Shown here piece after piece: positions 1 to 64,000 of a DNA stretch of 64,000 bases (position 1 is the first letter of the stretch; each line of letters begins with the position of its first letter). Origin of the DNA: an uncultured beta proteobacterium (GTDB lineage: Bacteria; Pseudomonadota; Gammaproteobacteria; Burkholderiales; SG8-39). The DNA lies in assembly GCA_963832685.1 (NCBI GenBank), contig CAWHUZ010000001.1, forward strand, positions 291,051 to 355,050, read 5' to 3'. A program made the translations under genes and the position numbers. The notes under the pieces were generated by a model that searched no databases, was not told the DNA's origin, and worked only from the letters and a program-made list of their open reading frames with translations.

Positions 1-1403
1 TCGAGTTCACCTCGCGCCTGATCGAGAAGAAGCTTTCGGACTTCGGCGTCTCGGTCAAGGTCCTGGCGGCGTATCCCGGACCGGTGATCACCCGCTACGA
101 GGTCGAGCCCGCGGTCGGGGTCAAGGGCAGCCAGATCGTCAACCTGGTCAAGGACCTCGCGCGCGCGCTGTCGGTGGTGTCGATCCGCGTGGTCGAGACG
201 ATCCCGGGCAAATCGTGCATGGGGCTCGAGATCCCGAACCCGCACCGCCAGACGGTGCGCCTGTCGGAGATTCTCGGCTCGGAGGTCTACCACGGCACGC
301 ACTCGCCGCTCACGATCGCGCTCGGCAAGGACATCGCCGGCAACCCGGTGGTCGCCGACCTGACCAAGATGCCGCACCTGCTGGTGGCCGGCACGACGGG
401 CTCGGGCAAATCGGTCGCGCTGAACGCGATGATCCTCTCGCTGCTGTACAAGTCCGAGCCGCGCAGCGTGCGCCTGATCCTGGTCGACCCGAAGATGCTC
501 GAGCTGTCGGTCTACCAGGACATCCCGCACCTTCTCGCGCCGGTGGTGACGGATATGAAACAGGCGGCGAACGCGCTCAGCTGGTGCGTGGCCGAAATGG
601 ACCGGCGCTACAAGCTGATGTCCTGGGTCGGGGTGAGGAACCTCTCCGGCTACAACCACAAGATCGCGGACGCGGAAAAGGCGGGCAAGCCGATCGAGGA
701 CCCGGCGACGCTCGAGTCCGGCTCGCCGCAGCCGCTCAAGCCTTTGCCTCACATCGTGGTGGTGATCGACGAGCTCGCCGACCTGATGATGGTGGTGGGC
801 AAGAAGGTCGAGGAACTGATCGCGCGCCTGGCGCAGAAGGCGCGCGCGGCGGGCATCCATCTCATCCTCGCCACCCAGCGGCCGTCGGTGGACGTGATCA
901 CCGGCCTGATCAAGGCGAACATCCCGACCCGGATCGCGTTCCAGGTCGCGAGCCGGGTCGATTCGCGCACCATCCTCGACCAGTCGGGCGCCGAGTCGCT
1001 GCTCGGCGCGGGCGACATGCTCTTCATGCCGCTCGGAACCGGCCTGCCGCAGCGCGTGCACGGCGCCTTCGTCGCCGACCACGAGGTGCACAAGGTGGTC
1101 GAGTACCTCAAGGGCCTCGCGCTGCCCGAGTACCTCCAGGACGTGCTCGAGCCGCAGGAAGGACCGGAGCCGGGCGCCGGCGGCGGCGAGCCGGGCACGG
1201 GGGAAAAGGACCCGCTCTACGATCAAGCCTACGAAATCGTCGTGCGCACCCGCCGGCCGTCGATCTCGCTGGTGCAGCGCCACCTGCGCATCGGCTACAA
1301 CCGCGCCGCGCGCCTGATCGAGGAAATGGAGCGCGCCGGCGTGGTTTCATCGATGCAGTCGAACGGCAATCGCGAAGTGCTGGTGCCGGCAAAGGCCGAG
1401 TAG
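1..1403 (+). CDS. ftsK: DNA translocase FtsK (5'-truncated by window)
   Basis: Walker [35 protein letters not shown], gamma domain [16 protein letters not shown]; ftsK-lolA-rarA-serS synteny. Confidence 0.98.
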
Positions 1404-2027
1404 ATGCGCACCTGGCTGCGGGCGGCGGCTGCCGCGACACTCGCGCTGTCGGCGCCGCTGGCGCACGCCACGGCGCTCGAGCGCTTCGAGGCCTTCCTGC
1501 ACGAGACGGCTACCGCGCGGGCCGAGTTCGAGCAGCGGGTGTTCGATCGCGACGGGAAGCTGGTGCAGCGCTCGAGCGGCCACTTCGAGTTCCGGCGTCC
1601 AGGCCTTTTCCGCTGGACCTACGCCGAGCCGACGCCGCAGCTGATCGTGGGCGACGGCAAGGACGTGTGGATCTACGACCGCGACCTCGACCAGGTCACG
1701 GTGCGGCGCATGGCGAAGGCGCTCGGCTCGACCCCGGCGGCGCTGCTCGCCGGCAGCGCCGAGGTCGAGCGCGCGTTCGAGTTCAGCGAGGCCGGCGAGC
1801 GCGACGGCCTGCAATGGCTCGACGCCAAGCCGCGCGATGCCGACGCGGGCTTCGGCCTCATCCGGCTCGGGCTCGGCCCCAAAGGCGTCGAGGCGATGGA
1901 GTTGAGCGATCACTTCGGACAGACCACGCAGCTGCGCTTCCACGACATTACGCTCAATCCCGCGCTCGATCCCGGGGCGTTTCGCTTCACGCCGCCCAAG
2001 GGCGCCGACGTGCTCGGGGAGCGCTGA
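1404..2027 (+). CDS. lolA: Outer membrane lipoprotein chaperone LolA
   Basis: Signal peptide, RPGLFRW, QLIVGDG..VW.YD..L.QVT, TPAALL, FRFTPPKGADV; synteny. Confidence 0.96.
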   Translation: MRTWLRAAAAATLALSAPLAHATALERFEAFLHETATARAEFEQRVFDRDGKLVQRSSGHFEFRRPGLFRWTYAEPTPQLIVGDGKDVWIYDRDLDQVTVRRMAKALGSTPAALLAGSAEVERAFEFSEAGERDGLQWLDAKPRDADAGFGLIRLGLGPKGVEAMELSDHFGQTTQLRFHDITLNPALDPGAFRFTPPKGADVLGER

Positions 2028-2040
2028 GGCGCCCGCCGCC

Positions 2041-4604
<2,564 letters not shown>

Positions 4605-4703
4605 TAGATTTCGAACTTGGCGTCGAGCCGGTCGCCAGAGTTGCGAAACCGGTGCGCCGCAGGCTCGGCTTCGGGGCTTAGCCTGCAGGGCATCCGGTGC
4701 TTG

Positions 4704-5975
4704 TTACGGGGCTGGCTGTGTCACCGTTGTCTGATCGAGATTGACCGCAGTCTGCGACAGCAGTCGGCTATTCATCGTCGCCTGGTTGCCGACATTGATG
4801 GCGCAGATCGAACCGCACAGGATAACGCCTTCGAAGTGCGCGGGCGCCGCTCCTACGTTCACAGACGCGCCGGCGACCTGCCAGAAGACGTTCTTGGGCA
4901 GCGCGCCGCCGGTCAGTTGCACGCTCGCAGTGGCGGCCGTCGTGAGCGTTCCCGTAATCTGGAAGATCCAGACATCAGTCGGACTACCCGAAAGAGTGAG
5001 AATCTGGCCAGCTCCCAGACTTACCGGTGTGCCCCAAGTGTAGACGCCAGGGGCCAGGGTTTGAGTGGTAAGCGTCCCGGCTCCGAGATTCAAGAACGGT
5101 GGACCAGCTGCTGCTGTTCGCCCAGCGGCGTCGTTGTACGCTAGGCCCATGTCGAGTGAGGCCGTGTTCACGCGAGTGGGGGTTGTCGCCGGAGGCCCGA
5201 TATAGTCCTTCGCAAATATCTGTCCGGTGACCTGAGGGGATGTCGAAAATGTATTCGACGCATCTACTGACAGTCCCCAGAGGGTGATGGCGGTCGAGGT
5301 GACGCCTGGGCCGACTCCCATGTCTCCCGTAATACACGGCGTAAGACATGCGGTCGCATTGGCGATCCCCGTGTTAGCGAAAACCGCATAGTCGCCGGCT
5401 GTTCCTAGATTCACCGGCGCCTGACCGGTTGTCGCAACGGCGGCCGTCTTAAAGCTCCACGCAACGGGATTTGCCATCGCCGTGCCGCCGGTGTTCTTGG
5501 CCGCGGTCGTTACGGTGGCGGTGTAGTCGGTATTCGGGGTGAGGGCAGCCGCTGTCGGTGTAAAGGTCGCCGCCGTGTGTGCGGTGTTCATGGCGACGGT
5601 GCCGGGCACGTTGGTGCCGCTCGCGGTTTCTTTGAGCGTGAACGTGAGCAGCGTTCCGGCCGGCGACGAGTTGATCGTTGCCGGATCCATCGCCTCAGTG
5701 AAGGTTGCGGTCGCGAGCGTGCCGGTCACAACGTTGCCGACGCCGTTCCAGCTATTGGTGCTGGTCGGCACGTTTGTGGCGCTGTTGCTCGGGCTCGCGG
5801 TACCCACAGTGGGATCGGTGGCCGAAGCGCCTGGGGTGCCGGCGGCGCCCGGGAGCACTGCAGCGCCCGTGTTCGAGCCTCCGCTTCCGCCTCCGCCGCA
5901 TCCAGCCATAAACGCGGTGAGCAGCAATGCCATGAACCACGTCAGTGGTTTGGAAAATCGTCCGAGGGTTTTCAT
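4704..5975 (-). CDS. Lipoprotein with Ig-like (Big_5-type) domain and C-terminal DUF3494 ice-binding-like domain
   Basis: Lipobox MAGC; ATFTEAMDPATI...ATFTPT..L.PNTDYTATVTTAAK; DUF3494 motifs TLAPGVYTW, VWIFQI, PKNVFWQV; RBS CAGGAG. Confidence 0.85.
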   Translation of the reverse strand: MKTLGRFSKPLTWFMALLLTAFMAGCGGGGSGGSNTGAAVLPGAAGTPGASATDPTVGTASPSNSATNVPTSTNSWNGVGNVVTGTLATATFTEAMDPATINSSPAGTLLTFTLKETASGTNVPGTVAMNTAHTAATFTPTAAALTPNTDYTATVTTAAKNTGGTAMANPVAWSFKTAAVATTGQAPVNLGTAGDYAVFANTGIANATACLTPCITGDMGVGPGVTSTAITLWGLSVDASNTFSTSPQVTGQIFAKDYIGPPATTPTRVNTASLDMGLAYNDAAGRTAAAGPPFLNLGAGTLTTQTLAPGVYTWGTPVSLGAGQILTLSGSPTDVWIFQITGTLTTAATASVQLTGGALPKNVFWQVAGASVNVGAAPAHFEGVILCGSICAINVGNQATMNSRLLSQTAVNLDQTTVTQPAP

Positions 5976-6069
5976 TTGTTGCTCCTGATCACGGGCCCCT
6001 GCGTGCCATACGAGGCGTTGGCGCCGAGTACCACTGATGAGCACTATCCGCTTTCGTTGCCGGGAGGTC

Positions 6070-6085
6070 AGTTCGTTTGCGTACA
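6070..6085. promoter_or_regulatory. Island palindromic box AGTTCG-TTTG-CGTACA
   Basis: Matches TGTRCG-N4-CGYACA; GATAGT hexamer (minus, 6048-6043) towards DUF3494 gene. Confidence 0.65.
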
Positions 6086-6092
6086 TAACCCG

Positions 6093-6125
6093 AAAAGAAG
6101 AAGGCCGTCTCGCGACGGCCTTCTT
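6093..6125 (-). terminator. Intrinsic terminator
   Basis: Perfect 12-bp stem AAGAAGGCCGTC/GACGGCCTTCTT with TCGC loop, then CTTTT on minus strand. Confidence 0.75.
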
Positions 6126-6231
6126 GTCCTGCTCTTGCGCCGAAGGAATCTTTGCCTACGGCGCGGGCACTGCAATGGTGGAATCGATCTCTACCGTTTC
6201 CCTCGCAGTACCGGATCTCTCGTTAGCAGGC

Positions 6232-7161
6232 CTACTTGTAGCCGCCCTTGCGGCCAGGATCGCCAGGCTTGCCGCCGTGCTCATCGTTCGACCAGAACGG
6301 ATAGCGACCATGGTCCGACTTGCCCGGATCGCAGTCCTCGCGGCCGTTGCCGACGCCCTGGTTGCATTTCTTGTGGTATTTCTTGTGGTGTTTGTCGTAC
6401 CCATGGTCCTTCTCGGGCTTGCAGTCCGGGGAGCCCCCGATCGCCGGCAGCGCGCCGCAACCAATGGCGCTGGGGCCAGTCAGCGATACGGCGATCTTCG
6501 CCAAGGCTCGACCGATCAGGCTGCCACCGGTCGTGGTAATGGAGCCGTCCGTGGGGTTACCCGCGAGAATGGTTCCTTTGAACACCGAGGTCGTCATGGT
6601 CACGGCGTGGATCGGTGCCCAGAACACATTGCACGGCTGCCCGCCGCCGGTCATCACCACCGAGAAGTTGGTGCCTGTGAGGGCGCCGTCCGCCGTCCCG
6701 ACAGTCTTGAAAATCCAGATCCCGGTCGAGGGCCCTGCGAGCGTCAGCGTGCCGGTCTTGGCTACGTCGTCGATACAGTAGGTGCCGGGCGCGAGCGTGA
6801 CGCCGGAGAGGGTGCTGAGGTCTTTCCCCGAGGTGGTCCCGGTGTTGGCGTCGGTGAGGGGGGTGCAGTCCCCATTCCGAATGTTGTTGTAGGCCGTCGT
6901 TAAGGCAGCCTGCGCCAGAACAGCGGCGCTGTCGGTCGCCGGGGGCACTGCGCCCTCAAACGTGCAGGCGCCAGGTGTGAAGGTGGTGGCACCCACGTCT
7001 CCGATGACCGAGCCGGGGCCGACACAGGTCACGGTGGTACCCAGGAGCGTGAAACCCGATGCCGCGCCCAGCGTCACCTGGGCCGATGCCGGGACGGCGG
7101 CGACGAGCAGCGCGGCCGTCGCAAACAGACCGGTATAAAGGTGCTTCCGAAGGTCATTCAT
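6232..7161 (-). CDS. Secreted DUF3494 ice-binding-like protein with charged C-terminal tail
   Basis: Signal peptide (ASA-Q), TLAPGTYC, IWIFK, CNVFW, FKGTILA, GRALA; tail CNQGVGNGREDCDPGKS. Confidence 0.82.
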   Translation of the reverse strand: MNDLRKHLYTGLFATAALLVAAVPASAQVTLGAASGFTLLGTTVTCVGPGSVIGDVGATTFTPGACTFEGAVPPATDSAAVLAQAALTTAYNNIRNGDCTPLTDANTGTTSGKDLSTLSGVTLAPGTYCIDDVAKTGTLTLAGPSTGIWIFKTVGTADGALTGTNFSVVMTGGGQPCNVFWAPIHAVTMTTSVFKGTILAGNPTDGSITTTGGSLIGRALAKIAVSLTGPSAIGCGALPAIGGSPDCKPEKDHGYDKHHKKYHKKCNQGVGNGREDCDPGKSDHGRYPFWSNDEHGGKPGDPGRKGGYK

Positions 7162-7230
7162 GATGGGTCTCCTGTCGCGGGTTATTCCGGGGTGACAGGT
7201 TCCCTTCTATTCTTTGCGTCCGGGGCGGAC

Positions 7231-7246
7231 AGTGCGCTGGCGTACA
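7231..7246. promoter_or_regulatory. Island palindromic box AGTGCG-CTGG-CGTACA
   Basis: Near-consensus box; TAGAAG (minus, 7209-7204) towards DUF3494 gene. Confidence 0.75.
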
Positions 7247-7292
7247 TAAGGTCAATTTTTCTTCGCAGCCGACGCAGATTGCGGAACGGCTA

Positions 7293-8033
7293 TCAGTTGA
7301 GCTGCAGCTCGAAGCGCCCTGCGCCGCGCTCGACCGCGATCAGGCGCAGGAACGGCGCCAGCCGTTGCCGGAATTCGGGCGGCACCTGGGCGGTGGCGTG
7401 GAACGCGGGCTGGTGGCCGCTGAGCCACGAGCCCTGGCCGTCGAGCTGCAGCGGCCCCTTTAACGTAAGCAGGGTGATGCGCACCGTCGCGCCTTCGCCC
7501 TCGAGGCGCAATTCGTAGTCGCCGAGCGGCGAAACGGGCGTGAGCGTCGAGCCGGCGGCGCGCCATCGCAACGTGGCGCTGCCGCGTGCGGTGCGGCGCC
7601 CGATGGAAAGGCTCGATATGCCGAGCTGCATATCTCCCGTCAGCTCGAGCGGCGCGAGCTTGGGCAGGCCCAGGCCCAGCGCCGCGGCCGGCAGGTTGAT
7701 CTCGGCCTTTGCGATTTCGATTCGCGACCATGAAATGGTCAGCGCAAAGGGCCGCGGCGCCGGGTCGAGCTCGACCTCGTAACCGATTCGCGCCAGCAGC
7801 AGCATTCCCGGGCGAAAACGCCAGGCGATGCGCCGCGCGGCTCCGCTGCGGCCGCGCGCATCGCGCATCTCGAGCTGTCCGGTGCCCGACCAGAGCGATC
7901 CGCGCGCCTCGGCAAGCCGTAGCCGCCCTTCGCTCGCGCGCTGCAGCCCCGCGTCGAGCATGGTCGCCGGCGCCGTCGCGACGAGTGCCAGCGCATACAG
8001 CCCGGCCCCGAGCGCGAGCGGCCGCCAGCGCAT
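7293..8033 (-). CDS. gspN: Type II secretion protein N
   Basis: TM then ATAPA, ARGSLWSG, PLGDY, GPLQLDGQG; last gene of gsp operon. Confidence 0.85.
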   Translation of the reverse strand: MRWRPLALGAGLYALALVATAPATMLDAGLQRASEGRLRLAEARGSLWSGTGQLEMRDARGRSGAARRIAWRFRPGMLLLARIGYEVELDPAPRPFALTISWSRIEIAKAEINLPAAALGLGLPKLAPLELTGDMQLGISSLSIGRRTARGSATLRWRAAGSTLTPVSPLGDYELRLEGEGATVRITLLTLKGPLQLDGQGSWLSGHQPAFHATAQVPPEFRQRLAPFLRLIAVERGAGRFELQLN

Positions 8034-8035
8034 GG

Positions 8036-8524
8036 CTAGGCCCCGGCGCGCGTCAACGTGGCGCTTACGCTCACCAGGCCGGGCGCGGACAGGGCTTCGA
8101 TCCGGCAGGCGTCGAGACGGACTTGCTGCGTCTGCAGGCTCGCCACCCACGCCAGCCAGTCGGCGAACGGCAGGGCGCCGAACACCACCTTCACCTGGTC
8201 GACGTCCGTCGCATCGATGCGCACCAGGGCGCGCGTGAGCCCGGCGCCGTCGATCTGGTCCTGCACCAGGGCGCGCAGGTCAGTCGGCGAGACCGTCGCC
8301 GCCGGCGCCGCGCGCAGACGATCGTACTCGAGCGCCTGGCGCTCGAGGCGCGCGGCCTGGGCCCGCAGCGTCGCGACGCTGGTGCGCAGATGCGCGCGCG
8401 CCTGCCCGGCGGACTGAACCAGCCACAGATACAGGACGGCCGCCACGATTGCCGCCAGCACGGCGATGATCGCCCGCTCCCGCGGCGCGCGCGACTGCCA
8501 AGCCTTGCGCAGCTGCGCTCTCAT
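8036..8524 (-). CDS. gspM: Type II secretion protein M
   Basis: W..RAPRER, single TM, PFADWLAW; position. Confidence 0.85.
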   Translation of the reverse strand: MRAQLRKAWQSRAPRERAIIAVLAAIVAAVLYLWLVQSAGQARAHLRTSVATLRAQAARLERQALEYDRLRAAPAATVSPTDLRALVQDQIDGAGLTRALVRIDATDVDQVKVVFGALPFADWLAWVASLQTQQVRLDACRIEALSAPGLVSVSATLTRAGA

Positions 8525-9745
8525 GGCGCGCGCACGGTCAGGACAAGGGTTGCGCTGGCGGCGCGCGCCGCGGTCGAGGAGCGGGCCGGGGCGGCCTCGA
8601 CGCTCAGGCCGGACTCGAGCAGGCGTGCCACGACGCCGTGCCCGTGCGCTTCATCGACGCCGGAAATCTCAAGCGTCATGCGCCCGCCTTCGTAGGACAG
8701 CGCGCGCATCGCGCCGGCCGGAAGCTCCTTCGCCGCCGCCGCCACTTGCGCGATCATCGGCAGGAAATCGCCGCCGTCGGTTTTGCCGGCGGCATGGCGC
8801 GCCTCGGCCAGCTTGCGGCGCATCTGCAGCGCAGGATCCACCACCGCGGTCGCATCGGGGAAAGTGGCGCGAAACCGCGCCACCATTTCATGGCGCAATG
8901 CGCGCTGCTCGCGGGCGAGCAGGGTCCAGTCCGCGACCAGCGCAAGCGCCTGGATCGCGAGCGCAGCGGCCACGATCCAGCCCGCCGGACGCAGGCGCGC
9001 CAGCGTGCCCGGCGCGATGCGCCAGCGCCGGCGCCGCTGCGCCAGGCTGACGCCGGCGCCGGGCGGCGCCGTGCGCCAGTCCCAGGCTGCGGCGAGGCGC
9101 ACCGCAACACCGAGCTCGCGCGACCATGCCTCGAGATCGGGCGCGGCCTCGGGCACCGTCTCATGCAGCGCGATCGCGGTGGGTGCCTCGCTTCGCGCCC
9201 GCGCTTCATCGAGCATCAGGCGCAGCGACAGCGGCGGCGATGCCCGATCGCCGCAATCGGTGGCTCCGCCTTCGAGCCTGCCGCTGCGCACGAATGCCCT
9301 CGCGGCCGTCCCAGGCCAGGCTCCATTGCCCTTCGGTCCAGGGCAACAACAGGGCCTCGCAGTGAACTTCCGGGGCGCTGATTCCCGCCCCGTCGAGCGC
9401 GTCGAGCCAGCGCCCGAGGCCTTGTTTGTCCACCACCGCGAGCACGTCATCGTCGCCGGCGGAGCCGAGCCAGCTCACCTGGCCGGCGTCCGGCTCGCCC
9501 ACGGTCTCGTCCTCGAGCGCATAGGCGAGCACCGACCCGGCGTGGCGCCGGGCCGCGTGCGGCAGGCGCGCGCGCCTGATCAGCACCTGCGCCGCGGGAA
9601 CGACCAGCTGCACGCGCTCGGCGCGGCGCGGCAATTGCGCCAGCGCCCCTGCCCCGGCGACCGGCTCGCGGCCGTCGTTGACCAGCGCCCACTGGCAGCG
9701 CAGCGGCGCGTCGGCAAGCGAAGCGCGGATGCGCAGCAGGCTCAT
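8521..9745 (-). CDS. gspL: Type II secretion protein L (one frameshift near 9296)
   Basis: N-part (LAYALEDE) in ORF 9206..10426 frame, C-part (FPDATAVVDPALQM) in ORF 8521..9450 frame. Confidence 0.82.
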
Positions 9746-10656
9746 GGCAACTTGCGCCACACGATGGCGGGCCAGTTGACGGTATCGCGCGCGAGCAGCG
9801 CCGTTCCGCTCGCTTGCGCTCCGCCGAGAGTGACGCGCATCGTCGCCATGAAGTAATTGCTGCCGACCGAGATGTTTTCGGTCGGCACGATGAGTCCGGC
9901 GGGAAGCTGGAAGAAGAAGTCCGAGAAGCTGCGGAAATAGGCGCGCTCGCGCTGCGCGACCAGGGCGCGGGCGGCGTCGAGGCTGAGGCCGTCGATCACG
10001 GCGGCAAGGACCTCGGCCGGCGCGGTGTTCGCGTTGACGGGCGTAAAGCGCGGCAGCGCCGTGACGAACGGGCGCAGGCGCGCGCGCACCTTGTCGTCGA
10101 AGCCGCGCACCAGCGCGAGCTCGGCGACGTCGGTCAGGGGCCGGTTGGCCGGCAGGTAGGGCGGCTGCAGCGAGAGGTAGTAGGCGTCTTCGGCGCCGTC
10201 CCGGGGCTGCGGTTCGCTGTCGGCGTCGATCCAGTCGGCGAGCGCGCCGGCGAGCGAGGGCGGCAGGGCAAGAATCGACAGCAGGCGCCGGAAGTGCTCG
10301 AGCTGCGCGTTGTTGATCTTGCCGTACCGCAACAGGTTGTTGAGATTGAACTTGCCCTGCTCGTCGTCGATGCGGCCGGTGAGGCTGCCGTTGTCGACCG
10401 GAACCGGCGGCAGCCGCATCGCCCATGGCTCACCCGGATAATCGACGTTGCTGGTGCGGCGATCGTCGCTCAGCACGGCGCGCGCCCAGTCCAGCCCGGC
10501 CTCGATCAGCAGCTGCGCCTGGACACGGTCGGCGCTCAGCTCGACCTGTCTCGCCCAGGTGCTTTGCGACACCATGATCGCCGTCGCCGCCAGGGCGGCG
10601 AGCGCGACCACACCCATGGCGAGCACGATGGCGACTCCGCGTTGGCGCGCCGTCAT
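9742..10656 (-). CDS. gspK: Minor pseudopilin GspK
   Basis: QRG-VAIV prepilin site, DEQGKFNLNNL, DWIDAD, GAEDAYY, VNANTAP. Confidence 0.92.
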   Translation of the reverse strand: MTARQRGVAIVLAMGVVALAALAATAIMVSQSTWARQVELSADRVQAQLLIEAGLDWARAVLSDDRRTSNVDYPGEPWAMRLPPVPVDNGSLTGRIDDEQGKFNLNNLLRYGKINNAQLEHFRRLLSILALPPSLAGALADWIDADSEPQPRDGAEDAYYLSLQPPYLPANRPLTDVAELALVRGFDDKVRARLRPFVTALPRFTPVNANTAPAEVLAAVIDGLSLDAARALVAQRERAYFRSFSDFFFQLPAGLIVPTENISVGSNYFMATMRVTLGGAQASGTALLARDTVNWPAIVWRKLP

Positions 10657-11249
10657 GAGTCGAGCGCGAACACGCGCACGATTTCCTCGCCGCTGGCGAG
10701 CATGATGCGCAGCCGCACGGCGCGCGGAATGGCGGCGTCGCGCGGCGATGTCGGCCAGGCGCTCGTCCACACAAGAGCGGCATCGAGGTAGTCGATTTCG
10801 AACGCCGTCACGCCGCTCAGCACGGGGTAGCGCGCGGGCAGCGCGCCGGGCGCCGCGTCGAGAGCCGGCCACAGCCACAGCTCGATCTGCTGCTTGCCGT
10901 TCAGCGCGTACGCGATGCGCCGCGGCGTGTCGATGCCCTCGGCCGAGGCGAAGCGGCTGAACTCGAGGCGCGGCCCGGGCGTCGTCGGCCGGCCGTGCCG
11001 AGCCACGCCGGCGCGCTGCCGGACGCAGTGCGTACCGGACGCGGCGCCGCCAGCTCCACGTCCTGCTCGAAGCGCGCGCAGAAAGCGGCCACGCGCCGCC
11101 ATTTGTCGGTTTCCTGCCCGACGTGCGAGCGTGCGTCGAGCACCGCGCCCAGGCCGCGGTACGACATCAGTGCCAGCAGCGACAGGACAAGCAGCGCGAT
11201 GAGCAGCTCGATCAGGGTGAAGCCGCGCGCGGCGGGGGCGGAATCTCAT
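10653..11249 (-). CDS. gspJ: Minor pseudopilin GspJ (frameshifted)
   Basis: GFTLIELLIAL in an alternate frame, C-term PRAVRLRI...IVRVF. Confidence 0.82.
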   Translation of the reverse strand: MRFRPRRARLHPDRAAHRAACPVAAGTDVVPRPGRGARRTLARRAGNRQMAARGRFLRALRAGRGAGGAASGTHCVRQRAGVARHGRPTTPGPRLEFSRFASAEGIDTPRRIAYALNGKQQIELWLWPALDAAPGALPARYPVLSGVTAFEIDYLDAALVWTSAWPTSPRDAAIPRAVRLRIMLASGEEIVRVFALDS

Positions 11250-11641
11250 TCGCTCGCTCCCGGCGGTTGCACGATGAACCCGGTGAAGTGCGCCAGCGCG
11301 CGCGATTCTTCGGGCGCCGCCTGGACGAAGACATCGATGCGGCGGAACGCGGAATTCGGCGTTGCCACGACCTCCTCGCGCCAGGCGAACTCGATCCCGC
11401 CTTCGCGTTGCTCGCCGCGCTGGATGCCCAGCGGCAGCCAGTCGCCGCGCGCGCGGTGCTCCGCCAGCAGATTTTGCGCGACCCAGCCCGCGAGCAGGTT
11501 CGAGCGCAGCTCGCCGACGTTGTTCGTGCCCTGGCCCGCCGCGCGCAGCGCGGCGAGCAGCGCGATCGAGATGATGGCCAGCGCGACCAGCACCTCGACC
11601 AGCGTGAATCCTGCGCGCCTAGCGCAGCGCCATCCCGACAT
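11246..11641 (-). CDS. gspI: Minor pseudopilin GspI
   Basis: GFTLVEVLVALAI, AGWVAQN, TPNSAFRRIDV. Confidence 0.92.
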   Translation of the reverse strand: MSGWRCARRAGFTLVEVLVALAIISIALLAALRAAGQGTNNVGELRSNLLAGWVAQNLLAEHRARGDWLPLGIQRGEQREGGIEFAWREEVVATPNSAFRRIDVFVQAAPEESRALAHFTGFIVQPPGASE

Positions 11642-12143
11642 TGGCTGTTCCTTCCTGCGGCAAGACGCGGAGCTCTCCCAGCGGAGAGGCCGCGATCGTG
11701 TTGCGCGCATCGCCGAGGGACATTTCGATGTTGAAGGCGGGCGCCAGACCGTAGGGGCTGAACTCCAGGCGCATCGCGCCGCGCACGGGCATGTTCTCGA
11801 TCTGCAGGCCCGAGATCGTCATGCCCCGCGGCAGCGCCCGCGCGCGCAGCAAATCGCTGTCGCGCACCGGCGACCACTCGGCATCGAGGCCCATTTGCCA
11901 GAACCGGTAATCGTGCGCGTCGGCAGTCCAGGCGATCGCGTGCCCCGTGAGGCGCGATTCCGCCGCGGCGAGATCCAGCAGTTGCGCCAGCCGCTCGACC
12001 TCGACCCGCAGCAGCGCGCGATCGTCCGGGCGCACGATGGCGCCGACCAGGCCGACGAACAGGCCCATGATCAGCAGCACGACGAGCACCTCGATCAGCG
12101 TGAAGCCGCGCCGGCTAGAGGTCCCAGGAACCGATATCGGCAT
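11619..12143 (-). CDS. gspH: Minor pseudopilin GspH
   Basis: [18 protein letters not shown]; between gspG and gspI. Confidence 0.88.
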
Positions 12144-12546
12144 CGTTGCCTTCGCCGCCGGGCGCGCCGTCGGCACCGTAGCTGAAAATGTCGATTTCGC
12201 CGTGCAGCCCCGGATTCAGGTACTGGTACGGGTTGCCCCAGGGGTCCTTCGGCAGGCGGTCGAGATAGCCCCCGGCCTTCCAGTTGGGCGCCACCGGAGC
12301 GGTCGTCGGCCTGGTCACCAGCGCCTGCAATCCCTGCTCGGTCGAGGGGTAGCGTCGGTTGTCCAGGCGGTAGAGTTTGAGCGCCTGCATCACGCTGGCG
12401 ATGTCCTGCTTGGCGGCGATCACGCGCGCCTCGTCGGGGCGGCTGATGATTTTCGGCACCACCAGCGCGGCGAGAATGCCGAGGATCACCACCACCACCA
12501 TCACCTCGAGCAAGGTAAAGCCGCCTTGCCATGACCTCGGTTGCAT
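12115..12546 (-). CDS. gspG: Major pseudopilin GspG
   Basis: [47 protein letters not shown]. Confidence 0.97.
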
Positions 12547-12636
12547 CTGACCCTCCTTGCGCTCGATCGGTCCGATGGCCGTCTGACGTTGGCTGAATGC
12601 CTATAGGGCCATTATCGTCATCACGCTGCGAGTCTC

Positions 12637-12652
12637 TGTACGCTGGCGTACA
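12637..12652. promoter_or_regulatory. Perfect box TGTACG-CTGG-CGTACA; bidirectional gspG/gspC promoter
   Basis: TAGGAT (plus, 12674-12679) and GATAAT (minus, 12616-12611) flank it almost symmetrically. Confidence 0.8.
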
Positions 12653-12717
12653 TACGCAGCGGCAATCGGGTCCTAGGATGATGGTCATCCTGGAGGTGGG
12701 ATTCGGCTCGACGAAAA

Positions 12718-13165
12718 ATGCAGGCAATCTCTCTCGAACGCCCGGGGCTCGCGCAGAACGCCGTTGTCTCATTGCTGACATTCGCCGCGCTCGCGCTGCT
12801 GGCACTGGTGCTGGCGTACTGGACCTGGGCCTGGCTCGCCCCGCGCCCGGAGCCGCGCGCGCAGGCGGCGCTGCACGCGGGCGGCGGGGCGCAAGCCGCG
12901 TACGGCCTGTTCGGCAGCGCGCGACACGGCGCGCGGCGCGCCGACGGGGCTCGCGCTCGAGCTGCTCGGCGTGGTGGCCGCCTCGGGCGACCAGCCGGGC
13001 TACGCGGTGCTGCGGCTGGACGCGAAGCAAAGCGTCGCGGTGCGCGAAGGGGAAGAGATCGAACCGGGCGTTCGCCTGGCGGAGGTCGGCGTGGACGACG
13101 TGGTGCTGGAGCGCGGTGGCGTGCGCGAGACGCTCGCCTGGCCGAAACAGGGCAAACAGGAGTGA
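12718..13165 (+). CDS. gspC: Type II secretion protein C (frameshift near 12930-12950)
   Basis: TM LAYWTW then LELLGVVA...[22 protein letters not shown] in another frame. Confidence 0.75.
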
Positions 13166-13166
13166 C

Positions 13167-15235
13167 ATGCGAATTCGCTGGTTTCGGGCTGCAATCCTGT
13201 CGCTGGCCGCTGGCGGCCTGCGCCGGCCGGGCATGGTCGGCAAACGCCGATCTGGTCACGCTCAACTTCGTCAATGCCGACATCGAGGGCGTGGTCAAGG
13301 CGGTAAGCGAGATCACGGGCAAGAACTTCGTGCTCGATCCGCGCGTCAAGGGCACGCTCAACATCGTCTCGGCAAGGCCGGTACCCAGGTCGCTCGTATA
13401 CGACGTTTTTCTGGCCGCCCTGCGCGTGCATGGCTTCGCGGCGATCGAGGATCGCGGGATCGTTCAGATCGTTCCCGAGGCCGACGCCAAGTTGTACCCG
13501 AGCCCGACCCGCGGCCCGCAGGACAAGGCGCGCGCCGCCGGCGACCGGATCCAGACGCAGGTGTTCACGCTCAAATACGAATCGGCGGCGCAACTGGTGC
13601 CGGTATTGCGCCCGCTGGTGGCGCCCAACAACCCCATCACCGCGTACCCGGCCAGCAACTCGCTGGTGGTGACCGACTATGCCGGCAATCTGGCGCGCAT
13701 CGAGAAGATCATCGACGCGATCGATCAGCCCAGCGGCAGCGAGCCGGTTGTGATTCCGCTTCGCTACGCCTCGGCGCTCGATGTCGCGCTTACGGTCAAC
13801 AAACTGTTTGCGGAGACAACGGCGGCGCGCACTGCGGCGACGGCCAACCCGGCGCAGCAAATGACCGTGGTCGCCGACCCGCGCTCGAACAGCCTGATCG
13901 CGCGTTCCGACGACGCGCAGAAGCTCGCACGCCTGCGCAGCCTGGTCGCCGTGCTGGATTCGCCCACCAGCGCCGCCGGCAACATCCACGTGGTGTACCT
14001 CAAGAACGCGGAGGCGGTGAAAGTCGCCGAAACGCTGCGCGCGATCTACAGCGGCAATGCCGCGCCGGCGGCGCCGGGTGCGAGCGCCGCTGCCGCTTCA
14101 CCCCTGGCGCCGCCCGCGAGCGGCGCCGGCGCCAGCGCCTCGCCGATGAGCGCGTCGTTCAACTCGTCCTCGCGGGCGGCGCCGGAAACCGCGTCCGCGC
14201 CCGGCATCATCCAGGCCGACGCCGCCACCAATTCGATCATCATCAACGCGCCGGACGCGATCTACAACAATCTGCGCGCGGCGCTCGACAAGCTCGACGT
14301 GCGCCGGGCGCAGGTCTACGTCGAGGCGCTGATCGCCGAGATCACCTCCGACAAGGCGGCGGAGTTCGGCATCCAGTGGCAGAACCTCAGCGGCGCGGGC
14401 GCGACCGACTCGAGCGCGCGGGGCTTCGGCGGCACCAATTTCGGCGGCACCGGGCAGAACATGCTCGGCATCTCGCAGAACCCCGCCTCGGCCGGGCAGG
14501 GGCTGAACGTCGGCGTGATCAAGGGCCACGTCACCATTCCCGGGGTGGGCGAGATCCTCAACCTCGGCGTGCTGGTGCGGGCGCTGGAGACCGACAGCAA
14601 CGCCAACATCCTGTCCACGCCGACGCTGCTGACGCTGGACAACGAGGAGGCGAAGCATCGTGATCGGCCAGAACGTGCCGTTCATCACCGGCCAGTACGC
14701 TCTCACCGGCGCGGCCACCACGCCGACGCCGTTCCAGACCATCGAGCGGCACGACGTCGGCCTGACGCTCAGGATCAAGCCGCAGATCTCCGAGGGCGGC
14801 ACGGTGCGGCTGCAGATCTACGAGGAGGTGTCGAGCATCGATCCGACCAGCGTCAACAATGCCGCCGGGCTGATCACCAAGAAGCGCGCGCTCGAATCGA
14901 CGGTGCTGGTCGACGACGGGCAGATCGTCGTCATCGGCGGACTGCTGCAGGACACGGTCACGGACGGCGAGCAGAAGGTCCCGCTGCTGGGCGACATCCC
15001 GCTGCTCGGCGGCCTGTTCCGCTACAAGACGCGCGAGCATGCCAAGACCAACCTGATGCTGTTCCTGCGCCCGGTGGTGCTGCGGGACGCCCGCAGCGCC
15101 GATTCGATCGCCAGCGAGCGCTACGACTACATCCTGGGCGAGCAGCGCAAGTCGAAGCCGGCCCCGAGCGCCGTGCTGCCCGACATGGATCCGCCCACCC
15201 TGCCGCCTTACTCGATGTGGAACCTGCCGCGTTGA
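13167..15235 (+). CDS. gspD: Secretin GspD (frameshifts near 13215 and 14655)
   Basis: [63 protein letters not shown]. Confidence 0.93.
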
Positions 15236-16673
15236 TCCGTCCGCCGGCAACGGTGTCCTACGCCTTCGCCAGGGCGAACGGTGTGGCGGTCACGACGCTC
15301 GACGCCGAGGCGGCGCAAGTCGCGGTGCGCGAGGGCGCTCGCGCGGGCGCGCTGGCCGAGCTGCGCCGCGCGCTCGGCGTCCCTCTGCGTGCGCGGCGCG
15401 TCGGCGCCGAGGAGTTCGACCAGCTGCTGGCCGCGCTGTACAACGGCGCCGACGGCGGCGCGGCGGCGCTTGCCGGCGACCTGGCGCAGGACATCGATCT
15501 GTCCCGACTGCTGCAGGAAATCCCCAAGATCGAGGATCTGCTCGAGAGCCAGGACGACGCGCCGGTCATCCGCCTGATCAACGCGCTGCTGACCCAGGCG
15601 CTGCGCGAGGGCGCCTCCGACATACACATCGAGCCGTTCGAAACGCGCTTGCTGGTGCGCCTGCGCATCGACGGCACTTTGCGCGACCTGATCGAGCCGG
15701 CGCAGGCGCTGCATGCGGCCATCGTGTCGCGGGTCAAGATCATGGCGCAGCTCGACATCGCCGAAAAGCGCCTGCCGCAGGACGGCCGCATCACGCTGCG
15801 CGTGGCGGGCAAGCCGGTCGACGTGCGGGTGTCGACCATCCCCACCGGGCACGGCGAGCGCGTGGTGCTGCGCCTGCTCGACAAGCAGGCCGGGCGGCTC
15901 GACCTGTCCCGCCTGGGGATGGACGAGGCCACGCTCGCGCACATGGACAGGCTGGTCAGCGAGCCGCACGGCATCGTGCTGGTCACCGGCCCGACCGGCT
16001 CGGGCAAGACCACCACGCTTTACGCCGCGCTGGCGCGGCTCGACGCCAGCGCGCTGAACATCATGACGGTCGAGGATCCGATCGAGTACGACCTCGACGG
16101 CATCAGCCAGACCCAGGTCAACACCCGGATCGAGATGAGCTTCGCGCGCGCGCTGCGCACCATCCTGCGCCAGGACCCGGACGTGGTCATGATCGGCGAG
16201 ATCCGCGACCTCGAGACCGCGCAGATCGCGGTGCAGGCGAGCCTCACCGGCCACCTGGTGTTCGCCACGCTGCACACCAACGACGCGGTGAGCGCGGTCA
16301 ACCGCCTGGTCGACATGGGCGTGGAGCCGTTCCTGCTCGCCTCCAGCCTGATCGGCGTGGTGGCGCAGCGCCTGGTGCGCCGGCTGTGCCTCGAATGCCG
16401 CAAGCCGTTCGTGCGCGACGGCACGACGTTCTACGCGCCGCAGGGCTGCGCGGCCTGCAACCGACTCGGGCTATCGCGGCCGCACCGGCATCTACGAGCT
16501 GCTCACGGTCGACGACGAATTGCGCCGGCTGATCCACGACCGCGCCTCGGAGGCGGCGCTGCGCGACGCACGCGCTCGCGCACGGCATGCGCTCGCTGCG
16601 CGACGACGGCATGCGCTGGGCGCAGCAGGGCGTCATCAGCCTGGAAGAAGTGGTGCGCGTGACGCGCGAATAG
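15217..16673 (+). CDS. gspE: T2SS ATPase GspE (frameshifts near 3' end; start approximate)
   Basis: [45 protein letters not shown], CxxC. Confidence 0.95.
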
Positions 16674-16681
16674 CGGCTGCC

Positions 16682-17887
16682 ATGGAAGCATTCCAATACG
16701 AAGCGCTGGACGCGGCCGGGCGCACGGTATCGGGCGTGGTTCAGGCCGACACCGCGCGCCAGGCGCGCGCGCAGTTGCGCGCGCAGGGGCTGCTGCCCTC
16801 GGCGGTCGAACAGGTACGCGCGCGCGAGCGCGCGCGCCAGGCGTGGGCGCGCGGCCTTTCGTCGGCCGAGCTGAGCCTGCTGACGCGGCAGATGGCGACC
16901 CTGCTGGCCTCCGGGCTGACCATGGAGCAGTCGCTCAACGCGCTGATCGAGGAGGCCTCCGAGCCGTTGACGCGCGAGGTGCTGGCCGGGGTGAAGACCG
17001 AAGTGACCGCCGGCAGTTCGCTCGCCGGCGCGCTGGGCGCTACGACAGGAGCTTTCCCGACTTCTACCGCGCGCTGGTGCACGGCGGCGAGGAGTCGGGC
17101 GCGCTGCCGACGGTATTGCAGCATCTGGCCGACTATCTCGACGCGCGCCAGGCGCTGAAGCAGAAAACCAACCTCGCGCTGCTGTACCCCATCCTGGTCA
17201 CGCAGCGTCGCCGTGATGATCGTCACCGGACTGCTGGTGTACGTCGTGCCGCAGGTGGTGCAGGTATTCCAGCAGTCGCGCCAGAGCCTGCCGTTGCTTA
17301 CCCGCGCGCTGATCGCGCTGAGCGACTTCCTGCGCGCGAGCTGGCCTTATCTGCTCGCGCTTCTGGTCGGTGCCGCCGCGGCCGCCCGCATGGCGCTGCG
17401 CCGCCCGGCCGCGAGGCGCGGCTGGCACGCCCTGCTGCTGCGCATGCCCTGGCTCGGAGCGCTGGTCCGCGGCGTCAACACCTCGCGCTTCGCCAGCACG
17501 CTTGCCATTCTGGTCGGCGGCGGCGTGCCGCTGCTGGCCGCGCTCGATTCCGGCGCGCGCGTGATGAGCAACATGGTGATGCGCGCAGCCGTCGAGCGCG
17601 CGATCGAGCGGGTGCGCGAGGGCGCGAGCCTGGCGCGCGCGCTGGGCGAGACGCGCGCGTTTCCGCCGCTGCTGGTGCACCTGGTGGCGAGCGGCGAGGC
17701 GAGCGGCAAGCTGGAGCAGATGCTCGAGCGCGCCGCGCGCCTGGAGACCCAGGCGCTCGAGCGGCGCCTGGGCGTGTTCCTGACCCTGCTCGAGCCGGTC
17801 ATGATCCTGGTGATGGGCGGAATAGTGCTGATGATCGTGCTCGCGATCCTGCTGCCGATCATCGAAATCAACCAGTTGGTGCGCTGA
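16682..17887 (+). CDS. gspF: T2SS inner membrane protein GspF (frameshifts near 17040 and 17205)
   Basis: F.YEALD..G, TRQMATLL.SG, GEESG.L, ALLYP, GEASGKL, LLEP. Confidence 0.92.
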
Positions 17888-17932
17888 GCGGCCGACGCCC
17901 GTCGCTTGCCGCCCGGTTGCGCTGCACTATTA

Positions 17933-17948
17933 GGTGCGCTATCGTACC
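17933..17948. promoter_or_regulatory. Box GGTGCG-CTAT-CGTACC upstream of Crp paralog 1 (possible autoregulation)
   Basis: Palindromic variant; no -10 hexamer at the class II spacing. Confidence 0.6.
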
Positions 17949-18008
17949 TAGGCGTTCTGGGCCGTTCGATCGGCGGCCCGCGCTAACCAATATCGCGGGG
18001 GGGGGGGC

Positions 18009-18767
18009 GTGCCCACCATTCCTACGACTACAAGCCAAACCCGTCACGCAAAGCCGTCGCCGCTGCAGAACCACCTGCTTACTGCGCTGCCGCCAGCCGA
18101 TTACGAGCGCATGCTGCCGCAGCTGGAAGCGACATCATTGAAGCTCGGCAGCGCGCTGTACGAATCCGGCAGCCCGCAGGGTTACGTGTATTTTCCCACC
18201 GCCAGCATCGTGTCGCTGCTGTACGTGATGGAAGACGGGTCCTCGGCGGAAATCGCGGTCGTGGGCAATGAGGGCGTGGTGGGCCTGGCGCTTTTCATGG
18301 GCGGCGAGACCACCCCGAGCCGCGCGGTGGTGCAAAGCGCCGGCGAAGCCTACCGGCTCAGGGCGGGCGTTCTGAAATCCGAATTCAGCCGGGGCGGGGA
18401 ACTGCAGCACCTGCTGCTGCGCTACACCCAGGCCCTGATCACGCAGATGGCGCAGACCGCGGTCTGCAACCGGCACCACTCGGTCGAGCAGCAGCTGTGC
18501 CGTTGGCTGTTGCTGAGCCTGGACCGGCTGCCCACCAACGAGCTGAGCATGACTCAGGAGTTGATCGCCAATATGCTGGGGGTGCGCCGCGAGGGCGTGA
18601 CCGAGGCGGCCGGCAAGCTGCAGGAGGCGGGGCTGGTGCGCTACAGCCGCGGCAGGATCACCGTGCTCGACCGTCCGAAACTGGAAGCACGGGTTTGCGA
18701 GTGCTACTCCGTGGTGAAGCGCGAATACGACCGCTTGCTGGTCGGGATCGGGGCCGCCGCGGCCTAG
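18009..18767 (+). CDS. Crp/Fnr-family regulator, paralog 1
   Basis: NHLL.ALP, VGNEGVVG, CNRHH.VEQ.LCRWLL, HTH TQELIANMLGVRREGVTEAA, C-term CECY. Confidence 0.93.
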   Translation: MPTIPTTTSQTRHAKPSPLQNHLLTALPPADYERMLPQLEATSLKLGSALYESGSPQGYVYFPTASIVSLLYVMEDGSSAEIAVVGNEGVVGLALFMGGETTPSRAVVQSAGEAYRLRAGVLKSEFSRGGELQHLLLRYTQALITQMAQTAVCNRHHSVEQQLCRWLLLSLDRLPTNELSMTQELIANMLGVRREGVTEAAGKLQEAGLVRYSRGRITVLDRPKLEARVCECYSVVKREYDRLLVGIGAAAA

Positions 18768-18806
18768 ACTTTCGTCGTCAAGGCGCGACGGCCCGACTAG
18801 GCGGCG

Positions 18807-19964
18807 CTACTTGGTGCCGGAGACGTCGACTTCCACCCGGCGATCGGGCTGCAGGCAGGCGATCAGCTTCCTGGTCACCTTGGTGCCCTTGCAATCGCCG
18901 GGCTTGGTCACCGGATCCGTTTCGCCTACGCCCCTGGTCGTGATCTTGTCGGCCGGGATCCCGCCGGATTGCACCAGATAGTCCTTGACCGCGTCGGCGC
19001 GGCGCTGGGAAAGCTTCATGTTGGCCGCGTTGGAGCCGATGCGGTCGGTGTGGCCGACGACCGTGATGAACGCGTAGTCGACGTTGCGCAGATCCGCCGC
19101 GAGCTCATCGAGAGCCTGCTTGCCCTTCGGCCTCACGGTTGCCTTGCCAAAGTCGTACAGGGAATCCGACGAGAAAGTGACCCTCTTCAGCACGACCGGC
19201 GCGGCAGGCGGCGGCGGCGGCGCGGGCTGCGGCGCTGCCGCTACCGGCTCCGGCGCGGGCGCGGGCGCCGGCACAGGCTCAGGGGCAGCGGCCATGGGCG
19301 CGGGCGCCGGGGCCGGCGCTTTGCCGCCGAAGCCGAACACCAGGCCCACCGAGACGAGGTCGATGTCGCCCTTGTTACCCACGGCGTCGTTGACCCGGTA
19401 GCGCTCGGCCTCGACGCGCAGGGCGAGCGATCGGCTGAAATCGTACTGCAGTCCGAGGCCGTACTTGTAGTTCGCCTCGCGTTTCTTGGGATTTGGATTC
19501 AGCACGCTGACGGCTCCGGTGCCGGCGAACTCGTCCTTGGCGTCGGCGTAGTCCACGCCCAGCCGGCCCAGGACCGAAAACTTTTCGCTCAGCGGCAGAA
19601 TACCTACCGCGTCCAGATTCAGGCCCTTGAACTTGGCGTTGCCGGTCAGCGTTCCGGTCGGCACCGTGGTGGCCGTGAAACCGAATTTGCCGAGATCGAA
19701 ATAGCCGCCTTCGAGGGCGAAATTGCGGCTGAACCGATAGCCGCCGAAAAACTTGTAGCCGCTATCGCGGTCGTCATCGGCGATCGAGCTCGTGAGACCC
19801 GCTCCCAGCAGCTGGGAGGTGATCCGCGCGTCGTCGATCTTGGCTTTCGACTGGCCGACGCTGAGCCCGCCGTACCAGCCGTAATCGTCCGCGGCTGCGA
19901 ATGGGCTGACCACCATGGCGAGTGCCGCCAGACCGAGTATCCCTGAGGCGCGTGCTAATTTCAT
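18807..19964 (-). CDS. OmpA-family protein (beta-barrel, Pro/Ala linker, peptidoglycan-binding domain)
   Basis: Signal peptide, WYGGLSVG, GHTDRIGS..N..LS..RA, C...ACLQPDRRVE. Confidence 0.92.
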   Translation of the reverse strand: MKLARASGILGLAALAMVVSPFAAADDYGWYGGLSVGQSKAKIDDARITSQLLGAGLTSSIADDDRDSGYKFFGGYRFSRNFALEGGYFDLGKFGFTATTVPTGTLTGNAKFKGLNLDAVGILPLSEKFSVLGRLGVDYADAKDEFAGTGAVSVLNPNPKKREANYKYGLGLQYDFSRSLALRVEAERYRVNDAVGNKGDIDLVSVGLVFGFGGKAPAPAPAPMAAAPEPVPAPAPAPEPVAAAPQPAPPPPPAAPVVLKRVTFSSDSLYDFGKATVRPKGKQALDELAADLRNVDYAFITVVGHTDRIGSNAANMKLSQRRADAVKDYLVQSGGIPADKITTRGVGETDPVTKPGDCKGTKVTRKLIACLQPDRRVEVDVSGTK

Positions 19965-20002
19965 GTTCTTCTCCAGAAGGACTTACCGTCCCTAGTCATG
20001 CC

Positions 20003-20926
20003 TTACTGGCAACCAACCGGTGCATTCGGATGCCCCGGAACTGAAACCACATTGGTGTCAAATACGAACGCGCCGGCCGCTGCGGCCCCGGACAACAGCC
20101 GGCCGCAGGAAGTCGCGAGGTTTTGCATCGTGATCGATGCAGAAGCCAGAACGTTACCTTGGAAGGTGGCGTTGGTGAACAGAGTCGCCGAACTGCCGAC
20201 GTACCACCAAACGTTGGACGCCTTGGCGCCGTTCGCCAGCACAATGGTGGCGCCGACATTTACGTTGAGCGCGGAAGGTGCCTGGAATACCCAGACCGCA
20301 TTGGCATCGCCTGCCGCGTCGAGCGTCAGAGTCCCCGTCACGCCGATCGTCGAGCTGGTGGCGGAAATGTAGGTGCCGGGGGGGAGCGTGGCGTTGCCTG
20401 CGCAACCGATGCCCAAGCCTGCGCCGCCGGCGGTTCCTATGGTTCCGCATCCCAGAACGGTGGCCCCGGGCCGATTCGCGGGGCTGAGTTTGATCCACTC
20501 GGCGTTCAGTTTGGCCATCACGGCGTCGGCCGTGGTCGTGTCCGGAAAGATCTGAGTAATGACAATATCTCCGGCATTATTCGTGATGGTATTCGGTGCC
20601 GCTGCGGCATTGCAACCCAGACCAAAATCATTTCCAGCGCCGACCGCAACGGTGTTGCACGTCTGGTTGGGATCCAGCACCACGTCTCCGTTGACTGTGG
20701 TACCACCGACGTCGGTGATCCCCCCGGCTGACGCGATGCCGAAGGGGGCGAGGATTCCAAGGGCCGCCGCCGATGTACCTCCCCCCAGGGGATTGGTACC
20801 GCTGCCTCCCCCGCCTATACCCAGGATCGGATCTCTATTGCCGCTTCCGCAGCCGGCCACGAATGCCAACAGCAGCAATGCCGCGAACCCCGTCGACAAT
20901 TTTGAATAGCTCTTGGACTGGTTCAT
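20003..20926 (-). CDS. DUF3494 ice-binding-like lipoprotein
   Basis: Lipobox VAGC, RDPILG, LPPGTY, TLTLDA.GDANAVWVFQ, NGAKASNVWW.VGSSATL, FQGNVLA. Confidence 0.87.
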   Translation of the reverse strand: MNQSKSYSKLSTGFAALLLLAFVAGCGSGNRDPILGIGGGGSGTNPLGGGTSAAALGILAPFGIASAGGITDVGGTTVNGDVVLDPNQTCNTVAVGAGNDFGLGCNAAAAPNTITNNAGDIVITQIFPDTTTADAVMAKLNAEWIKLSPANRPGATVLGCGTIGTAGGAGLGIGCAGNATLPPGTYISATSSTIGVTGTLTLDAAGDANAVWVFQAPSALNVNVGATIVLANGAKASNVWWYVGSSATLFTNATFQGNVLASASITMQNLATSCGRLLSGAAAAGAFVFDTNVVSVPGHPNAPVGCQ

Positions 20927-21026
20927 TTTCTTCCCCGCTTCATCTGATTCGGAAATTTGGCTGCCTGACCCGCCGCTGCGCCTCAACGCCCGCATTCGCA
21001 GTGTTGCAGTCAGGCGTGGGGTCTTC

Positions 21027-21072
21027 TGTGCGCTGGGGCACATAGAATCGGGTATTTGTGCGATTGCGTACG
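21027..21072. promoter_or_regulatory. Two boxes: TGTGCG-CTGG-GGCACA (21027-21042) and TGTGCG-ATTG-CGTACG (21057-21072)
   Basis: Tandem boxes 30 bp apart upstream of DUF3494-ompA; AACACT (minus, 21005-21000). Confidence 0.72.
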
Positions 21073-21108
21073 CACGGCGAATGGGCGCCCCGCCGTTGCG
21101 GTGGGAAG

Positions 21109-22215
21109 CTATCGGTCGCCGCGGAAGACGCTTGGGACGACCGCGTACATGATGACCGCGGCCCGCCCGCCGTCGGCGTCGGGCATCGGCCCGGCGTCGA
21201 CCCGCTGGTTCCTGGCCGCGAGCGTCTTTATCAATCCGTCCAGCCCGAGATCGCGCACGGTCTGGGCGAAGCTCGAGCGATAGGTCGTGACCAGGCTGAT
21301 GCCGCCGATTTTGATGTCGTACACCTTCCAGCCCGCCGTCGTCATCTCCATGTTGTAGTCGACGCTGATGCGTGCGCTTCCGGACTGGCTCACGGTCGAC
21401 TTGACCGTGACCTCGGTTGTGCCGGACGCCATCCGCAGCGGCTCGTACTCGATCACCTGATGGCGATAACTCGCCAACGCCGAGGAGTAGGTGCGCACCA
21501 GCAGCGTCTTGAACTCGGCGCTGAGCGAGTCCTGCTGACCGGGCGAGGCGAGGCGCCAGTTGCGCGCCACGGCAAGCCGGGTCATGTGGCGGAAGTCGAA
21601 CAGCGGCAAAAGGGTCGATTCAACCAGTTCGGCAATCTTCGCCGTACTGCCGGTGCCCAGCTCGTTGTCGCGCCCGAGGTTGTCGGTCACCACCAGTGTC
21701 GCCGCGCTCAGCAGCGCGTCCGGCGCTGTCGGCACGGCAACTGCCCTCGGCGGCGGACTTGCGTCCACCAGCACCAGATTGCGTACGCCGCGCGCGAGCG
21801 CTTTGCCCGCAGGCAGCATCAGGTAAGGGCCGGATTCTTCGGCGCTGAGCCCGTAGGTGAAGCTCAGCGCGCCCCGGCTCGAGCTGCCGCTGCCGTAGCC
21901 GCGCACCAGGCTCAGGCGCTTGAACTGCAGCGTCGCGGTGCTGCCGTCGCTGCAGCGCAGGTCCCCCTTGCCGGTGCCGCCGTGCTCGGCGCTGGAAGTG
22001 AACTCCCCGCGGCAGCCGACTTCGGGGCGGGCCTGCGACTTGATCGCGATCGTTCCGGATCCGTCCAGATTGCCTTCAGCTTCGCCCAGGTACAGGTCCC
22101 CGGCGAGGATCGCGATGACCGGACCGGTGCTGGAAAAAAGTCCCGCGCATGCGGGACTGGCCCATGCCGCGAGTACGGCGAGGGCTGCGACACCCGTGAG
22201 CAGCAAGCTGCGCAT
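21109..22215 (-). CDS. Periplasmic protein: unknown N-terminal domain fused to MlaC/Ttg2D-like domain
   Basis: C-half LPLFDFRHMTRLAVARNWR.AS..QQ..L..EFKTLLVRTYSSAL, WKVYDI.IGGISLVTTYRSSF. Confidence 0.8.
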   Translation of the reverse strand: MRSLLLTGVAALAVLAAWASPACAGLFSSTGPVIAILAGDLYLGEAEGNLDGSGTIAIKSQARPEVGCRGEFTSSAEHGGTGKGDLRCSDGSTATLQFKRLSLVRGYGSGSSSRGALSFTYGLSAEESGPYLMLPAGKALARGVRNLVLVDASPPPRAVAVPTAPDALLSAATLVVTDNLGRDNELGTGSTAKIAELVESTLLPLFDFRHMTRLAVARNWRLASPGQQDSLSAEFKTLLVRTYSSALASYRHQVIEYEPLRMASGTTEVTVKSTVSQSGSARISVDYNMEMTTAGWKVYDIKIGGISLVTTYRSSFAQTVRDLGLDGLIKTLAARNQRVDAGPMPDADGGRAAVIMYAVVPSVFRGDR

Positions 22216-22270
22216 CGAACACGACCTCGTTCAGCGGTGGCTCGATTATCGTCATCGATGCGCGGCGCGC

Positions 22271-22286
22271 TGTGCGTTGGCGCACA
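22271..22286. promoter_or_regulatory. Perfect box TGTGCG-TTGG-CGCACA; bidirectional promoter
   Basis: TATTGT (plus, 22308-22313) and GATAAT (minus, 22250-22245). Confidence 0.8.
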
Positions 22287-22355
22287 GAGCAATTCGAGGC
22301 GCGAGGATATTGTCGCCAAAGTTTGGTCCTTTATCGAACCGCAAAGGAAGCCGCA

Positions 22356-22505
22356 ATGAACATCACCTTGACGCTGGCGCCCCTGATTTCCCTGATCGCA
22401 GGCGTGCTTATCCTGGTCGTGCCCCGGCTGCTGAACTACATCGTCGCGGCTTACCTGATCGTGGTCGGATTGCTCGGCCTGTTCGGCGGCGTGCACCTGC
22501 GCTGA
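22356..22505 (+). CDS. DUF3096-like small membrane protein
   Basis: PLISLIAGVLIL..PRLLNYIVA.YLI; RBS AAGGAAG. Confidence 0.85.
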   Translation: MNITLTLAPLISLIAGVLILVVPRLLNYIVAAYLIVVGLLGLFGGVHLR

Positions 22506-22520
22506 GCCGGGCCGGCGCGC

Positions 22521-23039
22521 CTACTTCCTGAGCGGCATGCTGAAGTAGAAGCCGAACACCGCGAACTGGTTGTACTCCCGGTAGCGGGGCGCGTACATTG
22601 CGTTCAGCGTCACCGGGCCGAGGTCGTAGCTGACGATCGGCAGCGGCGCGACGAAGAATCTGCCGTGGTTGTAGGTCGGGCTGTAGAGGCCCACCAGCGC
22701 GCCGCCCAGCCTCCAGCGCTCGCCCAGCTTGTACTGGTAGCCTACCCCCGCCAGCTTCGCAATGCGGCTCCCCGAGTCGCGGTAGAACCCCGCTTCGACG
22801 AATCCCTCGCCGCGCGCGTCGTCGTAAAAGGCGTAGTTGAGCCCGAGCCCGAGGTTGATCTGGTTGTTCAATCCGCTGCGGCGGACTCCCCTTTGATCGG
22901 TGTGGTACGAGAATCCGTAGAGATGGAGGTTCAGATTGGGTCCGGGCTCTGCGCCGACGTCGGCTGAGGCGACGTTGTATCCGCCCAATGCCAGGGCGAG
23001 CGCAAGGCGCGGCAGCCATCCGTTCGCGAGGCTTTTCAC
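22521..23039 (-). CDS. Small exported beta-barrel-like protein (possibly PagP-like fold)
   Basis: Signal peptide, SYH...NQINLGLG, GFYRDS, alternating aromatics, terminal FGFYFS. Confidence 0.6.
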   Translation of the reverse strand: MKSLANGWLPRLALALALGGYNVASADVGAEPGPNLNLHLYGFSYHTDQRGVRRSGLNNQINLGLGLNYAFYDDARGEGFVEAGFYRDSGSRIAKLAGVGYQYKLGERWRLGGALVGLYSPTYNHGRFFVAPLPIVSYDLGPVTLNAMYAPRYREYNQFAVFGFYFSMPLRK

Positions 23040-23125
23040 TTGGTTTTCGCCTTCGGCGCGCCGTGTCTTGGAGCAGGGCGCGAGTATGTTCCCGCGCGCG
23101 CGCCGCCACAACGTACGATTTGGTC

Positions 23126-23193
23126 TGTGCGCCAACGCACTTAGGCGCGCGCAATTTTTCCGCGTAGCACGGCGCTATGTGCGCCAGCACACA
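23126..23193. promoter_or_regulatory. Two boxes: TGTGCG-CCAA-CGCACT (23126-23141) and TGTGCG-CCAG-CACACA (23178-23193)
   Basis: Near-consensus boxes in a divergent intergenic region. Confidence 0.7.
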
Positions 23194-23319
23194 GACCCAA
23201 CTCGCCAGTTGTGATCACGGGGGCGAGGCGGCATACTCGGTTCGGAGCGGCAACCCGCGGGAACAAAGCGGGAGCCGGGTGCGACGTGGAGGGAAGTCAT
23301 CAAACCGTACTACGCAGGC

Positions 23320-24078
23320 TTGCTGCTGCTTGTATGCGGAGTTTCCTTTGCTCAGGCACCCGCGGCCAGCGCGCGGATTTCGGCGGCGTATCCGCCATCC
23401 GAGAGCGCGGCGGCGTGGCGCGGGCTCGCGGCGAGCTACGTGCGCAAGGCCATCCACGACCATACGCTGGACCGGGATCCGGTCTTGAACGCGCGCGTGG
23501 ACAAGGTGATGGCCGCCGTCGGCGCGGCGGCGGCCGCGATTGAGCCGCGTTTTGCCGCGTCCGCCTGGAAGGCCATCCTGATCGACGACTTCGGGCACGG
23601 CGCGGTGGCGTTTCCGGGGCAAACCATACTCGTCGACGCGAATTTCGTGCGCAAGCTGGCGCTCGGCGACGACGAGCTGGCGCTGATGCTGTGCCACGAG
23701 GTCGCGCACATCCTGGCCGGGCACGCGTCCGCCAAGCTCTCCTTCATGGCCGAATTCCTGGGCAAGGACAAGCTTCCCACCGCGCGCGCGGCCCTGCTCG
23801 AGTTCCTGGCCCGGGACTCGTACGCGCAGGCGTTCCAGGCAAGGGCGCGGCTGCAGGAGCGCGAGGCCGACAGGATCGGGGCGGCGATACTGTTCGTGAC
23901 CCCTTACGATCCGCAGCGGGCGCTGGGATTATTCGACAAGCTCGCTCGGCTGGAGCCCCGCGCGGATGCGAAGGTGCCCGATACACACGATAGCGCGGCG
24001 GCCCGCAAGCGCGCCGTTGCCGGCGTCATCGCGGAGCTGCGCCAGCGCGAGTCAGAGCGCAATCTGGAGCGACGCTAG
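23320..24078 (+). CDS. M48-family metallopeptidase (start approximate)
   Basis: DDELALMLCHEVAH..AGH, QEREADRIG, YDP..A, THDS. Confidence 0.8.
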   Translation: MLLLVCGVSFAQAPAASARISAAYPPSESAAAWRGLAASYVRKAIHDHTLDRDPVLNARVDKVMAAVGAAAAAIEPRFAASAWKAILIDDFGHGAVAFPGQTILVDANFVRKLALGDDELALMLCHEVAHILAGHASAKLSFMAEFLGKDKLPTARAALLEFLARDSYAQAFQARARLQEREADRIGAAILFVTPYDPQRALGLFDKLARLEPRADAKVPDTHDSAAARKRAVAGVIAELRQRESERNLERR

Positions 24079-24491
24079 CGCGTACGGCGCGGCGCGGGGT
24101 GCTTCTTGCGCGCGTGCGCCGCGTGCGCCGTGTGCGACGGATGCGTCTCGTTTGACCGATAAAGGGCCTGCTCGACCAGGTGCCGCAGTCTCTCCTGCCG
24201 CTGCCAGTAGCGATGATTCACCAGCCCCGGTTCGATGCTTGACGCCTGCTCACCGGGCCGGGGGTGCGCGCCATGCTCGCGCTGCAGTCGCGCCTGTTTG
24301 AGCCGGCGCGCCGCTTCGTTGGCGTCCACCGCAAATGCACGTTGCGACGAGATGACGGAGTTGCTGGCCAGCGCGCGGGACACGTCGATCGCCGAGACGG
24401 TCTGCGCCGAAGCGCCTGCCGCGGCGCAAGTCAACGCCGCGGCGCAGAGGAATCCGCGCGCGACATTCATAGTATGGTGGCGAGTGTTCAT
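24075..24491 (-). CDS. Exported hypothetical protein
   Basis: Signal peptide ASA-Q; PRPGE...YWQRQERL helical motif. Confidence 0.6.
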   Translation of the reverse strand: MNTRHHTMNVARGFLCAAALTCAAAGASAQTVSAIDVSRALASNSVISSQRAFAVDANEAARRLKQARLQREHGAHPRPGEQASSIEPGLVNHRYWQRQERLRHLVEQALYRSNETHPSHTAHAAHARKKHPAPRRTR

Positions 24492-24502
24492 TGGTTCTCG
24501 TG

Positions 24503-24537
24503 AAAGGGCCCGGAACGAGACTTCCGTTGCCGGGCCC
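24503..24537 (-). terminator. Putative terminator hairpin after collagen gene
   Basis: GGGCCCGG-AACG...CGTT-G-CCGGGCCC then TTT on minus strand. Confidence 0.55.
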
Positions 24538-24568
24538 GGTTGCTTGCTGCGAAGCTACTGCCGCTGAG

Positions 24569-25515
24569 TTATTGCTTGCCGACCAGGACCTCGACCCGGC
24601 CGTCGCGCTGCGCTTGCGGATCGCCGAAGGCGCCGGTCTGGATCTTGTAGGCCGGCACGCCGGCGTCGAGCAGAGCCGTGCGCACGCTATTGATGCGGCG
24701 ATTGCTCAGGTCAACGTTGTTCGAGTCGATCGAGCCATCGATGGCGACCTGTTGGCCGGGGTTCTGGTTCAGGTAACCGGCGATGTCCGACGCCTTGCCG
24801 GAATCGGCAGCGCGCAGATCCGACCGGTCGATATCGAACCAGTAGTCCCTGAACGGCGTCCAGCCGCTAACCGCTCCGCCCGGGCCTTGCGCACCGGTCT
24901 GGCCGATTGCGCCTTGAGGGCCGGCGGCACCGGTGCGACCCGTCGGGCCGACAAACCCCAACAGATTGGCGTTGCCCTGCGCACCGGTATATCCGGTTGC
25001 GCCTTGCGCGCCGGTGGCACCCGTTGCGCCGACCGGTCCGGTCGGACCGACCTGGGTCGGGCCTTCCGCGCCCGTGCTCCCGATTACGCCCTGGATGCCC
25101 GAGGCTCCGGTCGCGCCCGTCGCGCCGGCAGGTCCGGGCAGACTTTCGCCCTGGACGCCCGTCGCGCCGGTCATGCCTTGCGCGCCCGTTGCGCCGGTTG
25201 CGCCGACCGGGCCGGCACGCCCAACGACCCACCTGCCTTCACTTCCCGTGGCTCCGGTCGGACCTTGAATGCCGGCAGGGCCGGTTGCGCCGGTCGCGCC
25301 GACCGGTCCGGCCATTGCATAGCCGGTCGCGCCAGTGGCGCCGGTGGCGCCTTGTTGCCCGGTGGCGCCGGTGGCGCCGGTGGGGCCTGCGGGTCCGACG
25401 TAGCTTACCGGCGGCGGACAGACTCTTGCGTCGCGGGTTGAGTCGTGCTGCATCCCGCCGCGAACAGCCCGATAACCGCGAGCGCCAGCGTACTTTTGAT
25501 CATTACTCGTTTCAT
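24569..25515 (-). CDS. Collagen-like lipoprotein with C-terminal OmpA-like domain (frameshift near 25425)
   Basis: [22 protein letters not shown] lipobox in adjacent frame; long interrupted Gly-X-Y; C-term FD.DRSDL...[14 protein letters not shown]...RVEV. Confidence 0.8.
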
Positions 25516-25633
25516 GGCGAATCCTTTTATGTGACTGAAGACAAATGCGCACGGGGTCGAATCTATTCGTCTCGCAAGCGTGGGTGCGCGCTACGGTTGA
25601 TAAGCCAAGTTACGCTGCTTGCGGCGCCGAGTC

Positions 25634-25649
25634 GGTTCGCTGGCGCGCT
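25634..25649. promoter_or_regulatory. Degenerate box GGTTCG-CTGG-CGCGCT
   Basis: TAACTT (minus, 25612-25607) at the same 21-nt spacing, towards collagen gene. Confidence 0.55.
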
Positions 25650-25687
25650 TAATGCGGTGCTGCAGACGATCGGTGAGGCAGGGCGCG

Positions 25688-25876
25688 TCAGCGTCGCGGC
25701 TTGACGATGTCCTCGATTGCCTCGGTGGCGTCACCGACGCCTTTCTGCAGCTTTCCGGAAATCTGCTTCTCAAGCCCCTTGACCTGTTGCTTCCTGCTTC
25801 CCACGAGTTTGCCGGCCTGCTGCTGCAGCTTGCCCGCGACATCCCTTGCGGCGCCCTTCACCTGATTCTTGTTCAC
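25688..25876 (-). CDS. CsbD-family stress protein
   Basis: NKNQVKG...GKLQ..AGKLVG....KG...Q..GKLQK.VGDA; RBS GGAG. Confidence 0.88.
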   Translation of the reverse strand: MNKNQVKGAARDVAGKLQQQAGKLVGSRKQQVKGLEKQISGKLQKGVGDATEAIEDIVKPRR

Positions 25877-25919
25877 GTTCGATTCTCCGAGATTGCGCTG
25901 TAGTGAGTTGCGCGACGAG

Positions 25920-26270
25920 TTAAGAAACGGGACCGGAAGAACCCTGCGCAAGATCGACCACGATCAGCACGTCGTCGCCGAAGCGCGGGGCGCCGACAGA
26001 CATCATCAGCTGCTGCTCCTGCGCCGCGGACTCCAGGCGCAGGAAGCACAGCGCGCGCCGTTTCTCGGCCTGGGCCATGGTGAGCACGTCAAGCCGCGTG
26101 ACTTTGCCGAATTCAACGCAAAGCTTCTGCACCGCGGATTTGAGGCTCAAGGCGTCACGGCAGCTTGCCAGCGATTTCACGCGCTCGGCGCAGTTCGTGA
26201 TGACGCTGCCCGGGACGGGAGCTTGGCCGCTGACGGTGGCATTGGCGGCGCGCGACGGCGATTGGCGCAT
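25920..26270 (-). CDS. Hypothetical protein (possible RRM/ferredoxin-like fold)
   Basis: LCVEFGKVTRLDVL...LCFLRLES pattern; own box-linked promoter. Confidence 0.6.
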   Translation of the reverse strand: MRQSPSRAANATVSGQAPVPGSVITNCAERVKSLASCRDALSLKSAVQKLCVEFGKVTRLDVLTMAQAEKRRALCFLRLESAAQEQQLMMSVGAPRFGDDVLIVVDLAQGSSGPVS

Positions 26271-26328
26271 GGTGCACCTGAATGGAAATATGCGTGCAGC
26301 GATGATCTACCGCGTGCCGGCGCGAGTC

Positions 26329-26387
26329 CGTGCGATGCCGCACATATGGCGCAGCGTGTGCCAGCGCACCGAGTTCGCCGCCGAACA
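26329..26387. promoter_or_regulatory. Three boxes (26329-26344, 26355-26370, 26372-26387)
   Basis: CGTGCG-ATGC-CGCACA, CGTGTG-CCAG-CGCACC, AGTTCG-CCGC-CGAACA; GATCAT (minus 26307-26302), TATGGT (plus 26392-26397). Confidence 0.7.
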
Positions 26388-26436
26388 GGCCTATGGTGCG
26401 GATTGCATGGCACTACTTAACTGAATGGAGCTCAGC

Positions 26437-26940
26437 ATGAAAAGAACATTGATAGTGACCGCCATCACGGCGATATTTTTAAGCAGCGGAGGGCCGGCGT
26501 TCGCGCAGAGTCGCGGCGATCGTGACGGAAACCGAGACAGCAACGACCGAGGTCGCAACGAGCAGATGCAAGGCCGCGGCCAGCAGAGCCAAGACAGCAA
26601 TGATCGTGGTCGCGATGAGCGCATGCAGGGCATGCAGCGCAACGGCCAATACGATCAGCGCGGTAACCAGGCGCGCCAGCCGCAGCGGCGCGACGAGTAT
26701 CGGGGTCGCGCGCAGAACGACCACCGCTATGAGGGTCGCGGCGCGGGCCCGAACCATGCCTTTTACCGCGGTCAGCGCATGCCGTCGGAATACCGGCAAC
26801 GGCAGTATGTGGTCAGCGATTGGCGCGGGCACCATCTGAGCGCCCCGCCGCGCGGCTACCACTGGGTGCAATCGGGTGCCGACTATGTCCTGGTCGCGAT
26901 CGCCACCGGCGTCATCCTTCAGCTCTTGCTCTCCAACTGA
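26437..26940 (+). CDS. RcnB-family periplasmic protein with R/D/Q-rich disordered region
   Basis: Signal peptide; RGQRMPSEYR...VSDWR..HLSAPPRGYHWV..GADYVLVAIATGVI. Confidence 0.87.
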   Translation: MKRTLIVTAITAIFLSSGGPAFAQSRGDRDGNRDSNDRGRNEQMQGRGQQSQDSNDRGRDERMQGMQRNGQYDQRGNQARQPQRRDEYRGRAQNDHRYEGRGAGPNHAFYRGQRMPSEYRQRQYVVSDWRGHHLSAPPRGYHWVQSGADYVLVAIATGVILQLLLSN

Positions 26941-27015
26941 GCGCCGACATCTAAACCTAGCCGGCCACGGATTCGCCTACGGATCCGTGGCGCGGTCACT
27001 TGCAGGGCTCAATCA

Positions 27016-28146
27016 ATGAACGCAATATTCAGAATCGCGTTGGGGATGGTCGGAGCGGCCATCACGATGCAAGCGGCCGCACAGGTTACTTTTTACGAAC
27101 GCGAAGGCTTTCACGGCCGTTCGTTCACCACCCAGAGACAAATCGGCGACTTCGGCCGCTTTGGCTTCAATGACCGCGCTTCGTCGGTCGTGGTCGCCGG
27201 CAAGCGGTCGGAACGGTGGGAAGTCTGCCAAGACGTCCGCTTTCGCGGGCGCTGCGTGGTCCTGCGTCCCGGGAGATATCCGTCGCTGGCGGCGATGGGT
27301 CTGAACGACCGCGTTTCATCCGCGCGCACCGTCAGCGCGAAGGCGCACACCCGCAACGAGCGCTACGCGCCCGCGCCAGAGGTCGCACAGGCTACCTTTT
27401 ACGAACATCAAGACTTCCGTGGGCGGACTTTCAGCACCACGAAGCAAGTCCGAAACTTCGCCCGATACGGCTTCAACGACCGCGCCTCGTCGGTCGAGGT
27501 CGTCGGCGCGCAGTGGGAAGTCTGCGAAGACGTCCGCTTCCGCGGGCGCTGCAGGGTGCTGCGCCCAGGCAGGTATCCGTCGCTGGCGGCAATGGGCCTC
27601 AACAACCGCGTTTCGTCGGTGCGGGTCCTCGGCGCAAACAAGCACATCCGCAACGAGCGCTTCGCTCCGGCGCCGCAGGCCGAAGCGACGACCGGGCGCC
27701 ACGACTATCGTCGGCGCCACAACGAGCGTCTGTTCAAGGCAGACGTGACTTCGGTGCACGCGGTGGTCGGACCGCCCACGCAGCGATGCTGGGTCGAGCA
27801 CCAGCAAATCGCGCCTGAGAAGAGCGGTGCCAACGTCCCCGGCGTGATTGCGGGCGCCGTCATCGGCGGCATTCTCGGCCACCAGGTCGGCAACGGGCGG
27901 GGCCAGGATCTCGCTACAGTCGGCGGCGCCGTTGCGGGGGCCGCGATAGGCGCCAACGTCGGGCGCAACAGCGGCCAGCCGGCGCAGGTACAGGACGTCA
28001 AGCGCTGCGAAAGCGTGCCCAACCAGGCGCGTCCCGATTACTGGGACGTCACCTACAACTTCCGCGGCGAGGGGCATCGCATGCAAACGACCGCTCCTCC
28101 CGGCGCCACGGTAATGGTCAACGCGCAGGGCGAGCCGCGGGAGTAA
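27016..28146 (+). CDS. Exported protein with two beta/gamma-crystallin domains and glycine-zipper 2TM domain
   Basis: 2x TFYE...F.GR...FNDRASS...WEVC.DVRFRGRC.VLRPGRYPSL..MGLN.RVSS; GAVIGGILGHQVGNGRG..LAT.GGAVAG. Confidence 0.88.
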   Translation: MNAIFRIALGMVGAAITMQAAAQVTFYEREGFHGRSFTTQRQIGDFGRFGFNDRASSVVVAGKRSERWEVCQDVRFRGRCVVLRPGRYPSLAAMGLNDRVSSARTVSAKAHTRNERYAPAPEVAQATFYEHQDFRGRTFSTTKQVRNFARYGFNDRASSVEVVGAQWEVCEDVRFRGRCRVLRPGRYPSLAAMGLNNRVSSVRVLGANKHIRNERFAPAPQAEATTGRHDYRRRHNERLFKADVTSVHAVVGPPTQRCWVEHQQIAPEKSGANVPGVIAGAVIGGILGHQVGNGRGQDLATVGGAVAGAAIGANVGRNSGQPAQVQDVKRCESVPNQARPDYWDVTYNFRGEGHRMQTTAPPGATVMVNAQGEPRE

Positions 28147-28162
28147 CGTCGCGACGCCCGAA

Positions 28163-29539
28163 TCATCCCCATCCGCCGCCGAGCGCCTTGAACAGGCCGA
28201 TCGAAGCCTGCAGGCGCGATAGCCGGAGCTGCGCAAGCTGGTCCTCGGCCTGGAACAGGGTGCGCTGCGCGTCGAGCATGGTAAGCAGATCGTCGGCGCC
28301 TTCGCGGTAGCGGACTTCCGCCAGCCGCAGCGCGATGCGCGCCTGTTCGACTACCTGCGCCTGCAGCGCTTCCTGGTCCGCCGTGCGGCCGACCGAGGCG
28401 AGCGCGCTCTCGACGTCGGCCAGCGCGGCGAGAACCGATTTGCGGTAGCCCTCGATCATCTCGCGCTCGCGCGACACCGCCACGTCGACCTGCCCGCGCA
28501 AGCGCCCGCCGTCGAAACACCGGCTGCAGCAGCGACGCCCCGAGCGCCATGCTCGCGGTCGGCGCGTTGAGGAAGTTGATCAGCACGTTGCTCGCCAGCC
28601 CCGCCGATCCCGTGAGCGAGATGTCGGGCAGGAGCGCCGCGCGCGCCGCGGCGACGTCGGCGTTGGCCGCGGCCAGCTGCGCTTCGGCGCTTGCCAGGTC
28701 GGGCCGGCGGGCGAGCAGGTTGGCGGGAAGCCCGGGCGCAACGCGCGGCAACGCGAGCGCGGCGACGGATCGAGCCCGCAGCGTCGAAGCCCTCGGGCGG
28801 CCGGCCGGTCAGTATCGCTAGCGCGTACAGGGTCTGGCGCTGCTGCAGCTCGAGCGGCGGGATGGCGGCGCGCAGCGACAACACCGCCGCCTGCTGGCGC
28901 GCGAGGTCGAGCGCGGAGGCGGCGCCGTTGCGTACCCGCGCGTCCACCACCTTGAGCACGCGTTGCGCGATCGCCAGGTTCTGGCCCGCGATCGCAAGGC
29001 GCCCGCGCAGCGACAGCAGCTGGAAATAGCCGTTCGCGACGCCCGCCACCAGCGTGAGCCGGACCGTTTCCAGATCGAAGCGCGTGGCGCGCAGCGAGGA
29101 TTCGGCCGAGCGCACGCCGGAGCCGATCCGTCCCCACAGGTCGAGCTCATAACTCGCGCTGAGGGCGGCGCTGGAAGAATTCTCGCCGCTCCAGCTGCCT
29201 CCCGTGCGGGCGCGTTTCGCGGCGCCCGGTGCCGGCGCTGAAGTTCAACGCCGGAAACAGGGTCGCGCCCGCGATGCGCACCTGCGCCTCGGCCTGGGCG
29301 ACGTGCTCCGCGGCGATCGCCATGTCGGGGCTCGCGCGCAAGGCGGCGTCGATCAGGCGCGAGAGCTCCGCCGAGCCGAAGCGGCGCCACCAGTCTCGCG
29401 TCAGCGCGACCGCGTCCGCGGCGCCCGGCTCGGTCCAGGCGGACGGCATGGCGGGCGCCGGCGGCGGCGCATTGCTCGTCGCTCGCGCAGGCGCCGAGCA
29501 CGAGCGCGGCCGTCAACGATGCGAAGGGCTTCGCTTCAT
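28163..29539 (-). CDS. NodT/OprM-type outer membrane efflux lipoprotein (several frameshifts)
   Basis: [49 protein letters not shown] across frames. Confidence 0.85.
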
Positions 29540-31479
29540 GTCGCCAGCGCCACGATCGGATCCACCCGCGCCGCCTTGCGCGCCGGCATGTAGCCGAACA
29601 CCAGCCCGGTCGCGAGCGCGCAGCCGAAGGCGAGCAGCACCGGGCCGACCGAGTAGCGTACCGGCGTGCCGAACGCGCCGATGATCGCCGCCGCGGCGAG
29701 CCCGACCGCCACGCCGATCGCGCCGCCGAGCATCGACACCACCAGCGCCTCGGTGAGGAACTGCTGCAGGATGTTCCTCATCCGCGCGCCGGTGGCCATG
29801 CGGATGCCGATCTCGCGCGTGCGCTCGGTCACGCTCACCAGCATGATGTTCATCACGCCGATGCCGCCCACCAGCAGCGAGATCGCGGCGATCGACCCCA
29901 GCAGCACCGTGAGCGTGTTCTGCGTATCGGTGGCCGTTTCCAGGATCGAGGCCATGTTGCGGATGCGGAAGTCCGTGCTCTGGTGCCGCGCACTGCAGCA
30001 GCGCGGTGACTTCGTCCTGCGTTGCGTCGATGAGCGCGACGTCGTCCACCGCCACCGTGATGGTGCGCAGGAAGCTCTGGCCGAACAGGCGCAGCCCGCC
30101 GGTCGTGAGCGGCACCAGCACGACGTCGTCCTGGTCCTGGCCTTGCGGCGAGGCGCCGCGCACCGCCATCAGGCCGATAACCTGGAACATGACGTTGTTG
30201 AGCACGATGTACTGCCCGAGGGGATCCACGCCCGGCGCAAACAGATTGTCCGCGACGGTCTGGCCCAGCACCACCACCGCGGCGTAGCTCGTCACGTCCG
30301 AGCGTGGAAAAGAACATGTCCCCTGCTGAGCGGCCAGTTGCGCGCCACCGGAAACGTGGCGGAGGTTCCGGTCGCCTGGGTCTGGTAGTCGGAATTGCCG
30401 AAGCGCGCGGTGACGCTCCCGCCCAGCTCGGGCACGGCCGCCAGCACGTTGGGCAGCGCGGCGATCATGTCCGCGTCTTCCGGCACCAGCGAGGCGACGG
30501 TGCCGCCGACGCCGCTGGCGTTCCGGCGCGCCCGGGCGGATGAGCAGCAGGTTCGTGCCCATCGCGCTGATGCGGTCGAGCACCATCTGCTTGGCGCCGT
30601 CGCCGATCGCGAGCATCGCGATCACCGAGGCCACGCCGATCACGATGCCGAGCAGCGTGAGCGCCGTGCGGAAAAGGTTCGCGTGCAAGGCCCGCAGCGC
30701 GGTCTTCGCCGCCTCGAGCGCGCCGCCGACGAGCGAGGCGCCGCCTTCGTCCGCCCGCGGCGCGATCTCGGGCGCCGCCGGGCCGGCCGGCTGCGCGCGG
30801 GCCGGGATCGCCGACGATCGCGCCGTCCCTGATCTCGATGATGCGCTGTGCCTGCGCGGCGATCTCCTGCGCGTGCGTGATCAGGATCACCGTGTGCCCT
30901 TGGCGCGAAAGGTCGTGCAGCAGCGCCATCACTTCGATGCCGCTCTTGCTGTCGAGCGCGCCGGTGGGCTCGTCGGCCAGCACGATGCGCCCGCCGTTCA
31001 TCAGCGCGCGCGCGATCGAAACGCGCTGCTGCTGCCCCCCGGAAAGCTGGCTCGGCCGGTGCGCGAGCCGGTCGCCCAGTCCGAGCGAGCCGAGCAGCTC
31101 CTTGGCGCGCGCATCGCGCGCCGCCGGCGCCATACCGGAATAGACCGCCGGCACCTCCACGTTTTCCAGCGCGGAAACGGTGCCGATCAGGTTGTAGCTC
31201 TGGAACACGAAGCCGAACGCTTCGCGCCGCAGCCGCGCCAGCTCGTCGCGCTCGAAGCCCGAGACGTCCTCGCCCATGAAGCGGTAGCTGCCGCTGGTCG
31301 GGCGGTCCAGGCAGCCCAGGATGTTCATCAGCGTGGTCTTGCCCGACCCCGAAGCGCCCATGATCGCGAGGTACTCGCCCGCGTAGATCTTGCAGGCTGA
31401 TGCCGTGCAGGACCTCGACCTCGAGCTCCCCGCTGCGGTAGGTCTTGGTGACGTTCACCAGCTCGATCAGCGGCGTCAC
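29536..31479 (-). CDS. macB: MacB-type ABC transporter ATPase/permease (frameshifted)
   Basis: [70 protein letters not shown]. Confidence 0.9.
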
Positions 31480-32759
31480 GGGTGGCCGCCCCGCGAGGCG
31501 TTCGGCGCCAGCGCGCTGGCAGTTTGCGGCCGCGCTGCCGCCGCGGTGGGTGCCGTAGCGCCGATCACGACCGTTTCGCCGGGCTCGAGTCCGGAGACGA
31601 CCTGGGCCGAGACGCGGTTCATCACCCCGATCTTCACTTCGCGCTCCAGGACCTTGCCGCCGGCGCCGACCACGCTCACCCGCGCGACGCCGTTGGCGAA
31701 CTGGGTGCGCGGATCGAGGCTTGCGCCTGCGCCGCGGCTCCTGCGCGAGCCGGCTGCGGACGCCGCCGGACGCAGCGCGGCAAGCGGAACCAGCACCGCG
31801 TCCTTCGCGCTCGCGACGACGAAGAACACCTGAGCCGTCATCTGCGTCATCAGCGCCTGGTTCGGGTTCGCCACGTCGAACAAAGCGTCGTAGAGCACGA
31901 CGTTGTTCACTACGTTCGGCGTCGGCGGGATCTGGCGCAGCTTGCCGTAATAGCGCCGGTTGTCGCCGCCCAGCGTGGTGAAGTAGACGTCCATTCCGAG
32001 GCGCAGCTTCGGCACGTCGGCCTCCGAGACCTGGGCCTGAACCGTCATGGTCGACAGGTCCGCGATGCGCATCACGATCGGCGCCTGCTGATTGGCGTTC
32101 AGCGTCTGGCCCTGCTTGGCGGCCTGCGAGACGACGGTCCCCGCGATCGGCGCGTAGATCTTGGTGTAGCCGAGGTTCGCCTCGTCCCCGCGCAGCGTGG
32201 ACTGCGTCTGCTGGCGCTGCGCCTTGAGCGCATTCACCTGGGCAAGGGCCGACTGGCGCGTCGCCGCGGCGCTCTGCAGCGCGTCGGCCGTGGTCGCGCC
32301 CTCGCGCGTGAGGTTCTGCTGGCGCGTGTACTGCAGCCCGGCGAGCACGAGCTGAGCCTGCTTGTCGGCAAGCTGCGCCTGCTGGTTGAGCAGTTGCGCC
32401 CGGTCGCCGTCGACCTTGGCCTGGTAGACGGAAGGGTCGATCTCGGCAAGAAGCTGCCCGGCCTTGACGACCGCGCCGACATCCACCAGCAGCTTCTTCA
32501 GTTGCCCGGAGACCTGCGTGCCGACATCGACGTAGTCCTTGGGCTGAAGCGTCCCGGTCGCGGTGATCGTGTCCTCGAGGTTGCCGCGCTGCGCCGGCGC
32601 CGTGATCAGGCCGGGGTTCGCGCTGTCCCGCCCGGACCACGTCCGCCAGGCGTAGTAGCCGGCTGCTGCGAGCGCGACGCACGCGGCAAGAACGAGCGCG
32701 CGGCGGCCGAAGGTGCGTCGACTTGTCACTGCAACCGGGTTTTTGCTATTCGTGGCCAT
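31476..32759 (-). CDS. macA: MacA-type periplasmic adaptor
   Basis: ATGTLQP..YVDVGTQVSGQL, NLGYTKIYAP..GTVV, GQTLNANQQAP, VSEADV. Confidence 0.9.
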   Translation of the reverse strand: MATNSKNPVAVTSRRTFGRRALVLAACVALAAAGYYAWRTWSGRDSANPGLITAPAQRGNLEDTITATGTLQPKDYVDVGTQVSGQLKKLLVDVGAVVKAGQLLAEIDPSVYQAKVDGDRAQLLNQQAQLADKQAQLVLAGLQYTRQQNLTREGATTADALQSAAATRQSALAQVNALKAQRQQTQSTLRGDEANLGYTKIYAPIAGTVVSQAAKQGQTLNANQQAPIVMRIADLSTMTVQAQVSEADVPKLRLGMDVYFTTLGGDNRRYYGKLRQIPPTPNVVNNVVLYDALFDVANPNQALMTQMTAQVFFVVASAKDAVLVPLAALRPAASAAGSRRSRGAGASLDPRTQFANGVARVSVVGAGGKVLEREVKIGVMNRVSAQVVSGLEPGETVVIGATAPTAAAARPQTASALAPNASRGGHP

Positions 32760-32767
32760 GTCTGCAG

Positions 32768-33866
32768 CTAGCGCCCGAGCAGTTCGCCTGCGGGCTTCAG
32801 TGATTCGATCCGATCGAAGACCACCTTGGCGATCGCCACCAGCGGCGCGCCGAGCAGCAGCCCCCACACGCCCCACAGCCAGCCGAAGAACAGCAGCGCG
32901 ATGAACAGCACCGCGGCGTTCACGCGCGCGAACCGGCTTTGCAGCCAGGTCATGAAGGCGAACCCGATGATGCCGGAAATCAGCAGCGACGCGCCCGCCA
33001 CGGCGAGCGCGTACAGGAGCGACCCGGACTGCAGGAACGCGGCCACGCCGGACCCGAGCGCGAGCAGCGCCGGGCCGAGGTAGGGAACGAAGTGAAGCAC
33101 GCCGGCGGCGATGCCCCACACGCCTGCCTGGTCGAGGCCCAGCGCCAGAAATCCGAGCCAGGTAACCACCGCGAGCAGGGTGTTCGAGACCACGACGGCG
33201 AGCAGGTAGCGCTGCACCTGGACGTCGATCTGCTCGAGAATGCGCACGGCGTCTTTCTTGCGCGTCAACGACGGTCCGACCAGCTGCAGCAGCTTGCGCC
33301 GGAAGTGCTCTCCGGAGGCGAGCAGGAAATACGTCAGCAGCAGCACGATCGGGGTCTGCGCCGCGACCGTGACGACCAGCTTGGATTGCGCCAGCGTGTA
33401 GTCGCTCAGCCAGGTGGGTTCAGGCGTACGGGTTGCAGACGGGCGCGCGCTCGGCTTGCTGCCCGCGTCGGCTGCGGCCCCCTGCAGCTCTTTGGCGGCC
33501 TCCTGCATGTTCTGCAGCGCGCTCGGAGCGTGCGTGCGTGCGGAGCTCAACTCCTTGCGCAGTTTGTGCGCGGCCCGGGGCAGCTTCTCGATCAGCGCCT
33601 GGGCGTCGTCGCTGAGGGCGTAGCCGATCCAGGACAAGCTGCCGAGCATGAGCGCCAGCACCAGCGCCGCACCGATGCTGCGCGGCATGCGCCAGCGCTC
33701 GAGCCAGTCGACCAGCGGGTGCAGCGCGTAGCTCGCGAGGATCCCGATCAACAACGGGACGAAGAACGCGCGCGCGAGGTATAGCGCGGCGACCAGCGCG
33801 AACAGCGCGAGCACGCGGGCCGCCAGCGCCGCGGCGTCCGTGACCGGGAGCGCCTGCCTCGTTCAC
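32768..33866 (-). CDS. AI-2E family transporter (5' frameshift or start uncertain)
   Basis: Multi-TM, PLVDWLERW, FVPYLGP, FFGWLWGVWGLLLGAPL. Confidence 0.88.
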
Positions 33867-33900
33867 GACGGGGCCGCCTTGTCCGGCCCGTGCCGTTTGC

Positions 33901-34221
33901 CTAGCGCTTGGCGGTCAGAAAGCCGAGCACGACTCCGACTGCGACCGCGATGCCGACGGCGGACCAGGGATTGCCGCGCACGTAGCGGTCCGCCACCGCG
34001 GCGCTTTCCTTTGCCTTGTCGATCGCAGGCTGCGAGGCCTCCGCCAAGCCGGCTTTGGCGCTGGTCAGCTTATGCTCGAACCGGGTCCGCGCCGCGGCGA
34101 ATCCTTCGCCCGAAACGGTCGCTGCGGCCTTCAGCAGCTCCTCGCCGTCGGCGATCATTGTCCTGAAGTCGCCGGCCATCTTGCCCTTGGCGCGGTCGAA
34201 CTCTTGCGCTGCCTGTTGCAT
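33901..34221 (-). CDS. DUF883 (ElaB/YqjD-like) membrane-anchored protein
   Basis: D...MIADGEELLKA, DRYVRGNPW.AVGIAVAVGVVLGFL. Confidence 0.9.
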   Translation of the reverse strand: MQQAAQEFDRAKGKMAGDFRTMIADGEELLKAAATVSGEGFAAARTRFEHKLTSAKAGLAEASQPAIDKAKESAAVADRYVRGNPWSAVGIAVAVGVVLGFLTAKR

Positions 34222-34262
34222 TATCGCTCTCTCCGTGGATCGCAGTTGGTTGTGCCGTGGCG

Positions 34263-34712
34263 CTACTTCTTGATGCTCATCGCGTTGTTGACGCTCGTCA
34301 CGCCGTCCACTTTCTGGGCGATGGCGATGGCCTGGTCGATCTGCGCCTGGCTGTCGACGAAGCCGCTGAGCTGGACTTCGCCCTTGCGCGTCTCGACCGC
34401 GATGTCGAAGCTCTTGATGTCGGGGTCGGCCAGCAGCGCCGACTTCACCTTGGTGGTGATGACGCTGTCGTCGATTTCCGTGCCGACGGTGGTGGTTGCG
34501 GGTTGAGTGGCGGCCGCAGGTTCGGCGGCGGCCGCAGGTTCGGCGGCAGTTGCCGCCTGCGGAGCGGCCGCAGGCTCGGGGGTGGCTGCAGCCTGGCTGG
34601 CGGGCGCGGGTTGCGCGGCCTGCTCTTCCTGGCGGCCGCAGCCGACGAACAGGACGGACAGCGCCGCCGCAAGCGTTGTGCCCAGAATGAGACGTTTTCG
34701 ATCGATGCGCAT
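34263..34712 (-). CDS. BON-domain lipoprotein with Ala/Pro linker (OsmY-like)
   Basis: FVGC lipobox; DDSVITTKVKSALL.D, VETRKGEVQLSGFVDS. Confidence 0.88.
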   Translation of the reverse strand: MRIDRKRLILGTTLAAALSVLFVGCGRQEEQAAQPAPASQAAATPEPAAAPQAATAAEPAAAAEPAAATQPATTTVGTEIDDSVITTKVKSALLADPDIKSFDIAVETRKGEVQLSGFVDSQAQIDQAIAIAQKVDGVTSVNNAMSIKK

Positions 34713-34740
34713 GATGGTGTCTTCCGAGAAATGAAACAGG

Positions 34741-35052
34741 TTACTTGAGTTGCATGTCGTTCTTGACCGACGTGACGCCGGAGACGCCGCGCGTGACTTC
34801 GACCGCTTTGTTCATCGCGCTCCAGGAGCTGACGAAGCCGCTCAGTTGGACCGTGCCCTTGTAGGTTTCAACGTTGATTTCCGCGACTTTGAGCGAAGGC
34901 TCGTTGAGGATCGCTGCTTTCACTTTGGTCGTGATGACGGAATCATCGACGTATTGCCCTGTTCCTTCCTGCGTGGGCGTGGCCGCGCAACCCAGCGCGG
35001 ACAGCAGCACGACGGCGAAAAAAAGGGCGGAAAGACGCTTGAGCTGCTGCAT
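34741..35052 (-). CDS. Single BON-domain lipoprotein
   Basis: ALGC lipobox; TGQYVDDSVITTKVKAA, INVETYKGTVQLSGFV, GVTSVKNDM. Confidence 0.92.
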   Translation of the reverse strand: MQQLKRLSALFFAVVLLSALGCAATPTQEGTGQYVDDSVITTKVKAAILNEPSLKVAEINVETYKGTVQLSGFVSSWSAMNKAVEVTRGVSGVTSVKNDMQLK

Positions 35053-35086
35053 GGTTGAAATCTCCAGATTTAGTTTGAATTGAGCT

Positions 35087-35311
35087 TCACTGCCGCGAGA
35101 CGGTCTTCCAGTCGCGGTTTCGGTTGATGAAGTCCGCCAGTTGTCGATCGGCCTGCTGCAGCAGGGTGCCGCGCCGCGCCTCGATCCTGCCCGCGAGTTG
35201 GTCGCGCCTGCCGGCGGCTGCCGTGAGCGGATCGCCGATCAGTTCGCCCCAGCGTTCAGTCACCATCCCGCCGAGCTGCCGGCAGATGCCGTAAATGCGA
35301 ACCCGATTCAC
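35087..35311 (-). CDS. CsbD/YjbJ-like protein
   Basis: NRVRIYG..RQLGG.V.ERWGEL..D......GRRDQLAGRI. Confidence 0.75.
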   Translation of the reverse strand: MNRVRIYGICRQLGGMVTERWGELIGDPLTAAAGRRDQLAGRIEARRGTLLQQADRQLADFINRNRDWKTVSRQ

Positions 35312-35380
35312 CCTGCCTCCCAGTCGCGTACCGCAATTTGAATGGATGCGCGAATCCTGTTCCGTCTGGAACCATCATTC

Positions 35381-35396
35381 TGTACGTTGCCGTACA
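35381..35396. promoter_or_regulatory. Perfect box TGTACG-TTGC-CGTACA; bidirectional promoter
   Basis: CAGGAT (minus 35359-35354), TAGCCT (plus 35417-35422). Confidence 0.8.
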
Positions 35397-35429
35397 TACG
35401 CTGCCGATATTCGAATTAGCCTTGCGGCC

Positions 35430-36290
35430 ATGCTCGCGCCCCGCGCCCTGAACAGCCTGCTCGCCGCCCTGCCTGGCAGGGAATACCGGCGGCTGCTGGC
35501 CGCACTCGAGCCGGTCACGCTGACCTTCGGCGATGTGCTCTACGAGCCGGGCGACACGATCCGCCAGGTGTACTTTCCCGGTACTTCCCTGGTGTCGCTG
35601 CTCACGCTGGCGGACGGCCACCTGGCACTCGAAGTCGGCCTCATCGGCCGCGACGGGGTGGTTGGAATTCCACTCATGCTGGGGCACGACGTGTCGGCTG
35701 TGCGCGCCCTGGTGCAGGGTACGGGGTCGGCGATGCGGATCGCGGCGGCGCCGTTCCTGAAGGAGTTCCGGCGCAGCCCGCCGCTGCAGCGCGAGTTGTA
35801 CCGCTACACCTATACCTTGATGGCGCAGATCTCGCAGACCGCCGCGTGCAACCGGTTCCACGTGGTGGAGGAGCGTCTCGCGCGCTGGCTGCTGATGACC
35901 CACGACCGGGTGAAATCGGATCGATTCCGGCTGACGCACGAATTCCTCGGCCATATGCTGGGCGTGCGGCGGGTGGGCGTCACCAAGGCGGCGCAGGCGC
36001 TGCAGGAGCGCAAGCTGATCAGCTACAGCCGCGGCGACATCACGGTGCTCGACCGCGCCGGGCTGGAGGCGACCGCTTGCGCGTGCTACGAAGTGGTCAA
36101 GGACATGCACGACGGAGCGCGGGTCGATCACGCGGCAACCGAAACGCCTGTCGCGCGCGGCGGCATGAGACGAGCCCAGCCCGCGTGCCCCGGCGGCTCC
36201 GATCAGGAACAGCATCCTGGCGGCGCTCTTTGCCACCGAGTACAGGCGCCTGCTGCCCAAGCTCGAGCACGTGACATGGAAGCGCGGTGA
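35430..36290 (+). CDS. Crp/Fnr-family regulator, paralog 2 (true 3' end uncertain; domain ends near 36110)
   Basis: NSLLAALP, IGRDGVVG, ACNRFH.VEERLARWLL, THEFLGHMLGVRRVGVT, CACY. Confidence 0.9.
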   Translation: MLAPRALNSLLAALPGREYRRLLAALEPVTLTFGDVLYEPGDTIRQVYFPGTSLVSLLTLADGHLALEVGLIGRDGVVGIPLMLGHDVSAVRALVQGTGSAMRIAAAPFLKEFRRSPPLQRELYRYTYTLMAQISQTAACNRFHVVEERLARWLLMTHDRVKSDRFRLTHEFLGHMLGVRRVGVTKAAQALQERKLISYSRGDITVLDRAGLEATACACYEVVKDMHDGARVDHAATETPVARGGMRRAQPACPGGSDQEQHPGGALCHRVQAPAAQARARDMEAR

Positions 36291-36898
36291 GACGGTGTAT
36301 CGGGCGGATCAGAAGATCGACGCGGTGTACTTTCCCGAGGACGCTGTGGTGGCCATGGTCGACACCACGGACGACGAACGTACGGTCGAGGTCGGCGTCA
36401 TCGGCCGCGAAGGGATCGTGGGCATTAACATCTTCCTGGGCGGCGTCGTCACGCCCGACAGGGCGATCGTGCAGCTGCCAGGCGGCGCGATGAGGATGAA
36501 GTCGGAAGACTTGCGCAAGGAGCTGCGTTTCGGCAGCCCGATTCAGCGACTGCTTCTGAACTACACCCGGAGCTTCGTTGCGGTGATCAGCCAATCGGTG
36601 GCCTGCAGCCAGCACCACGACATCGAGCAGCGGGTGGCGCGCTGGCTGCTCACCATGAGCGACTATGCCGGCTCGCGCGAGCTTGTGATGTTGCAACAAT
36701 CGATTGCCGACATGCTCGGGGTGCGTCGCGTAGGCGTTAGCGAGGCTGCGGGCAGGCTGCATGCGGCCGGATTGATCAGCTACCGCCGCGGCCGAATAAG
36801 CATTCTCGACCGGACGGGCCTGGAGAAGCGCTCCTGCGAGTGCTATCGGTTCATCAGGCAGCAGTACGACTCACTGCGCAGCGGGCGTCCGCCGCTAG
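36165..36898 (+). CDS. Crp/Fnr-family regulator, paralog 3 (both ends affected by indels)
   Basis: NSILAAL, IGREGIVG, ACSQHH.IEQRVARWLL, IADMLGVRRVGVSEAA, CECY. Confidence 0.85.
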
Positions 36899-37608
36899 GT
36901 CTTCTTGTAGCTGCGGCGGTACAACTGCCTGACCTTCGCGTAGCACTCGCATGCGGCGGCTTCGAGACCCGCTGGATCGAGCAGCTGGATATTGCCGCGG
37001 CTGTAGGTAATCAGCCGGCGTCGCTGAAGACTGGAAGCCGCCGCCGTGACGCCGACGCGTCGTACGCCCAGCATGAGCGAGATGAACTTTTGCGTGAGAT
37101 GGAAATGGTCGGAATGCACGCGGTCGCGGATCGCCAGCAGCCAGCGGGCAAGGCGCGCTTCGACGTTGTGGAAGCGGTTGCAAACCGCCGTTTGCGAGGT
37201 CTGGTGCATAAGCGCGTTAGTAAAGCGGTACAACTCGCGATACCACGAAACGCTCGCTCCCAACTCCTGTTGCAGTCGCGAAGACGCTATGCGTGCTGCC
37301 GTGCCGGCTCCCTGCACCACGGCCCGCAGGTGCGAGATATCGGTGCCAAGCACCACGGCCGCGCCGACCACGCCTTCATTGCCGACCACCCCGACTTCGG
37401 CCGTTTTGCCCGGACCGGCCATGGTGAGCAAGGAAATCACGCCGCTATACGGGAAATAGACATGCCGTATGCGAACACCGGGTTCGAACAGTACCTGTCC
37501 GAAAGCCAGCGACACGGGCTTGAGATATTGCGCCAGGCGCCGGTAATCGCGCCGCGGCAGTGCGGCGAGCAGGCGATTTTCGGCAGGCGATTTGGCTGCA
37601 GCTTGCAT
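36895..37608 (-). CDS. Crp/Fnr-family regulator, paralog 4
   Basis: NRLLAALP, VGNEGVVG, VCNRFH.VEARLARWLL, TQKFISLMLGVRRVGVT, CECY. Confidence 0.92.
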   Translation of the reverse strand: MQAAAKSPAENRLLAALPRRDYRRLAQYLKPVSLAFGQVLFEPGVRIRHVYFPYSGVISLLTMAGPGKTAEVGVVGNEGVVGAAVVLGTDISHLRAVVQGAGTAARIASSRLQQELGASVSWYRELYRFTNALMHQTSQTAVCNRFHNVEARLARWLLAIRDRVHSDHFHLTQKFISLMLGVRRVGVTAAASSLQRRRLITYSRGNIQLLDPAGLEAAACECYAKVRQLYRRSYKKT

Positions 37609-37711
37609 GACTTCCCGCTTGGGTATTCCAACTCCGCCTCATCGAGGCCCACTCGGGCTTCAACGCCGAGTGCGCGGGAGTATAGGTTTATATTGCAAAA
37701 ACAAGAACTTA

Positions 37712-37727
37712 TGTTCGGTATCGGACC
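37712..37727. promoter_or_regulatory. Box TGTTCG-GTAT-CGGACC upstream of Crp paralog 4
   Basis: Variant box; TAAACCT on minus strand at 37690-37684. Confidence 0.6.
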
Positions 37728-37770
37728 TATCGACGGTCAGGCGCTTCGCTCGCGCGCGTCTCGTCGGTGC

Positions 37771-37965
37771 CTACTTGTTGTCGCCCTTGGCTGCGTCCTG
37801 GACGCTTTCACCGGCCTTCTCGATTTGCTTTCCGGCCGAGTCCATCGCCTTATCGACTTGCTTTCCGGCGTGCTCGGCAGGGCCCTCTTTCTGGGGGCAG
37901 CCGACCAGGCCCAGCATCAGCGCGCTTGCGGCCAATGCGCTCACCACGTTGTAGGCGAGTTTCAT
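37771..37965 (-). CDS. Small lipoprotein (YtxH/Entericidin-like helical stress lipoprotein)
   Basis: LVGC lipobox; KEGPAEHAGKQVDKA...AG..IE.AG. Confidence 0.8.
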   Translation of the reverse strand: MKLAYNVVSALAASALMLGLVGCPQKEGPAEHAGKQVDKAMDSAGKQIEKAGESVQDAAKGDNK

Positions 37966-37968
37966 GCT

Positions 37969-38127
37969 TCATACCCTGCCGAGCAGGAACAGGATCAGGA
38001 TCACCACCAAGATCACGCCGACAATGCCGCTCGGCGCATAACCCCATTGCCTACTGTGCGGCCAGGTCGGAATCACGCCGATCAGTGCCAGCACCAGGAC
38101 AATCAGCAGTATCGTTCCCAACGTCAT
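37969..38127 (-). CDS. DUF3309-like small membrane protein (52 aa, not in ORF track)
   Basis: MTLGTILLIVLVLALIGVIPTWPHSRQWGYAPSGIVGVILVVILILFLLGRV; RBS GAGGAG. Confidence 0.9.
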   Translation of the reverse strand: MTLGTILLIVLVLALIGVIPTWPHSRQWGYAPSGIVGVILVVILILFLLGRV

Positions 38128-38138
38128 ATCGTTTCTCC

Positions 38139-38618
38139 TCAGTAGCGGCGCATCACGCCGTTGTCGATCCGTACCCGGTCGCCGACTCTGAATTCCGCGT
38201 TCGAACTCAGCATCAGCATCTGGTATGAGCCGTTCTCCATGCGGATGCTGAAGCGATACGCATCCGCGGTCTGTAGCGATTGCTTCTCCATCTGGTGCCC
38301 GACGTAGGCGCCGCCCGCGGCGCCGGCGACCGTCGCCGCTGTATTACCGGTGCCTTGCCCGACCTGGTGGCCGAGGACGCCGCCGATGACCGCTCCGGCG
38401 ATGGTGCCCGCACCCAGGCCGCTGCCGCCGATGCCGCCGCTGTCTCCCTTCACAACGTCGATCGATTGAACTACGCCGTATCCCGAGTTGACGCTTACCG
38501 GGCCGCTGGCGGCGGGACTTGAGGCGGGCGAGGCCTGCTGGTTCATGCTGCCGCATGCGCCCAGCGCGATCGCAGCCGCCAAGCCAAGCGCCGGTCCGAA
38601 TCGAGTCATCGTGCTCAT
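38139..38618 (-). CDS. Glycine-zipper 2TM lipoprotein (SlyB-like)
   Basis: LGAC lipobox; GVVQSI, GAVIGGVLGHQVGQGTG.TAATVAGAAGGA. Confidence 0.85.
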   Translation of the reverse strand: MSTMTRFGPALGLAAAIALGACGSMNQQASPASSPAASGPVSVNSGYGVVQSIDVVKGDSGGIGGSGLGAGTIAGAVIGGVLGHQVGQGTGNTAATVAGAAGGAYVGHQMEKQSLQTADAYRFSIRMENGSYQMLMLSSNAEFRVGDRVRIDNGVMRRY

Positions 38619-38701
38619 GGCTGTTCCTCTGGGTTGCTCGGCAGATAAAGAAGGCGGCTGCAACGGCGTTGCCATTATGGGACGGTTCGCCGGCAGCAAT
38701 C

Positions 38702-38717
38702 TGTACGGTATCGAACA
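38702..38717. promoter_or_regulatory. Box TGTACG-GTAT-CGAACA
   Basis: CATAAT (minus 38679-38674). Confidence 0.75.
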
Positions 38718-38718
38718 C

Positions 38719-38755
38719 AAAGAAAAGGCCCGGAACAGGATCGCCGTTCCGGGCC
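38719..38755 (-). terminator. Intrinsic terminator of candidate sRNA
   Basis: 10-bp GC stem followed by U tract. Confidence 0.75.
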
Positions 38756-38799
38756 CGGTACTTCAGGTGTTCGTCAGGGGAGGAGGAGCGCGAACACCT
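38719..38799 (-). ncRNA. Candidate ~80-nt sRNA with CU-rich anti-SD loop (cuckoo-like)
   Basis: 9-bp stem AGGUGUUCG/CGAACACCU enclosing CGCUCCUCCUCCCCUGA; then terminator GGCCCGGAAC/GUUCCGGGCC-UUUUCUUU; own box and CAAGAT -10. Confidence 0.72.
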
Positions 38800-38832
38800 A
38801 GCGACATCTTGCGCCGGTGTTCGAATCCGTTC

Positions 38833-38848
38833 TGTGCGGCACCGCACT
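38833..38848. promoter_or_regulatory. Box TGTGCG-GCAC-CGCACT upstream of the candidate sRNA
   Basis: Centre at -41.5 relative to 38799; CAAGAT at minus 38811-38806. Confidence 0.75.
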
Positions 38849-38916
38849 TAAAGAAGATGAATTTGCGCCTGGCTTATGGCCTCATGCGGACCGGCCTCGC
38901 CTCTCCCGGCGTTGCG

Positions 38917-39150
38917 TTATCTGCGCCGATGATCGCCGGTGTCGACCTGATTGCCGATCACGCCGCCGACCGCTGCGCCGCCGATGGTGCCGATCGCGCT
39001 GCCGCCGGTGAGGATGGAACCCCCCACGGCGCCGACCCCGGCGCCGACCGCGGTGTTCTGGTCGCGCTGTGACATCCCGCTGCACCCGCCCGCGCCGAGC
39101 AGCACCGCCGCCGCGAGCGCACCGAATGCGTACCTTTGCATCGTTTTCAT
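38917..39150 (-). CDS. OsmB-like glycine-zipper lipoprotein
   Basis: AGGC lipobox; MSQRDQNTAVGAGVGAVGGSILTGGS.IGTIGGAAVGGVIG. Confidence 0.87.
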   Translation of the reverse strand: MKTMQRYAFGALAAAVLLGAGGCSGMSQRDQNTAVGAGVGAVGGSILTGGSAIGTIGGAAVGGVIGNQVDTGDHRRR

Positions 39151-39205
39151 TGGAAGACCTCGTTCAGACATCGATTGACTGCAATGACTTGTTTGCTCCG
39201 GACGC

Positions 39206-39783
39206 TCAGCCGTTGGACTGGATGACGCCGTTCACGACTCTTACCTTGTCGCCCGCCCGCCACGACGGCGCGTTCGCCTCGCTGATCGCGCGGCTTGAGC
39301 CGTCGTCGAAGCGCACCGTGGTCTCGTAGCTCTTGGTTGACTTGACGCGTTTCTCGACCTCGTTGCCGGCAACCGCTCCGCCGACTGCGCCGACCACGGT
39401 CATGAGCTGCTTGCCGCGGCCGCCGCCGACCTGGTTGCCGAGCACGCCGCCCACCACCGCTCCGCCGGCCGCGCCAAGGCCGGAGCCCTCGCCCTTCACG
39501 CTCGACCTCGCGCACCGACTCGACCACGCCGCATTCGGCGCACTGGGTTCTCGCCTGCGCGGGCGCGCTGCTCGCCACCCGCGCCGGGGCCGCACGCGCT
39601 TTCGCAGCGCGCCGGCTCCGGAGCGTTTGCCGCCTGTGTCGCGAGCACCGCGTTGTCGTCAGCACCGCCCATCGAGGTCGGAATCCAGCCCATGAAGGCG
39701 CCGATGCCGACCGCGCTGAACACGATCAACGCGATACCCGCGATCCAGACCAGCGGGTGAAGCGATTTTGTGGTCTGTTCCAC
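39206..39783 (-). CDS. Glycine-zipper 2TM membrane protein (frameshifted)
   Basis: LHPL.WIAG TM; CAECGVVESVR; GAVVGGVLGNQVGGGRG...TVVGAVGGA.AGNEVEK. Confidence 0.82.
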
Positions 39784-39797
39784 GTGTGCTTCGCTCG

Positions 39798-40493
39798 CTA
39801 CTGCGCGGCCCGGGTACCGATCACTTCGACCTCGACCCGACGATCAGGTTGCAGGCAGGCGATGAGCTTCTTGCTCTTGCCGCCCACGCATTCGCCGGCT
39901 TTCGTCACCGGCTGCGATTCGCCCATGCCTTCGGCGCGTACGTTACCCGGCTCGATTCCCTTGGCAACCAGATAGTCCTTCACCGACGCGGCGCGTTGCT
40001 CCGACAGGCGCTGGTTGTATTTGTCGCTGCCTATGCGGTCGGTATGCCCGACGACCGTGATCGTCTGGAGGTCGGCGCCCTGGAACTTGCCCATGAAGGC
40101 ATCCAGAGCATCCCGGCCTTTCGGACGCAGGACCGCCTTGTCGAAGTCGAACAGCGCGTCGGCGTCCAGCGCCACCCGTTCGCGCACCGATCTGCGGCGC
40201 CGGCGGGGGGGGCCGGCGACCGGAGCTGCTTGCGCCACGGGGGCGGGGGCGGGGGCGACGACCTGCGCCACCGGCTGCGGTCCGCAGGGGGTACCCGGCA
40301 GGGGCGGCGGGCCGAAATCGCTGCGCCAGCAAAGGCCGTTGTCGTTCATCCAGACCATCTGTGCCGGACCGCTTACGATTGCTCTCTGGTCGACCGGCAA
40401 GGTCTGCGCGCTTGCCGTTCCGGACATGATGCCGAGTGCCAGCGCGCACGCTGCCGCGAGGCCGAGTTGCTTTCTGCTAAATGAGGGTTTCAT
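39798..40493 (-). CDS. OmpA/RmpM-like peptidoglycan-binding protein (linker probably has indels)
   Basis: Signal peptide, GLCWR, ADALFDFDKAVL, GHTDRIGS..YNQRLSEQRA, ACLQPDRRVEVEV. Confidence 0.9.
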   Translation of the reverse strand: MKPSFSRKQLGLAAACALALGIMSGTASAQTLPVDQRAIVSGPAQMVWMNDNGLCWRSDFGPPPLPGTPCGPQPVAQVVAPAPAPVAQAAPVAGPPRRRRRSVRERVALDADALFDFDKAVLRPKGRDALDAFMGKFQGADLQTITVVGHTDRIGSDKYNQRLSEQRAASVKDYLVAKGIEPGNVRAEGMGESQPVTKAGECVGGKSKKLIACLQPDRRVEVEVIGTRAAQ

Positions 40494-40619
40494 GGTGTCT
40501 CTCGTTGAATAAGTAGTACTCGATCCGCCTTGTTGCTTCCGTTCATCTGACTGCCAGCAAAAGCGGAAAAATACTGACCGGTCGATTGCCGTAGCATCGG
40601 CTCGTGGCCGCCGGCGGTC

Positions 40620-40685
40620 GGCGCGCTAGCGCACATACGGCAGCATTTATTTATTTGTGGCGCACCGTATGTGCGCCGACGCACG
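40620..40685. promoter_or_regulatory. Two boxes: GGCGCG-CTAG-CGCACA (40620-40635) and TGTGCG-CCGA-CGCACG (40670-40685)
   Basis: GATGCT (minus 40598-40593), GATGAT (plus 40707-40712); AT-rich spacer between them. Confidence 0.72.
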
Positions 40686-40754
40686 GAAACAGCGGGAGTT
40701 GCGGCGGATGATGCGGTCTGGACGCAGCAATCCGTTACGCCAAGGAGATGTGCC

Positions 40755-40904
40755 GTGCTCTACACAATCGCCGTCGTGCTCATCGTGTTGTGGGCGCTGG
40801 GACTCGTTTCCTCCTACACCATGGGAGGATTCATCCACGTTCTACTGGTGGTCGCGATCGTGATCGTGCTGCTCAGGGTGATCAGCGGACGAAGTCCCGT
40901 CTGA
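40755..40904 (+). CDS. lmo0937-family small membrane protein
   Basis: LYTIAVVLIVLWALGLVSSYTMGGFIHVLLVVAI; RBS AAGGAG. Confidence 0.88.
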   Translation: MLYTIAVVLIVLWALGLVSSYTMGGFIHVLLVVAIVIVLLRVISGRSPV

Positions 40905-40942
40905 CGACTGCGCGCCGGCCGGGCTGCCGGCGGCGAGCGGCT

Positions 40943-41686
40943 CTATCCGGCCGCGGCCGCGATGCCCTGGCGGTGGCGCACGTCTGACAGCAGGCGGCCG
41001 AGTTCCGTCTTGACCACCGCGTAGCACTCGCAGGCACGGGTCTCCAGCCCGGCGCGCTCGAGCACTGCGATGTGCCCGCGCCGATAGCGGATGATGCCGG
41101 CGCGCTGCAGGGCGCCGGCCGCTTCCGTTATCCCTTCCCGGCGCACGCCGAGCATGCTCGCGACCAGTTCCTGCGTCATGACGAGCTCGCGCTCGGGCCC
41201 ACGATCGAGGGTCAGTAGCAGCCAGCGGCACAGCTGCTGCTCGACCGAATGGTGCCGATTGCAGGCCGCGGTCTGGATCATCTGCGTGATCAGCGCCTGG
41301 GTGTAACGCAGCAACAGGCGCTGCATCGGGCCCGCGCGGATGAATTCCTGCTTCAGCAGGCGCCCTTCCAGCCGGTAGCCGTGGCCCGCGGTCTGCACCA
41401 CGGCCGAGCTCGGCGTGCTGTCTCCGCCCATGAAGAGCGCGATGCCGACCACGCCCTCGTTACCCACTCCCGCGGTCTCGGCCGATGCGCCGGACTCCAT
41501 GACATAGTGCAGCGAGACGATGGCGCTGGTGGGGAAGAACGCGTGCTGCATGCGTCCGCCGGGCTCATAAAGAATGTCGCCGAGCGGCATTTCGACCAGC
41601 TCCAGGTATGGGGCCAGGCGCGCGAAATCCGCCTCGGGCAGTGCGGCGAGCAGGTGGTTCTGGTTCGGGCTGTGGAGGGATGCCAT
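40943..41686 (-). CDS. Crp/Fnr-family regulator, paralog 5
   Basis: QNHLLAALP, VGNEGVVG, ACNRHHSVEQQLCRWLL, TQELVASMLGVRREGITEAA, CECY. Confidence 0.93.
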   Translation of the reverse strand: MASLHSPNQNHLLAALPEADFARLAPYLELVEMPLGDILYEPGGRMQHAFFPTSAIVSLHYVMESGASAETAGVGNEGVVGIALFMGGDSTPSSAVVQTAGHGYRLEGRLLKQEFIRAGPMQRLLLRYTQALITQMIQTAACNRHHSVEQQLCRWLLLTLDRGPERELVMTQELVASMLGVRREGITEAAGALQRAGIIRYRRGHIAVLERAGLETRACECYAVVKTELGRLLSDVRHRQGIAAAAG

Positions 41687-41709
41687 GGCGAGCGGTCGAA
41701 TTCCCGGGG

Positions 41710-42531
41710 CTAACTACTTGCCGAGAGCTCTACGCCGATGCCGCGGTATCCGATGAAGCGGCTGGAGCGGTTGAACATCGGCTCCCCGCTGACCTGGAAC
41801 CTCTGCTCGGAGCCGTCCGCGTTGACGCGGCTGAAGACGAAGTCCAGGAACGGCTGCCGCGCCGCGATTCGCTTCTGCAGGTCCTCCCGCTGGGCCGCGT
41901 TCCAGCCCGTCACCTGAGCACCGCCCGCGTCGCCCGCCAGAGTGTCGACCTGGACGCCGAGCATCTCCAGCACGGGACCGGATACCTTGGTGAAATTGCC
42001 GTTCTCGTCCTGTTCCCAGTACCAGTCGGCAGCCAGCTCGGTCAGGCTGCGGTAGCGCGCTTCGCTGGCGCGCAGCTCGGCGGTGCGTTCGGCGACCGCT
42101 TGTTCCAGCACCGCGTTGACATTTTCCAGCGCCTTGTACAGCAGGCGCACTTCCACCAAGTTGCGTACCCGCGCCTTCACTTCTACCAGATCGAACGGCT
42201 TGCTGATGAAATCCCGTGCGCCGGCCTGCAAGGCGCGCAGCTTGTGGCCGGGTTGGGCGGTAATCACGAGCACCGGAAGGTAGGCGTCCGCATCGTTCGT
42301 CTTGAGGATCTCGATCACCTGGAATCCGTCCATGCCGGGCATCTGCAGGTCGAGCAGGATCAGGTCGTAGCGGTTCTTGCGATGCAGGGCCCAGACCTCC
42401 TGCGGGTTCATGGTCGAGTCGACATGGGTGAAGCCGGCCTCGTGCAGCAGGCGTTCCAGCAGGCTGACGTTGGCCTCCTGGTCGTCCACGATCAGCAGGC
42501 CGGCGTCGAGGATATCGCGCTCGCCGATCAT
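41710..42531 (-). CDS. Response regulator with C-terminal PAS domain (no DNA-binding output)
   Basis: LIVDD, DLILLDLQMPGMDG, ITA, FISKPFD; SEARYRSLTELAADWYWEQD...GYRGIG. Confidence 0.87.
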   Translation of the reverse strand: MIGERDILDAGLLIVDDQEANVSLLERLLHEAGFTHVDSTMNPQEVWALHRKNRYDLILLDLQMPGMDGFQVIEILKTNDADAYLPVLVITAQPGHKLRALQAGARDFISKPFDLVEVKARVRNLVEVRLLYKALENVNAVLEQAVAERTAELRASEARYRSLTELAADWYWEQDENGNFTKVSGPVLEMLGVQVDTLAGDAGGAQVTGWNAAQREDLQKRIAARQPFLDFVFSRVNADGSEQRFQVSGEPMFNRSSRFIGYRGIGVELSASS

Positions 42532-53086: not shown

Positions 53087-53239
53087 CGCCGCCTTAGCGG
53101 AGCGCTGACGCCACAATTCAGAAATACGGCGCGCGGCGAGAGTTTGATAGCATTCATTCCTCTTTGTTCTTACTTGTCCGATTGACGCAGGAGACGCGCA
53201 GTGGAACCCTGGTCCGCGAGGGACGAAAGCCGATATCTC

Positions 53240-54076
53240 ATGGCGTCGCGCACGCCACGGAACCGCATCGATCTGGTGGGTGGCGCTGGTGATTGCCGTG
53301 CTTGCCGTTGCGATCGGCGTCTATTATTACTATTTCGTCAGCACGCACATGGCGGAGCCTGCGCCTGTGGCGCCGCCTGCGCCGACGAGTGAATCCAGCT
53401 GCCGGCGGCGCTGCCCGCGAGCCCTGCGCCGGCGATCGAGCACCCGGTAGAGGCGCCGAAGGCGGCGCCGGGCGAGATCCTGCCGCCGCTGCCGGGGCTG
53501 CGCGACAGCGATCCTGCGGCGCGCGATGCGCTGATCGGACTGGTGGGCGCGAAATCGTTCGCGGACTTCTTCTACCCCGAGCGCATCATCCTGCGCATCG
53601 TCGCCACGGTGGACAATCTGCCGCGCCACGCGGCGCCGGCGCGCATGATGCCGGTCAAGCCGGTTGCCGGGCGGTTCGCCACGCTGGGCACGGGCGACGC
53701 AGCGGTCATCGCGCCCGAAAACGCGGCGCGCTACACGCCCTACGTGCGCATCGCGCAGGCGATCAACGCCCACAAGCTGGTCGCGCTCTACAGCCGCTTC
53801 TATCCGCTTTTCCAGCGCGCGTACCGCGAGCTCGGGTACCCGAACAAGTACTTCAACGACCGCCTGATCGAAGCGATCGACGACCTGCTCGCCGCGCCTG
53901 AGCTCGATGGCCCGGTCAAGCTCGCGCAGCCCAAGGTGCTGTACGAGTTCGCGGACCCGGACCTGGAGGGACGCTCGGCCGGGCAGAAGATCATGCTGCG
54001 CATGGGCCGCGACAACGAGCTCAAGCTGAAGGCCAAGCTGCGGGCGCTGCGCCGGGAGCTGGTCAAAGGCGTGTGA
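53240..54076 (+). CDS. DUF3014-like membrane-anchored protein (5' frameshifts)
   Basis: RIVATVDNL, RYTPYV, YPLFQRAYRELGYP..YFNDRL, YEFADPDLE..SAGQK.MLRMG. Confidence 0.82.
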
Positions 54077-54178
54077 CCGGCGCCGGATTTGCCGCGCGGG
54101 CCGGTTCGACCTAGACTGCGCCCTCCGGCAGCACGAACGACGGCCCTCACGGGCCGTTTCAGTTTGATCCCCATCGAG

Positions 54179-56497
54179 ATGAACGCACCCCAAATCCAGT
54201 TCGACCCCGAATCCGCCCGCTTCGGCAGCTCGCGCTCGCAGAAGCGGCTCGAAGACGACCGCCTGCTCACCGGCAAGGGCCTGTACAGCGATGACCGCGA
54301 ATTCGCGCAACTCGCCTGGCTGGTGCTGGTGCGCTCGCCGCACGCGCACGCGAAGATCCTGTCGGCCGACCTCGCGCCGGCGCGCGCGGCGCCGGGCGTG
54401 CTCGCGGCCTGGACCATGCAGGACCTGCGCGCGGACGGCGTCGGCCACATTCCCTTTCCGCCGCTGTTCAAGCAGGCCGACGGCTCGCCGATGGCGGCGC
54501 CGCCGCGGGTGCTGCTGGCCGATAAAACCGTCTATTACGTCGGCCAGCCGGTGGCCGCGATCGTCGCTGCCACGCGCGATGCGGCCGAGGACGCCGCCGA
54601 GCTGGTGCTGGTCGATTACGAAGAGCTGCCTTGCGTGGTCGACGCGCAACGCGCGCTCGAGCCGGACGCGCCGCAGCTCTGGCCCGAGGCGCCCGGCAAC
54701 GTCGCGGCGGAGTCGGCCTACGGCGACCCGAAGGCGGCCGACGCCGCGTTCGCCGCCGCCGCGCACGTGGTCGAGCTCGAGCTGCACAACCAGCGCCTGA
54801 TCGCCAACGCGCTCGAGCCGCGCTGCGCGATCGGCGTGTTCGAGAACGGGCGCACCACGCTCTATACGCAGAACCAGACGCCGACCGGCGCGCGCGAGCT
54901 GCTCGGCGCGGTGTTCGGCGCCAAGCCGGAGGCGTTCCGGGTCGTGGTGGGCGACATCGGCGGCGGCTTCGGCATGAAGACCGGCCTCACGCCCGAGGAC
55001 GCGCTGGTGTGCCACGCGGCGAAGAAGCTCGGCCGCCCGGTCAAGTGGCGCGCCGAGCGCAGCGAGGAGTTCCTCGCCGCGCACATGGGGCGCGACCAGC
55101 GCTTCAAGGCCAGCCTCGCGCTCGACAAGGACGGCCGCATCCTGGCCCTTCGCATGCGCATGCTGGGCAACATCGGCGCCACGCCGGTGGGCTCGTCGGC
55201 GATCATTCCGCTCGCGCTCGGACCGAAGGTGCAGACCACCGTGTACAAGGTGCCGGTGGTCGACTACGGCGTCAAGGCGGTGCTCACCAACACCATGGCC
55301 ACCGGCGCCTACCGCGGCGCGGGGCGCCCCGAGGCCAACTACCTGATGGAACGCCTGATGGAGAAGGCGAGCCGGCAGCTCAAGCTCGACCCGGCCGAAA
55401 TCCGGCGCCGCAACTTCATCCGCCCGCAGGATTTTCCCTATCGCACGCACCTGGGCGACGTCTACGACGTGGGCGATTTCGGCCGCGTGCTGGACGGCGC
55501 GCTCGCGCGCGCGGACTGGAACGGCTTTCCTGCCCGGCGCGAGGAATCGAAGCGCCGCGGCCGGCTGCGCGGGCGCGGGCTGGCGGTCTACCTCGAGTGG
55601 ACCGGCGCCATTCCGACCGAGACGGTCGACATCCAGATCGACGCCGACGGCGCGGTGACGGTCTTCTCGGGCACCCAGGCGATGGGGCAGGGGCTCGAGA
55701 CGACCTATTGCCAGCTCATCACCGAGGTGCTGCAGGTGCCGGTCACGAGCGTACGCATCGTGCAGGGCGACACCGACCGCGCCAACGGCGTCGGCAGCGT
55801 CGGCTCGCGCTCGGCGTTCGTCGGCGGCTCGGCGGTGGTCGCCGCCGGGCGCAAGGTGATCGTGCGCGGCAAGGAGCTGGCGGCCGAAGCGCTGGAAGCC
55901 GCGCCGCAGGACATCGAGTTCGGCGACGGGCGCTTTCGCATCGCCGGCACCGACCGCACGATCGGGCTGGACGAGCTCGCCGCGCGCCAGGCCGAGCGCC
56001 ATTTCCGCGTCTCGGCGACCGAGACGCCTTCGACGCCCTCGTGGCCCAACGGTGCCCAGGTGTGCGAGGTCGAGATCGATCCGGATACGGGCGAAGTCGA
56101 GCTGGCGCGCATCACCAGCGTGGACGACATCGGCCGCATCATCAACCACATGATCGTCGAGGGGCAGATTCACGGCGGCATCGCGCAGGGCGTCGGACAG
56201 GCGCTCTACGAGCGCACGGTCTACGACCCGGAAAGCGGCCAGCTGCTCACCGGCTCGCTGATGGATTACGGCATTCCGCGCGCGGACCAGTTCCCGCCCA
56301 TGGACACCGCGTTCGACGAGAGCGTTCCCTGCAGCACCAACCTGCTGGGCGTGAAGGGCTGCGGCGAGCTCGGCACCATCGGCTCGGTGCCGGCGCTGGT
56401 GAACGCAGTGCTGGATGCGCTCGCCGAGCGCGGCATCACGCAGCTCGAGATGCCCCTCACCGCCGAGAAGGTCTGGAGGGCATTGCACGGCGTGTAG
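54179..56497 (+). CDS. Xanthine dehydrogenase/CoxL-like molybdopterin-binding subunit
   Basis: RLEDDRLLTGKG, RSPHAHA, IGGGFGMK, AYRGAGRPEA, MGQGLET, GQIHGG.AQG.GQAL, KGCGE. Confidence 0.92.
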   Translation: MNAPQIQFDPESARFGSSRSQKRLEDDRLLTGKGLYSDDREFAQLAWLVLVRSPHAHAKILSADLAPARAAPGVLAAWTMQDLRADGVGHIPFPPLFKQADGSPMAAPPRVLLADKTVYYVGQPVAAIVAATRDAAEDAAELVLVDYEELPCVVDAQRALEPDAPQLWPEAPGNVAAESAYGDPKAADAAFAAAAHVVELELHNQRLIANALEPRCAIGVFENGRTTLYTQNQTPTGARELLGAVFGAKPEAFRVVVGDIGGGFGMKTGLTPEDALVCHAAKKLGRPVKWRAERSEEFLAAHMGRDQRFKASLALDKDGRILALRMRMLGNIGATPVGSSAIIPLALGPKVQTTVYKVPVVDYGVKAVLTNTMATGAYRGAGRPEANYLMERLMEKASRQLKLDPAEIRRRNFIRPQDFPYRTHLGDVYDVGDFGRVLDGALARADWNGFPARREESKRRGRLRGRGLAVYLEWTGAIPTETVDIQIDADGAVTVFSGTQAMGQGLETTYCQLITEVLQVPVTSVRIVQGDTDRANGVGSVGSRSAFVGGSAVVAAGRKVIVRGKELAAEALEAAPQDIEFGDGRFRIAGTDRTIGLDELAARQAERHFRVSATETPSTPSWPNGAQVCEVEIDPDTGEVELARITSVDDIGRIINHMIVEGQIHGGIAQGVGQALYERTVYDPESGQLLTGSLMDYGIPRADQFPPMDTAFDESVPCSTNLLGVKGCGELGTIGSVPALVNAVLDALAERGITQLEMPLTAEKVWRALHGV

Positions 56498-56520
56498 TCG
56501 ATCGAACGGGGTGAGGTCGC

Positions 56521-57300
56521 ATGGCGGCGGGTTCGGCGCGCGGTACGGCTTGGCAGGACGAGGCCCGTCGCGCGCTCGAATACGCGCTTGCCGCTTCGCT
56601 CGCCCTGCATGCGCTGGCGCTGCTTTCGCTTCCCTCGCTTCCTTCGCTCCGCGATGCCGCCGGCTCCGGCGCAGCCGCCGCTCGAGGCGCACCTGATGCC
56701 GGCGCGGCCGGTCGAAGCGCCCAGACCGCCGCCGCCCCGCCGCCGCCGAAGATCGAGCCGCAGCCCGCGCCGCAGCCGACGCCGCATCCGGCCCCGCGGC
56801 CCGTATTGAAGAAGGCACGGCCTGTTCGCGAACGTGCGCCCGAACCCGCGCCGCAGCCCGTGCCCGAGCCCGTTATAGCGGCTCCGGCGCCCGCCCCGGT
56901 TGTCGCGCCGGTTGCGCAACCGCAACCTCCGTCGTAGCTGCACCTGCGCCTGCGCCCGCCCCGGCGCCGCGCGCCGCGCCGCGGCCCGACGCGGCGAGCC
57001 TGGCGGCGCAGTATCGCGCGGCGCTAATGGCCGAGGCGGCGCGCTACAAGCGCTACCCGCGCTTCGCGCGCGACAACGGCTGGGAGGGCAAGGTCGAGCT
57101 GCACCTGGAGATCGGGGCCGATGGCGCGATCGCGTCGCTGCGCGTCGCGCACGGGACGGGATACTCGATCCTCGACCAGCAGGCGCTCGAGATGGTCCGC
57201 AGCGCCGAAGCCGCAAACGGCAATTCCCGAGGGCTTGCGCGGCAAGGGCTTCAGCGTGGATATCCCGGTGCTGTTCAGCCTGCGCGATTCGGATGCGTAG
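56521..57300 (+). CDS. TonB-family protein (frameshifted)
   Basis: TM ASLALHAL, Pro-rich linker, KRYP..AR..GWEGKV.L, GYSILDQQAL. Confidence 0.8.
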
Positions 57301-57784
57301 GCGGGCTCAGGCGGCGTGCGCCGTCGAAGCGGCGCATCCAGTAGCGCGCGCGCAGCTGCTCGACGCGCACCCTTGCGCCGGTCTTGGGCGCGTGCACGAA
57401 GCGGCCGTTGCCGAGGTAGATGCCGACGTGCGAGAAGGCGCGGTGCTGCGTGTTGTAGAACACCAGATCGCCGGGCTGCAGTTCCGCTAGACTGACGGGC
57501 GTTCCGATTTCGCTCTGGGCGCGGGCGTTGTGCGGCAGCTCGAGCCCCCAGGCCTGCTCGAACACGTGGGCGACCAGTCCGCTGCAATCGTAGCCGGTGG
57601 CGGGCGAGTCGCCGCCGTAGCGGTAGTCGGTGCCGAGCGCGAGCACCGCCTGCAGCAAGGCCTCGGAGCGCTCGGCGCTGGCCGGCGCGAGCCGGTCGGG
57701 CAACGGATCGGGCGCCCGCTGGGGCCCGGCGCAACCTGCCATTGCGGCACAAAGCGCGAACCAATACAGAGAATTACGCGCCAT
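57275..57784 (-). CDS. NlpC/P60 (C40) lipoprotein peptidase
   Basis: MAGC lipobox, Y.YGG.SP.TGYDCSGLV, PGDLVF, SHVGIYLG..RFVHAP. Confidence 0.92.
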   Translation of the reverse strand: MARNSLYWFALCAAMAGCAGPQRAPDPLPDRLAPASAERSEALLQAVLALGTDYRYGGDSPATGYDCSGLVAHVFEQAWGLELPHNARAQSEIGTPVSLAELQPGDLVFYNTQHRAFSHVGIYLGNGRFVHAPKTGARVRVEQLRARYWMRRFDGARRLSPPTHPNRAG

Positions 57785-57916
57785 AATTAAAGCAATGTAG
57801 TGAATGTGGAAGACAAAGTAAAGCGACGCCGTGTCAGCCGCGCGCCGCGCGGGCGCGTTGCTTCGAGGGGATCGTGGAGAGCCATTCAGCAGGAGCGCCG
57901 TATGCGCCCGTTCGTC

Positions 57917-59872
<1,956 letters not shown>

Positions 59873-59876
<4 letters not shown>

Positions 59877-60856
59877 GAGTCGTCATCACCGGTGGTGGGG
59901 GGTTTCTCGGCTCGCGCCTGGCGCGGGCGCTGCTCGCGCGCGGCAAGCTGACCGCGCCGGATGGAAGCGAGCGCCAGATTTCGCGCATCGCGCTGCTCGA
60001 CGGCGCGTTCCCGGCGGCGCTGCCGAGCGACCCGCGGCTCGAGATCGTGAGCGGCGACATCGCCGAGCGCGCCGTCGTCGAACGGGTGGTCACGCCCGAC
60101 ACCGGCTCGGTGTTCCACCTGGCGGCGGTCGTCAGCGGCGGCGCGGAAGCGGACTTCGACCTCGGCATGCGGGTGAACCTCGAGGGCACGCGGCTGCTGC
60201 TCGAGCGGCTGCGGCAGTGCGCGCGCCCGCCGCGCCTGGTGTTCGCGAGCTCGGTGGCGGCGTTCGGCGGCGAGCTGCCGCCGGTGCTGGACGACTCGAC
60301 CACGCCGCTGCCGCAGACCTCCTACGGCACGCAGAAGGTGGTGAGCGAATACCTGATTTCCGATTATTCGCGCAAGGGTTTCCTCGACGGGCGCTCGCTG
60401 CGCCTGCCGACCATCGTCGTGCGCCCGGGCAAGCCGAATGCGGCGGCCTCGTCGTTCGCGAGCGGAATCCTGCGCGAGCCGCTCAACGGCGTCACCTCGG
60501 AATGCCCGGTCGAGGCCGAAACCGGCGTCTGGCTGCTCTCGCCCAGGCGCGTGGTCGAGGCTTTCGTGCACGCGCACGAGCTGCCCGCGGACGCCTGGGG
60601 AACGCGCCGCGCGCTGAACCTGCCGGGCATCACCGCGAGCGTCGCGGAAATGATCGATGCGATGGGGCGCGTCGCCGGGGCAGCGGTGGCGAAGCGGGTG
60701 GTGTGGAAGCCCGACGCGCGCACGCAGGCGATCGTCAGGACCTGGCCGGCGCGGTTCGAAACGCCGCGCGCGCTCGCGATGGGATTTCGCGCCGACCCGG
60801 ACGTTGAAACAGTGATCCGCGACTACATCGCGGACGAGGGCATCAAGCTCGCCTAG
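59873..60856 (+). CDS. denD: D-erythronate dehydrogenase-like NAD-dependent epimerase
   Basis: GGGGFLG, HLAAVVSGGAEADFDLG, SYGTQK, RPGKPNAAASSF.SGI.REPL. Confidence 0.85.
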
Positions 60857-60890
60857 GCGCTCGCGCCTGGCAGTCGCAGCCGGGCCGCGC

Positions 60891-61697
60891 TTACCAGTTC
60901 GGGTCCCACAGCTTCCACCAGGGCGCTTCGCGCTTCACGCCGCCCGGTTTCAGGTACGGGCTGTGCGGGAAGTTGGTCTTCATCACGCGCGCCGCGCTGT
61001 CGCGCAGGTCGTCCAGGCCGAGCGCGCCGTAGGCATGGATCATGATGGAGAGCGCCTCCTCGGTCGCCGGCGCGCGCGGGTATTCCTTCACCGCGTACTG
61101 CGCCCGGTTCGCCGCCGCGATGTACGCGCCGCGCCTCATGTACCAGCGCGCGACGTGCACTTCGTGCGAGGCGAGCGAGTTGACCAGGTAACGCATGCGC
61201 TCGATCGCGTCTGGAGTGTATTTCGACTTCGGGAAGCGCGTCACCAGCTCCTTGAAGGTGGCGAAAGCCTCGCGCGTCGCCTTCGGATCCCGCTCGGACA
61301 TGTCCGGGTTCGACAGGCCGGAGAGCAGGCCGGTGTTCTCGTTGAAGTTGATCAGCCCCTTGAGGTAGTAGGCGTAGTCGACGTTCGGATGGTTCGGGTA
61401 GAGCTTGATGAAGCGATCGGCCGCCGCGATCGCCGAGGCGCGCTCGCTGTCCTTCCAGTACGAGTAGGCGATTTCGAGCTGCGCCTGCTGGGCGAAGCGG
61501 CCGTAGGGGTAGCGCGCCTCGAGCTTTTCGAAGTACTTGATCGCCTGGGCCCAGTCCTTGGAGGCCATCGAGTCCTTGGCCTCGCCGTAGAGCCTCTGCG
61601 CCGACCAATTCGCCGTTTCGTCTCTCTCGGTCGAGGCGCAGGAGCCGAGCAGGAGCGCGGTCGCGACGACGAGTAGAGCAAGTAAACTTGAGCGCAT
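60891..61697 (-). CDS. bamD: Outer membrane assembly factor BamD
   Basis: Lipobox, LEARYPYG..AQQAQL, RFIKLYP.HPNVDYAYYLKGL; divergent from rluD. Confidence 0.96.
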   Translation of the reverse strand: MRSSLLALLVVATALLLGSCASTERDETANWSAQRLYGEAKDSMASKDWAQAIKYFEKLEARYPYGRFAQQAQLEIAYSYWKDSERASAIAAADRFIKLYPNHPNVDYAYYLKGLINFNENTGLLSGLSNPDMSERDPKATREAFATFKELVTRFPKSKYTPDAIERMRYLVNSLASHEVHVARWYMRRGAYIAAANRAQYAVKEYPRAPATEEALSIMIHAYGALGLDDLRDSAARVMKTNFPHSPYLKPGGVKREAPWWKLWDPNW

Positions 61698-62637
61698 GAA
61701 AGCGAAACTTGCAGTGGAGGGCGCAGATTATAGCCTGCTGAAAGTGACCGTCCCGGCCGCGCTCGGCGGGCTCAGATTGGATCAGGCGCTGGTGCGTTTG
61801 TTCCCGCAGTATTCGCGCAACCGCCTGCAGGCCTGGCTCAAGGCGGGGCATATCCGGGTCGACGGCGCGGCGGGCGCGGCAAAGCAAGCGGTGATGGGCG
61901 GCGAGCGCGTCGATCTTGCCCCGCCGCTGCCGCCGGAGGGGGGCGCTGCGCAGGCGCAGCGCATGCCCCTTTCGATCGTGCACGAAGACCGCGACCTGAT
62001 CGTCGTCGACAAGCCGGCCGGGCTGGTGGTCCACCCCGGCGCCGGGGTGCCGGACCGCACGCTGCTGAACGCGCTGCTCGCGCACGCCCCCGAGCTTGCC
62101 GTGGTGCCGCGCGCGGGCATCGTGCACCGCCTCGACAAGGACACCAGCGGCCTGCTGGTGGTAGCCAAGAACGTCTCCGCGCAGGCCACTCTGGTCAAGC
62201 AGCTGGCCGAGCGCAGCATGCGCCGTGTGTACCTCGCGCTGGTGCACGGCGATCCGCCGGCCTCGGGCACCGTCGACGCCCCGGTCGGGCGCGACGCGCG
62301 CGTTCGCACCAGGATGGCCGTGTCCCAGCGCGGCAAACAGGCGCGCACCGGTTACCGGGTGCTCGAGCGCTACGGCCGCGCCGCCCTGGTCGAATGCCGG
62401 CTGGAGACCGGCCGCACGCACCAGATCCGGGTCCATTTGCAGCATATTCACCACCCGCTGCTCGGCGACCCGGTCTACCGCCGCGGCGCGCGCCAGGCGC
62501 CCACGTTCGCGCGCCAGGCGCTGCACGCCTGCGAGCTGTCGCTGGTTCACCCGCGCAGCGGCCGGGAAATGAGCTGGCGCGCGCCGCTGCCGCCGGACAT
62601 GCAGCGCCTGATCGACGAATTGCGCGCCGGGCGATGA
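61696..62637 (+). CDS. rluD: 23S rRNA pseudouridine synthase RluD
   Basis: S4 domain, KPAGLVVHP, GIVHRLDKDTSG, TGRTHQIRVH. Confidence 0.95.
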   Translation: MKAKLAVEGADYSLLKVTVPAALGGLRLDQALVRLFPQYSRNRLQAWLKAGHIRVDGAAGAAKQAVMGGERVDLAPPLPPEGGAAQAQRMPLSIVHEDRDLIVVDKPAGLVVHPGAGVPDRTLLNALLAHAPELAVVPRAGIVHRLDKDTSGLLVVAKNVSAQATLVKQLAERSMRRVYLALVHGDPPASGTVDAPVGRDARVRTRMAVSQRGKQARTGYRVLERYGRAALVECRLETGRTHQIRVHLQHIHHPLLGDPVYRRGARQAPTFARQALHACELSLVHPRSGREMSWRAPLPPDMQRLIDELRAGR

Positions 62638-63383
62638 TCGGCCTCATCCGCCCGGACTGGCCCGCGGCCGCAGGCGCGCTGGTCAGCACGCGCGAGGGCG
62701 GCGCGAGCGGCGGCGCCTACGCGAGCCTGAACCTGGGCCTGCGCAGCGGCGACGACGAGGCCGCGGTGCGGGAAAACCGGCGCCGGCTAGACGAGCTGCT
62801 GCCGTCGCGCCCGGTCTGGCTGCGCCAGGTCCACGGCACGCGGGTCGCCGATGCCGACGCCGCGCGCGCCGCGGGCGAGGAGCCCGAGGCCGACGCCGCG
62901 GTTGCGCGCCGGCCCGGCACGGTGTGCGCGGTGCTGGTGGCCGACTGCATGCCGGTGCTGCTGGCCGACCAGGCCGCGACCGTGGTGGGCGTCGCGCATG
63001 CGGGCTGGCGCGGCCTGTGCGCCGGCGTGCTCGAAGCGACGCTCGACGCGATGCGCGCCGAGCCCGGTGAATTGATGGCCTGGCTCGGTCCGGCGATCGG
63101 GCCGCGGGTGTACGAAGTCGGCGACGAGGTGCGCGAAGCCTTTGTCGCGCGCGACCCGGCCGCGAGCGCCGCGTTTCGCGCCGTGCGCCGCGGGCACTGG
63201 CTGCTCGACCTGTACGCGGTCGCGCGCCAGCGCCTTGCGGCGCGCGGCGTAACACGTGTGCACGGAGGCGGGCTGTGCACCTTTTCCGATCCGGCGCGCT
63301 TCTTTTCGTACCGGCGCGACGGCGCGACCGGGCGCATGGCGGCCCTGATTTGGCTCGCCGGCGGCAATCCGGGGAGGATTTGA
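62634..63383 (+). CDS. pgeF: PgeF/YfiH
   Basis: SLNLG, QVHG, ADCMPV, HAGWRG, GPAIG..YEVG, FFSYRR. Confidence 0.95.
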   Translation: MIGLIRPDWPAAAGALVSTREGGASGGAYASLNLGLRSGDDEAAVRENRRRLDELLPSRPVWLRQVHGTRVADADAARAAGEEPEADAAVARRPGTVCAVLVADCMPVLLADQAATVVGVAHAGWRGLCAGVLEATLDAMRAEPGELMAWLGPAIGPRVYEVGDEVREAFVARDPAASAAFRAVRRGHWLLDLYAVARQRLAARGVTRVHGGGLCTFSDPARFFSYRRDGATGRMAALIWLAGGNPGRI

Positions 63384-63502
63384 CGCCGGTGCGTTGTGCG
63401 GCGCAAAATCGGCTCCCGATCCAGCCTGCCGCAACCCAGCCCGGGGGCGAGCTATATGCCGAGCGGCAAACAATATTTCCATTTCCCGACGCCCTGACCT
63501 GA

Positions 63503-64000
63503 ATGGCCGCGCAACCCAGTTCTCCCGAGGCGCTCCTGGCGGCGATTGCGCAGGCGGGCAACGAGATGACGCAGGGCTGGATGCGCCTCATCGCCGGCGT
63601 CGCGCCGCCCGCCGGCGCGTCTCCAGGCGACTGGACGCGCGAGCTCGGCGGCACGCGCCTGCCGGCGCTGCAGGCGTCCTACGCCGAGAAGCAGGCGCAG
63701 CTCTGGATGGCGCTTGCCGGCGGACCCGGGGCGGCGCCGCAGGTTGCGCCGGAGCCGGGCGATCGGCGCTTTGCGGCCAAGGCCTGGCGCGAGAACGCGT
63801 TCTACGACTACCTGCGGCAGTCCTATCTGCTGTCGGCGCGCTACTTCACCGAGTTGGTGGAAGGCGCGCAGCTCGAGCCTGCGGCGAAGGAGCGGCTGCG
63901 CTTCGCGATGAGGCAGTGGATCGACGCCATGTCGCCGGCGAACTTCGTCGCCACCAATCCCGAGGCCCTGCGGCGCGCGCTCGAGACGCGGGGCGAAAGC
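63503..64000 (+). CDS. phaC: Class I PHA synthase (3'-truncated by window)
   Basis: DRRFAAKAW, YDYLRQSYLL, RLRF...QWIDAMSPANF.ATNPEAL; pgeF-phaC synteny. Confidence 0.9.
   Translation, partial: MAAQPSSPEALLAAIAQAGNEMTQGWMRLIAGVAPPAGASPGDWTRELGGTRLPALQASYAEKQAQLWMALAGGPGAAPQVAPEPGDRRFAAKAWRENAFYDYLRQSYLLSARYFTELVEGAQLEPAAKERLRFAMRQWIDAMSPANFVATNPEALRRALETRGES

Follow-up and report, generated by a model that had tools for sequence, protein, structure and literature searches.

A conserved candidate small RNA with a C/U-rich anti-Shine-Dalgarno loop and its own Crp/Fnr-type box in uncultured soil Burkholderiales

The window (the whole 64-kb stretch of DNA that was analyzed) is part of contig C1 of a 3.36-Mb MAG that has 30 contigs and is 86.6% complete. 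On its minus strand, a candidate small RNA gene lies between the genes for two glycine-zipper lipoproteins. The features of this locus and the Crp/Fnr paralog genes of the window are as follows.

38917-39171, minus strand: upstream gene, OsmB-like glycine-zipper lipoprotein of 84 aa (PF05433)
38833-38848, minus strand: 16-bp Crp/Fnr-type palindromic box AGTGCGGTGCCGCACA (extended 20-mer at 38831-38850)
38806-38811, minus strand: −10-like hexamer CAAGAT, its last T 7 nt before the first stem base
38765-38799, minus strand: stem-loop 1, from the fold, with a predicted +1 at 38799
38791-38799, minus strand: 5′ arm of stem 1, AGGUGUUCG, forming 9 bp with the 3′ arm CGAACACCU at 38765-38773
38774-38790, minus strand: loop of 17 nt, CGCUCCUCCUCCCCUGA
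38778-38786, minus strand: anti-Shine-Dalgarno core CCUCCUCCC inside the loop, located by motif search
38716-38756, minus strand: intrinsic terminator (hairpin 38726-38756, U-rich tail 38716-38725)
38700-38719, minus strand: second box, TGTGTTCGATACCGTACAGA, PWM score 25.9, which begins inside the terminator U tail
38674-38679, minus strand: CATAAT, putative −10 of the downstream lipoprotein gene, at the right distance from the box at 38700-38719
38139-38618, minus strand: downstream gene, glycine-zipper 2TM lipoprotein (ATG at 38618-38616, lipobox LGAC)
36895-37608, minus strand: Crp/Fnr paralog (PF13545 and PF00027), with a box upstream at 37710-37729
35295-36290, plus strand: Crp/Fnr paralog
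36271 to ~36960, plus strand: Crp/Fnr paralog
40943-41686, minus strand: Crp/Fnr paralog
18009-18767, plus strand: Crp/Fnr paralog

The box, the CAAGAT hexamer, the 9-bp stem that begins at 38799, and the anti-Shine-Dalgarno loop, all of which had been described in the initial annotation of this DNA, are present on the minus strand. The terminator stem and U tract that it described are also there, but the stem is longer than the 10 bp claimed: the terminator scan gives 13 pairs, 9 of them G-C, with a CGAUC hairpin loop, followed by UUUCUUUGUG. A 21-bp spacer separates the box from CAAGAT, and the linker GAAGUACC joins stem-loop 1 to the terminator. With a start at 38799, which is predicted from the position of the −10 hexamer, and a predicted 3′ end at ~38718 to 38722, the RNA would be ~78 to 82 nt long. 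The fold of an 85-nt RNA has an energy of −39.2 kcal/mol (z = −4.93; none of 200 shuffled sequences is equally stable), and the C/U run that includes CCUCCUCCC is single stranded in the MFE structure. A consensus scan of 38500 to 39000 finds no sigma-70 −35/−10 pair, as is expected of an activator-dependent promoter. A small reading frame in the window copy, which starts with a GUG at +3 and runs for 7 codons to the UGA of the loop, was rejected because the C3 copy carries a 2-nt insertion and because loop lengths range from 8 to 42 nt among homologs.

The nonamer CCTCCTCCC is by itself unremarkable in the 64-kb window, where it is seen once against 0.52 expected (at least one occurrence in 39 of 100 shuffles). 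The weight of the observation rests on comparison with other genomes. The pattern GTGC-N6-GCAC is seen 10 times in the window against 3.2 expected, a count that is reached in 0 of 100 shuffles. What places this locus above chance is its conservation, that is, its three copies in the genome, its 42 covarying homologs, and the fixed distance of the box.

The whole unit (box, −10, stem-loop, and terminator) is found in three copies in the MAG, on C1 (the window), C3, and C10, and each copy adjoins Crp/Fnr-family genes. The C3 copy is 91% identical and again lies behind an osmB-like gene; the C10 copy is more diverged. Because BLAST alone missed the unit in all but 4 of 39 relatives (its own genome not counted), we built a covariance model, R1, from six sequences, and a refined model, R2. 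Among 150 sampled genomes of the same GTDB family, R1 matches 50 at an E value of ≤0.01 and 37 at ≤1e-5. Some of the weak matches are bare terminators (24495-24570 in the window and a match on contig C29 of genome G004), which inflates the value of 50/150, and we therefore use 37/150, a count that includes one unpublished genome (G080). The robust matches (E ≤ 1e-5) span 15 of 34 genera. At the level of the order, matches are found in 4 of ~60 other families (6 of 151 genomes, including its own family). At the level of the class, two R2 matches (L117 and L118, in 2 of 150 genomes) are terminators behind unrelated genes. A degenerate pattern searched over genome contigs gave 55 stretches. The model confirms 12 matches, which lie in 10 loci, and the remaining 45 stretches occur by chance in unrelated phyla. 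The only named carriers among the confirmed matches are MAGs labeled "uncultured beta proteobacterium," "Burkholderiales bacterium," and "uncultured Sideroxydans sp.," which agrees with the betaproteobacterial context proposed in the initial annotation. Several relatives carry tandem sRNA siblings, each with its own box (L032, L041, and L050). Based on these searches, the RNA family appears to occur mainly within one family of uncultured soil Burkholderiales.

In alignment A5, which contains 42 homologs and was fitted to R1 and thus favors the modeled structure, standard pairs occupy 96.6% of 878 cells; three reverse-strand terminator matches present in A3 were removed before A5. Changes on both sides occur in 16 of 21 pairs, with stem 1 contributing 8 of its 9 pairs and the terminator helix 8 of its 12, and 97.1% of the helix 1 cells are paired across the 42 homologs. 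None of 500 column shuffles reaches any of five covariation measures, and when the partners are slid by 1 to 3 columns, pairing falls to 27 to 52%. The loops of the 42 homologs contain CCUCC in 38 cases, CUCCC in 37, CUCCUCCC in 23, and the exact CCUCCUCCC in 10. Their length is 8 to 42 nt, their mean pyrimidine content is 79%, and the most common short form in the family is GCUCCUCCCUGA. Covarying stems around an unpaired loop that is conserved in sequence are the signature of a base-pairing seed. Conservation and covariation had been named at the outset as a check on the locus, and on both counts the covariance model speaks in its favor.

The 70 nt upstream of 38 homologs contain two conserved islands, and the rest is variable. 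Island 1 is T-N-TGTGCG-N4-CGCACA-G-A, giving a family box consensus of TGTGCG-N4-CGCACA. Island 2 is nATGAT, in which the A at position 2 and the T at position 6 are each present in 37 of 38 sequences; the first stem base, 7 nt after the last T of this island, is a purine in 37 of 38. When a core match of at least 9/12 is demanded, 36 of 42 homologs, the window copy among them, have a box whose center is exactly 41.5 bp upstream of the first base of the stem. The exceptions are a 10-nt insertion (L032:548), a 1-bp shift (L036), a weak match at that place (L039), a box of 8/12 at −41.5 (L050:1334), a two-hairpin form that belongs to another family of the order and has its box displaced upstream by one hairpin (L107), and a homolog without a box that lies 11 nt after a csbD stop codon (L106). 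In the class II arrangement of Crp and Fnr promoters, a dimer site at −41.5 takes the place of the −35 hexamer. The sRNA promoter appears to fit this geometry, and the binding of a regulator and activation by it are predicted. With a putative promoter of its own, an intrinsic terminator, covarying structure, and a conserved single-stranded seed, the locus has, as judged from sequence, the features of a trans-acting sRNA gene. These features, among them a conserved promoter of the activator type, support the earlier claim of an independent sRNA gene with its own box, and the gene is very probably real.

A symmetric PWM was made from the sRNA boxes and applied with a cutoff score of ≥14 bits. 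It finds 37 sites in the 3.36-Mb genome, of which 18 are in the window and the rest cluster on C3, C10, C13, and C16. The sRNA box at 38833-38848 scores 22.9. From its position and that of CATAAT, the box at 38700-38719 is the predicted promoter box of the downstream lipoprotein gene, and the C3 and C10 copies are likewise trailed by a box. The PF05433 match of this downstream gene is on a longer ORF (38139-38720), and its signal peptide was read from the sequence. The closest ORF downstream of the sRNA points toward it in 23 of 39 loci (convergent orientation), a count that comes from heuristic ORF calls in which the longest ORF was taken and small genes were missed. The upstream gene scores 83.3 bits with the OsmB NCBIfam model, below the equivalog cutoff of 98, and 9 of 38 homolog loci have an osmB-like homolog immediately before the sRNA. 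Among the genes preceded by a box in the window are a CsbD-like gene and two BON (OsmY-like) genes (35311-34263); genes for the OsmB-like protein, a further glycine-zipper protein, and a protein of the OmpA family; MlaC-like, M48 peptidase, and ice-binding-like genes; and genes for a PAS hybrid histidine kinase and Crp/Fnr paralogs. We take this gene set to resemble the osmotic and stationary-phase stress sets of other bacteria. Since the box is common to the sRNA and the stress genes, the RNA would be coexpressed with a stress regulon of the envelope, osmotic, or general type. No RpoS scores above the model cutoff in the MAG (86.6% complete).

The five Crp/Fnr paralogs of the window are candidates for the regulator that would bind the box. 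They are 42 to 55% identical to one another and share invariant Cys, His, and Cys-x-Cys positions and a helix-turn-helix with the motif GVRRxG(V/I)T. The genome contains 12 paralogs, and it has 15 HTH_Crp_2 matches above the cutoff, 10 of which adjoin the three sRNA copies. In 22 of 38 homolog loci, the distance between the sRNA and a paralog gene is no more than 1.5 kb. At an E value of ≤1e-35, a paralog is present in 78 of the 150 genomes: in 35 of the 37 genomes with a robust sRNA match and in 43 of the 113 others. Because relatedness inflates this co-occurrence table, we attach no P value to the comparison. Both robust sRNA genomes without a paralog come from a single genus, and their box is a variant. 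Comparison of the TIRs of the paralog genes with the loop shows no consistent complementarity. Both the box regulon and the link to Crp/Fnr paralogs are supported, in keeping with the Crp-controlled context proposed in the initial annotation.

Parts of the region from 37600 to 40600 are present in 20 public runs, and four RNA-library runs (X1, X2, X4, and X12) were compared. All of these are contigs, and the pieces are 90 to 99% identical, which indicates that they come from relatives. Depth over bin 38711-38811 is 18.9 in both X1 and X2 (whose tables are identical and which may be one data set), 31.2 in X4, and 0 in X12, in contigs that cannot show RNA ends, that bridge into neighboring genes, and in which DNA carry-over is possible. 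Positions 38610 to 38710 have no cover in X1, X2, and X4, which in contigs is no evidence of absence. In one X4 contig, 29 other letters link 38723 to 38127; in this relative, the sRNA is present and the downstream lipoprotein gene is absent. The soil RNA contigs over the sRNA bin are a weak hint of transcription. A complementarity scan with the loop gives 208 sites of at least 9 contiguous nt, many of them inside genes. Ten candidates located in TIRs were annotated: a classical CRP-type regulator at C1:289432, just outside the window, an SDR, a catechol dioxygenase, a CoxM-like flavoprotein, a succinyl-CoA-ligase-like protein, TrpD, a hydrolase, and three proteins without a family. Several of these candidates are thus metabolic enzymes.

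We put at roughly 70% the probability that a Crp/Fnr paralog activates the sRNA gene together with the stress regulon and that the loop masks the Shine-Dalgarno regions of target messages and represses their translation. A paralog dimer bound to TGTGCG-N4-CGCACA at −41.5 would drive a class II promoter without a −35 hexamer, and transcription would begin at the first base of stem-loop 1 (38799). The same box would drive the neighboring osmB-, osmY (BON)-, csbD-, ompA-, mlaC-, and M48-peptidase-like genes and the paralog genes. The 9-bp stem would present a single-stranded C/U loop, CUCCUCCUCCCC, which resembles the 3′ end of 16S rRNA in the logic of its sequence, and this loop could pair with purine-rich Shine-Dalgarno regions (GGAGG with extensions) and block translation initiation in trans. 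The affected messages, probably metabolic ones, would be tuned down while the stress regulon is on. We infer the identity of the activator, the pairing with targets, and the repression, and on the same footing the role of the RNA as a repressor arm of the regulon.

One alternative is that the sRNA is mainly derived from a 3′ UTR, processed from an osmB-like (or csbD-like) mRNA, and is not a primary transcript. The only terminator in 38500 to 39000 lies after the sRNA, and since there is none between the osmB-like gene and the sRNA, transcription of the upstream gene must read into the sRNA. The homolog that lacks a box and lies 11 nt after the csbD stop (L106) fits this alternative, and the CcsR RNAs of Rhodobacter, which arise from a ccaF1 cotranscript, provide a precedent. 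However, 36 of 42 homologs keep the box and the −10 at the same distance from the stem amid variable flanks, and the upstream genes differ among loci. A share of read-through and processing from the osmB-like transcript is plausible and is compatible with a promoter belonging to the sRNA itself, but we consider it rather unlikely that processing is the main source. The position of the sRNA in the window, between two co-oriented genes of the same regulon, would also suit a leader or attenuator that acts in cis on the lipoprotein gene downstream, or a terminator beside a chance hairpin. That downstream gene has its own box and −10 past the terminator, the heuristic calls place a convergent ORF downstream in 23 of 39 loci, and stem 1 covaries in 8 of 9 pairs, all of which makes a cis-acting element or a chance hairpin exceedingly improbable.

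It is also quite unlikely that the sRNA is a true member of the cuckoo/ar14 family (CcsR and NfeR1), by descent or by transfer. Among Rfam families, ar14 (RF02344) matches the window best, with an E value of 3.4e-4 and an alignment that spans the whole model, the loop contains the exact CCUCCUCCC, and a two-hairpin variant (L107) exists in another family of the order. On the other hand, the ar14 score of 32.6 bits is well below the gathering threshold of 58.8, there is one motif hairpin, the exact motif is present in 10 of 42 homologs, and no DUF1127 gene was found in the MAG, which is 86.6% complete; in the accessible part of the cuckoo report, the family is described only from 78 alphaproteobacteria (PMC4615179). 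The characterization of the RNA as cuckoo-like in the initial annotation is therefore not sustained in the sense of family membership. Finally, the C/U loop could serve to lure an RNA-binding protein as a decoy (ribosomal protein S1 or some other pyrimidine binder, for instance), since pyrimidine composition (79%) is kept more than the exact sequence across loops of 8 to 42 nt and the sRNA is multicopy and sometimes tandem. CCUCC in 38 of 42 and CUCCC in 37 of 42 homologs are what would be expected of an anti-Shine-Dalgarno seed, and related CU-rich sRNAs are interpreted as binders of ribosome-binding sites in the available portion of PMC5688073. We regard the decoy function as very improbable.

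The translation-masking sRNA that we favor can be placed in a wider frame, which is possible but in our judgment doubtful. In this frame, a stress response (general, osmotic, or envelope) would be governed not by a dedicated sigma factor but by an enlarged group of Crp/Fnr paralogs that bear Cys and His, and the sRNA would serve as the riboregulatory arm of this response. Modules of sRNA and regulator would have been duplicated together (the three islands in this genome and the tandem siblings in relatives), and the anti-Shine-Dalgarno loop would have arisen independently of cuckoo as a global throttle on strongly Shine-Dalgarno-dependent mRNAs under stress. The favored reading also offers a testable circuit in abundant uncultured soil Burkholderiales, leading from a Crp/Fnr paralog to stress proteins and a translation-masking sRNA. 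It ties an anti-Shine-Dalgarno sRNA, unusually, to a readable transcriptional input, a 16-bp box at a fixed class II position. For annotation of these genomes, both the box matrix and the covariance model are ready for use.

The Rfam search that had been suggested as a check returns no family for the window at gathering thresholds, and ar14 has no match at an E value of ≤0.01 in 20 homolog loci. The cuckoo family, as far as the accessible part of its description goes, consists of 321 RNAs in 78 alphaproteobacterial genomes, mostly beside one conserved small gene of unknown function, with two to four adjacent hairpins and CCUCCUCCC in each loop (PMC4615179). Our RNA resembles its members (CcsR1-4 of Rhodobacter and NfeR1 of Sinorhizobium) in that CCUCCUCCC is unpaired in a hairpin loop, and the two groups are alike in being stress linked, multicopy, sometimes tandem, and downstream of a small stress-related gene (PMC4615179, in part). 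In contrast to the two to four motif hairpins of cuckoo RNAs, here there is one motif hairpin followed by a terminator. In Rhodobacter, according to the same partial source, the promoter is RpoHI/HII dependent and the neighbor is a DUF1127 gene (CcaF1), whereas here the neighbors encode OsmB-like and glycine-zipper proteins and a search for DUF1127 (PF06568) gives no match in the MAG, which is 86.6% complete. We read the similarity to cuckoo as convergence or shared constraint, and the two groups offer a clean case for asking whether the anti-Shine-Dalgarno sRNAs of Alpha- and Betaproteobacteria converged.

The closest relatives are not cuckoo RNAs but two types that the initial annotation did not name, anti-hemB/ncS04 and the double-hairpin "toxic" sRNAs (ncS27). 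In the excerpts available, anti-hemB was proposed as a betaproteobacterial noncoding RNA (PMC1950547), and the name is given as an alternative for ncS04, an expressed sRNA of Burkholderia cenocepacia (PMC5688073, Table 1). Like anti-hemB, the new family is betaproteobacterial, with a 5′ hairpin that has a CU loop and a terminator at the end. The loop is UCUCCUCCCUGA in anti-hemB, GCUCCUCCCUGA in the consensus of the new family, and CGCUCCUCCUCCCCUGA in the window; the core CUCCUCCC..UGA is common to anti-hemB and the new family, whereas the stems, the spacing, and the middle hairpin differ, and the genomic context of the new family is that of osmB-, BON-, or Crp-paralog genes. The anti-hemB model (RF02837; gathering threshold, 49.5) has no match in 38400-39200 at an E value of ≤10, and its best match among the homologs, L106, which comes from another family of the order, scores 31.6 bits, below threshold. 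The genome has a single anti-hemB above threshold, a canonical copy at C24:468573-468663 (74.4 bits), which has an extra middle hairpin and no Crp-type box seen in the preceding 100 nt and which R2 does not match at an E value of ≤1. The double-hairpin RNAs (RF02278; ncS03, ncS05, and ncS27) are described in the accessible part of PMC5688073 as multicopy, ~60 to 90 nt long, and with CU-rich unpaired stretches, which in ncS27 and its relatives are predicted to cover ribosome-binding sites; overexpression of ncS27 slows growth, and three of the four "toxic" sRNA homologs of B. cenocepacia have a common upstream motif. The new family shares with them its multiple copies and a CU-rich unpaired stretch complementary to ribosome-binding sites, and it differs in that both hairpins of the RF02278 RNAs, as described there, carry CU-rich stretches. 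RF02278 (gathering threshold, 50 bits) has no match in the window, and the one canonical copy in the genome is at C1:57362-57424 (69.6 bits).

With respect to regulatory input, FnrS of Escherichia coli, AniS of Neisseria, and PhrS of Pseudomonas are sRNA arms of Crp/Fnr-type regulons with a site near −41.5. They have FNR/ANR-type boxes and other RNA sequences and seeds, and they belong to the response to anaerobiosis; the genes coregulated in our case, in contrast, look osmotic or envelope related. The lxa low-oxygen locus of B. cenocepacia was considered as a conceptual analogue and set aside, since its motif in the accessible part of that report is TGA-N6-TCA and not the present box (PMC3721108). 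Neither the sRNA family nor the box was found described in the main texts of the literature that was searched or in Rfam 15. Since RF02837 and RF02278 have no match in the window and have canonical copies elsewhere in the genome, the box-driven RNAs would be a third family of the same functional kind as these CU-rich anti-Shine-Dalgarno sRNAs, and this third, separately modeled family would be an addition to those of Betaproteobacteria. Given the common loop core, they possibly share a distant origin with anti-hemB. From these comparisons, the RNA family and its regulatory input appear to be new, and the kind to which the RNA would belong, the CU-rich anti-Shine-Dalgarno sRNA, is a known one.

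A second regulon box, a Crp/Fnr-type palindrome (TGTGCG-N4-CGCACA) of the kind that precedes the sRNA gene, begins inside or directly after the U tail of the sRNA terminator in all three copies, at the following positions:

window 38700-38719, second box after the sRNA gene
contig C3, 66868, second box after the sRNA gene
contig C10, 7633, second box after the sRNA gene

Since all three copies have this second box at the U tail, the sRNA gene is wedged between two box promoters. A contig from the public soil RNA library (X4) comes from a relative that keeps the sRNA, lacks the downstream lipoprotein gene (595 bp), and has a shorter spacer ahead of the box than the window does (differences at window positions 38127/38723 and 38835/38918). 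This suggests that gene content changes around an sRNA that is itself conserved.

Near-identical terminator hairpins, GGGCCCGG-AACGG...CGUUCCGGGCC, lie at window 24495-24570 (minus strand) and at positions 769 to 817 of L017, a locus from the covariance-model search. The genes ahead of these hairpins have similar C-terminal coding sequences in both places, and the sRNA stem-loop is absent at both hairpins. This looks like a shared terminator module.

The window encodes five Crp/Fnr paralogs, and 12 matches are found in the whole genome (E<=1e-35):

18009-18767, Crp/Fnr paralog
35295-36290, Crp/Fnr paralog
36271-36960, Crp/Fnr paralog
36895-37608, Crp/Fnr paralog
40943-41686, Crp/Fnr paralog

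Cys185, His189, Cys262, and Cys264 (residue numbers from the leading sequence of the paralog alignment) are invariant among the window's paralogs, which also share the helix-turn-helix (HTH) motif GVRRxG(V/I)T; they possibly form a subfamily that senses redox state or metals. When three of the paralogs were scanned with NCBIfam models, none reached the cut-off, and the sole match was to NtcA (31.7 bits, far under the cut-off of 245). The plus-strand Crp-like gene at 36271-38145 has its cNMP and HTH domains within the first 190 residues, and its frame, which may overrun the gene's actual end or carry a frameshift, stays open over 624 codons, running antisense across the convergent paralog gene 36895-37608 (minus strand). 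RNA-library contigs cover 37700-38127, a stretch inside this frame. Elsewhere, a high-scoring box at 12635 lies just upstream of a single 1,314-codon open frame (12718-16662, plus strand) with secretin N-terminal domains (GspD N0 and Secretin_N) and a type II secretion ATPase domain (T2SSE), which may be two genes without a stop between them in the ORF call or an unusual fusion.

The window's own MAG contains at least five CU-rich-loop sRNA genes, counting these canonical RNAs:

contig C24, 468573-468663, anti-hemB RNA (74.4 bits)
contig C1, 57362-57424, "toxic" double-hairpin sRNA (69.6 bits)

A search of the whole MAG for RpoS gave no match above the TIGR02394 cut-off (the two best matches, to frames of 780 and 316 aa, scored 277 and 171 bits respectively), which is not proof of absence because the MAG is only 86.6% complete.

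Two variant sRNA architectures come from elsewhere in the order, outside the window's own family. The L107 form has two hairpins and follows a BON gene; its box is displaced upstream by one hairpin. At L106, a box-less form lies 11 nt past a csbD stop codon, an arrangement that resembles a 3'-UTR sRNA.
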